Shown: piece after piece, positions 1-32,000 of the stretch | How the letters are laid out: each line of letters begins with the position of its first letter | How positions within the stretch are numbered: the first letter of the stretch is position 1 | Source of the DNA: Candidatus Saccharimonadota bacterium | Lineage (GTDB): Bacteria > Patescibacteriota > Gracilibacteria > UBA4473 | NCBI GenBank assembly: GCA_963677105.1 | Contig: OY781871.1 | Span: 1-32,000, forward strand | DNA length: 32,000 nucleotides | Direction of reading: 5' to 3' | The notes under the pieces: generated by a model | Databases searched by the model: none | What the model saw: only the letters and a program-made list of their open reading frames with translations | Told to the model about the DNA's origin: nothing | Made by a program: the position numbers and the translations under genes

Positions 1-15
1 TTTATTTTCCCACAA

Positions 16-678
16 ATGGCAGATTTAAAACCATTATTCGAAGCACAACTCCACATCGGAGGAAGAACATCTGGATGGAATCCAAAAATGAAAAATTTCT
101 TGCATGGTCAAAAAAATGGTGTGCACGTTTTTGATCTTGAGCAAACAGCAGAATGTTTAGAAAAAGCTCAGAAATTTTTAGCCGCTCAGAAATTACAAAA
201 CAAAAAAGTTCTTTTTGTTGGTACAAAACCTCAAACAGCAATTTTACTTCAAGAATTAGTCGCAAATACAAATCACTATTATGTCGATCAGAAATGGATG
301 CCTGGATTGCTTACAAACTTTAAAGAAATCCGAAAACGAATTGACCACTACTTAAATTTGAAATCACAGTTTGAAACAGGTGAAATCAATAAATATACAA
401 AGAAAGAAGTTTCTCAGTATAAAAAAGAACTTGATAAATTAGCATTGCTATATCACGGAGTAGGAGACATGCGTCAAAAACCAAGTGTTGTAGTAGCACT
501 AGATGCAGTAGTAAATCGTCTTACTATTGAAGAAGCAAAAGTTGCAGGAGTTGCCGTTGTTGCTGTTGTTGATAGTAACGCAAATCCTGATCGAATTGAC
601 TTTCCAATTCCAGCAAACGATGATTCAATCCATTCTGTTCGCTTTTTACTTGAAAAATTAGTAAAATCATTGGCGTAG
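16..678 (+). CDS. rpsB: 30S ribosomal protein S2
   Basis: 220-aa ORF. N-terminus MADLKPLFEAQLHIGGRTSGWNPKM and the blocks VLFVGTKPQ and VVALDAVVNRLTIEEA are typical of uS2. Lies upstream of tsf as in the conserved rpsB-tsf pair. Confidence 0.95.
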   Translation: MADLKPLFEAQLHIGGRTSGWNPKMKNFLHGQKNGVHVFDLEQTAECLEKAQKFLAAQKLQNKKVLFVGTKPQTAILLQELVANTNHYYVDQKWMPGLLTNFKEIRKRIDHYLNLKSQFETGEINKYTKKEVSQYKKELDKLALLYHGVGDMRQKPSVVVALDAVVNRLTIEEAKVAGVAVVAVVDSNANPDRIDFPIPANDDSIHSVRFLLEKLVKSLA

Positions 679-698
679 ATTTGTAAATAAACATTCAC

Positions 699-1121
699 AT
701 GCCAGAAACAGCACCAACTCCAGCTGCACCTGCAGCAGTAACAGAATCAGCAGACGCAACTATTTCTGCACCAGCTGAAAGTTCAGCGGTAGATATGACT
801 ATTCCAGGAGATGAAAAAATTCTCGCAATACTTGGATATATTGGCTTTCTGTGTGTACTTCCAATTGCGTTGAAACCAAAATCTGAAATATGTCAGCATC
901 ATGGAAAACAAGCGCTCGCAGTTACACTTATGTTTTTTCTTGCAGCAGCTGTTACCTTTAATTTAACGACATTGTTTCAGTCAAAAGTATTAATGTATTT
1001 AACACTTGTAATAAAAGTGGCGTGGGTTGCTGTTGCAATTCTTGGTATTTTAGGCGCATCAGCAGGAAAGAAAAATAAACTTCCGTTTTTTAGCTCAATT
1101 GCAAAAAAGTTTAATTGGTAG
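699..1121 (+). CDS. small integral membrane protein, DUF4870-like (Ala/Pro-rich N-terminal tail plus about 3 TM helices)
   Basis: 140-aa ORF with hydrophobic segments ILAILGYIGFLCVLPIAL, ALAVTLMFFLAAAVTF and VAWVAVAILGILGA. The KSEICQHHGKQAL motif after TM1 resembles DUF4870; this family call is from memory only. Confidence 0.6.
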   Translation: MPETAPTPAAPAAVTESADATISAPAESSAVDMTIPGDEKILAILGYIGFLCVLPIALKPKSEICQHHGKQALAVTLMFFLAAAVTFNLTTLFQSKVLMYLTLVIKVAWVAVAILGILGASAGKKNKLPFFSSIAKKFNW

Positions 1122-1149
1122 AGAGAAATTGAAAAATTTGATTTTTAGG

Positions 1150-1179
1150 TCGGAGTGAGTAATATCGCTCCGATTTTTT
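1150..1179 (+). terminator. rho-independent terminator or attenuator between the membrane-protein ORF and tsf
   Basis: TCGGAGTGA (1150-1158) pairs with TCGCTCCGA (1165-1173): 9 bp with one mismatch and loop GTAATA. It is followed by TTTTTT (1174-1179), 13 nt before the tsf ATG. Confidence 0.75.
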
Positions 1180-1192
1180 AATTCTAAGAAAA

Positions 1193-1951
1193 ATGGCTAT
1201 TTCAGCAGCGGATGTGAAGATTTTACGCCAGCGAACCAGTGTCGGAATGTTGGCTTGTAAAAATGCTTTAGAAGAAGCAAATGGAGATATGGAGGCAGCA
1301 ATTGAGTTGCTTCGAAAACGAGGAGAAGCAAAAGCTGCTTCAAAAGCGGAAAGAGCAACAGCAGAAGGAGCGATTGCTATGTCAGAAAGAGCAATGGTTA
1401 AAGTTCTTTGTGAAACAGATTTTGTTGCACGAAATGAAGATTTTATCGCATTTGTAGAAGAGATTGCAGCAAAAGCGAATGCAGAAGGAGAAGAAGCTGC
1501 GAAAGCTTATTTTGAATCAGTGAAAACAGATAAAATGCAAGAGATTGGAGAAAATCTAGTGCTTGAACAAGTAGAAGTTATTACAGAAGGAACAGTTGTT
1601 TCTGGATATGTTCATTCAAATCGAAAAGTAGCAGCAATGATTGCACTTGATGGTTCAGATGAAGAGCATGCACGAGATGCAGCCATGCACGCAACTGCAA
1701 TGGCACCAATTGTGGCAACGCCAGAAGAAGTTCCAGCAGAACTTATTGAAAAAGAAAAAGAGATTGCACGAGAAGAACTTCTTGCTGCAGGAAAACCAGA
1801 AAATATTATCGATAATATTATTGCTGGAAAAATTAAAAAGTTCTGTGCAGAACGTGCATTAACAAGTCAAGCATTTGTAAAAAACCCAGAACAAACAGTT
1901 GGGGAATATTTAGGCGCAAATGTTGTTGCTTATGTTCGAGTTGCTGTTTAG
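1193..1951 (+). CDS. tsf: translation elongation factor Ts
   Basis: 252-aa ORF. The N-terminal UBA-like block ISAADVKILRQRTSVGMLACKNALEEANGDMEAAIELLRKRG is diagnostic of EF-Ts. Confidence 0.95.
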   Translation: MAISAADVKILRQRTSVGMLACKNALEEANGDMEAAIELLRKRGEAKAASKAERATAEGAIAMSERAMVKVLCETDFVARNEDFIAFVEEIAAKANAEGEEAAKAYFESVKTDKMQEIGENLVLEQVEVITEGTVVSGYVHSNRKVAAMIALDGSDEEHARDAAMHATAMAPIVATPEEVPAELIEKEKEIAREELLAAGKPENIIDNIIAGKIKKFCAERALTSQAFVKNPEQTVGEYLGANVVAYVRVAV

Positions 1952-1970
1952 GTTAATATATTTCAAAACC

Positions 1971-2657
1971 TTAGAGAGGACAGGTCGCTTCGGCGGGCTG
2001 TTCTTCTCTATCATCTCGAGAGAGAATATTAACTACTTCACTTGAAACAGACTTCATCTTTTCCTCTATAGCAAGTGGTAAGAAAAATTTATCAGGATTT
2101 TCTTTCATTTTCTTTTCAATGGCCTCAATTAAAAATTCAGGTGCAATTTTCAATGCTTTTTGTCGAAATTCCTCTGATACTATTGGATCTGTTTCGCACA
2201 ATGATTGATAGACTAAGCGTTTCAATCTTCCAGAAGTATTATTTGAATCACAGTCACTCTTAATCCATTTTATTTTTGCTGGTAAACCAGGTGCATTATA
2301 TGTTTGAGCTGCTTTTTGAATGTATTCAGAATTACTATCTAAACCTTCCTCTTCTCGACGAACAATAATTTTAGATTCTCTGAAACACTTTCCAACTTTT
2401 TCCTGAGTTTCCAAGCAAATAATGTCAACTGATGTGATTCCCATCTCTTTAGCAAGTTGTTTTGCGAGTTCCGTACTCTCTTCTACGGTAAAGAGTCGAT
2501 CTGTTTTTAAAACATTTAGGACTACGGCGAGCGTTACGGTTTCACCTAATTCCTGTATTGCATTTAATAATGTCTGAAAATGATGTTCCATGGTGGGATC
2601 ACCACTAATACAATACGTTATTTTTGGCATTTCTGGCCCTTTTTCATTAATTGACAT
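1971..2657 (-). CDS. hypothetical protein (no family recognised)
   Basis: 228-aa ORF starting 10 nt after the idi stop, so it is the last gene of the mutL-idi-orf228 unit. Ordinary amino-acid composition, no TM segment or signal peptide. Confidence 0.7.
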   Translation of the reverse strand: MSINEKGPEMPKITYCISGDPTMEHHFQTLLNAIQELGETVTLAVVLNVLKTDRLFTVEESTELAKQLAKEMGITSVDIICLETQEKVGKCFRESKIIVRREEEGLDSNSEYIQKAAQTYNAPGLPAKIKWIKSDCDSNNTSGRLKRLVYQSLCETDPIVSEEFRQKALKIAPEFLIEAIEKKMKENPDKFFLPLAIEEKMKSVSSEVVNILSRDDREEQPAEATCPL

Positions 2658-2667
2658 TGCTCTTGAA

Positions 2668-3207
2668 TTATATTCGAGCGCATTGTGTCAAAAAGCTAGG
2701 AATAGTCAACTGGCTTTCAATTTTTTTGTATAAAATTAAGAACCATGGAGCAAAAGATTGAGGCGTTTTTTCTATCTCTTTGGATAGATTTTCCACAGAA
2801 ATCCATTGATATTCACTGACTTCTTCTAGATTTAATTGTGGTGTCCCGTTCCATATTCCAAAAAATACGTGATCAATTTCATTTTCAATTAAATTATTTT
2901 CAAATTCCGCGCGATATTGAAAAACAAATTTTTCTTCTAATTTGCAATCAAATCCCATTTCCTCTGTTAATCGACGATGAGCGGCATCAAGCGTTTCTTC
3001 ATTTGGAAAAGGATGACTACAGCACGTATTTGCCCAGAGTCCGCCACAATGATATTTATCGAATGCTCGACGCTGAATCAAGAGTTCTCCTTTTTCGTTA
3101 AACACAAGAACAGAAAACGCTCGGTGCAACAATCCCTTTTGATGTACGTCCATTTTTTCTCCTACACCAATTTGCTTGTCGTTGTCATCTACGAGGATAA
3201 TACTCAT
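2668..3207 (-). CDS. idi: isopentenyl-diphosphate delta-isomerase, type 1 (Nudix fold)
   Basis: 179 aa. The blocks LLHRAFSVLVFNEKGELLIQRRA, KYHCGGLWANTCCSHP and AAHRRLTEEMG match the type-1 IDI active-site Cys and Nudix-like regions. Confidence 0.85.
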   Translation of the reverse strand: MSIILVDDNDKQIGVGEKMDVHQKGLLHRAFSVLVFNEKGELLIQRRAFDKYHCGGLWANTCCSHPFPNEETLDAAHRRLTEEMGFDCKLEEKFVFQYRAEFENNLIENEIDHVFFGIWNGTPQLNLEEVSEYQWISVENLSKEIEKTPQSFAPWFLILYKKIESQLTIPSFLTQCARI

Positions 3208-4970
3208 CGATGAAATTCTTTATCTAAGTTTTCAAATGACCAAAAAACATGATTTGGTCGACCGTGTGGACAGAGGTTTCTCCATTGAGTTGTTTCAAAA
3301 TCATCGAGAAGTTTTTGCATTTCTTCTGGTTGCATTTTGTCACCAAACATAACGGAACCGCGACACGCTTTATATTCAAGTATTTTTCGTAACAATTTAT
3401 CCGATATATTTTCACCAACTTGTTCATTTTTGATCCATTCCGCAAGATCAGATAAAAGCGAATCGATATCTTTTTCGGTGAATAAAGAGGGGAGAGAAAG
3501 AATGTTTAATTGCTCATCTAACTCAAATCCGACTTTATTGAGCGTAGTTCGTTCTTTTAATAATAATTCTTTTTGTTCATCATCTAATGCTGGTGCATGA
3601 GGAACAAGGAGTTTTTGTTTTTCTTGAGTGAGTTTTTCTCGATTGTTCCAAAACATTTCAAATCGTTGTCGTTCATGCAGTGCATGTTGATCAAAAATCC
3701 AAAGTCCATTTCTTGCTTCTGCTAAAATATATTTTTGTGCCACTTGACCTACTAATTTCAGTTTACCAATTGGTTCTTCTTGGGCAGAATGTTTTATGTT
3801 TTCAGTTCGTTCTCGATGAAGATCTTGAAAACTTTTTGGCTGAGAAAAAAGTTTTTGAGAAAAATTCGTTGAAGTATTTCGTTGTTCAGATGAAAAATGT
3901 TTTGCTCGAGGAAATGGTTGTTTCGAAATAGATGAATTGTCAGAAAATCTCGCAACAGATCCTTTTGCTCTTAGAGAAGATCGTTCACTTCTTTGTAATC
4001 CAGAAGAAACAGTATTTTTAATAGAATGCCAAATTTCTCCAGGTTCACTGAATTTCACTTCTGTCTTTCGCGGATGTACGTTTACATCGACAAGAATAGG
4101 ATCTATATCGATCCATATTGCGAATTTAGGAAAGAGATGTTTTTCGATTCCAGCTGTTTGGTGATACGCTTCACGAATAGCCCAAGTTAATTTATGATCA
4201 TCAATATGACGACCATTTACCCACAAAAGTTGTGATTTTTTACTTGTTCCACAACGACCAGGTTGAATAACCCAACCAAATATTTTTGTTCCAGAAAAAT
4301 TTCCTTCAACTTCTATGAGATTTACTTTTTCTTCGCCAAGAACATTAGTAACTCGATCAAGTTGAGTTCCAATAGGGAAATCCATTATACATTTTTCGTC
4401 ACGAAAAAGTTGAAATCCTACATGAGGATGTGTAAGCGCAAAAGATTCAACTTCACGACGAATAGCTGAAATTTCTGTTGTGTTGTTTTTCAAATGAGCA
4501 AGTCGTGCAGGAACGGGTTTAAATAAATTCTTTACCTGAAAAATACTTCCATTATTTGCAGGGGCAGATTCTACAGAAAGGAGTTTTCCTGCTGCCATTT
4601 TTACTCGTGTCCCTGACGTATTACTGTTTTGTTTTGTTACTATTTCAAAATCAGAAATAGCCGAAATAGCCGCAAGTGCTTCTCCTCGAAATCCAAAAGA
4701 CTGAATTGAGAAAACGTCACTTATTTTGTTTATTTTGCTTGTAGCATGTCGTAGTACACTTTTTTCAGCATCTTCTGGCGACATTCCGATTCCATTATCC
4801 CGAACTTCAATAAGTTTTTTTCCACCATCTTCAATAAATATGTCGATTTGAGTAGCTTCTGCATCAATTGCATTCTCTACAAGTTCTTTTACAACGCTTG
4901 CTGGTCGTTCTACAACTTCTCCAGCAGCGATTTGATCAGCTACTTCTGATGGTAAAATATGAATTTTCAT
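3204..4970 (-). CDS. mutL: DNA mismatch repair protein MutL (endonuclease-type)
   Basis: GHKL ATPase N-terminus MKIHILPSEVADQIAAGEVVERPASVVKELVENAIDA. C-terminal endonuclease motif DQHALHERQRFE and CPHGRP. Start set at ATG 4970; the track ORF extends to a TTG at 5006. The stop overlaps the idi ATG (ATGA). Confidence 0.9.
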   Translation of the reverse strand: MKIHILPSEVADQIAAGEVVERPASVVKELVENAIDAEATQIDIFIEDGGKKLIEVRDNGIGMSPEDAEKSVLRHATSKINKISDVFSIQSFGFRGEALAAISAISDFEIVTKQNSNTSGTRVKMAAGKLLSVESAPANNGSIFQVKNLFKPVPARLAHLKNNTTEISAIRREVESFALTHPHVGFQLFRDEKCIMDFPIGTQLDRVTNVLGEEKVNLIEVEGNFSGTKIFGWVIQPGRCGTSKKSQLLWVNGRHIDDHKLTWAIREAYHQTAGIEKHLFPKFAIWIDIDPILVDVNVHPRKTEVKFSEPGEIWHSIKNTVSSGLQRSERSSLRAKGSVARFSDNSSISKQPFPRAKHFSSEQRNTSTNFSQKLFSQPKSFQDLHRERTENIKHSAQEEPIGKLKLVGQVAQKYILAEARNGLWIFDQHALHERQRFEMFWNNREKLTQEKQKLLVPHAPALDDEQKELLLKERTTLNKVGFELDEQLNILSLPSLFTEKDIDSLLSDLAEWIKNEQVGENISDKLLRKILEYKACRGSVMFGDKMQPEEMQKLLDDFETTQWRNLCPHGRPNHVFWSFENLDKEFHR

Positions 4971-5021
4971 CCTTGGAATTCTGGCATTTTTTCGAGAAAC
5001 TGGCAATATCTCCTCAGAATG

Positions 5022-5705
5022 AAAACACTTTATGTCGTTGCCACACCAATAGGAAATCTTTCGGATATTACATTTCGAGCGATTGACGTTTTAAAATCGG
5101 TGGACCTAGTTCTTGCCGAAGATACTCGTCACACAAAAATTCTTTTCAATCATTACGACATAAAAACGTCTATTCAATCATGTCATGCACAAACTTCTCC
5201 AGAAAAAATAAAATCAATTTTCGCAGGATTTAAAGACGATGCAACCGTTGCAGTAGTTTCAGACGCAGGAACACCTGGAATTTCAGATCCTGGATTTCGT
5301 GCAGTGAGAGAAGCGATTTTACAAGGATTTACAATTTCTCCGATTCCAGGAGCAAGCGCAATGGCTTCACTAGTTTCTGTTGCCGGAGTTCCAGCTGATA
5401 CGTTTACATTTCATGGATTTTTGCCTCATAAAAAAGGACGTCAGACTTTATTGAAAGAATTTTCAATGGCAGAACGTGCACATATTTTTTATGAATCAGT
5501 TCATCGTTTCCCACGATTACTAGAAGAATTATCAGAATTCTGCGGAGAAGAAAAAATCATTGTTGTTGGACGTGAATTAACGAAGTTGCATGAAGAAATT
5601 TTTCGTGGAACGGTTGCAGAAGCAAAGAAGAATTTTACAACAGAGAATACAAAAGGGGAGTTTGTTGTTTTGATTACTGGAAAAAAGTTTTCATCAAAGA
5701 AATAA
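5022..5705 (+). CDS. rsmI: 16S rRNA (cytidine1402-2'-O)-methyltransferase RsmI
   Basis: MKTLYVVATPIGNLSDITFRAIDVLKSVDLVLAEDTRHT, VSDAGTPGISDPG and IFYESVHR are typical of RsmI (tetrapyrrole-methylase fold). Start taken at ATG 5022 rather than the upstream in-frame ATG at 4959. Confidence 0.9.
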   Translation, partial: KTLYVVATPIGNLSDITFRAIDVLKSVDLVLAEDTRHTKILFNHYDIKTSIQSCHAQTSPEKIKSIFAGFKDDATVAVVSDAGTPGISDPGFRAVREAILQGFTISPIPGASAMASLVSVAGVPADTFTFHGFLPHKKGRQTLLKEFSMAERAHIFYESVHRFPRLLEELSEFCGEEKIIVVGRELTKLHEEIFRGTVAEAKKNFTTENTKGEFVVLITGKKFSSKK

Positions 5706-5706
5706 A

Positions 5707-5741
5707 AAGAAAGCGAAGTCATTGGACTCCGCCTTCTTTCT
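5707..5741. terminator. imperfect hairpin between convergent rsmI and the SLH-protein gene
   Basis: CGAAGTC (5714-5720), loop ATTG, GACTCCG (5725-5731) with one mismatch. Flanking AAGAAAG and CTTTCT could extend the stem. No clean U-tract. Confidence 0.35.
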
Positions 5742-5762
5742 CCCACTCCTCTGTATGAATCA

Positions 5763-8168
5763 TTAGAGAGTTTCTATGTCATATCCACCGAAAGAGAAAA
5801 ACCCAACAGGTTTTACATTATTTTTTGTTTGAATCCATTCTGGTAAGAAAAGAACAAATCGTAAAGAATCTCCTTGTGCTATTTCACTTGCCATATCAGC
5901 TTTTACGAAAATAGTTTTTGGTCTATTTGTAATTCCTAAGCTTTTATTAAAATATATTTCCACCATATCTCCTTTAAGAGCTGTTTTGTTCGATAAAACA
6001 CTTCCTTCACTTGTTTCAATCCATACTTTGTCAAAGTTTTCAGATGCTCCGTTTCCTACAACCTTCAGTTTTATAGATTGTATTTCTGCAGAATTACTTG
6101 CTGCAAGTTCTAGTTTGTGAACAATCACATTTTTTTGATTTTCTCTCACTCGAATTGATCCGTGTTGAAAGTTACTTGGAGTAGAAACTTTTAGGACATT
6201 AGAGAGATCGCTTCCAGTATTCTCTTCTGTATAAGTAAGATATTTATATATAGCGACAGCAACTTCATTACGAGTTAATAGCTGTGCTGGTTTTAAATAT
6301 CGAGAATCACGATGAGGAAATAAGTTGTACTTGTGTGCTACACCAGCGTATTTTCCAAACCAATCAGAATCAAATGCATCATCGTAGTGATAGATCATTC
6401 CTTTTTGAAGACTAAACGTCTCAGTTAACATCTTCAAAAATTCAGCCGTATTTACCGTTGTAGCTGGTTTAAATAATCCATTTGGATAACCATCTACAAC
6501 TCCTCGTTCAGCAGCTTTTATAACGTATTTCACATACCATTCTCCCTCTTTTACATCTGGAAATCGTCCATTGTTCTGTAAACTCCCAACAGTTACACCA
6601 TCTGCAAGTAATAGGAATTTTGATAATTCTGCACGATTTACATCACGATCACCTTTGAATTCTCCATCAGGGAATCCACCAATAATTGATTTTGATCGGA
6701 GATAAGCAGAGGCTTTCCCTTCAATAGAATTTTTATCAGTATCTGGGAAGTAATATTGTGAAGGAACTACAATTTCTTCGTCTACTGGCACGGTTATCAC
6801 TTCGTCTTCATAGTTTGAATTACTTTCATCTAATTTAAAATCCATACATATGTTTTGGCTTGAACGACTTTGCTTTTGATCTTTTAATGCTCTTACGTAA
6901 TAACAATGTTTCACATAATCCTTTTTTAGTAAATTCTTATTAAGGTTTAGTAAATCATATTGTATATCTTTTAATTCTAATTGATTTTCTTTCGTTGTTG
7001 CAATATAAGAGTACGCTCTATTGTTTACTGATCTATAAACTTGAAATTTGTCTGCACCAGAACTTCCCCATTGTAAAATCCATTTATTGGAACCATTTTT
7101 TCGAATTTTTACATTAAATGGAGCTTTTACAGTTTCTTCTTCGTCTTCATCAAAATCAATACACACTTTTTCACTTGGTTCGCTTTCTTTCCCATTTTTT
7201 AGTCCTGTTGTATAAAAACAAACTTTAGAGACTGGTGTTGAGAAATGATTCCAAAAGAGCATTTTTTTGCTTTCAGTAGATGTCATTGCTCGTTCCCAAG
7301 AAGACGGTTGGTTATTCATATTAAAGTGTTGTGCATACACATTAAATCGTTCTGCATTGTGATTATTCCAGGTCAAATAAAAATTCTGTTTATTATGATT
7401 TGTTTCAGCAGGCATATCTTCTGTGCGTGTAATTTTTAAATTAAAAGGAGGTTTTATAATGGGATTATTTTGTTCTGGTAGACAAGCACCATCTTTACAT
7501 CCATTTGGACATGTGAAAGTATGATCTCCTGCATATTCGCCATTATTACAAACATATTCCTGTAAACGCTTTCCGTCATTCCAACAACTGTCAAATTTTG
7601 TTTTCTTTTCTCCATTATCAGAGATAGTTACCGCTCCTTTTTTATAATAATTTTTACCTCCATCTGTGTCTGTACAAGTTAAATTTCCTGGTTCTGGTTC
7701 TATTACGTTATCTTCAAAATCAATACACACTTTTTCACTTGGTTCACTTTCTTCTCCATTTTTTAGACCGATTGCATAAAAACAAACTCTAGATGTAGGC
7801 TCTATGAAATGATTTCGAAAAAACAATTTCTTCTCTTTGGTAGCATCGGTTACTTTTTCCCAATCAGAAATACTTTCATTTTTATATGAACTTTGTTGGT
7901 ACACTCGAAATTGATCTGCATTATTGTTTTGCCAAGTTAAGTAGAAATCATATGTAGGATTATTTGGAGTTTTTGTGATTTTTAAATTAAAAGGAGGTTT
8001 AATTTCCTGGGACAGTACCTTCGTTCCTAAATCTAGAGACACAACTTTACTCGATAAAAGTGATAAATTGTCTATTGCTTCTACCGTTGGGAATAAAAGA
8101 AAAGAAAAAGTTAGCGCCATTCCCAGAGCAGCTAATCTTTTACCGAAACGCCAGTGAGAAAACTTCAT
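5763..8168 (-). CDS. large secreted surface protein: signal peptide, 3 Fn3-like modules, Cys-rich module, 3 SLH domains, C-terminal beta-rich domain
   Basis: Start set at ATG 8168 (MKFSHWRFGKRLAALGMALTFSFLLFPTVEA, a signal peptide). Three SLH-like repeats: FPD..IGGFPDGEFKGDRDVNRAELSKFL, FPDV..VVDGYPNGLFKPATTVNTAEFLKML and LFPH..YLKPAQLLTRNEVAVAIYKYL. Three repeats begin (I/V)K(P/A)PFN(L/V)KI. The extension in the track to 8309 has no signal peptide. Confidence 0.9.
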   Translation of the reverse strand: MKFSHWRFGKRLAALGMALTFSFLLFPTVEAIDNLSLLSSKVVSLDLGTKVLSQEIKPPFNLKITKTPNNPTYDFYLTWQNNNADQFRVYQQSSYKNESISDWEKVTDATKEKKLFFRNHFIEPTSRVCFYAIGLKNGEESEPSEKVCIDFEDNVIEPEPGNLTCTDTDGGKNYYKKGAVTISDNGEKKTKFDSCWNDGKRLQEYVCNNGEYAGDHTFTCPNGCKDGACLPEQNNPIIKPPFNLKITRTEDMPAETNHNKQNFYLTWNNHNAERFNVYAQHFNMNNQPSSWERAMTSTESKKMLFWNHFSTPVSKVCFYTTGLKNGKESEPSEKVCIDFDEDEEETVKAPFNVKIRKNGSNKWILQWGSSGADKFQVYRSVNNRAYSYIATTKENQLELKDIQYDLLNLNKNLLKKDYVKHCYYVRALKDQKQSRSSQNICMDFKLDESNSNYEDEVITVPVDEEIVVPSQYYFPDTDKNSIEGKASAYLRSKSIIGGFPDGEFKGDRDVNRAELSKFLLLADGVTVGSLQNNGRFPDVKEGEWYVKYVIKAAERGVVDGYPNGLFKPATTVNTAEFLKMLTETFSLQKGMIYHYDDAFDSDWFGKYAGVAHKYNLFPHRDSRYLKPAQLLTRNEVAVAIYKYLTYTEENTGSDLSNVLKVSTPSNFQHGSIRVRENQKNVIVHKLELAASNSAEIQSIKLKVVGNGASENFDKVWIETSEGSVLSNKTALKGDMVEIYFNKSLGITNRPKTIFVKADMASEIAQGDSLRFVLFLPEWIQTKNNVKPVGFFSFGGYDIETL
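6837..8003 (-). repeat. three tandem ~97-104-aa Fn3-like coding repeats, with a Cys-rich insert between repeats 1 and 2
   Basis: Repeat 1 is about 7713-8003, repeat 2 about 7146-7457, repeat 3 about 6837-7127. A 31-nt exact DNA repeat, caaaatcaatacacactttttcacttggttc, occurs at 7151-7181 and 7715-7745. Confidence 0.85.
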
Positions 8169-8210
8169 TATAGAGGGTATTAATAAATAAAATTCGTTTT
8201 TCATTATGAG

Positions 8211-8237
8211 TAACGCGTGAGCTTTGTTTTTGTGACA
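8211..8237 (-). promoter_or_regulatory. ECF-type promoter (TGTCAC-N16-CGTTA) upstream of the SLH protein gene
   Basis: The minus strand reads TGTCACAAAAACAAAGCTCACGCGTTA. It has the same hexamer, spacing and -10 as the site upstream of the adjacent ECF sigma gene. It lies 42 nt upstream of ATG 8168 and just downstream of a terminator. Confidence 0.6.
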
Positions 8238-8260
8238 CAAAAAAAGATGATTTTTATACA

Positions 8261-8294
8261 TAAAAAAAAACGTCAAGAAATGACTTCTTAACGT
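8261..8294 (-). terminator. rho-independent terminator after the sigma / anti-sigma / 126-aa operon
   Basis: The minus strand reads ACGTTAAGAA-GTCAT-TTCTTGACGT (10-bp stem with one mismatch), followed by a run of 9 T. Confidence 0.8.
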
Positions 8295-8321
8295 TTTTAT
8301 AAATAACAATTTAAAGAGAAA

Positions 8322-8702
8322 TTACAGCTTTTTAAGTGAATCTAATTTTCGTTCAGCAGCTTGAATTGTTTGCTCAAGACTTTGAACATCTTTTCCGGAT
8401 TTCTCAAGAGTGCGTACTTTATTTTTCAAATCTGTAATTTTGTTTTCAAGAGTTTGTGTGTAACCATTTTTCATTTCTTCAATACATTCCTTTATAGAAG
8501 CTGATGATTGAGGATCAGCATTATTAATTTGATCATCAATAGCTTTTACACATCGTTTTTTACTTGAAGAACAGAGTGTTTGACTATTTTGTACTTTTGA
8601 TCGTAGTTCTGAAAGATTTTCTTCTTGAGCAGAAGCAAATGTTTCAGGAGATAAAAGGAGTAAAAATGCAAATCCGATACCGAGGAAGAATAATTTTTTC
8701 AT
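8322..8702 (-). CDS. small secreted coiled-coil protein
   Basis: 126 aa. Signal peptide MKKLFFLGIGFAFLLLLSPETFASA, then a helical Lys/Glu/Gln-rich sequence with 3 Cys. Starts 3 nt after the upstream gene stop. Confidence 0.75.
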   Translation of the reverse strand: MKKLFFLGIGFAFLLLLSPETFASAQEENLSELRSKVQNSQTLCSSSKKRCVKAIDDQINNADPQSSASIKECIEEMKNGYTQTLENKITDLKNKVRTLEKSGKDVQSLEQTIQAAERKLDSLKKL

Positions 8703-8705
8703 TGT

Positions 8706-9206
8706 TTAAATATTTTTAAGAGTATTTTTTGGTGACATCACCAAGAGATCTTCAATTGTTTCAAGTTCTAATAATTCACGAGAAATGAGTTCGAAATCAG
8801 ATTCGATTTCTTGACTCAATAGAGTTGCTTCTGAAAATGTTTTATTTACAGCAACTTCTTGTTTCCAGAACATAAAAGAGATAGTCATCATTCCCAAAAC
8901 AGGAATCATTGCCCACGTTTTTTTCTTATGAAACATCATTTTGAAAAATGTTTTCCAGTCATTTAAGAAAGAAAATTGTTTTTCTTTCAATGGATCAGGT
9001 AATTGCTCTAATAAAGAATTAAAAGAAGCAATTGATGGAGAAATATCTACATCAAAAGATTTTAATGAATCAATCATTTTTAAGTTTTCTTGAATTTCAA
9101 GCTGTTCTTCTTTCGAAAGATTTTTGAAATCAATATTGTCTTCTTCAAGCATTTGAAACGTTTTGTTCCAAATTTTTGAATCGATACCGTTTTTGTTTTT
9201 ATTCAT
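8706..9206 (-). CDS. putative single-pass membrane anti-sigma factor (non-ZAS)
   Basis: 166 aa. Starts 1 nt after the ECF sigma stop. One TM segment, WAMIPVLGMMTISFMFW, at about aa 98-114. No HxxxCxxC zinc motif. The function is inferred from position only. Confidence 0.55.
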   Translation of the reverse strand: MNKNKNGIDSKIWNKTFQMLEEDNIDFKNLSKEEQLEIQENLKMIDSLKSFDVDISPSIASFNSLLEQLPDPLKEKQFSFLNDWKTFFKMMFHKKKTWAMIPVLGMMTISFMFWKQEVAVNKTFSEATLLSQEIESDFELISRELLELETIEDLLVMSPKNTLKNI

Positions 9207-9207
9207 T

Positions 9208-9777
9208 TTACAAATGGGTTTTTAAGTGAACCATCGTACGAAGTTTTTTTAATCCTCGACATTGTACTTGTCGAATGGTTGTTTCTGGCTTTTTCATAAT
9301 AAGCGCAATTTCATTGCTTTTAAATCCGTTTATAAAACGGAGAGTAAGAATTTCACGTTGATCTTCATTCAATAATGAAAGAGCTCGTTGAAGTGCTTCT
9401 TTCGATTCTTTTTGTTGAATTTTACGAGAGGGATTGTCTTCTGAAAAAGCTTCTATTTGAAAATTCGGCATTTCTTCATGAGAAATAAGTATATCTTTTT
9501 TCTTCTTAAAAAAATCAATCACAGTATTTCTTGCTACTGTGAAAAAATAAGCAAGAGGGGAAACACCTTTATCAGAGAATTGTTCTATAGATTTAAATAC
9601 TTTTAGAAAAACAGTTTGAGTTAAATCTTCTGCCGTTTCTTGATCTCCTATACGACGATAAATATATCGAAACACTGGTGTAAAGAAATCGTTATACACC
9701 ATTCCATATGCTTCGCTGTCACCATTCTTTGCAAGAATCATAAGTTCGTCTGGAGATGAGTTAGTATATTCAGTCAT
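9208..9777 (-). CDS. RNA polymerase ECF (sigma-70 family group 4) sigma factor
   Basis: 189 aa. Region 2: FTPVFRYIYRRIGDQETAEDLTQTVFLKVFKSIEQF. Region 4: DQREILTLRFINGFKSNEIALIMKKPETTIRQVQCRGLKKLR. Confidence 0.9.
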   Translation of the reverse strand: MTEYTNSSPDELMILAKNGDSEAYGMVYNDFFTPVFRYIYRRIGDQETAEDLTQTVFLKVFKSIEQFSDKGVSPLAYFFTVARNTVIDFFKKKKDILISHEEMPNFQIEAFSEDNPSRKIQQKESKEALQRALSLLNEDQREILTLRFINGFKSNEIALIMKKPETTIRQVQCRGLKKLRTMVHLKTHL

Positions 9778-9795
9778 AGCGGTCTTTCATCTTTC

Positions 9796-9822
9796 TAACG
9801 ATTTAATCTTCGTTTTGTGACA
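9796..9822 (-). promoter_or_regulatory. ECF-type autoregulatory promoter (TGTCAC-N16-CGTTA)
   Basis: The minus strand reads TGTCACAAAACGAAGATTAAATCGTTA and ends 18 nt upstream of the sigma ATG at 9777. Confidence 0.6.
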
Positions 9823-9847
9823 ACTTTTTTAAGAAAATAATATTTCT

Positions 9848-10852
9848 TTAATAATGTCGTTTCCAGCGACGTAATTTTTCTACTACAAAATTGAGCCAAT
9901 ATTTCCCTGTCAATGGTAAGTCTTGTGCTCGTAAATATTTTCGTTCATCTCCTCCAAATCCACGTTTAAATCGAGATAATCCTGCCCAAGGATGATTATT
10001 TTTTTCGCTTGGACTTACGCCCCAAAAATTAAATTCTTTACATCCACGAGACTTTGCCTCTTTTATCGCCGCCCAAAGTGTAGTGTGTGCGCCCGGGATT
10101 TTACTTAAAACGCTTGCTCCTTGATGATAATATCCAGCATGAGAGTCAAAAAGAATTACAGAACTCGCAATATTTTTTCGATCATGTTGCGCTGTAAATA
10201 TTTGGCAATCATCTCCGAAAACATCAATTTCAATTTCAGTAGATTTTCGTGAAAATGGTGTGAATTTTTGTCGAGCAGCTGTTTGTTCATGTAGTTTCCA
10301 AAACTTTTGTAAATCTTCAGGTTTATTTCCAACAGAAAGTTTGATTCCGCTTTTTTCTCCTTTACGAACTTCGTAACGCGTAGATTTACGCATGTTTTTT
10401 AATATTTCACCTTCCTCTTGTTCTAAATTTAAAACCCATGTCCGATCAGGATTTATATGTAATGGAGCTGGAATAAAGTTTAATTTTCGAAAAACTTCTT
10501 CCGTTAATTCTGGTAAAAGTGGAGAGACTCGAATGAAATCACAGCGTTCTTTTTTTCCCAGCTTTTTTAATTCTTTTAGTAAAGCAGGAAGTACTTCATC
10601 AATGTGTGCAGAGAGAATAAGTGGGCCGTGAGCAACATGTAAAAAAGTTCCTCGACGAGCCATTATTTTTTGACATTGAAGTGTTCCGACAAGTTTTTCT
10701 CCATAAAAAGCACCAAGACGAAAGTTTTTTTCTCCTATTTTTTCTCGAAACACAGAAAACTTTTCTCCCTGTAAGAAAGTTTTTACTCCAGAAAAACTTT
10801 CCCAAAATAATTGAGCTTCTTTAGTTGAAATCGATCGAATTTGTAATATCAT
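9848..10852 (-). CDS. FemAB-family peptidoglycan interpeptide-bridge aminoacyltransferase
   Basis: The blocks KSTRYEVRKGEKSGIKL, HQGASVL and FNFWGV..PWAGLSRFKRGFGG are typical of the FemAB/FemX family. Start set at ATG 10852; the track start at 10876 is a TTG. Confidence 0.8.
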   Translation of the reverse strand: MILQIRSISTKEAQLFWESFSGVKTFLQGEKFSVFREKIGEKNFRLGAFYGEKLVGTLQCQKIMARRGTFLHVAHGPLILSAHIDEVLPALLKELKKLGKKERCDFIRVSPLLPELTEEVFRKLNFIPAPLHINPDRTWVLNLEQEEGEILKNMRKSTRYEVRKGEKSGIKLSVGNKPEDLQKFWKLHEQTAARQKFTPFSRKSTEIEIDVFGDDCQIFTAQHDRKNIASSVILFDSHAGYYHQGASVLSKIPGAHTTLWAAIKEAKSRGCKEFNFWGVSPSEKNNHPWAGLSRFKRGFGGDERKYLRAQDLPLTGKYWLNFVVEKLRRWKRHY

Positions 10853-10896
10853 CTTTTTTCGCGCGAAGTATAGCAAAATATCGCTTGAGGGAGAAT

Positions 10897-12051
10897 TTAT
10901 TTTGTCTCAAATAATCTTGTAAACCGTTCAATATCTGTAAGAGAAGTTCGTCTGTTTGTGGGAAATGTGACATAGTTTTTTATGAATTTCTCTGCATTTG
11001 GACATTGTCCCTTTTTGTAATCGAATTTTTTTAAATCAACGCCACGAGGAGCAATTGGTTCTCCGTCCCATTCGCCAAGATCAAATCCTATTTGTTTTGC
11101 TTTATTTAAAACCGTTTCACGATCAATCCCTGTCGCAATAACACGAAAAAAGTTTTCTGGAACGATGATTTGTGCGTTTGGAAAAAGCGTAGTGAGGGTT
11201 TCTTTCCAGGCGTTTGCAATTTTTTCTCGGTGAAGAAGTTCATTTTTCCGTTGATTCAATGCTCGAAAAAGAATTTTTTGTTGAACTTTTGATAGTTTTG
11301 TTTGAGGGAAGTCTTCAATTCCAGAACGTTCATTCGATGAAACAGCCCGAGGAAGAAGTTTCGCTTTTGCGAAAAATCCAGCGATACATTTTCCTCCCAT
11401 TTTCCACCAAGGAAGTGAAATAGCTAGTACAAGTGGTTGAATTGCATGACGAAAAGACCAGCTCCAAGAGGGGAGTTTTAGTTTGTGATTTTCAACAAGT
11501 TCTTTTCCAAGAGAATTGTTTCGCCACACAAGTGCTCCACCAGAAACACAAGAAACATCTTTTTCTCTTCCGAAACTTAACAATCGATAATCGGCAATTG
11601 GTTCTCCTGGTTCAAAAAAATGTGCGCCATCTTCCACAACAACGATGTTGTTTTTCTTGGCGATTGTCATAATTTTCTCAATATTTGCTTGTTGACCAAA
11701 CGTATGTGGAACGATCAGAAGTCCGAGTTCTTTTTTATGCTTCTCAATTTCTTGAATATCGATAAGTCCATTTTTATCTGTATCAAGCCAACAGATTTTT
11801 TTCCCTTTGCTTAAAAAGGGTGTCGCCATAACAGCACAACAAACAGCCGGAATTCCTACTTTTTTATCATTAGGAACTATTTCAGCCAAAATTCCTAAAA
11901 GAGTTCGAGCCGTAGAAGCAAGACGGAAATTTTTCGTTTTAAAATGTGGGAAAAAATTACACACTTTAAACGATGTGAACGTACAACTCCACGCAAATAA
12001 CGCGTCATTGAGTGTGAAATTCGGCCCCAACTGATTTGAAACAAGTTTCAT
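10897..12051 (-). CDS. DegT/DnrJ/EryC1/StrS-family PLP-dependent aminotransferase
   Basis: 384 aa. VVEDGAHFFEPG followed by LLSFGREKDVSCVSGGALV, the family SF..K...GG motif with a candidate PLP lysine. Confidence 0.75.
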   Translation of the reverse strand: MKLVSNQLGPNFTLNDALFAWSCTFTSFKVCNFFPHFKTKNFRLASTARTLLGILAEIVPNDKKVGIPAVCCAVMATPFLSKGKKICWLDTDKNGLIDIQEIEKHKKELGLLIVPHTFGQQANIEKIMTIAKKNNIVVVEDGAHFFEPGEPIADYRLLSFGREKDVSCVSGGALVWRNNSLGKELVENHKLKLPSWSWSFRHAIQPLVLAISLPWWKMGGKCIAGFFAKAKLLPRAVSSNERSGIEDFPQTKLSKVQQKILFRALNQRKNELLHREKIANAWKETLTTLFPNAQIIVPENFFRVIATGIDRETVLNKAKQIGFDLGEWDGEPIAPRGVDLKKFDYKKGQCPNAEKFIKNYVTFPTNRRTSLTDIERFTRLFETK

Positions 12052-12097
12052 TCTAGGGACATTGTAATGAAAAGAGGTGTATTATAAAGTCTAAAAT

Positions 12098-12754
12098 TTA
12101 AAGTGTTTTTGATTTTTCTATAAAATCTAGAATTTCTTTATCATATTTTTCGAGCATATACATTAAATCATGGGTAAAGAGATGGGGTTGTTTTTTCATA
12201 TCATCAAGAAGATCCTTTAATTCATACCAAAATAATCCGGAGGCTTCGCCATCAACAAGTTTTACGGCTCCATCATAAATCCCAATAAAGAAATTCTTTT
12301 TATTTCCAATAAGAACTTTTTCATTATCAATTATTTTCGTAAATGAACGTGTTTTCGTTCCAAGCTTCTTTATCAATGCGATCGTATTAAGGTATACATG
12401 GAGCGTGTTGAGGGCTTTTTCAAAATCTTCATTTGAATTTAAAAGAAGAGATGGAACTTGTAACTCTTGAACGGTTTCAACCATAAGTGTGTGCTCAACA
12501 GATTCTCCATGTTGCACATGTCCTCCCATAGATTTATCTAATAATCCAGGGTTGTGATTTTTCTTTTTACTTCTTTTTTGAATAAGAAGTTCTCCTTTTT
12601 TATTAATAATTAAAACATCAACAATTTCTACTGCTCGAGTAACTGGATGCCCTTTTTTGTGAGCTTCAATAGAGTCATTATAAAATCGATTTCGCTCAAT
12701 TGGATAAGAGTTAATCCAATCATCAGTGTCGTATCCAGTTACAATTTCACCCAT
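12098..12754 (-). CDS. Nudix-family hydrolase (degenerate Nudix box)
   Basis: INKKGELLIQKRSKKKNHNPGLLDKSMGGHVQHGESVEHTLMVETVQELQV resembles a Nudix fold and box. Start set at ATG 12754, which removes the overlap with the upstream gene that the track start at 12859 creates. Confidence 0.7.
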   Translation of the reverse strand: MGEIVTGYDTDDWINSYPIERNRFYNDSIEAHKKGHPVTRAVEIVDVLIINKKGELLIQKRSKKKNHNPGLLDKSMGGHVQHGESVEHTLMVETVQELQVPSLLLNSNEDFEKALNTLHVYLNTIALIKKLGTKTRSFTKIIDNEKVLIGNKKNFFIGIYDGAVKLVDGEASGLFWYELKDLLDDMKKQPHLFTHDLMYMLEKYDKEILDFIEKSKTL

Positions 12755-12776
12755 TAATTGCAATATAACAGAAAAT

Positions 12777-14258
12777 TTATTTTTGAAAAATATTTTCAAT
12801 ATTTTTTGATAAACGCGATTCAAGTAACACTGCGTCATTTTCTTTGATTTCCTTTGCAAGTTTTTTCAATAAATTCATGTCATCTCCGTGGAACTTTTCT
12901 TCTAAAATATCTTTTGCTGTTTTTTCAAAATCGTGACGAAACCAAAATACTTCAGCGTTGATTTCTTTTAGTTTTTCAAAAACTTCGCGATGAATATTTT
13001 CAGAATCTTTTCCTAGTTCTCGAAGAGGAATCCCAACAAATATTTTTGTACCAGTAAACTTTCCTAAATGATCTATCGCTCCTAGAACTCCATCTGGATT
13101 TGCAGAATATGGATCAAGTAATAGCGTTGCTTTGTTTTTTAATTTCTTTACATGCAAAGCTCGCTGAAGAGGTGGAAGCTCTTCTAAAGAGTTTTTTAAT
13201 TCTTCAGGAGAACATCCAGCTTCTCTGGCTGCCTCAAGTGCCAAAAGAGCATTTCCTACAAAAAATTCTCCAGCCCACGGAAGAATAAAATCTTGTCCAT
13301 AAGCGTGAAATTTTGTTTGAACAATGTCGGAGGAAATATTTTCTGCAACAGATTTTGTAATCCCAATAGGAGTTGCTGTGATTTCAGAATCGTTAAATAT
13401 TTCTATAAGTGCAGGCGTGTCAGCGTTAAAGAAGATAGTTTTACTACACGATTCTGCAAGTTCAAATTTCGCTTTCCTGAGTTTTTCAGCATTTCCAAAC
13501 AGAGAAACATGTTGCGCGTTTAATCCAGTGAGAATTCCCGTGTCAGGTTTCACAAAAGAACAAATTTGACGAATTTCTCCTTTTTTATATGCGCCCATTT
13601 CACAAACAAAAAACTTCTTTTGAGGTCCAGTTGTAGGATCTGTGAAAAATCGATTATTTCTGTGAACAAGTCGTGCAATTGCAATTTCATTGTTTTCGTT
13701 TCCCGGATTTGTAAGTACAGAATCAGCACCGTATTTTTCACGTAACAAATGAACGAGAATTTTTTTTGTAGAACTTTTTCCATAACTCCCAGTAATTCCA
13801 ATGCACGTCACATTTTTTCCTTGAGCAATGATTTCTGCTGCTTTATTAAAAATAGAACGTTTTCGTATCCACACAGGAAAAGCAGATATTTTCACCGAAA
13901 GGGGAATAGTAAACCAGATCGTTCGTTCCCAAATAATAAGTGCTTTTACCCAATTCCACTCCCAACGCCAGTTTACGATATTACTGAAAATATCATGAAG
14001 TCCAACAATTACGCCAATAGAAACGAGAATAAAAATACATCCAATAATAAGAATGCGACCAGAAAGTTGTGGTCGAGGTAAAATTCCTGGAAACATCCAA
14101 AAATTTAATAGATTTTTACGTCCATCGTATGTACGAAAATACGCTAACATTCGATCGATACGATATTCACGAAGTTGCCAAGATTGAAGCCACGAGCTTG
14201 CAGTTCGTATTCCAAGAACGATAATTCCTAATCCGATAAGCAATTCCCATTCATTCAT
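12777..14258 (-). CDS. murF: Mur ligase, MurF-like (UDP-MurNAc-peptide D-Ala-D-Ala ligase), with an N-terminal ~130-aa membrane extension
   Basis: P-loop GITGSYGKSSTKKIL and NPGNENNEIAIARL, typical of MurF. The N-terminus has hydrophobic segments LLIGLGIIVLGI, ILIIGCIFILVSIGVIVGL and IWFTIPLSVKISAFPVW. A 4-nt ATGA overlap joins it to the upstream hydrolase gene. Confidence 0.8.
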   Translation of the reverse strand: MNEWELLIGLGIIVLGIRTASSWLQSWQLREYRIDRMLAYFRTYDGRKNLLNFWMFPGILPRPQLSGRILIIGCIFILVSIGVIVGLHDIFSNIVNWRWEWNWVKALIIWERTIWFTIPLSVKISAFPVWIRKRSIFNKAAEIIAQGKNVTCIGITGSYGKSSTKKILVHLLREKYGADSVLTNPGNENNEIAIARLVHRNNRFFTDPTTGPQKKFFVCEMGAYKKGEIRQICSFVKPDTGILTGLNAQHVSLFGNAEKLRKAKFELAESCSKTIFFNADTPALIEIFNDSEITATPIGITKSVAENISSDIVQTKFHAYGQDFILPWAGEFFVGNALLALEAAREAGCSPEELKNSLEELPPLQRALHVKKLKNKATLLLDPYSANPDGVLGAIDHLGKFTGTKIFVGIPLRELGKDSENIHREVFEKLKEINAEVFWFRHDFEKTAKDILEEKFHGDDMNLLKKLAKEIKENDAVLLESRLSKNIENIFQK

Positions 14259-15025
14259 TTTTTGAGAAAGGTTGTGATTTTATTTGCGCATTGAGTTGTG
14301 TGTGTACGATGAATTCCGTGTCGACCATCTTCAAAAATATATAATTTAGAATTCTGTAAATTTTCCTGAAAAACCTTTGCTGATTTTAGTGGCGTATATC
14401 CATCATTTTTTCCCCACAAGAGCAAGGTTTCATTTTTGATATTCTTTAAAATATCGCGAATGCAAGATTCTTTAAGAGTTTTTTCAAGTGTCTTTTTTAT
14501 TTCATTAGGGCAATTCGCCCAATCTCGTGCACCAAAAACTTTTTTCAAAACTTTATTCCAAATTTTTTTCGGAACAACCTTTTTAAATGGTAATACAAAT
14601 GGTTTTATTTTTATTGTAATACGTTGGCGTATTCCTGGCGGCCACTTAATTCCTGCTCCACCGATAAGCACTATTTTTCCAGAAAAATCAGTATGTTTTG
14701 CTAAAAATCGTACAATAACGCGACACCCGAAAGAATGTCCTATGAGCGTTGGATTTTTCCAGTTTACTTTTGTTATCAATTCTTCAAGCCATTTCGCGTA
14801 TTGCGAAGTATTCCAGCCGGAAGTTGGTGGCATTTCTGATTCTCCAAATCCAGGTAAATCTACGGCAATAATAGTTGTATCTTTTTTTATTAATTGTGAA
14901 GATAAACCCTCCCAACTTTCTTTACTTCCGCCCCATCCATGAAGGCAAATAATTTTATTTTTTCCCGTTCCCTGTTTCACAAAACAAGTTTTAATTCCAG
15001 CAATAGTTCTGAATTCAGATTTCAT
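14255..15025 (-). CDS. alpha/beta-fold hydrolase
   Basis: 256 aa. LHGWGGSKESW (oxyanion region), nucleophile elbow GHSFG, and a late DG.H triad-like motif (FEDGRHGIH). Confidence 0.8.
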   Translation of the reverse strand: MKSEFRTIAGIKTCFVKQGTGKNKIICLHGWGGSKESWEGLSSQLIKKDTTIIAVDLPGFGESEMPPTSGWNTSQYAKWLEELITKVNWKNPTLIGHSFGCRVIVRFLAKHTDFSGKIVLIGGAGIKWPPGIRQRITIKIKPFVLPFKKVVPKKIWNKVLKKVFGARDWANCPNEIKKTLEKTLKESCIRDILKNIKNETLLLWGKNDGYTPLKSAKVFQENLQNSKLYIFEDGRHGIHRTHTTQCANKITTFLKK

Positions 15026-15089
15026 CGTTGATATTTTTACAGAAAACTGGAAAAAAGCGAAACGAATTCACTTTGATAAAATACTCCAC

Positions 15090-15124
15090 ATTTGAAGTTT
15101 GAAGTTTCCAGATTGAAGTTTTAT
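15090..15124. repeat. heptamer-periodic array, copy 1 (ATTTGAA GTTTGAA GTTTCCA GATTGAA GTTTTAT)
   Basis: Five tandem 7-nt units read directly from the sequence, in the divergent intergenic region between the cell-wall operon and the rlmD-like gene. Confidence 0.6.
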
Positions 15125-15165
15125 TTAAAGTTGTATTTTTCAAGACATTCGTTATCTTCCAAGCA

Positions 15166-16545
15166 ATGAAATTTACAGTTGGAGACGTTCTTGAATTAGA
15201 AATCACAGATCTCGCTTTTGGTGGAGATGGAGTGGCTCGTCACGAAGGAATAGTTTTCTTCGTAAATGGTGGAATTACTGGGCAAACAGTGAAAGCTAAA
15301 GTTAAACGTGTAAAACGCCGATTTATAGAAGCTGTTTCAACAGAAGTGGTAAAACGTTCCGATCTAGAAATAATGCCGGAATTCCAATTAATTCCTGGCG
15401 CACCATGGGAAACATTACCGACTTCAAAACAACGAGAAATTAAACAAGCTCAGGTGTTTGAGCTATTTCAAAAATTCGCAAAACTTGATTTAACTCCTGT
15501 AATGGATGAATTTATTCCATCACCGAGAGATTGGTGGTATCGGAATAAAATGGATTTTTCGTTTGGAACAGATTCCGAAGGAAAATTTGCACTTGGATCA
15601 AAAAAACGCGGACAATTTAAAATAGTTGAAAGTCTCGAAAAACCGTGTGGGATTTTTGATGAACAATTTGAAAAACTTGTACCAATCATTCGTGAATGGT
15701 GTAAAAATACAGGATTATTGCCCAATGATGGAGAAGGTGGGGGATTCTTTGAATCACTCGTTGTGAGACGATCAGTCGCATCGGATACATTCCTTGTAGA
15801 ACTTATAGTTTTAGGAAAAGAGAAAAAATTCGATCCAGAAGCTTTTTCAGAATTACTGAAATCACATTTAGGAGAACGATTCGGAGGAGCATTTTGGTCA
15901 CAAAAGATTCGAGAAGAAGCTCGAAAAACACAAATTATTCCGACATTTATTTCAGGTGATAAAAAATTACAAGAGAAATTATGTGGATTGGATTTTGAGA
16001 TTTCGCGAGATGCCTTTTTTCAACCGAATCCATATTCAGCAGAAAAATTATATGAAAAAGCAGTTGAATTTGTTGATTTACAAGAAGGGGAGTCGGCGTT
16101 AGATCTCTTTTGTGGAACAGGAACGATTGCTCAAATATTAGCAAAAAAATATCCAAAATCTCGTGTCATTGGAGTAGAAATTGTGGAATCAGCCATTGAA
16201 GATGCGAAAAAAAATGCAGAACGAAATAATTTAAAAAACGTAACATTTGCGCGTGCAGATGTACGAAAATGGTTGAAAGAACATTTTCATGCAGCGGTAA
16301 AAGAAACCAGTAAAGAAGTTATTGTTGTCGATCCGCCACGTTCTGGAATCGTACGAAAATCACTCGATCGTATTATTGGACGAGCACCAGGGAAAATCGT
16401 GTATGTTTCTTGTAATCCCGCAACTCTAGCGCGAGACACAGAGATTTTAATTGAAGCTGGGTATAAAATTGATAAATTTGCATTAGTCGACCAATTTCCA
16501 CACACAGCACATGTTGAAGCAGTTGCGAGATTTATAAAAAATTAA
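15166..16545 (+). CDS. rlmD: 23S rRNA (uracil-5-)-methyltransferase, RlmD/RumA family (TRAM + SAM MTase)
   Basis: N-terminal TRAM-like GDVLELEITDLAFGGDGVARHEG. MTase motifs FFQPNP, LDLFCGTGTIAQILA, VVDPPRSG and VYVSCNPATLARD. Confidence 0.85.
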   Translation: MKFTVGDVLELEITDLAFGGDGVARHEGIVFFVNGGITGQTVKAKVKRVKRRFIEAVSTEVVKRSDLEIMPEFQLIPGAPWETLPTSKQREIKQAQVFELFQKFAKLDLTPVMDEFIPSPRDWWYRNKMDFSFGTDSEGKFALGSKKRGQFKIVESLEKPCGIFDEQFEKLVPIIREWCKNTGLLPNDGEGGGFFESLVVRRSVASDTFLVELIVLGKEKKFDPEAFSELLKSHLGERFGGAFWSQKIREEARKTQIIPTFISGDKKLQEKLCGLDFEISRDAFFQPNPYSAEKLYEKAVEFVDLQEGESALDLFCGTGTIAQILAKKYPKSRVIGVEIVESAIEDAKKNAERNNLKNVTFARADVRKWLKEHFHAAVKETSKEVIVVDPPRSGIVRKSLDRIIGRAPGKIVYVSCNPATLARDTEILIEAGYKIDKFALVDQFPHTAHVEAVARFIKN

Positions 16546-16549
16546 ACAA

Positions 16550-16574
16550 GAAAAAAGCCCGCGATAAACACGGG
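16550..16574 (-). terminator. rho-independent terminator for the 133-aa gene; also a hairpin without a U-tract after the rlmD-like gene
   Basis: GCCCGCG/CACGGGC stem (one mismatch) with loop ATAAA. On the minus strand it is followed by TTTTTT (A-run at 16550-16555 on plus). Confidence 0.65.
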
Positions 16575-16592
16575 CAGATCAGATGATATTAA

Positions 16593-16994
16593 TTAAGCGA
16601 GCGCCTTTCTTATTATCGCCTCAGGAATATGTTTTTTGAATTTTTTTGTAATTTCTCCCAGAAATACAACATGATGTATTTTCTGTTTCATTTTTAATTT
16701 TTCGATTAACGTAATTATAAATGCTACATAATCTGCGATAAGAGCCATGTCATCATCTTTACTTTTAAGTCTAATTCTTGAATCATTCAAATGAGCGTTA
16801 ACACGCGTTACAACATTTAATAGATACTTGTTATTAACGACATGATTTTTAACTTCAGCTATCCCCAGTTGATTGAATTTATTTTTTAATTCGATCACCT
16901 CGATTTTAACACCCACTGAATCGACTTTAATGGTTAATATGGTATCGTTTTCCTTTAACTTATCACCTAATTCTTCTCTTACTTTTTCATACAT
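16593..16994 (-). CDS. hypothetical protein (no family recognised)
   Basis: 133-aa ORF preceded by AAGGAGtaattATG, the only canonical Shine-Dalgarno sequence I found in this window. It has its own promoter candidates and terminator. Confidence 0.7.
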   Translation of the reverse strand: MYEKVREELGDKLKENDTILTIKVDSVGVKIEVIELKNKFNQLGIAEVKNHVVNNKYLLNVVTRVNAHLNDSRIRLKSKDDDMALIADYVAFIITLIEKLKMKQKIHHVVFLGEITKKFKKHIPEAIIRKALA

Positions 16995-17023
16995 AATTAC
17001 TCCTTGAGCCTATTGCTTAATTT

Positions 17024-17086
17024 TATCAAAGATCTCTTAGTGAGTCTTGTATCAAAGTGATTTCTCACCTAGAAACAGCTTTGATA
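17024..17086. promoter_or_regulatory. three copies of an 8-mer (TATCAAAG x2 direct, CTTTGATA x1 inverted) in the leader region of the 133-aa gene
   Basis: TATCAAAG at 17024-17031 and 17050-17057; CTTTGATA at 17079-17086. GTGA-GAAA-TCAC and GTGAG/CTCAC complementarities lie between them. Confidence 0.5.
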
Positions 17087-17104
17087 ACAATAAACTCTGG
17101 TAGT

Positions 17105-17133
17105 ATATAATACTGTTTACCGCAATTTGTCAA
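17105..17133 (-). promoter_or_regulatory. sigma-70-type promoter candidate for the 133-aa gene (TTGACA-17-TTATAT)
   Basis: Minus strand: TTGACA (17133-17128), 17-nt spacer, TTATAT (17110-17105). This would give a leader of about 100 nt. Confidence 0.5.
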
Positions 17134-17158
17134 ACTGATAAAAATAAATCAATATCTT

Positions 17159-17185
17159 TGACACAAAAAAAACATATCTGCGTAT
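17159..17185 (+). promoter_or_regulatory. ECF-type promoter (TGACAC-N16-CGTAT) upstream of the secreted 196-aa protein gene
   Basis: Reads TGACACAAAAAAAACATATCTGCGTAT. Same architecture as the site upstream of the neighbouring ECF sigma gene. Confidence 0.6.
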
Positions 17186-17239
17186 AAGTGTGTGAGGTTG
17201 GCCAAACTTCCTTACAATTAATTCGTTACTATTTACAAA

Positions 17240-17830
17240 ATGAACAAAAAAATAATTGGTCTCGGTGTAGCAACTCTTTCATTAGGAGTAATGCTCGTTA
17301 CCCCAACAGCAAATGCTTTCTGGGGAGGAAATACTTCTGAAAGTTTTACAGAAATGAAGCAAATGATTCAGTCATTCAATTCATGGGAAGATTTTAGAGA
17401 AGCTATGAAAGAGAAACGTGAAGCAGGAAAAGTGGAACGAGAAACTATGCAAGAAAAAGTTTCACATGAAGTAGAGAAACTTGAAAACGGAGTTGTTATT
17501 ACAACTACTACAGATGATGCTGACGTTTTAGAAAAAATGAAAGAACGACACGAAAAAGGCGAAAACCGACAAGGACGAAATCAAGAAAACGTAGTTCGTT
17601 TAGTTGAAACATTAGAAAACGGGTTTCGTACAACTATTACAACAGAAGATGAAGATACGTTAACACGATTGCACGATCGAGCAGATAACGGATGGAAAAT
17701 GAATCGTAGACACGGGAAACGGAACAAAATGGAAAATCGAAAAGAAGACGGACAGAAGATGAATCGTGGGAAAGGACGACGAGGACAAAGAAATGGATAT
17801 GAATTCGAAGACGAAGTAATAGAAAATTAA
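17240..17830 (+). CDS. secreted, highly charged protein with an internal duplicated motif and a basic C-terminal tail
   Basis: Signal peptide MNKKIIGLGVATLSLGVMLVTPTANA. Two copies of the motif: VEKLENGVVITTTTDDADVLEKM and VETLENGFRTTITTEDEDTLTRL. Arg/Lys/Asn-rich tail. Confidence 0.8.
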   Translation: MNKKIIGLGVATLSLGVMLVTPTANAFWGGNTSESFTEMKQMIQSFNSWEDFREAMKEKREAGKVERETMQEKVSHEVEKLENGVVITTTTDDADVLEKMKERHEKGENRQGRNQENVVRLVETLENGFRTTITTEDEDTLTRLHDRADNGWKMNRRHGKRNKMENRKEDGQKMNRGKGRRGQRNGYEFEDEVIEN

Positions 17831-17851
17831 AGAAAAAAGTATTTTCAAAAG

Positions 17852-17884
17852 AATCGCTCCAAGGAATCGGGGCGATTTTTTTAT
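17852..17884 (+). terminator. rho-independent terminator after the 196-aa gene
   Basis: AATCGCTCC (17852-17860) pairs with GGGGCGATT (17869-17877), one mismatch, followed by a T-run. Confidence 0.75.
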
Positions 17885-17895
17885 GGAGTATTTTT

Positions 17896-17922
17896 TGACA
17901 CAAAATGAAAATTAAGGCGTAC
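17896..17922 (+). promoter_or_regulatory. ECF-type autoregulatory promoter (TGACAC-N16-CGTAC)
   Basis: Reads TGACACAAAATGAAAATTAAGGCGTAC and ends 10 nt upstream of the sigma ATG at 17933. Confidence 0.6.
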
Positions 17923-17932
17923 TTATTTCTGA

Positions 17933-18508
17933 ATGAAAGATTTTTCTACTTATTCTGATGAACAATTAATCCCTCTTTCTTTGGAGAATGAAGAAGCGTT
18001 TGGGGAAATTGTTCATCGTTATGAATCGCGATTAAGACGATACGTTTTTCGTATTGCATCCTTCCCAGAGGAAGAAGTAGAAGAGATTTTGCAAGACGTA
18101 TTTCTTTCGGTTTGGAAAAATCTTCGTGGATTTGATACAAAAATAAAATTCAGTAGTTGGGTTTATCGTATTGCTCATAATCGAACGATTTCATTATTTC
18201 GGAAATTCAAAACTCGTGGACGAGATAAAGAAACAGGGTTGACACCTGATTTATTTTTGCCAACCACAGAAAATTTCATTGATGATTTTGATTCACAGAT
18301 TAACGCAAAACTTATTCAATCAGCATTAGAAGAAATACCAAATAAATATAGTGAAATTCTTATCTTACGGTTTTTTGAGGATTTGTCTTACGATGAAATT
18401 GCGGACGTATTAAAATGCTCAATTGGAACTGTGAGCACGCTTATCGCACGGGCAAAAAAGAAGTTCCGTGCAGTGATAGATGAATTAAATATTCCATTTT
18501 CAAAATGA
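17933..18508 (+). CDS. RNA polymerase ECF sigma factor (second paralogue)
   Basis: 191 aa. Region 2: RLRRYVFRIASFPEEEVEEILQDVFLSVWKNLRGFD and WVYRIAHNRTISLFRK. Region 4: YSEILILRFFEDLSYDEIADVLKCSIGTVSTLIARAKKKFR. Confidence 0.9.
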   Translation: MKDFSTYSDEQLIPLSLENEEAFGEIVHRYESRLRRYVFRIASFPEEEVEEILQDVFLSVWKNLRGFDTKIKFSSWVYRIAHNRTISLFRKFKTRGRDKETGLTPDLFLPTTENFIDDFDSQINAKLIQSALEEIPNKYSEILILRFFEDLSYDEIADVLKCSIGTVSTLIARAKKKFRAVIDELNIPFSK

Positions 18509-19284
18509 AGAAAAATTTCACCGATTCCGTTTTAAAAACAATTCGTGCAAAAAAAATAACTCCACGTGAGCGATCATATTTTATTGCCAAAACAGTTATT
18601 CAAATAGCTGCAGGAATTGCGTTCTTTCTGTTTGGAATGTTGTCAGTTGCACTTGTATTTCATTTAATAAATAATTTCGCTTTTGCAGAGTTCATTCTTA
18701 ATCATCCTCAACTCTTAAGAAAATTATTTTGGTTCGGAGTTCCTGTTTTTTGGGTAGTTCTTTCTGTTTTATTATGGTTTGTTATAGAGCAAATTGTACG
18801 CGAAACAAAACGAGTGTATCGAATGTCGTTTGGTGTAATCGGAATACTTGTTTTATCGATTCAGGTTTTAGGAGGTTTTATTCTCGAACAATCTCAAGTA
18901 GGGGAACAAGTTGATCTCATTTTTGAACAAAGAATGAATTGGTATCATGGAGCACAAAAAATCAATAGACGTCTTGAGCGCATGCCAGAACATGGATTTT
19001 TGGTAGGAGAAGTTTTGAAAGTAAAGTCGGATTCTTTGATTTTTTTAAACGATATTATGAATAAAGAATGGGAAGTTTATCTTGAGAGTAAAAGAAGACC
19101 ACCATTTGAAATAAAAAAGGGAATGAAGCTTCGTATGATAGGAGAAATGCGTGGAGAAAATGAATTTAAGGCAATTGATTGGAAACCAGCAAGAGATCGT
19201 CGCCCTCCGCTACACAAAAGAAGAAATTCATTTAAAAAAGATGAACGAGGAATGCGTCCACCTTTTCATAATCGGTTAGAGTAG
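18505..19284 (+). CDS. putative multi-pass membrane anti-sigma factor with a C-terminal soluble domain and basic tail
   Basis: 259 aa. ATGA overlap with the sigma gene. About 4 hydrophobic helices between aa 25 and 130, then a soluble domain (FLVGEVLKVKSDSLIFLND...). Function inferred from position. Confidence 0.55.
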   Translation: MKKNFTDSVLKTIRAKKITPRERSYFIAKTVIQIAAGIAFFLFGMLSVALVFHLINNFAFAEFILNHPQLLRKLFWFGVPVFWVVLSVLLWFVIEQIVRETKRVYRMSFGVIGILVLSIQVLGGFILEQSQVGEQVDLIFEQRMNWYHGAQKINRRLERMPEHGFLVGEVLKVKSDSLIFLNDIMNKEWEVYLESKRRPPFEIKKGMKLRMIGEMRGENEFKAIDWKPARDRRPPLHKRRNSFKKDERGMRPPFHNRLE

Positions 19285-19301
19285 ATAATTCAATGTGCTG
19301 T

Positions 19302-19336
19302 ATTTGTGATTTGTACTTTGAACTTTGTAGTTTGAT
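19302..19336. repeat. heptamer-periodic array, copy 2 (ATTTGTG ATTTGTA CTTTGAA CTTTGTA GTTTGAT)
   Basis: Five tandem 7-nt units fill most of the 51-nt gap between two convergent genes and abut the stop codon of the minus-strand gene. Confidence 0.6.
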
Positions 19337-20310
19337 TAGATGTTTTTCAAAACCTTACGTCCGTTTTTTGTAGCAATATTTACCAAGTCATTTACGTCAT
19401 AGTGACGTGTTGTTTCCATAAGGAAAATCAATTCCGTAAAGAGATTTCCGTCGATAAAAGGACAAAAGAAGTCATACACATTATCAACTCCCAAAGCGAC
19501 ATTTACTCCTGCTTCAAGAAGTTGTGGAACTGGTCCAATAGAGTTGTGAACGGGAGCCATTTTGTGTCGTGGTTGCTGATTATCGATCATTGCTCGAGGA
19601 GAAATAATCACCGACATATCAGCTTCTTTCAACATTTGTGCGACATCTTTTATATAATCATCTGGTTGCGCAGAAAGAGAACAAGAATGAACCGCATTTA
19701 CGCGTCCTTGCATTCCGTGTTTCATAACAGATTTTGCAAGCATTTCTGTATCACGTTCATCTGGATCATTGTTTTGATCAATATGAACATCAACGGTTTT
19801 ATTTAAATCTTTCGCTAAGCCAAACAAAAACTCTAAATGAGCTTCTTCGTTTGGACGATCACGAGAGGGAAGTCCTCCCAGTAAATCTACATACGGAGCA
19901 GCTTTTCGAATCATTGCTTGCGCTTCTGGTGTCATTGCTCCTTCCAGCACTTGAGAGCAGATTTGAAAATCTATTTTGTCAGCGTATTTTTCTTTCACAG
20001 CAAGAGCTGCTTCTACACATTTCATTCCAACCGTATTGTCTACATCGATATTACTTCTTACGATGTCACATCCTTGGTTTATGAAATTTTCAACACTGCG
20101 AGAGATTCGTTCAACTAACCCGTCGTGCGTGTAATTTTCTTTTACTTCTTTCCAAAGATCCCATTTTACTTCCATGTGATCGTTACACATTTGAAGTTTT
20201 TCGGGAGTGATTACATACGCTTTATCAAAGTGTGCGTGACAACACACTGGACCTCCAGCAGCAGTAACTTTTTCGCGAAGGTGTTCGAGCATGTTCCAAG
20301 GTTCGGCCAT
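19336..20310 (-). CDS. metal-dependent amidohydrolase, cytosine deaminase (CodA)-like
   Basis: 324 aa. Metal motif CCHAHFD, then VDVHIDQNNDPDERD, VNAVHSCSL and LGVDNVYDFFCP, which line up with the CodA HxH / H / H / D metal ligands. Shorter than E. coli CodA. Confidence 0.7.
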   Translation of the reverse strand: MAEPWNMLEHLREKVTAAGGPVCCHAHFDKAYVITPEKLQMCNDHMEVKWDLWKEVKENYTHDGLVERISRSVENFINQGCDIVRSNIDVDNTVGMKCVEAALAVKEKYADKIDFQICSQVLEGAMTPEAQAMIRKAAPYVDLLGGLPSRDRPNEEAHLEFLFGLAKDLNKTVDVHIDQNNDPDERDTEMLAKSVMKHGMQGRVNAVHSCSLSAQPDDYIKDVAQMLKEADMSVIISPRAMIDNQQPRHKMAPVHNSIGPVPQLLEAGVNVALGVDNVYDFFCPFIDGNLFTELIFLMETTRHYDVNDLVNIATKNGRKVLKNI

Positions 20311-20340
20311 TTTATAAAGGGGGATTAAGGGGAAGTATTT

Positions 20341-21669
20341 TTATCGACGCATTTTATCAATTTCTTTCTGTAATTTATCAAGTCCAAGATTTCCAGTACC
20401 ACCTTGGTGTGTTGAAAGTTTCATCATTTCTTTTACTTCATCAGCGTTAATCTCAATATTTGCAATATGAGACCCAACTTCTCGATATGCGTCTCGGAAA
20501 GTCATACCTGTTTTTACCAGTTCAAATGCTTTGTGTGCAGCAAACAATCCTGGTGAATCAAGTGAAGATTGCATCATGACTTCTTCATTTGGTGAAACAT
20601 TCGCGATAATCGCACGAGAAGCATCAAGACACATTTCTGTGTAACGAAGCCCGAGAAAGAGCGGTCGTTTAATTTCTTGTCCATCACGATGATATCCAAG
20701 AATTTTATGCATAATGTTTGTCGACATTTCGTTTCGGCACGCAAATACGGTTGCTGTTCGTCCACGAATTAATTCTGCTACGTCCAAATTTTTCTTTTGT
20801 GGCATAATTGATGAACCCGTTGCAATTGAGTCATCCATATGAAAAAATTGGAATTCTTGTGTTGTGAAAAACAACATATCAGAAGCAAATTTATTTAGTG
20901 TAAGCATAGTGTTGCAACATGCTTCAAGAACAAGTCCTTCGAATTTTCCACGTGAGTTTTGACAATAAATTGGATTTGCTTGTGTACGATTAAATCCAAG
21001 TTCTTTACTCAGCCAATCTCTATCGAAGTCAAATGGAGAACCATATCCTGCTCCTGAACCAAGTGGATTTTGGTCAATAATTTCATCTGTAATTACAGTA
21101 AGCAGTCGAGCATCATCTAGGAGTTCTTCAACAAATGATCCGGCCCACGTTCCGACACTTGTTGGCATTGCTTTTTGCATGTGAGTATACCCAGGCATTG
21201 GCACAAATTCGTATTCTTTTGCAAAGGCAAGAAAGTCGTCTGCAACGTCTAGAATTTTCTCTCGCATTGCTACTGCTTTATTTTTCAAGAAGTATCGCAT
21301 CATTACCAAAACTTGATCGTTTCGAGAACGTCCAGTGTGAATTTTCTTTCCTGTGTCTCCCAATTTTTCAATCAAATATTCTTCAATTTTTGTATGACAG
21401 TCTTCGTCTTCCACTTTGAGTTGGAATTCTCCTTTTTCCCATAGTTTCAAAATATCATCGAGTCCTTCTTCTAGTTGTTTTAATTCTTCTTTAGAAATGA
21501 GATTGTGTCGCTGAATCATTCGTGCGTAGCATCGACTACACCAAACATCATCCGGAATCATTATTTGATCGTAATGAATATCTTCTCCAGCATTAAATTC
21601 TTCAACAATTCGGTTTAAATCAACATCTTTGTTTTTAAACCAAATTTTCTTTTTTATAGTATTGGACAT
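20341..21669 (-). CDS. argH: argininosuccinate lyase
   Basis: 442 aa. TGRSRNDQV and GSSIMPQKKNLDVAELIRG are fumarate-lyase-superfamily signatures in the ArgH form. Confidence 0.85.
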   Translation of the reverse strand: MSNTIKKKIWFKNKDVDLNRIVEEFNAGEDIHYDQIMIPDDVWCSRCYARMIQRHNLISKEELKQLEEGLDDILKLWEKGEFQLKVEDEDCHTKIEEYLIEKLGDTGKKIHTGRSRNDQVLVMMRYFLKNKAVAMREKILDVADDFLAFAKEYEFVPMPGYTHMQKAMPTSVGTWAGSFVEELLDDARLLTVITDEIIDQNPLGSGAGYGSPFDFDRDWLSKELGFNRTQANPIYCQNSRGKFEGLVLEACCNTMLTLNKFASDMLFFTTQEFQFFHMDDSIATGSSIMPQKKNLDVAELIRGRTATVFACRNEMSTNIMHKILGYHRDGQEIKRPLFLGLRYTEMCLDASRAIIANVSPNEEVMMQSSLDSPGLFAAHKAFELVKTGMTFRDAYREVGSHIANIEINADEVKEMMKLSTHQGGTGNLGLDKLQKEIDKMRR

Positions 21670-21750
21670 CGGAAATGGGGGTTAAAAAATTGCCATCTCA
21701 AAAGATACATTAGGATAGGTGATTTGGCAACGAATTCCTTTATTTTTTGC

Positions 21751-21778
21751 TTGACCAAGGAGCGCGTTCGCGTAAACT
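21751..21778 (+). promoter_or_regulatory. sigma-70-type promoter candidate for tRNA-Ser (TTGACC-16-TAAACT)
   Basis: TTGACC at 21751-21756 and TAAACT at 21773-21778, about 20 nt upstream of the tRNA 5' end. Confidence 0.5.
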
Positions 21779-21799
21779 CGCGCTGTTCTACTTGCAAAC

Positions 21800-21889
21800 G
21801 GAGAAGTGCCAGAGTGGTCGAATGGGGCACCCTGCTAAGGTGTTGTACTCGCAAGGGTACCGAGGGTTCGAATCCCTCCTTCTCCGCCA
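21800..21889 (+). tRNA. tRNA-Ser (anticodon GCU), long variable arm, encoded CCA
   Basis: Acceptor GGAGAAG/CTTCTCC. Anticodon arm GCACC-CTGCTAA-GGTGT. Long extra arm. T-arm GAGGGTTCGAATCCCTC. 3' GCCA. Confidence 0.9.
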
Positions 21890-21890
21890 T

Positions 21891-21921
21891 AAAAAACAAC
21901 AGACTTTTATGTCTGTTTTTT
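21891..21921 (+). terminator. rho-independent terminator after tRNA-Ser
   Basis: AACAGAC (21898-21904), loop TTTTAT, GTCTGTT (21911-21917), then a T-run. An A-run precedes the hairpin. Confidence 0.75.
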
Positions 21922-21965
21922 AAAATCTAATGACAAAAGTAGACAAAAGAATATCATTCTTTCGC

Positions 21966-22040
21966 GCCGAGATAGCTCAGGGGTAGAGCAACACATTCGT
22001 AACGTGTAGGTCGTGAGTTCGATTCTCATTCTCGGCTCCA
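21966..22040 (+). tRNA. tRNA-Thr (anticodon CGU), encoded CCA
   Basis: Acceptor GCCGAGA/TCTCGGC. D-arm GCTCAGGGGTAGAGC. Anticodon loop TTCGTAA with an A-C mismatch at the base of the stem. T-arm GTGAGTTCGATTCTCAT. A candidate promoter ATGACA-16-TATCAT lies at 21930-21957. Confidence 0.85.
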
Positions 22041-22098
22041 TTCGTTCCGACAAGTCGAAACGCCAAAGATTAATTTTTCAAACTACAATTTACAAAAT

Positions 22099-22764
22099 AT
22101 GAATACTCTTCTCACAGAACATGCAGAACAATTCGAAAAATTATGGGAGATTTTTTCCGATTGGAATAGCAAGATTAATCTCTCTGCAATTCGTGAAAAA
22201 GAAGAGGTTTTTGAAAAACACTTTAAAGATTCTTTATTGATAACAGAGTTCTTTGATCTTAATGATAAAAAAATATTGGATATTGGAGTGGGTGGGGGAT
22301 TTCCCACTTTGCCATTAGCGATCGTTACTAATTCTCAATTCACGTGTCTCGATAGTGTTGGTAAAAAAATGAAAGCGGTTGCTGATATGGCGCAGCAATT
22401 AGGGTTGAAAAATGTGAAAACGATACACGGGCGATTTGAGGATTTTGCACAAACAAGAAACTATCGCGAACAATATGATATTGTGACAGCTCGAGCCGTT
22501 GCTCCATGGAACGTTTTACTCGAATACGCACTTCCGTTTGTGAAATTAGGTGGAAGTTTCATTGCGTATCAAGGTCCAGCCATTGTGGACGATTTGATAA
22601 ATTTCAATGGTTTAGAAAAAAAACTGGGAGGACAAATTGTTCGAAAAGGAAAGACGATTCTTGGTGATAGTGAAAGATATTTTATTGAAGTTGAGAAAGT
22701 AAAACCAACACCAAAACAATATCCTCGAGAAAATGGTGTTCCCAGAATGGATCCGCTTGTGTAA
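22099..22764 (+). CDS. rsmG: 16S rRNA (guanine527-N7)-methyltransferase RsmG (GidB)
   Basis: 221 aa. INLSAIREKEEVFEKHFKDSLL, SAM motif ILDIGVGGGFPTLPLAIV, and VTARAVAPWNVLLEYALPFVKLGGSFIAYQG. Confidence 0.9.
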   Translation: MNTLLTEHAEQFEKLWEIFSDWNSKINLSAIREKEEVFEKHFKDSLLITEFFDLNDKKILDIGVGGGFPTLPLAIVTNSQFTCLDSVGKKMKAVADMAQQLGLKNVKTIHGRFEDFAQTRNYREQYDIVTARAVAPWNVLLEYALPFVKLGGSFIAYQGPAIVDDLINFNGLEKKLGGQIVRKGKTILGDSERYFIEVEKVKPTPKQYPRENGVPRMDPLV

Positions 22765-22801
22765 AGCGAACTTTAATTTTAAAAGGATCGATACGAGATA
22801 T

Positions 22802-24268
22802 TTACGTTAAAAATATATCTCCTGTTTGAGCTACTTCTAATCCCTGTGTTTTTGGGAAAAAATATCTTCTCCATAATGCGACAAATCCTATGTATGTCAC
22901 TCCAACAACAAGAATTCCTAATTTGAGAGAATCTCCCGCTGGCGTATAAAGCAATTCAAATAGAATAATAAGATTTATAAGAGCAATTCGAAGCAAGTTT
23001 TTTCCAGAAAAGGGGAGTTTCCAGTGTTTTTTGATCTCTCGTGATAAAAGAATGAAAACAATTATTTCACAAAATACGGTAGAAAGTGCTGCTGCAAGAA
23101 TTCCGTATGTAGAAAGGAAATAAATATTTAATACCGCATTTATGGTCAAAGCTGTTGCATTTACAATAAGAAGATAATTTTGCTTATTTTTTGCAACAAG
23201 AGTGAATGAAAAGAGTTGATTGAAGAAGGCGAAGAAAATAGTGGGGACGAGAATTCTCAATATTGAATCTGATCCTAATGCGCTAGCAGTACTTAAAAAT
23301 TCTTCACTTGAAATCAATCGAATTATATCTGTAGCGAAAAATTCAATACCAATAATCACAGGTATTGCGAGTAAAAGAAGTTTTTCTCCAGCCCATACAA
23401 GAGATTTTCCTATAGCAAGATTATCATGCTCTTCTGCTGAAATTTTTGGTAACATTGCTTGCCCGAAATACACACCTAATACAAGTAGACTTTCCATAAT
23501 TCGTGTTGCTGCACCATATGTTCCTACGGCAGCTGATCCCAAGACAAGTGAAATAAGGATGATGTCAATACGCAAATATAATGTTTGCAGAATCAATGCG
23601 AGTCCGTATGGAAGAGAAACTTTTAATGTATTTTTAAGAAATTCCCAATTCCAACGAAGTGATATTTTTATTTCTCGAGACGCAAACCATGCAACTAACG
23701 AACAAAAAACAAGATTTGAGATAACTCCTGCCCATAAAAAATTCAATAAAATATTTCCTCCAAAGGTTGATTGTGAAAGCCAAAAGACAATTCCTGCAAG
23801 TATTATTTTTCCTATAACAAGCGAACCAGAGAAAAAATGGATTTTCATTCGTGCCTGCAAAACACTCGAAAGTGTTCCAGCAACAATAGTAAGTCCCATT
23901 GAAATCGCTGTAATCCAGATTCCAGTTTTTACTAACGGTGAATAAGAGGGGATGAGTTGCGCACAAAGTCCCGCAAGAACCATTACGCTTAATACTAAAA
24001 TTAAACGCATGGAGAGAATATTTCCTAAGACAAATTCTGTTTTTGCTTTATCTCGAGACATTTCTCGTACAGCAATCGCAAATAATCCTGCGTCAGCAAT
24101 AATTCCGAAAAAAGCGAGGAATTCATATGTTGTTACATATTCACCATAAAATTCTGTTCCAAATTGAGTAACAATCTTCAGTACTACAAAACTCGCAAGA
24201 ATAGCTATGATTTTCCCTCCAAATTGAGAAAACGTGTTTAGTAAAACCTTATTGTTTGTGGCAATCAT
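22802..24268 (-). CDS. MOP-superfamily polysaccharide/lipid-linked oligosaccharide flippase (Wzx/MurJ-like)
   Basis: 488 aa and hydrophobic throughout (about 12-14 TM segments). N-terminus LLNTFSQFGGKIIAILASFVVLKIV is typical of polysaccharide biosynthesis (Wzx-type) proteins. Confidence 0.75.
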   Translation of the reverse strand: MIATNNKVLLNTFSQFGGKIIAILASFVVLKIVTQFGTEFYGEYVTTYEFLAFFGIIADAGLFAIAVREMSRDKAKTEFVLGNILSMRLILVLSVMVLAGLCAQLIPSYSPLVKTGIWITAISMGLTIVAGTLSSVLQARMKIHFFSGSLVIGKIILAGIVFWLSQSTFGGNILLNFLWAGVISNLVFCSLVAWFASREIKISLRWNWEFLKNTLKVSLPYGLALILQTLYLRIDIILISLVLGSAAVGTYGAATRIMESLLVLGVYFGQAMLPKISAEEHDNLAIGKSLVWAGEKLLLLAIPVIIGIEFFATDIIRLISSEEFLSTASALGSDSILRILVPTIFFAFFNQLFSFTLVAKNKQNYLLIVNATALTINAVLNIYFLSTYGILAAALSTVFCEIIVFILLSREIKKHWKLPFSGKNLLRIALINLIILFELLYTPAGDSLKLGILVVGVTYIGFVALWRRYFFPKTQGLEVAQTGDIFLT

Positions 24269-24340
24269 TTCGGAGGAAGTGTACTGTTTCAGAAATAAAT
24301 TACCAATATTTAATATTAAAATTGGGTTCAGTTTTTCAAT

Positions 24341-24369
24341 AAAAAAACCAGCCGAAGCTGGTATTTTTT
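24341..24369 (-). terminator. rho-independent terminator downstream of tRNA-Glu
   Basis: The minus strand reads CCAGC-TTCG-GCTGG followed by TTTTTTT. It is flanked by A- and T-runs on both sides, so it could act in both directions. Confidence 0.75.
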
Positions 24370-24380
24370 AAACTCTTATA

Positions 24381-24455
24381 TGGTATCGCCAAGGGGAATC
24401 GAACCCCTGTTGCTGGAATGAAAATCCAGAGTCCTAACCACTAGACGATGGCGAC
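24381..24455 (-). tRNA. tRNA-Glu (anticodon UUC), encoded CCA
   Basis: The reverse complement reads GTCGCCATCGTCTAGTGGTTAGGACTCTGGATTTTCATTCCAGCAACAGGGGTTCGATTCCCCTTGGCGATACCA. This is a clean cloverleaf with anticodon loop TTTTCAT. Confidence 0.9.
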
Positions 24456-24485
24456 TCGGATACCTTTTCCTAAAAGAGCCCGCTG

Positions 24486-24513
24486 ATTTTACGGACAAAC
24501 GTTTTTTGGTCAA
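24486..24513 (-). promoter_or_regulatory. sigma-70-type promoter candidate for tRNA-Glu (TTGACC-16-TAAAAT)
   Basis: Minus strand: TTGACC (24513-24508), 16-nt spacer, TAAAAT (24491-24486). It has the same -35 hexamer as the tRNA-Ser promoter candidate. Confidence 0.5.
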
Positions 24514-24525
24514 ATAATTTTCAAA

Positions 24526-26040
24526 CTATTTCGTCGCAGATTTTCCTAATAAATTTGCCTTTAAGGATTTCATCTTTTCTAAGAATCTAACTGGCGTATC
24601 AATAATTGAGTCTGACCCAGCCCAATCAATAGAAAATGCTCCAGCAAGAACACAAAGTTGATATCCCGACTCTTTATACCTCCTCATGTATTTTATTCCA
24701 GAATCAGCACTTGCGGCCGAAATACGACTTCCCGTGTTCACGTTTAACCAACGAAATCGAAATCCATTTCCTTGTGCAGTCGAAGGAATATATTTGTCAT
24801 TAGAATTAAATTTCACATAATCATTCCATCTTCCTCGTTTTTTTAGTAAATTCATACGATTTTTTACTCCTTCTTGTCCCCAATATTCAATGTCATCTGG
24901 GCGAACTCCCCAGTTAGCACATTCTTCTTTTACTTTTTCTGCGTGTTCAATTGATTTATCATAAAATTCTAGGATTTTTGTTTTTTCTGCTCCCAAATCA
25001 ACACTTCCTTCATCTTTTTCTTGTTTTTTTCTTTCTTCCTCTTTTTGTTTCTGCTCTTTTTTTTCTTCTTCAATTTTATTTTTTTCTGCTCCTTTTTTCT
25101 TCTTTTCTTCTTGTTTCAATTTCTTTTTTTCCTCTTCTGATGCTTTTTCTTTTAATTTTGCTTTTTCTCGTTCTTCGATCTCTTTTTTTCGATCAATACG
25201 TAATCGTTCTATATCTCGAAACTTTTTCAATTCCAACAAACTTGCCACAAAATCGGCAACTGTTTTACTTGTTTTTAATCGAGCAATTTCTTGTGAACGA
25301 TTTTTATCAAATACTTCTGATGCCAACATTTCTTGCGCATCAAGCAACAATGCTTTTCTTAATTTTCCCGGCCAATCTTTCAAATTTGCGCGTGTAATAC
25401 TTTTTAAAAAATCACGAGGAACTCGAAAATTAAATGTTGTCGTAAAGTTTGGAAACTCAGCAGGGGACATAGATCGTGTAAATGCCCAAAATCGTGGTGC
25501 TCCCATTTCTGTCTGGAATGTCTTAAATTGCTCAGCAAACTCACTGTCAAAAAGCATAAGAACTTTTGCAACAACCGAATCCTTCATTTCTTCTTTTCGT
25601 TGTATAAAACTTGTTATATTTTGTTCTTTTTTCCATGAATCAACAGAAGTTTTTATTTCTTCTAATTCTTTTAATTTCCAAGAACGATCACTTCCTTCGC
25701 TCGATACATTCAAAATTGATGTATCAATTAAATTACAAACAGTATTCCCATTTCCATCTGGGGCCTTTTTGCATATTTCGTTTCGAAGCGCTCCAGCTTT
25801 ATCGTAAAATGAATACTTTTTTTCTAATTTTTGTACCACCCCTGGATTCTCACCATCTTGTTCAAGCTGCTCCAGAGCATCTTTTCGTGCCCAATATTTA
25901 TCAAGCTCATTTAAATTTGAAAGACCATCAATAAACGATTCTATTCGTTTTATCGCTAATCGTTTTTTTTCATTACGCGTTTCAGCATCATTTTCCTGAT
26001 CTAATGAGAAATATTGATCCTGATGTTGTGATTCTATCAT
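24526..26040 (-). CDS. hypothetical cytoplasmic protein with a central Lys/Glu-rich low-complexity helix
   Basis: 504-aa ORF with no signal peptide or TM segment. Residues about 279-345 are almost only K/E/R/Q (KEIEEREKAKLKEKASEEEKKKLKQEEKKKK...). The flanking N- and C-terminal regions look globular. No family recognised. Confidence 0.75.
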   Translation of the reverse strand: MIESQHQDQYFSLDQENDAETRNEKKRLAIKRIESFIDGLSNLNELDKYWARKDALEQLEQDGENPGVVQKLEKKYSFYDKAGALRNEICKKAPDGNGNTVCNLIDTSILNVSSEGSDRSWKLKELEEIKTSVDSWKKEQNITSFIQRKEEMKDSVVAKVLMLFDSEFAEQFKTFQTEMGAPRFWAFTRSMSPAEFPNFTTTFNFRVPRDFLKSITRANLKDWPGKLRKALLLDAQEMLASEVFDKNRSQEIARLKTSKTVADFVASLLELKKFRDIERLRIDRKKEIEEREKAKLKEKASEEEKKKLKQEEKKKKGAEKNKIEEEKKEQKQKEEERKKQEKDEGSVDLGAEKTKILEFYDKSIEHAEKVKEECANWGVRPDDIEYWGQEGVKNRMNLLKKRGRWNDYVKFNSNDKYIPSTAQGNGFRFRWLNVNTGSRISAASADSGIKYMRRYKESGYQLCVLAGAFSIDWAGSDSIIDTPVRFLEKMKSLKANLLGKSATK

Positions 26041-26119
26041 TTTTTAAACTCTACTCAGTCGAAACTTTTTCGCAAAATTTTCCTACAAAAAAGAGCAACT
26101 TTTTTCCAAGTCACTCCTT

Positions 26120-26154
26120 ATTTGCAATTTACAGTTTGTAATTTGTACTTTGAC
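26120..26154. repeat. heptamer-periodic array, copy 3 (ATTTGCA ATTTACA GTTTGTA ATTTGTA CTTTGAC)
   Basis: Five tandem 7-nt units ending 4 nt from the groEL stop codon. Shares the 13-mer ATTTGTACTTTGA with copy 2. Confidence 0.6.
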
Positions 26155-26158
26155 AAAA

Positions 26159-27814
<1,656 letters not shown>

Positions 27815-28054
27815 TTATTTTTTTATGTAAAAGTCCCGAGAAAGGGGAGTGAAATCATGTTTCAATAAGAAAGCAATTATTTGTGCTTCCAAATGCATTT
27901 TGCTTTTTTGATCTTCTGGAATTCCTTTAATATGTTTATCTAATTCTGTTTTCCAATACTGAGGTTCTCCAGTAAATGTAATAGAGATTTGCCATTGTTG
28001 ATCTGGCATTGGACGTTTATCAATCATTGCTGCAATCGATGTATTTTTGGTCAT
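27815..28054 (-). CDS. small hypothetical protein encoded between groES and groEL
   Basis: 79-aa ORF. Its ATG directly follows the groES TAA (TAAATG) and its stop lies 12 nt before the groEL ATG, so it fills the whole gap. Mixed, protein-like composition with W, P and Q residues. No family recognised. Confidence 0.6.
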   Translation of the reverse strand: MTKNTSIAAMIDKRPMPDQQWQISITFTGEPQYWKTELDKHIKGIPEDQKSKMHLEAQIIAFLLKHDFTPLSRDFYIKK

Positions 28055-28345
28055 TTATTTCTCAATAGCTAAGAGCGAATCAATTCCGAGAACATATAAT
28101 TCTTTTCCATCAATTTTAATTTCTGTTGGTGCATATTCACGAAAAATAACAATATCACCTTCAGTTACATCCATTTCTGTACGTTTTCCTTCTACAATAC
28201 GTCCTGGACCAACCGCTATAACTTCTCCTTTTTTCGGTTTCTCCTTGCTGGCTGTATCTGGAATAACAATACCAGAAGCAGTAGTAGTTTCCGCTTCAAG
28301 AGGTTTTACGATAACGTTGTCGCTAAGTGGAACAAGTTTTACCAT
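28055..28345 (-). CDS. groS: co-chaperonin GroES (Cpn10)
   Basis: 96 aa. LVPLSDNVIVKPLEAETTTASGIVIPDTA and GEVIAVGPGR are typical of GroES. Confidence 0.97.
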   Translation of the reverse strand: MVKLVPLSDNVIVKPLEAETTTASGIVIPDTASKEKPKKGEVIAVGPGRIVEGKRTEMDVTEGDIVIFREYAPTEIKIDGKELYVLGIDSLLAIEK

Positions 28346-28381
28346 TTTTATAAGGGATTATTTTTTATTTACGAAAAGAAT

Positions 28382-28408
28382 TTAGCAGTCTCTTGTGTCG
28401 AGTGCAAA
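28382..28408. promoter_or_regulatory. CIRCE element (HrcA operator) upstream of groES
   Basis: TTAGCAGTC-N9-GAGTGCAAA compared with the consensus TTAGCACTC-N9-GAGTGCTAA (2 mismatches). It lies 37 nt upstream of the groES ATG. Confidence 0.8.
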
Positions 28409-28421
28409 TTTTTCTCTCACT

Positions 28422-29369
28422 TTAAATTATTCCGGTAATTTTCCCAATAAAAGCAATATACAACGTTAGTAAAGCAAGTCCTTCCCAACCACGTAATTGA
28501 TCATCATGAAGTGAAAATATAAACGCTAATGTTGCAACGCCAAGAAAGGGGAGTCCAATAATAAGCGCTGTTGAAGAAACGGTTAATGTTCCAAATAAAG
28601 CTGGTATTCCGGCTACAGCAAGAACATTAAATATATTTGATCCAAAAATGTTTCCAATTGCAATAGATGGTTTTCCTTTTTGTGCTGCTCGAACAGAAAC
28701 AATTAATTCTGGTAAGCTTGTCCCAATCGCAACTGCTAACATTGTCACTACAGCTGGAGTAATGTTTAAAATCTCTGCAACTTTAATTACAGAAGTAATG
28801 GTGTAATCTGCGGAAAAATAAATTCCCACGGCACTTGCAAACAAAATGAGCCATGTGTACCAATGAAGCTTTTTCGAAGAAACTGAGTCTTCATCACTTG
28901 ATTCTTTTACATGATCGCCCTTAATCGTATATGTAATGAAAAGAATAAGGAGACCTAATAAAACAATTCCTTCTAGGAATATGATATTTCCATCGTACGC
29001 AAATAAAAAGAATAATCCTGTCGCTATAAAGAGAAAGGGGAGATCTACATCAATAAGAAGTGATTTTATCTTCAAATTATGGCAAACAAAAGCGAGTACT
29101 CCGCAAATAAGCAATATATTGGCAATATTTGACCCAACAATATTATCCACAGCAAAAGTTGCCGTAGCGGAATTATTTTGAAGTGCCGTTATAATACCTG
29201 TAGCCAATTCTGGCATAGAGCTTCCAATAGAAATAATCGTCGCTCCAACGATAAATCCTGAAAGTCCAAATGCACGTCCAATATGTTCAGCAGAAAGCGT
29301 GAACCAATCAGAACATTTCACTAATGCAATAAGAGATACCATGAGAATTCCGAACCAAAGAAAGACCAT
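28422..29369 (-). CDS. Ca2+/Na+ (cation) antiporter, CaCA family (YrbG-like)
   Basis: 315 aa, about 10 TM segments. Two alpha-repeat motifs: GSSMPELATGIITAL and GTSLPELIVSVRAAQKGKPSIAIGNIFGSNIFN. Confidence 0.85.
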   Translation of the reverse strand: MVFLWFGILMVSLIALVKCSDWFTLSAEHIGRAFGLSGFIVGATIISIGSSMPELATGIITALQNNSATATFAVDNIVGSNIANILLICGVLAFVCHNLKIKSLLIDVDLPFLFIATGLFFLFAYDGNIIFLEGIVLLGLLILFITYTIKGDHVKESSDEDSVSSKKLHWYTWLILFASAVGIYFSADYTITSVIKVAEILNITPAVVTMLAVAIGTSLPELIVSVRAAQKGKPSIAIGNIFGSNIFNVLAVAGIPALFGTLTVSSTALIIGLPFLGVATLAFIFSLHDDQLRGWEGLALLTLYIAFIGKITGII

Positions 29370-29692
29370 ATTTTAAATAAAAATTATCAAAAAAAGTGTA
29401 CGTGTCTTGCTTCAATTTGTACAATGAGAAGTAATGAAATTCTTATGATAAATAATTCGAGAGGTATAAATATTCATTTTTTCAAAAAAAACGCCTTAAA
29501 TCGAATGTAATATTTTGTTTTTTCAAAAGATTTGTTTTAAAAGGGGGAAATAGATTTAAATATTTAATTGTTAACACAATGTATATTGTTTTAATATTTA
29601 ATAATGTATTCTTTATGTCTAAGTGTATTTTCTTCTTATTATTTAATAAAACAGAAACTATTTTATTTTTTATAAATTTATATAAATCTTTT

Positions 29693-29720
29693 TTTGACAT
29701 TTATAATTGAGGATTTACAA
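29693..29720 (+). promoter_or_regulatory. sigma-70-type promoter candidate (TTGACA-16-TACAAT) for the ntpD-like operon
   Basis: TTGACA at 29693-29698 and TACAAT at 29715-29720, 27 nt upstream of ATG 29748. Confidence 0.55.
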
Positions 29721-29747
29721 TTCGCACGAACTAATTGTATTTGTAAA

Positions 29748-30416
29748 ATGGCAGTAAAAAATGTGACGGCAACACGTATGACAATGTTAGGGCTTAAAAA
29801 ACAAGCTGTAAGTGCAAAACGTGGACATAAATTATTAAAAGACAAACAAGATGGACTTATGCAAGAATTCCTGACTATTGTTCGTCAAGCAAAAGCTTTG
29901 CGTGAAAAAGTAGAATCAGCTATTCGAGAGGCAAATGCTTCATTTTTGGAAGCACAGGCATTACTCCCGAAGAGTTATCTTGAAAACGCTCTTTCTGTTC
30001 CAATGCAAACACTTTCATTGGAAGTATCAACAAAAAACGTAATGTCCGTTCGAATTCCAGTATTTTCTCTAAAAACGAAAAAACAAGGAATTGGATATGG
30101 ATTCTTTCAAACTCGTGCAGAACTCGATATTGCTATTCAAAAATTTTCACATGTATTTGAAACATTAATTCAACTTGCTGAAATTGAAAAATCAGCGGAG
30201 AATCTTTCTGTTGAGATCGAGCAAACACGTCGTCGTGTAAATGCTCTGGAATATCGACTAATTCCCGACCTCGAGGATACATTAAAATTCATTCGAATGA
30301 AATTGGGGGAAGCGGAACGTTCTGTGATTGTTCAAACTATGGCAATTAAAGCTATGATTGAACGAAACGAAGCGCGTCAGCGTCGAGAAAAACTAGAAAA
30401 TCTAGCAAATAAATAA
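29748..30416 (+). CDS. ntpD: V/A-type ATP synthase subunit D
   Basis: MAVKNVTATRMTMLGLKKQAVSAKRGHKLLKDKQDGLMQEF and IEQTRRRVNALEYRLIPDLEDTLKFIRMKLGEAER closely match the conserved N- and C-terminal helices of NtpD/AtpD. Start set at ATG 29748; the track start at 29694 is a TTG. Confidence 0.85.
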   Translation: MAVKNVTATRMTMLGLKKQAVSAKRGHKLLKDKQDGLMQEFLTIVRQAKALREKVESAIREANASFLEAQALLPKSYLENALSVPMQTLSLEVSTKNVMSVRIPVFSLKTKKQGIGYGFFQTRAELDIAIQKFSHVFETLIQLAEIEKSAENLSVEIEQTRRRVNALEYRLIPDLEDTLKFIRMKLGEAERSVIVQTMAIKAMIERNEARQRREKLENLANK

Positions 30417-30424
30417 CTACTATA

Positions 30425-31582
30425 ATGAAAAAAATCATTTTCGGCTTCGGAATTCTTTTTATGATTACGGGTGTTGAAGCTGCAATTCCTAGTGTTGTAG
30501 ATTTTCCTTTTGAAAAAGAAATACAACTCCCCTCTCTTTCTTCTCGAAAAGAAGTTCAAGTACAATTAGATAAAGAAGTTTTACAAGCGGTAAATAAACG
30601 ATTCGGAAATTTTTCAATATTTGATAAACAAAATACTCCAATTGAATACAGCGTGTTTTTTCAAGATTTTCATCGGATAAAAAATATTGATGTTCTTCAA
30701 ACTTCTTCAATGAAGGGAGAATTTCCTAAAGAAACAATCGCTGATAATGATGTATTAACTACTTTTACATTTGATGAAAGAACTGATGGTAGAAATGATT
30801 CATGGGTCTTACTTGATCTTGGAAAAGAAACGCCGCTTACTCGATTAGAAGTATTCTTTTCTGATCGAGCAAATGTTCGTTCAATTGCTGTTGAAGGAGG
30901 TTCCACACAAGAAGAATTAAAAACACTTATTGCGAAACGCCCCATGCAACAACGTATCGAATTAAACACTGAACCAATTCGGTATATAAAAATTTCTTTT
31001 TGGGGAGTTCAAGTAAAAATAGATGATATTCGTGTTACAGCTGGACAAAGTGGTGCTGTGTACTTCTCTACTCTTCCTGGCAAAAAACTTCGTATGTTGT
31101 ACGGAGGAAATGAAGTTGATCGCATTACATATACAGAACGTATTTCTAGCGAAAAAAACTCATTACTAATGGCTTATACTGGAAAACAAAAATTTAATTC
31201 TCAATTCCCTTCTGACACAGATGGAGATCGTGTAGAAATCCAAGAAGACAATTGTCCATTTATTTCAAATTCATCTCAAAAAGATAATGATGGTGATCGT
31301 ATTGGAAATGAATGTGATAACGCACCAGACGTAATGAATTCTCGTCAAGAAGATATCGACAGAGATGGTGTTGGAGATATAATCGACAACTGTAAACTTG
31401 TTGCAAATCCATTTCAATTAGATCGAGATAATGATGGATGGGGAGATGAATGTGATAATGCTCACGCAAACGAATCTGGAATGCCTTCAAGTAGCTATAT
31501 TATTAAACTTGTAAGCGCTATTGTAGCATTTTTACTCCTTCTTACTGGATTGCGAATCACATACGTTAAAGCAAAGAAATAA
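30425..31582 (+). CDS. type-I membrane-anchored surface protein: signal peptide, discoidin (F5/8 type C)-like domain, thrombospondin type-3 Ca-binding repeats, C-terminal TM anchor
   Basis: Signal peptide MKKIIFGFGILFMITGVEA. The WVLLDLGKETPLTRLEVFF...IRYIKISFWG region is discoidin-like. TSP3-like repeats at about nt 31211-31462: DTDGDRVEIQEDNCP, DNDGDRIGNECDN, DIDRDGVGDIIDNC and DRDNDGWGDECDN. Anchor IIKLVSAIVAFLLLLTGL followed by a basic tail. Confidence 0.8.
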   Translation: MKKIIFGFGILFMITGVEAAIPSVVDFPFEKEIQLPSLSSRKEVQVQLDKEVLQAVNKRFGNFSIFDKQNTPIEYSVFFQDFHRIKNIDVLQTSSMKGEFPKETIADNDVLTTFTFDERTDGRNDSWVLLDLGKETPLTRLEVFFSDRANVRSIAVEGGSTQEELKTLIAKRPMQQRIELNTEPIRYIKISFWGVQVKIDDIRVTAGQSGAVYFSTLPGKKLRMLYGGNEVDRITYTERISSEKNSLLMAYTGKQKFNSQFPSDTDGDRVEIQEDNCPFISNSSQKDNDGDRIGNECDNAPDVMNSRQEDIDRDGVGDIIDNCKLVANPFQLDRDNDGWGDECDNAHANESGMPSSSYIIKLVSAIVAFLLLLTGLRITYVKAKK

Positions 31583-31613
31583 ACAACTTGCTTCTATTGG
31601 CAAGTAATAAAGA

Positions 31614-31642
31614 TTGAATATCACGCCTGTTTAAGGTATAAT
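31614..31642 (+). promoter_or_regulatory. sigma-70-type promoter candidate for clpP (TTGAAT-17-TATAAT)
   Basis: TTGAAT at 31614-31619 and TATAAT at 31637-31642, 31 nt upstream of the clpP ATG. Confidence 0.6.
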
Positions 31643-31673
31643 TCCGTAAGTTTTTTATAAAATACAAACAAAA

Positions 31674-32000
31674 ATGAGTTACCTCGTTCCAACAGTTATC
31701 GAAAAGTCATCGGAAGGTGAACGCGCATTTGATATTTATTCTCGTTTACTCAAAGATCGTATTATCTTTATTGGAACACAAATTGATGACACAATTGCGA
31801 ATCTCGTAATTGCTCAATTGTTATTTCTTGAATCAGAAGATCCGAATAAAGATATTACCATTTACGTAAACTCTCCAGGTGGATCTGTCTCAGCAGGATT
31901 AGCAATCATCGACACTATGAATTTTGTAAAACCAGATGTTTCAACTATGTGTACTGGAATGGCAGCTTCTATGGGAGCAATGATTCTTATGAGTGGAGCA
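31674..32000 (+). CDS. clpP: ATP-dependent Clp protease proteolytic subunit (5' part, truncated by the window end)
   Basis: My own translation from ATG 31674: [82 protein letters not shown]...GMAASMGA. This includes the catalytic Ser region. It is absent from the ORF track because no stop codon falls inside the window. Confidence 0.95.

Follow-up and report, generated by a model that had tools for sequence, protein, structure and literature searches.

A BldN-like ECF sigma factor of a Patescibacteria genome and a putative promoter motif shared by its operon and a neighboring SLH surface-protein gene

The envelope-stress ECF sigma factors of Bacillus subtilis, SigW (SigW/RsiW), SigX, and SigM, are autoregulated and use promoters in which a −35 element with a final AC is followed, at a spacing of 16–17 nt, by a −10 element that contains CGT. 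In Escherichia coli, the RpoE–RseA–RseB system is encoded in the order sigma factor, membrane anti-sigma factor, and exported third protein. The −35 element of B. subtilis ECF promoters is AAC, followed by a T-tract (PMC6056542). SigI–RsgI systems of cellulolytic clostridia, in which an autoregulated sigma factor is paired with a membrane anti-sigma factor, drive cell-surface cellulosome genes from promoters whose −35 region contains an A-tract and whose −10 element is of the CGT type; SigI factors, which have no sigma-4 domain, form a separate family (PMC6056542). [quoted passage not shown] Divergence among RsbN-like proteins is very rapid (PMC4255298), and the BldN family carries an N-terminal pro-extension that is cut off by proteolysis (PMC7826278).

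For ECF sigma factors in Patescibacteria, our literature search returned only incidental mentions. To our knowledge, transcriptional regulation is almost unexplored in these bacteria, which belong to the candidate phyla radiation and are not cultivable on their own. The locus described here lies in a 32,000-nucleotide stretch of a Candidatus Saccharimonadota genome (GCA_963677105.1, contig OY781871.1, positions 1 to 32,000), hereafter the window, and its features are listed in Table 1. The layout proposed by the first-pass annotation, in which promoter, sigma factor, single-pass protein, secreted protein, terminator, second promoter, and SLH protein follow one another, was borne out. We read the locus, with a probability of about 0.78, as an ECF sigma/anti-sigma signaling module with two promoters recognized by one sigma factor; judging from sequence, the sigma factor very probably activates both its own operon and the neighboring SLH surface-protein gene via two promoter copies. 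The claim of the first-pass annotation that no system of such composition had been described was overstated, the BldN and sigma-I (SigI) systems being comparable.

Table 1. Features of the sigma operon and the adjoining SLH-protein gene, with positions in the window
Feature	Position	Strand	Basis or remark
P1, putative ECF-type promoter of the sigma operon	9796..9822	−	exact match; 22.6 bits; motif also upstream of sigma orthologues
ECF sigma factor, BldN-like, 189 aa	9208..9777	−	Pfam Sigma70_r2, Sigma70_r4_2, Sigma70_ECF
Gene 2 product, 166 aa, with a single membrane span; putative anti-sigma factor	8706..9206	−	position and topology
Gene 3 product, 126 aa, secreted and helical; conserved Cys pair	8322..8702	−	signal peptide; weak coiled-coil-like matches
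End of the sigma operon: hairpin resembling an intrinsic terminator, with T-run	8256..8298	−	15-pair stem at 8298-8266, then T-run
P2, second putative promoter copy, upstream of the SLH-protein gene	8211..8237	−	exact match; 20.3 bits
SLH-anchored surface protein	5763..8204	−	Pfam SLH 2.8e-19; 813 or 801 aa, with the start at ATG 8204 or 8168, respectively
Signal peptide of SLH protein	N-terminus	−	hydrophobic stretch read directly
Fn3-like repeat of SLH protein	7710-8027	−	
Cys-rich segment of SLH protein	7458-7709	−	
Two further Fn3-like repeats of SLH protein	7140-7457 and 6825-7139	−	
SLH module	about 6237-6785	−	
C-terminal beta domain of SLH protein	5766-6227	−	
Terminator-like hairpin downstream of the SLH gene	5704..5741	−	17-pair stem

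The assignment of the gene at 9208–9777 to the ECF sigma factors was confirmed by Pfam matches to Sigma70_r2 (residues 33–94, 1.8e-17) and Sigma70_r4_2 (residues 127–179, 1.7e-11), and the product scores 104 bits against the NCBIfam sigma70-ECF superfamily model (cut-off 42.9), that is, it belongs to the ECF (group IV) sigma factors. The best NCBIfam model is TIGR02952 (BldN family) with 142.4 bits, a score lower than its equivalog cut-off of 206.45. The closest solved structure is BldN (6dxo_A, E 1.8e-22) and the second is SigW (1.2e-10), so that the sigma factor of BldN–RsbN (ECF121) is the closest characterized one by sequence. Similarity to the B. subtilis ECF sigma factors, of which SigW is only the second-best solved match, is far below that to BldN. 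Those systems likewise combine a two-domain sigma factor with a single-pass membrane protein (a co-transcribed anti-sigma factor there, a putative one here). Unlike BldN, the window sigma factor has no N-terminal pro-extension, the alignment of its 189 residues with BldN beginning at residue 12, and its N-terminus agrees with that of the orthologue at locus L161; the host also differs, being a member of the Patescibacteria and not an actinomycete. [quoted passage not shown]

The same motif, TGTCAC-N16-CGTTA, had been claimed to precede both the sigma operon and the SLH gene, and the coordinates, sequences, and both distances hold. On the minus strand, P1 reads TGTCACAAAACGAAGATTAAATCGTTA (9822-9796), its end separated by 18 nt from the sigma ATG at 9777, and P2 reads TGTCACAAAAACAAAGCTCACGCGTTA (8237-8211), its end separated by 42 nt from the ATG at 8168. 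P1 consists of a −35 TGTCAC with an A-tract, a 16-nt spacer, and a −10 CGTTA, and the claimed A-tract, spacer length, and −10 are present at both sites. Apart from the A-tract, the two spacers are unlike each other, and the pair is therefore not a duplicated DNA segment. Both sites are intergenic and correctly oriented for their genes. An exact-pattern scan of the 32-kb window finds just these two matches, both on the minus strand, compared with a mean of 0.00 and a maximum of 0 in 100 dinucleotide-preserving shuffles; tolerating one mismatch adds a single site (22462-22488), antisense within a coding region. A weight matrix trained solely on other loci, namely on the sites that precede 21 orthologous sigma genes, ranks P1 (22.6 bits) and P2 (20.3 bits) as the top two in the window, the best of 30 window shuffles reaching 18.8. 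The −35 of both sites contains CAC, as opposed to the AAC typical for ECF promoters, and CGT(TA) is present in both −10 elements. The putative window promoters differ from those of B. subtilis in having TCAC followed by an A-tract, and resemble SigI targets in that an A-tract marks the −35 region and the −10 is of the CGT type.

The motif is not confined to the window. In nearly all Patescibacteria orthologues examined, the sigma gene is preceded by nnTCACAAA-N13/14-CGTTAT, and the −35 variant follows the group, with CAC in Patescibacteria and AAC (TGTAAC) in Chloroflexi relatives; altogether, the bipartite motif is conserved upstream of sigma orthologues at more than 25 loci, which points to autoregulation. 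A scan of 1.90 Mb of related loci gave 15 exact matches to TGTCAC-N16-CGTTA against about 0.9 expected. Every one of them shares the strand of the sigma gene and occupies one of two places, immediately before that gene or at a single fixed position downstream, and matrix matches of at least 20 bits are distributed in the same way. In 12 of the 21 orthologues, the sigma ATG lies 5–7 nt after CGTTA, a distance compatible with a promoter from which transcription begins at the start codon or right next to it. The shared motif could instead be bound by a different protein (repressor or activator) or be a structural intergenic element, and not serve as a promoter for this sigma factor. Such a reading, very unlikely in our judgment, would accommodate the noncanonical CAC and the weak sigma-70-like match that a consensus scan finds near P2 (8276-8247, 9/12), so that another promoter could serve the SLH gene. 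However, sigma-70-like matches in the region are no commoner than in shuffles (17 vs 17.3), and the motif accompanies the sigma family across Patescibacteria and, as TGTAAC, Chloroflexi. Moreover, its two conserved blocks at a fixed spacing of 16–17 nt of unconserved sequence, together with its position 5–7 nt before the sigma start codon in most orthologues, are features of a promoter and not of an operator.

Three loci of the close clade extend beyond gene 3, and a second site downstream of the operon recurs in the two closest with enough sequence (L162 and L168). At L162, where the sigma factor is 61% identical, the three operon genes are conserved and followed by an inserted PemK toxin–antitoxin pair; past this pair, a TGTCAC-N16-AGTTAT site at 3178 lies 43 nt upstream of a gene whose product exceeds 1003 aa and carries CARDB and SLH domains. 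The SLH module of this protein is 61% identical to that of the window protein (E 2e-77), and the displayed domains have been completely replaced. At L168 (sigma factor 53% identical), the same TGTCAC-N16-AGTTAT occurs at 1990, 19 nt past gene 3, and precedes a truncated gene for a secreted protein. Both downstream sites have AGTTAT in place of CGTTAT, so that the first base of what is usually taken as the key CGT is not conserved there. A second site together with a large secreted or SLH protein is thus found again in the closest loci, with the L162 site preceding an orthologous SLH anchor, and the proposal that the sigma factor controls both itself and the SLH gene finds support in independent sequences, namely the motif of the orthologues and the recurrent second site.

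A second ECF sigma gene in the window (17933-18508), whose product is 27% identical to the first, comes with a two-copy motif of its own, TGACAC-N16-CGTA, located at 17159 and 17896. This raises the alternative that P2, or both sites, are read by the second sigma factor or by both, placing the SLH gene in an overlapping regulon; the two motifs are alike and share an A-tract, and B. subtilis ECF sigma factors at 25–32% identity do overlap in regulation (PMC6056542). We consider this unlikely: the two sigma genes each have a motif variant of their own upstream, P2 corresponds to that of the first sigma factor at all specified positions, the sites of the second score less than 10 bits under the matrix of the first, and orthologous loci retain a site of the first type beside an operon of the first type.

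Gene 2, which begins 1 nt past the sigma stop codon and encodes a protein with one hydrophobic span, is a putative anti-sigma factor by position and topology. Its product has no match in Pfam, NCBIfam, or PDB and no detectable similarity to RsbN or any known anti-sigma domain; it also lacks the zinc-binding anti-sigma motif, a further difference from the B. subtilis systems, and a profile of 21 gene-2 products gave no match to 6dxo chain B at E ≤ 10. The structure model is unusable (pLDDT 47), with three N-terminal helices predicted at low confidence. Sequence searches found only one homologue, a divergence reminiscent of RsbN; at orthologous loci, the gene-2 products align with it over its N-terminal domain, and the position of the gene is conserved. 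In distant relatives, outside the window, the same promoter is embedded within the anti-sigma coding sequence, the most unusual observation made here. The order of the window genes parallels that of RpoE–RseA–RseB, from which the idea of gene 3 as a third regulatory component derives. Unlike RseB, however, the gene 3 product is short and helical with a conserved Cys pair and resembles neither RseB nor any family, comparison with RseB and other known anti-sigma modulators giving weak coiled-coil matches only, all under cut-offs. Its orthologues occupy the equivalent position at L161, L162, and L168, with C51 and C73 invariant. For the strong terminator claimed at 8261–8294, a terminator-like hairpin was found at 8298–8266.

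The SLH protein has a Pfam SLH match in two stretches together with a signal peptide, as expected of an SLH-anchored surface protein. An additional in-frame ATG at 8204 lies 6 nt past CGTTA, the modal spacing at leaderless-looking sigma orthologues, and the start could therefore be 8204 or 8168. Three internal repeats are present, for which an Fn3 identity had been claimed; sequence profiles alone gave no significant Fn3 assignment, and the claim is supported at the fold level, an AlphaFold2 model (pLDDT 81.7, seven strands) retrieving almost exclusively FN3 domains among the top 50 Foldseek matches in PDB (E down to 6.5e-5, TM 0.6–0.66). The modeling thus supports an Fn3-like fold for the repeats. 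SLH proteins with 55–61% identity are numerous among Peregrinibacteria, Gracilibacteria, and other Patescibacteria. Genes for SLH proteins are very abundant in these lineages (261 matches at E ≤ 1e-10; the source genome itself has at least two more paralogues), so adjacency alone is weak evidence, and the motif is absent at the SLH genes of two unrelated genomes (L171 and L172). These facts would suit a chance or lineage-specific coincidence of the two copies, with the SLH gene a mere neighbor without regulatory link. Such a coincidence is hardly credible, given that zero chance matches are expected, that P2 is correctly oriented and lies in the 60 nt that separate the terminator from the SLH gene, and that L162 retains both the site and the orthologous SLH anchor despite the toxin–antitoxin insertion and the replacement of the displayed domains. 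With the SLH anchor conserved and the N-terminal displayed domains differing among relatives, the regulated output looks like an exchangeable surface-display protein.

Under the preferred reading of one sigma factor acting at two promoters, the co-translated 166-aa protein would hold the BldN-like sigma factor at the membrane in the resting state, and an envelope or surface signal would free it. The freed sigma factor would then bring RNA polymerase to P1, amplifying the operon for itself, the 166-aa protein, and the 126-aa secreted protein, while the terminator would insulate this operon from the next gene. Polymerase would also be directed to P2, and we infer transcription from both; the large secreted product of P2 would be wall-anchored via its SLH domains and display Fn3-like and Cys-rich domains. 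As in BldN–RsbN, the gene adjoining the sigma gene encodes a single-pass membrane protein, secreted surface-protein genes would be driven by the sigma factor, and the sigma gene is followed further downstream by a second promoter, here a putative target of the sigma factor. Unlike BldN–RsbN, the operon includes an extra secreted helical protein, and the putative target is an SLH-anchored multidomain protein and not an amyloid sheath. The proposed mechanism is the standard ECF design and extends known biology rather than altering it.

A broader reading, which we hold to be doubtful, would jointly claim that an ancient family of BldN-like sigma factors across Actinobacteria, Chloroflexi, and Patescibacteria has the job of switching surface coats and ancestrally had a sigma promoter inside the anti-sigma gene; that in Chloroflexi, where a Shine–Dalgarno sequence and an in-frame AUG come after this promoter, the active sigma factor makes an N-terminally truncated anti-sigma factor, with membrane span and ectodomain but without the sigma-binding part, as built-in feedback or decoy; and that the clade of the window lost this internal unit, its second promoter driving an exchangeable SLH protein and its Cys-pair protein acting as an extracellular anti-sigma partner.

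The locus described here is a well-supported but fairly ordinary instance of a known regulatory design. What is gained is a concrete sigma factor of Patescibacteria whose promoter motif and predicted target are both defined, a prediction that is testable in a heterologous host and needs no cultivation of the organism. The motif is usable for regulon prediction across hundreds of metagenome-assembled genomes, and a wall-anchored protein with swappable display domains is of the kind expected in host-cell attachment or phage defense.

The gene order proposed in the first-pass annotation is correct: the ECF sigma gene (sigma-1) is followed on the minus strand by gene 2 (a membrane protein), gene 3 (a secreted helical protein), a hairpin, the second copy of the promoter motif and the ORF of the SLH surface protein. 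Both motif copies claimed there, P1 before the sigma operon and P2 in the 60-nt gap separating the operon terminator from the SLH ORF, are also borne out, as TGTCAC-N16-CGTTA matches exactly twice in the 32 kb window and never in 100 dinucleotide-preserving shuffles. Allowing one mismatch adds a single site, antisense within a coding region. Given that the spacers of P1 and P2 are unlike except for the A-tract, what they share is a bipartite motif, not a duplicated piece of DNA. With a weight matrix built from 21 sigma-upstream sites of orthologous loci, the window being left out, P1 and P2 rank first in the window (22.6 and 20.3 bits); the third-ranked site (15.7 bits) lies within a gene, and the top score among 30 window shuffles is 18.8 bits. 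Immediately upstream, P1 is preceded on its own strand by a run of cell-wall genes, with no clear terminator between the FemAB gene and P1. The only Rfam matches in the window are three tRNAs, and none falls within 5.5-10 kb.

Features of the window and of related loci (L-numbers: fetched loci of other genomes and metagenomes)
Feature	Position	Strand	Remarks
SLH-protein ORF	5763-8204	-	SLH domains 2.8e-19 (Pfam)
Hairpin closing SLH gene	5741-5704	-	
P2	8237-8211	-	TGTCACAAAAACAAAGCTCACGCGTTA
Hairpin and T-run	8298-8266	-	15 pairs; between gene 3 and P2
Gene 3		-	126 aa; signal peptide
Gene 2		-	166 aa; one hydrophobic span; begins 1 nt past sigma stop codon
Sigma-1	9208-9777	-	Pfam Sigma70_r2, r4_2, Sigma70_ECF
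P1	9822-9796	-	TGTCACAAAACGAAGATTAAATCGTTA
Cell-wall gene run	9848-14258	-	FemAB-family transferase, DegT-type aminotransferase, NUDIX protein, Mur ligase
TGACAC-N16-CGTA(T/C)	17159-17185	+	before 196-aa gene, 17240-17830
TGACAC-N16-CGTA(T/C)	17896-17922	+	before second ECF sigma gene
Second ECF sigma gene	17933-18508		
tRNA genes	21800-21886, 21966-22037, 24384-24455	+, +, -	Rfam
Site embedded in gene 2, Patescibacteria	L004:10766-10795, L003:3518, L081:5461, L082:5227, L001:1204, L010:10710, L090:1654, L165:10778		also L011, L085
Site embedded in gene 2, Chloroflexi	L016:6563, L099:6384, L100:10200, L106:1427		-35 = TGTAAC; also L095, L105, L107
Shine-Dalgarno/AUG unit, Chloroflexi	L016:6585-6635, L099:6406-6455, L100:10222-10270, L106:1449-1497		equivalent place in L095, L105, L107

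The orthologous loci came from collections of genomes and metagenomes and, for the closest relatives, from exact-protein look-up; the named relatives of the window sigma are Patescibacteria. Directly upstream of the sigma gene in nearly all Patescibacteria orthologues examined (sigma 39-75% identical) stands nnTCACAAA, followed by 13-14 unconserved bases and CGTTAT. The scan of related loci proposed earlier reveals enrichment: the exact pattern occurs 15 times in 172 fetched loci (1.90 Mb), against about 0.9 expected, every time on the sigma strand and either directly upstream of sigma or at one fixed downstream position, a two-position distribution that matrix matches of at least 20 bits repeat. 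Among the 21 training loci, 12 have the first ATG of their sigma ORF 5-7 nt past CGTTA (exactly 6 nt in 10), so that a transcript begun at the usual -10 distance would start at or next to the start codon. This is the geometry of a promoter and not of an operator. P1 is read as the autoregulatory promoter of sigma-1, with high confidence for a reading from sequence only. Upstream of the sigma gene in L162, a locus from another metagenome, there are two tandem motifs (727-753, TGTCAC-N16-CGTTT; 791-817, TGTCAC-N16-CGTTA), the proximal of which abuts the annotated sigma ATG. The Streptomyces locus L038 was rejected as a source of the BldN promoter: the sigma encoded there is about 45-50% identical and a paralogue of BldN, and no clear motif is present.

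The 5-7-nt spacing, found in L001, L002, L003, L004, L007, L011, L081, L082, L083, L084, L088 and L165, and also in L170, implies that sigma mRNAs are probably leaderless or nearly so in many Patescibacteria. Within 20 nt of their starts, most window genes have no Shine-Dalgarno sequence. The N-terminus of the L161 orthologue confirms ATG 9777 as the start of sigma-1. Out of frame with it, an ATG at 9790, 5 nt past the CGTTA of P1, opens a six-codon ORF, MKDRYD (9770-9790, minus strand), whose TGA stop overlaps the region of the sigma-1 start codon; this upstream ORF may be leaderless and coupled to translation of the sigma, or it may have no meaning. For the SLH protein, two starts are possible. 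An in-frame ATG at 8204 (8202-8204), 6 nt past the CGTTA of P2 and 12 codons upstream of ATG 8168, agrees with the leaderless spacing of the sigma orthologues, and a start at ATG 8168, 42 nt from P2 much as in L162 (43 nt), would leave the protein with a more canonical signal peptide. The stop codons of the window are TAA (21), TAG (6) and TGA (3); the use of TGA as a stop indicates the standard genetic code, though relatives of the SLH module include Gracilibacteria.

Whether the SLH gene is the target of sigma-1, as first proposed, can be judged from the window-clade loci that reach past gene 3, of which there are three (the window, L162 and L168). L162, whose sigma is 61% identical, carries the same three genes. 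Between this operon and the promoter of its SLH gene, an insertion (L162:2523-3112) holds an antitoxin-like gene (76 aa) and a gene for a PemK toxin. Past this pair comes TGTCAC-N16-AGTTAT (21.8 bits with the sigma-1 matrix); 43 nt further on is the ATG of a gene whose product exceeds 1003 aa and combines four CARDB domains with SLH domains. The SLH modules of the window protein and of L162:3248-6256 are 61% identical over 204 residues (E 2e-77), and the displayed N-terminal domains are unrelated, Fn3-like and Cys-rich in the window versus four CARDB in L162; the two proteins are a case of domain swapping on a conserved anchor. In L168 (sigma 53% identical), TGTCAC-N16-AGTTAT lies 19 nt past gene 3 and is followed by a secreted-protein gene on a contig that ends before an SLH module would be possible. 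The retention of the second site across an insertion and a full swap of the displayed domains argues for selection on the regulatory link. Counting against this, the -10 of both downstream sites starts with A, not C, and the comparison covers three loci. In the SLH genes of two unrelated genomes, L171 and L172, the matrix finds no site of at least 13 bits. With these caveats, the conserved second site in L162 and L168 and the SLH anchor in L162 support control through P2; that P1 and P2 are both promoters of sigma-1, with the SLH gene as its direct target, has a probability that we would put at a little under four in five.

A second promoter also occurs in distant orthologues, many of which contain a full copy within the gene-2 ORF, about 700-930 nt past the sigma start. 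The embedded site codes for V-T-x5-R-Y, immediately before the membrane span. When this peptide was searched first and the codons were read afterwards (n = 10; six Patescibacteria and four Chloroflexi), ACA, CGT and TAT were used in all ten, and the codon for Val was GTC throughout the Patescibacteria cases and GTA throughout the Chloroflexi ones; with codons fixed to this degree, the constraint is on the DNA. In Chloroflexi, AAGGAGG, a canonical Shine-Dalgarno sequence, follows about 25-30 nt past the embedded site, with an AUG 6-8 nt on. In L016, L099, L100 and L106, this AUG shares the frame of the long ORF (..I-R-R-F-S-M-A..) and immediately precedes the membrane span, and in L095, L105 and L107 it begins a stand-alone gene; the product downstream is a membrane protein with a DUF5667 ectodomain. 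Together these elements resemble a unit inside gene 2 for the sigma-dependent expression of a product truncated at its N-terminus. A full-text literature search returned no paper with the terms for a promoter internal to the anti-sigma gene of an ECF system. A hairpin past the embedded promoter was considered and rejected (RNAalifold -0.65 kcal/mol, 3 pairs; single-sequence z-scores +0.5 to -2.3). The window clade is without the embedded promoter in gene 2. The embedded site has no direct bearing on the window module, but taken across the orthologues, the comparison shows a second, presumably sigma-dependent promoter downstream of the sigma gene to be an old feature of this sigma family.

The top NCBIfam model for sigma-1 is TIGR02952 (BldN family), at 142 bits under a cut-off of 206, and among solved structures the best match is the BldN chain in the complex of RsbN and BldN, 6dxo_A (E 1.8e-22; SigW 1.2e-10), with the sigma-2 region free of gaps in the alignment. 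BldN, of group ECF121, has an N-terminal pro-extension (PMC7826278), whereas sigma-1 has none. Because of the score under the cut-off and the missing extension, sigma-1 is best described as BldN-like and not as a demonstrated member of the family. The N-terminal cytoplasmic domain of gene 2 can be aligned to its counterparts in orthologous loci, and a homologue search returned only gene 2 itself and its L161 orthologue. Comparison with PDB (phmmer and a 21-sequence profile), Pfam and NCBIfam gave no match to RsbN or another anti-sigma domain, GldL was rejected as its identity as the match spans the membrane segment only, and the AlphaFold2 model (pLDDT 47) was too poor for a fold search. The grounds for calling gene 2 a putative anti-sigma are gene position, translational contiguity and topology. 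Gene 3 codes for a helical protein with a signal peptide and, within the window clade, two invariant cysteines; in most of the distant orthologues, too, gene 2 is followed by a gene for a secreted helical protein containing Cys, and hhalign between the short (window-clade) and long gene-3 products matched the signal peptide and nothing else. It may be a regulatory partner or merely a conserved output.

Three repeats (59% and 33% identical) are found within the SLH protein, along with a Cys-rich segment, an SLH module and a C-terminal beta domain that is common to some Gracilibacteria SLH proteins. By sequence, no significant Fn3 match emerged from Pfam at E<=1, from hhalign against an fn3-containing SLH homologue or from a PDB profile search. 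The earlier description of the repeats as Fn3 holds at the level of the predicted fold, as the AlphaFold2 model (pLDDT 81.7) matches fibronectin type III domains in a fold search. Similar SLH modules (55-61% identical) are joined to many different N-terminal regions in proteins of Peregrinibacteria and Gracilibacteria.

The second ECF sigma of the window is 27% identical to sigma-1 and SigW-like by NCBIfam; its gene is followed by one for a 259-aa protein, with an ATGA overlap. Each sigma has its own motif variant, with a second copy nearby, as would be expected if the promoters were sigma-specific; the two motifs are similar, and cross-talk between them may occur. ECF-like -10 elements scoring below 10 bits with the sigma-1 matrix are found on the plus strand in CCAAAC-N16-CGTTA (17206-17232), 7 nt before ATG 17240, and in CGTTAT (15147-15152), 13 nt before ATG 15166.

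The standard ECF design joins an autoregulated sigma to a membrane partner and to a nearby target that has the same promoter (PMC7826278), and the window module, mechanistically conventional, follows it, with BldN-RsbN of Streptomyces as the nearest characterised system. The Sigma-I/RsgI systems of clostridia are a further precedent: there, too, alternative sigmas drive cell-surface assemblies, from promoters whose -35 elements carry an A-tract (PMC6056542). The novelty lies in the lineage of the host, the definition of the promoter, the partners encoded by genes 2 and 3, which resemble nothing recognisable, and a target that is SLH-anchored and has exchangeable domains. For an uncultivated lineage, the module offers a regulon prediction that is clean and open to test.

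Follow-up and report, generated by a model that had tools for sequence, protein, structure and literature searches.

The stretch of DNA analysed here (the window, 32,000 nt) comes from a candidate-phyla-radiation (CPR) bacterium whose nearest relatives are metagenome-assembled genomes of Peribacteria, Peregrinibacteria and Gracilibacteria. Positions 17159 to 19284, read on the plus strand, hold what we refer to as module 2: an ECF-type promoter (17159–17184) in front of an ORF for a secreted protein of 196 aa (17240–17830), an intrinsic terminator (17847–17886), a second ECF-type promoter that would be autoregulatory (17896–17921), the gene of an ECF (group 4) sigma factor of 191 aa, named sigma 2 (17933–18508), and an ORF for a 259-aa membrane protein (18505–19284). 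The last two genes are translationally coupled through an ATGA overlap at 18505–18508, which the earlier note on this DNA had already described.

The same note had called the 17933–18508 gene an ECF sigma factor, and the family searches established this assignment. Pfam matched regions 2 and 4 (Sigma70_r2, E = 5e-14, and Sigma70_r4_2, E = 2e-16), with no match to region 3 or region 1, and the protein scored 99.6 bits against TIGR02937, well above the cutoff of 42.9. Its nearest named NCBIfam family was SigW, although the scores remained below the cutoffs of both SigW equivalogs (100.3 bits vs 209 for NF007223 and 93.5 vs 243.1 for TIGR02948), and the closest solved structure was B. subtilis SigW (5wuq, E = 6e-21). 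As is characteristic of ECF factors, its own promoter has a spacing of 16–17 nt and a CGT-type −10 element, while the −35 element ends in CAC and not in AAC. Only one other ECF-like gene, that of sigma 1, is present in the window, as had been proposed. The text of the paper on ECF classification 2.0 (Casas-Pastor 2021) does not mention CPR phyla.

The letters reported for the two promoters were correct, with TGACACAAAAAAAACATATCTGCGTAT at 17159–17185 and TGACACAAAATGAAAATTAAGGCGTAC at 17896–17922. The first consists of a −35 TGACAC (17159–17164) followed by an A-tract, a 16-nt spacer and a −10 CGTA (17181–17184), and the second has the same TGACAC, 16-nt spacer and CGTA. Throughout the window, the exact pattern TGACAC-N16-CGTA was found at two sites against 0.04 expected, a number reached by 0 of 100 shuffles, which establishes the enrichment. 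For the looser pattern TGWCAC-N16-CGT there were five matches. By chance 0.19 would be expected, so the initial estimate of approximately one chance match was conservative. Four such matches had been described as intergenic and correctly oriented; this holds for those four, each of which lies in the ~9% of the window that is non-coding (91% is coding) and points to the gene downstream, but a fifth match exists (20217–20241, minus strand). Since it lies inside a gene and is not kept in relatives that have the same gene, this fifth match is probably due to chance. A TGCCAC match, also inside a gene, was attributed to chance because it is unconserved. At the second promoter, the ATG of sigma 2 is located 11 nt past the CGTA, and this CGTA-N11-ATG arrangement is fixed in the window and in loci L086, L087, L089 and L091. 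A leaderless or near-leaderless mRNA is therefore predicted for the sigma 2 operon.

Between the two transcription units we found the terminator that the earlier reading had placed there, with a hairpin at 17847–17882 (core stem 17852–17860/17869–17877) followed by a U-tract. The hairpin folds at −19.2 kcal/mol (z = −5.2), and across six relatives the stem was 100% paired, with three of its nine pairs changed on both sides, while slid controls reached at most 51%. A GC-rich hairpin with a U-tract at the end of a gene, supported by covariation, identifies this element as a genuine Rho-independent terminator.

The first unit begins with a 55-nt stretch from the −10 CGTA to the ATG (17185–17239), which comprises the predicted start-site region and the mRNA leader. 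It contains a conserved TGAGG (17193–17197) starting 9 nt after the CGTA; TGA[AG]G is present at this fixed 9-nt offset in 12 aligned secreted-gene promoters, and locus L099 has TGAGA at the same offset. A hairpin is predicted at the 5′ end of the leader (17191–17216, −10 kcal/mol, z = −2.8), and L091 and L092 have it too. The leader had no Rfam match, and the more distant clade yielded no consensus structure. A riboregulator of general occurrence was rejected because no common RNA structure spans both clades, which leaves the clade-specific 5′ hairpin. A short upstream ORF that would begin with the leader's conserved GTG was also discarded, as it reads GTG-TGA in the window and its reading frames are inconsistent in relatives. 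The 196-aa protein itself has a signal peptide ending at ANA|FW, two repeats of a β-hairpin plus helix, and a disordered basic tail rich in Gly, Arg and Lys (AlphaFold2 model with a pLDDT of 62, 70–87 in the core). It matched no Pfam or NCBIfam family, only nine homologues were retrieved by a word search, and the fold comparison returned no significant match, only faint sub-threshold matches to OmpH/Skp-like proteins. Its gene is found 5′ of the sigma gene in 13 related loci and in L099.

Conservation of the motif in relatives, a check called for by the earlier note, was evaluated in six related loci, five of them distinct (within L086–L092), whose sigma factors are 55–76% identical. These close relatives were gathered by exact-protein look-ups; a metagenome search with the single sigma 2 sequence retrieved only proteins 24–35% identical. 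In each related locus of ~8 kb the motif was present exactly twice, once in front of the gene of the secreted protein and once in front of that of the sigma factor, and nowhere else, establishing that the sites are conserved. Both TGACACAA and CGTA were invariant 5′ of the two genes while the spacers varied. At the secreted-gene promoter this was the case in all six loci, with differing spacer letters (alignment A2), and at the sigma promoter TTTTTTGACACAAAA was invariant and GCGTA identical in five of the six (alignment A3), L092 keeping CGTA with a spacer of 17 nt. The final Y of the proposed CGTAY is not conserved, as L087 has CGTAA. Within the clade of the window, TGACACAA-N14-CGTA is a promoter code that can be used to predict regulons.

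The same alignments bear on whether the sites might be housekeeping sigma-70 promoters, a reading suggested by TTGACA at 17158–17163 and 17895–17900 (within TTTGACAC) and by TATAAG at 17183–17188 (after CG in CGTATAAG). These elements would be separated by 19 nt, and a consensus scan called neither site. Moreover, in relatives the base 5′ of TGACAC varies (G, A, C or T) while AC and AA after TTGAC are invariant, and CGTA is invariant while the TATAAT-like positions vary (TATCAA, TATGAG, TACCAG and TACTTA), all of which makes a sigma-70 promoter very improbable. We give even less credit to the idea that the repeated 26-mer is no promoter at all but arose as a repeat by chance or serves a DNA-binding regulator as its operator. 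Apart from the partly palindromic conserved TGA[AG]G just 3′ of the secreted-gene site, nothing specific speaks for an operator, whereas the motif has two parts separated by a spacer of constant length and changing sequence, which is the general form of an ECF promoter, holds a fixed position with respect to the start codons, is strongly enriched, and co-varies with a specificity residue of the sigma factor (see below).

The gene that follows sigma 2 encodes a protein annotated at its source only as hypothetical. According to its AlphaFold2 model (pLDDT 84), a single cytoplasmic helix (residues 5–16) precedes the first membrane helix at residue 23; three transmembrane helices are followed by an extracytoplasmic part, made up of a helical segment and an OB-fold (165–228), and by a basic disordered tail. 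Foldseek matched the C-terminal domain to the OB-folds of IF1, eIF1A, Ten1 and CcmE. The window protein had no Pfam match, including zf-HC2, and no sequence match among solved structures, and 60 relatives gave only scattered weak Pfam matches, mostly to membrane-protein families. Nevertheless the family is large, with 1358 cluster representatives at E ≤ 1e-3 (50% identity clusters) in CPR, Bacteroidota and Desulfobacterota-type genomes, and it shares an N-terminal cytoplasmic motif, S..VL.KIK...I.P.PKW.F. A homologue lies directly 3′ of the sigma gene in 59 of 93 loci from several phyla, which establishes that the two genes are linked in many genomes. Conserved proximity to the sigma gene and, through the ATGA overlap, co-transcription with it are what is expected of an anti-sigma factor, and on these sequence grounds the 259-aa protein is a plausible candidate for this role and for that of a sensor. 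That it may bind and inhibit sigma 2 is suggested by the conserved motif in its cytoplasmic N-terminus.

A class I anti-sigma domain has ~80 residues; shorter anti-sigma factors, CnrY and NepR among them, belong to classes II and III. The AlphaFold2 model of the 259-aa protein does not contain the class I bundle of three to four helices and ~80–90 residues. In being very short, the cytoplasmic portion that would bind sigma 2 resembles CnrY and NepR, which in contrast lack the three-helix membrane domain and the OB-fold, and we claim no relationship with them. The module draws attention to a large family of membrane proteins, linked to sigma genes and lacking annotation, whose members are candidate anti-sigma factors.

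We consider it likely, from the sequence comparisons, that 17159–19284 is a self-contained ECF sigma module in which sigma 2 reads the two TGACAC(AAAA)-N16-CGTA promoters and the membrane partner would hold it inactive. In the proposed circuit, RNA polymerase carrying sigma 2 would bind both promoters. From the first it would transcribe the monocistronic gene of the highly charged secreted protein, the transcript stopping at the intrinsic terminator; from the second it would transcribe the operon of sigma 2 itself, with a 5′ end probably at the sigma ATG or 1 nt before it, giving rise to positive autoregulation. The three-pass 259-aa protein would most likely keep sigma 2 inactive at the membrane until a signal, presumably from the envelope, sets it free. 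A self-activating ECF stress switch, as most likely present here, is an ordinary bacterial type; in this case its promoter code is a variant one and its membrane partner lacks annotation. Since such modules are textbook knowledge, the core finding is unsurprising; its value lies in a circuit validated by comparative genomics in CPR bacteria, which are unculturable and whose regulation is essentially undescribed.

The promoter code differs between clades. In the sister clade (L001–L006) both promoters read TGAAAG-N16/17-CGTA, so the two −35 boxes co-vary, and in L099 the secreted-gene promoter is TGAAAC-N16-CGTA, no sigma-proximal promoter being found at this locus. Across 93 loci the motif of the sigma-2 family was TGAAA[G/T/C]-N16/17-CGTA, TGACAC being restricted to the clade of the window, and TGAAA[G/T/C]-N16/17-CGT was found 5′ of the sigma gene in 38 of the more distant loci. 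This family motif matches the B. subtilis SigW promoter consensus, TGAAAC and CGTA (PMC5758882). By this distribution of the motifs, a SigW-like TGAAAG was the ancestral code of sigma 2, and TGACAC is derived from it. The module also resembles SigW-RsiW (ECF30-type) in having a sigma factor limited to regions 2 and 4, an identical promoter layout with CGTA at −10, a membrane partner gene after the sigma gene, a proposed positive autoregulation and an envelope or secreted target. In contrast to the SigW promoter, the −35 element in the clade of the window is TGACAC instead of TGAAAC and is followed by an A-tract instead of a T-tract; and unlike RsiW, the 259-aa partner lacks a zinc-binding anti-sigma domain, has three membrane helices instead of one, and carries an OB-fold outside.

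The derivation of TGACAC from a SigW-like TGAAAG/TGAAAC probably involved an Ala to Ser change in the sigma factor, at the position equivalent to Arg171 of E. coli RpoE. In the published code of ECF DNA specificity, the RpoE residues Arg171, Ser172, Phe175 and Asn84 correspond to promoter positions −31, −34, −32 and −12/−13, respectively (Todor et al. 2020, PMC7776599), and experiments have shown that the residue at the Arg171 position sets the −31 base (PMC7776599). In sigma 2, Ser168 aligns with Arg171 in the recognition helix of region 4.2. Three alignment columns alone separate the sigma factors of the TGACAC clade from 21 TGAAAG-type sigma factors; Ser168, which is Ala or Gly elsewhere, is one of them, and it coincides with the clade-specific −35 change; the recognition helix has no other substitution specific to this clade. 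The TGACAC clade differs at two hexamer positions, and −31, taken here as the last base of the hexamer, is among them. For the other change, −33 A to C, no counterpart residue was identified in the sigma factor. In agreement with the published specificity code (PMC7776599), Ser168 at the Arg171 position accompanies a change of the last hexamer base, and Asn83 at the Asn84 position accompanies the conserved CGT. The present case differs from it in that the variation is natural and not engineered, in that the second changed base (−33) has no assigned residue, and in a possible counterexample, since the distant Ser-bearing sigma factor of L029 has a candidate TGCAAG site, indicating that Ser does not always go together with C at −31. 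The lineage of module 2 is a natural test case for this code. L099, sister to the TGAAAG locus L093, acquired Ser independently at the same position and has TGAAAC at its secreted-gene promoter. The weight of the co-variation is limited by the number of independent evolutionary events behind it, two or at most three.

The other ECF system of the window, module 1, consists of sigma 1 (9208–9777, minus strand) with a putative autoregulatory promoter TGTCAC-N16-CGTT (9797–9822, minus strand) and a second such site 5′ of the gene of a large SLH-domain protein (8212–8237, minus strand). The motif TGTCACAA-N14-CGTT is kept 5′ of the sigma-1 orthologues in L094, L095/L096 and L098, while L097 has GGTCAC; in L095, the site 5′ of the related large protein keeps TGTCAC, with AGTT replacing CGTT. 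Sigma 1 is BldN-like, scoring 142.4 bits against the BldN family TIGR02952 (below the cutoff of 206.45), and has Arg at the Arg171 equivalent. Like module 2, module 1 combines an ECF sigma factor, a small membrane protein and a secreted (coiled-coil) protein, with an autoregulatory and a second site, a 16-nt spacer and an A-tract; it differs in its BldN-like sigma factor, its gene order, and an unrelated partner and secreted protein. The ATGA overlap attributed to it is absent, sigma 1 and its partner being 1 nt apart.

From the similar gene content (sigma factor, membrane protein, small secreted charged protein) and the near-identical motifs, the earlier note had concluded that the two modules are duplicates of one ancestral sigma/anti-sigma/secreted-protein module whose codes diverged just enough to insulate their regulons. 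The protein comparisons argue against this. The two sigma factors are 27% identical and have different nearest families (SigW-like and BldN-like), neither the partners (E = 27) nor the secreted proteins (E = 0.1) show detectable similarity, and the relatives of module 1 keep their own order of sigma, 166-aa and 126-aa genes, without module-2 proteins. In addition, the wider sigma-2 family uses TGAAA[G/T/C], so that the one-base likeness of module 2 to the code of module 1 is derived, by a change in the sigma-2 lineage toward TGTCAC, and does not reflect divergence from a shared code. Such a duplication is accordingly highly improbable. Tentatively, and with less than even confidence, we raise a joint interpretation. 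The 259-aa protein may belong to a class of membrane anti-sigma factors that is very widespread yet unannotated (a cytoplasmic helix of ~20 residues, three membrane helices and an OB-fold sensor), and its sigma factor may have undergone a natural −35 rewiring from TGAAAG to TGACAC, through replacement of Ala by Ser at the position of RpoE Arg171 and with both promoters co-evolving, to a code one base away from that of an unrelated co-resident ECF sigma factor.

The closeness of the two codes raises the possibility that each of the two sigma factors reads either kind of promoter, the one-base differences having no insulating effect. The codes differ by one −35 base (TGACAC vs TGTCAC) and one −10 base (CGTA vs CGTT), spacer length and A-tract are common to both, and the sigma-2 code evolved toward that of sigma 1; there is also a precedent in B. 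subtilis, where the sets of promoters read by the ECF sigma factors M, W, X and V overlap (PMC5758882). Nonetheless, each code is kept within its own orthologous group: all sites of the TGACAC clade have A at the third hexamer position and CGTA, while all sigma-1 sites have T, or GGTCAC, and CGTT. The base after CGT, at which the codes differ, is known to discriminate sigma W, X and M (PMC5758882), and single promoter-base changes strongly alter ECF activity (PMC7776599). We therefore regard overlapping regulons as unlikely, though the most credible of the alternatives, and favour sigma 2 as the factor that probably reads both TGACAC sites, rather than sigma 1 or both sigma factors. In agreement with this, the recognition helices of the two proteins differ, GTVSTLIARAKK vs TTIRQVQCRGLK.

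Re-reading of the sequence placed the two 27-mers carrying TGACAC-N16-CGTA where the earlier note had put them (17159–17185 and 17896–17922), upstream of the gene for a secreted 196-aa protein (17240–17830; signal peptide …TANA/FWGG) and of the gene for an ECF sigma factor, sigma 2 (17933–18508; Pfam regions 2 and 4). The third gene of this module (module 2), coding for a 259-aa membrane protein (18505–19284), overlaps the sigma 2 stop codon by ATGA, and ORFs are intact in the standard code. Sigma 2 passes TIGR02937. Of the named families SigW comes nearest, with a score far below the SigW equivalog cutoff, and among solved structures the best match is B. subtilis SigW (5wuq, E = 6e-21). The window contains only two ECF-like genes, as previously counted. 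Its proteins lie on a contig of 962 kb, and the nearest relatives among the genome-collection matches listed are Peribacteria, Gracilibacteria, Peregrinibacteria and other Patescibacteria metagenome-assembled genomes. In kind, module 2 is a standard ECF sigma module with three features of modest interest: a derived −35 code linked to an already described specificity position, a partner family that is large and unannotated, and a sigma transcript in a CPR genome that is probably leaderless and autoregulated. In the literature that was searchable, no paper turned up on promoter motifs of ECF sigmas from these phyla.

Dinucleotide-preserving shuffles predict 0.04 copies of the exact TGACAC-N16-CGTA, and the window has two; the looser TGWCAC-N16-CGT is present five times, with 0.19 expected. 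Four of these five matches are intergenic, in a window that is about 91% coding, and each points at its downstream gene, in line with the four correctly oriented intergenic sites of the earlier note, which had overlooked the fifth, intragenic match (20217–20241, minus strand). Two near-matches inside amidohydrolase and lyase genes, this fifth one read as TGTCAC-N16-CGTA (20216–20241, minus strand) and TGCCAC-N16-CGTA (20779–20804, minus strand), were treated as chance, because two relatives sharing these genes (L089 and L091) lack them. A sigma-70-like match, ATAACA-16-TATAAT (10/12, 17084–17111, plus strand), lies ~50 nt upstream of the secreted-gene ECF promoter and may serve basal expression; the upstream neighbours differ among relatives. 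The terminator proposed between the secreted-protein gene and the sigma operon proved to be a genuine intrinsic terminator, both by folding (hairpin 17847–17882 plus U-tract, −19.2 kcal/mol, z = −5.2) and by pairing in six relatives, where all cells of the stem are paired and 3 of the 9 pairs are changed on both sides, with slid controls ≤51% paired. The 133-aa ORF that runs divergently to the secreted-protein gene (16593–16994, minus strand) matched no Pfam family, and none of the loci retrieved has a homologue of it; it may be an orphan, or no gene at all.

Exact-protein look-ups yielded close-relative loci (L086, L087/88, L089/90, L091 and L092; sigma identity 55–76%), in all of which the secreted-protein gene comes first, the sigma gene second and the gene for a 259-aa-like protein third. 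TGACAC-N16/17-CGTA precedes the secreted-protein and sigma genes in every one of them, and these are the only two copies of the motif within each locus of ~8 kb, both on the coding strand. In the promoter alignments (A2 and A3) every sequence has TGACACAA and CGTA, whereas the spacers have drifted; the base preceding TGACAC and the TATAAT-like letters following CG vary. This variation speaks against a housekeeping sigma-70 promoter within TTGACA…TATAAG, which would moreover need a 19-nt spacer. The same three genes are present in a more distant clade (L001–L006; sigma 46–56% and secreted protein 28–40% identical to those of the window), with TGAAAG-N16/17-CGTA at both promoters. The −35 boxes of the two promoters thus co-vary, being TGACAC at both in the window's clade and TGAAAG at both in L001–L006, as would be expected if one sigma reads both promoters, and we consider this the strongest non-experimental evidence. 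Taken together, these sequence comparisons strongly support the promoter and autoregulation reading of module 2. In 38 of the more distant sigma-2-family loci TGAAA[G/T/C]-N16/17-CGT was found 5' of the sigma gene (TGAAAG in 23), while TGACAC is confined within the family to the window's monophyletic clade. The family motif is in essence the B. subtilis SigW consensus, TGAAAC/CGTA (PMC5758882).

When six TGACAC-clade sigmas were compared with 21 TGAAAG-type sigmas, the two groups separated completely in only three alignment columns, R35, T111 and S168. In sigma 2, S168 opens the region 4.2 recognition helix, and its counterpart in the alignment is Arg171 of E. coli RpoE (gtvStli versus gtvRsri). 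We take −31 to be the last base of the hexamer, matching the AAC of GGAAC to its last three bases, a register presumed from the RpoE numbering; from TGAAAG to TGACAC this last base changes from G to C. Saturation mutagenesis has shown that the RpoE Arg171 position sets the −31 base, and has linked Ser172 to −34, Phe175 to −32 and Asn84 to −12/−13 (Todor et al., PMC7776599). Among loci with a detected motif, Ala at the Arg171-equivalent position goes with TGAAAG in 19 of 25, Gly with TGAAAT in 6 and TGAAAG in 4 of 12, and Ser with TGACAC in 8 of 8, all from one clade. As a prospective check we picked sigma P0028, which has Ser at this position, lies outside the TGACAC clade and is sister to an Ala/TGAAAG locus (L093). 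Its locus, L099, carries TGAAAC-N16-CGTA at the secreted-gene promoter. Here Ala has been replaced by Ser a second time, independently, and again G has become C. Running counter to this pairing, L029 has Ser and a candidate TGCAAG site, and the association comprises a small number of independent events; the −33 change from A to C has no assigned residue. The derived −35 code of the window's clade is a candidate for being tied to a known specificity position.

The earlier note regarded modules 1 and 2 as duplicates whose promoter codes had diverged just enough to insulate their regulons. The module 1 motif, TGTCACAA-N14-CGTT, is conserved 5' of orthologues of its sigma (sigma 1, 9208–9777, minus strand) at 50–75% identity in L094–L098 (GGTCAC in L097), loci with a gene order of their own, in which the sigma is followed by the 166-aa and then the 126-aa protein. 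Both codes are thus real, because the module 1 motif too is conserved in its own orthologues. Recent duplication, however, is contradicted by the 27% identity of the two sigmas, by their different nearest named families and by partners and secreted proteins that are not detectably related between the modules. Nor is the divergence minimal: since the sigma-2 family is ancestrally TGAAAG, the one-base difference from TGTCAC reflects derived convergence. The duplication-and-insulation account is accordingly not supported. Two differences between the codes remain that may insulate the regulons, A against T at the third base of the hexamer and likewise A against T directly behind CGT; in B. subtilis, the base behind CGT can discriminate between ECF sigmas, and overlapping regulons are common (PMC5758882).

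A module 1 target in the window is a gene for a large SLH-domain protein (5763–8207, minus strand, E = 3e-19). Its first in-frame ATG (8205) is only 7 nt after CGTT, so that a start at ATG 8169, which opens a signal peptide (MKFSHWRFGKRLAALGMALTF…), is probable. On the opposite strand to its promoter the module 2 −35 box TGACACAA recurs (8233–8240, plus strand), GTGTCAC being the reverse complement of GTGACAC; 16 nt downstream stands TATA, not CGTA, so the box is probably just a side effect of the sequence. Upstream of a related large SLH protein in L095 and L096, AGTT replaces CGTT, and tandem TGTCAC-N16-CGTT sites precede one sigma-1 orthologue (L095 727–752 and 791–816; also L096). In both sigma families an AAAA tract follows the −35 hexamer (17165–17168, 17902–17905, 9813–9816 and 8228–8231; also in related loci). 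B. subtilis ECF promoters have a T-tract at that position, and its replacement by A5 abolishes activity (PMC5758882).

Transcript anatomy was predicted with the A of CGTA set at −11. The sigma ATG lies 11 nt 3' of CGTA (17922–17935, plus strand, in the window) in five of the six distinct clade loci (the window, L086, L087, L089 and L091), which predicts a leaderless or 1-nt-leader mRNA; the exception, L092, has a sigma leader of ~55 nt. The sigma 2 transcript is thus probably leaderless and autoregulated, in a CPR genome. At the secreted-gene promoters, TGA[AG]G stands exactly 9 nt past CGTA in 12/12 aligned sequences from two clades (17193–17197, plus strand, in the window), with TGAGA at the same offset in a third clade (L099), and would occupy the predicted start-site region. 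The secreted-protein mRNA leader has a predicted 5' hairpin (17191–17216, plus strand; UGUGAGG…CCUUACA, −10 kcal/mol, z = −2.8). Formed by the first ~26 nt, it is kept in L091 and L092 with G-C to A-U changes; for these two and the window the folding energy is −9 to −10 kcal/mol, with z between −2.5 and −4.2. It is weaker in L089, and the distant TGAAAG clade lacks it. The stem-loop may stabilise the mRNA.

Of 93 loci, 59 have a homologue of the 259-aa protein directly downstream of the sigma gene, among them loci from CPR, Saprospiraceae and Desulfatiglandales-type genomes. In the 50%-identity library the family counts 1358 representatives (E ≤ 1e-3), named 'hypothetical protein' at source, with no Pfam model and no sequence match among solved structures. 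An AlphaFold2 model (pLDDT 84) comprises a short N-terminal helix (5–16), three long membrane helices (23–56, 70–100 and 109–129), two further helices, a five-stranded barrel (165–228) and a disordered basic tail; Foldseek matched the barrel to the OB-folds of IF1, eIF1A, Ten1 and CcmE. Because the N-terminus and the loop between membrane helices 2 and 3 are basic (positive-inside rule), the modelled OB-fold would lie outside the cell. Few parts of the family are conserved as well as the N-terminal motif S..VL.KIK...I.P.PKW.F, which would fit a cytoplasmic binding function. The protein falls outside the class I anti-sigma domain definition, so an anti-sigma role is a plausible, well-motivated proposal.

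The 196-aa protein belongs to no Pfam or NCBIfam family, and its homologues (9 by word search; 13 related loci and L099 by tblastn) are restricted to this set of clades in both searches. Its model is moderate (pLDDT 62, core 70–87) and without a fold match. Two helices are followed by two beta-hairpin plus helix repeats, which coincide with repeats in the sequence (VEKLENGVVITTTTDD… and VETLENGFRTTITTED…), and the basic tail is disordered. OmpH/Skp-like matches were faint and sub-threshold only. To assign it to the envelope or to a chaperone-like function is guesswork. Three Saccharibacteria-labelled loci (L020, L023 and L041) show no ECF-type motif 5' of their sigma homologue; directly upstream of it they carry a conserved stretch that, judged by eye, is tRNA-like. 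The window itself has three tRNA genes (Rfam RF00005), at 21800–21886 and 21966–22037 on the plus strand and 24384–24455 on the minus strand.
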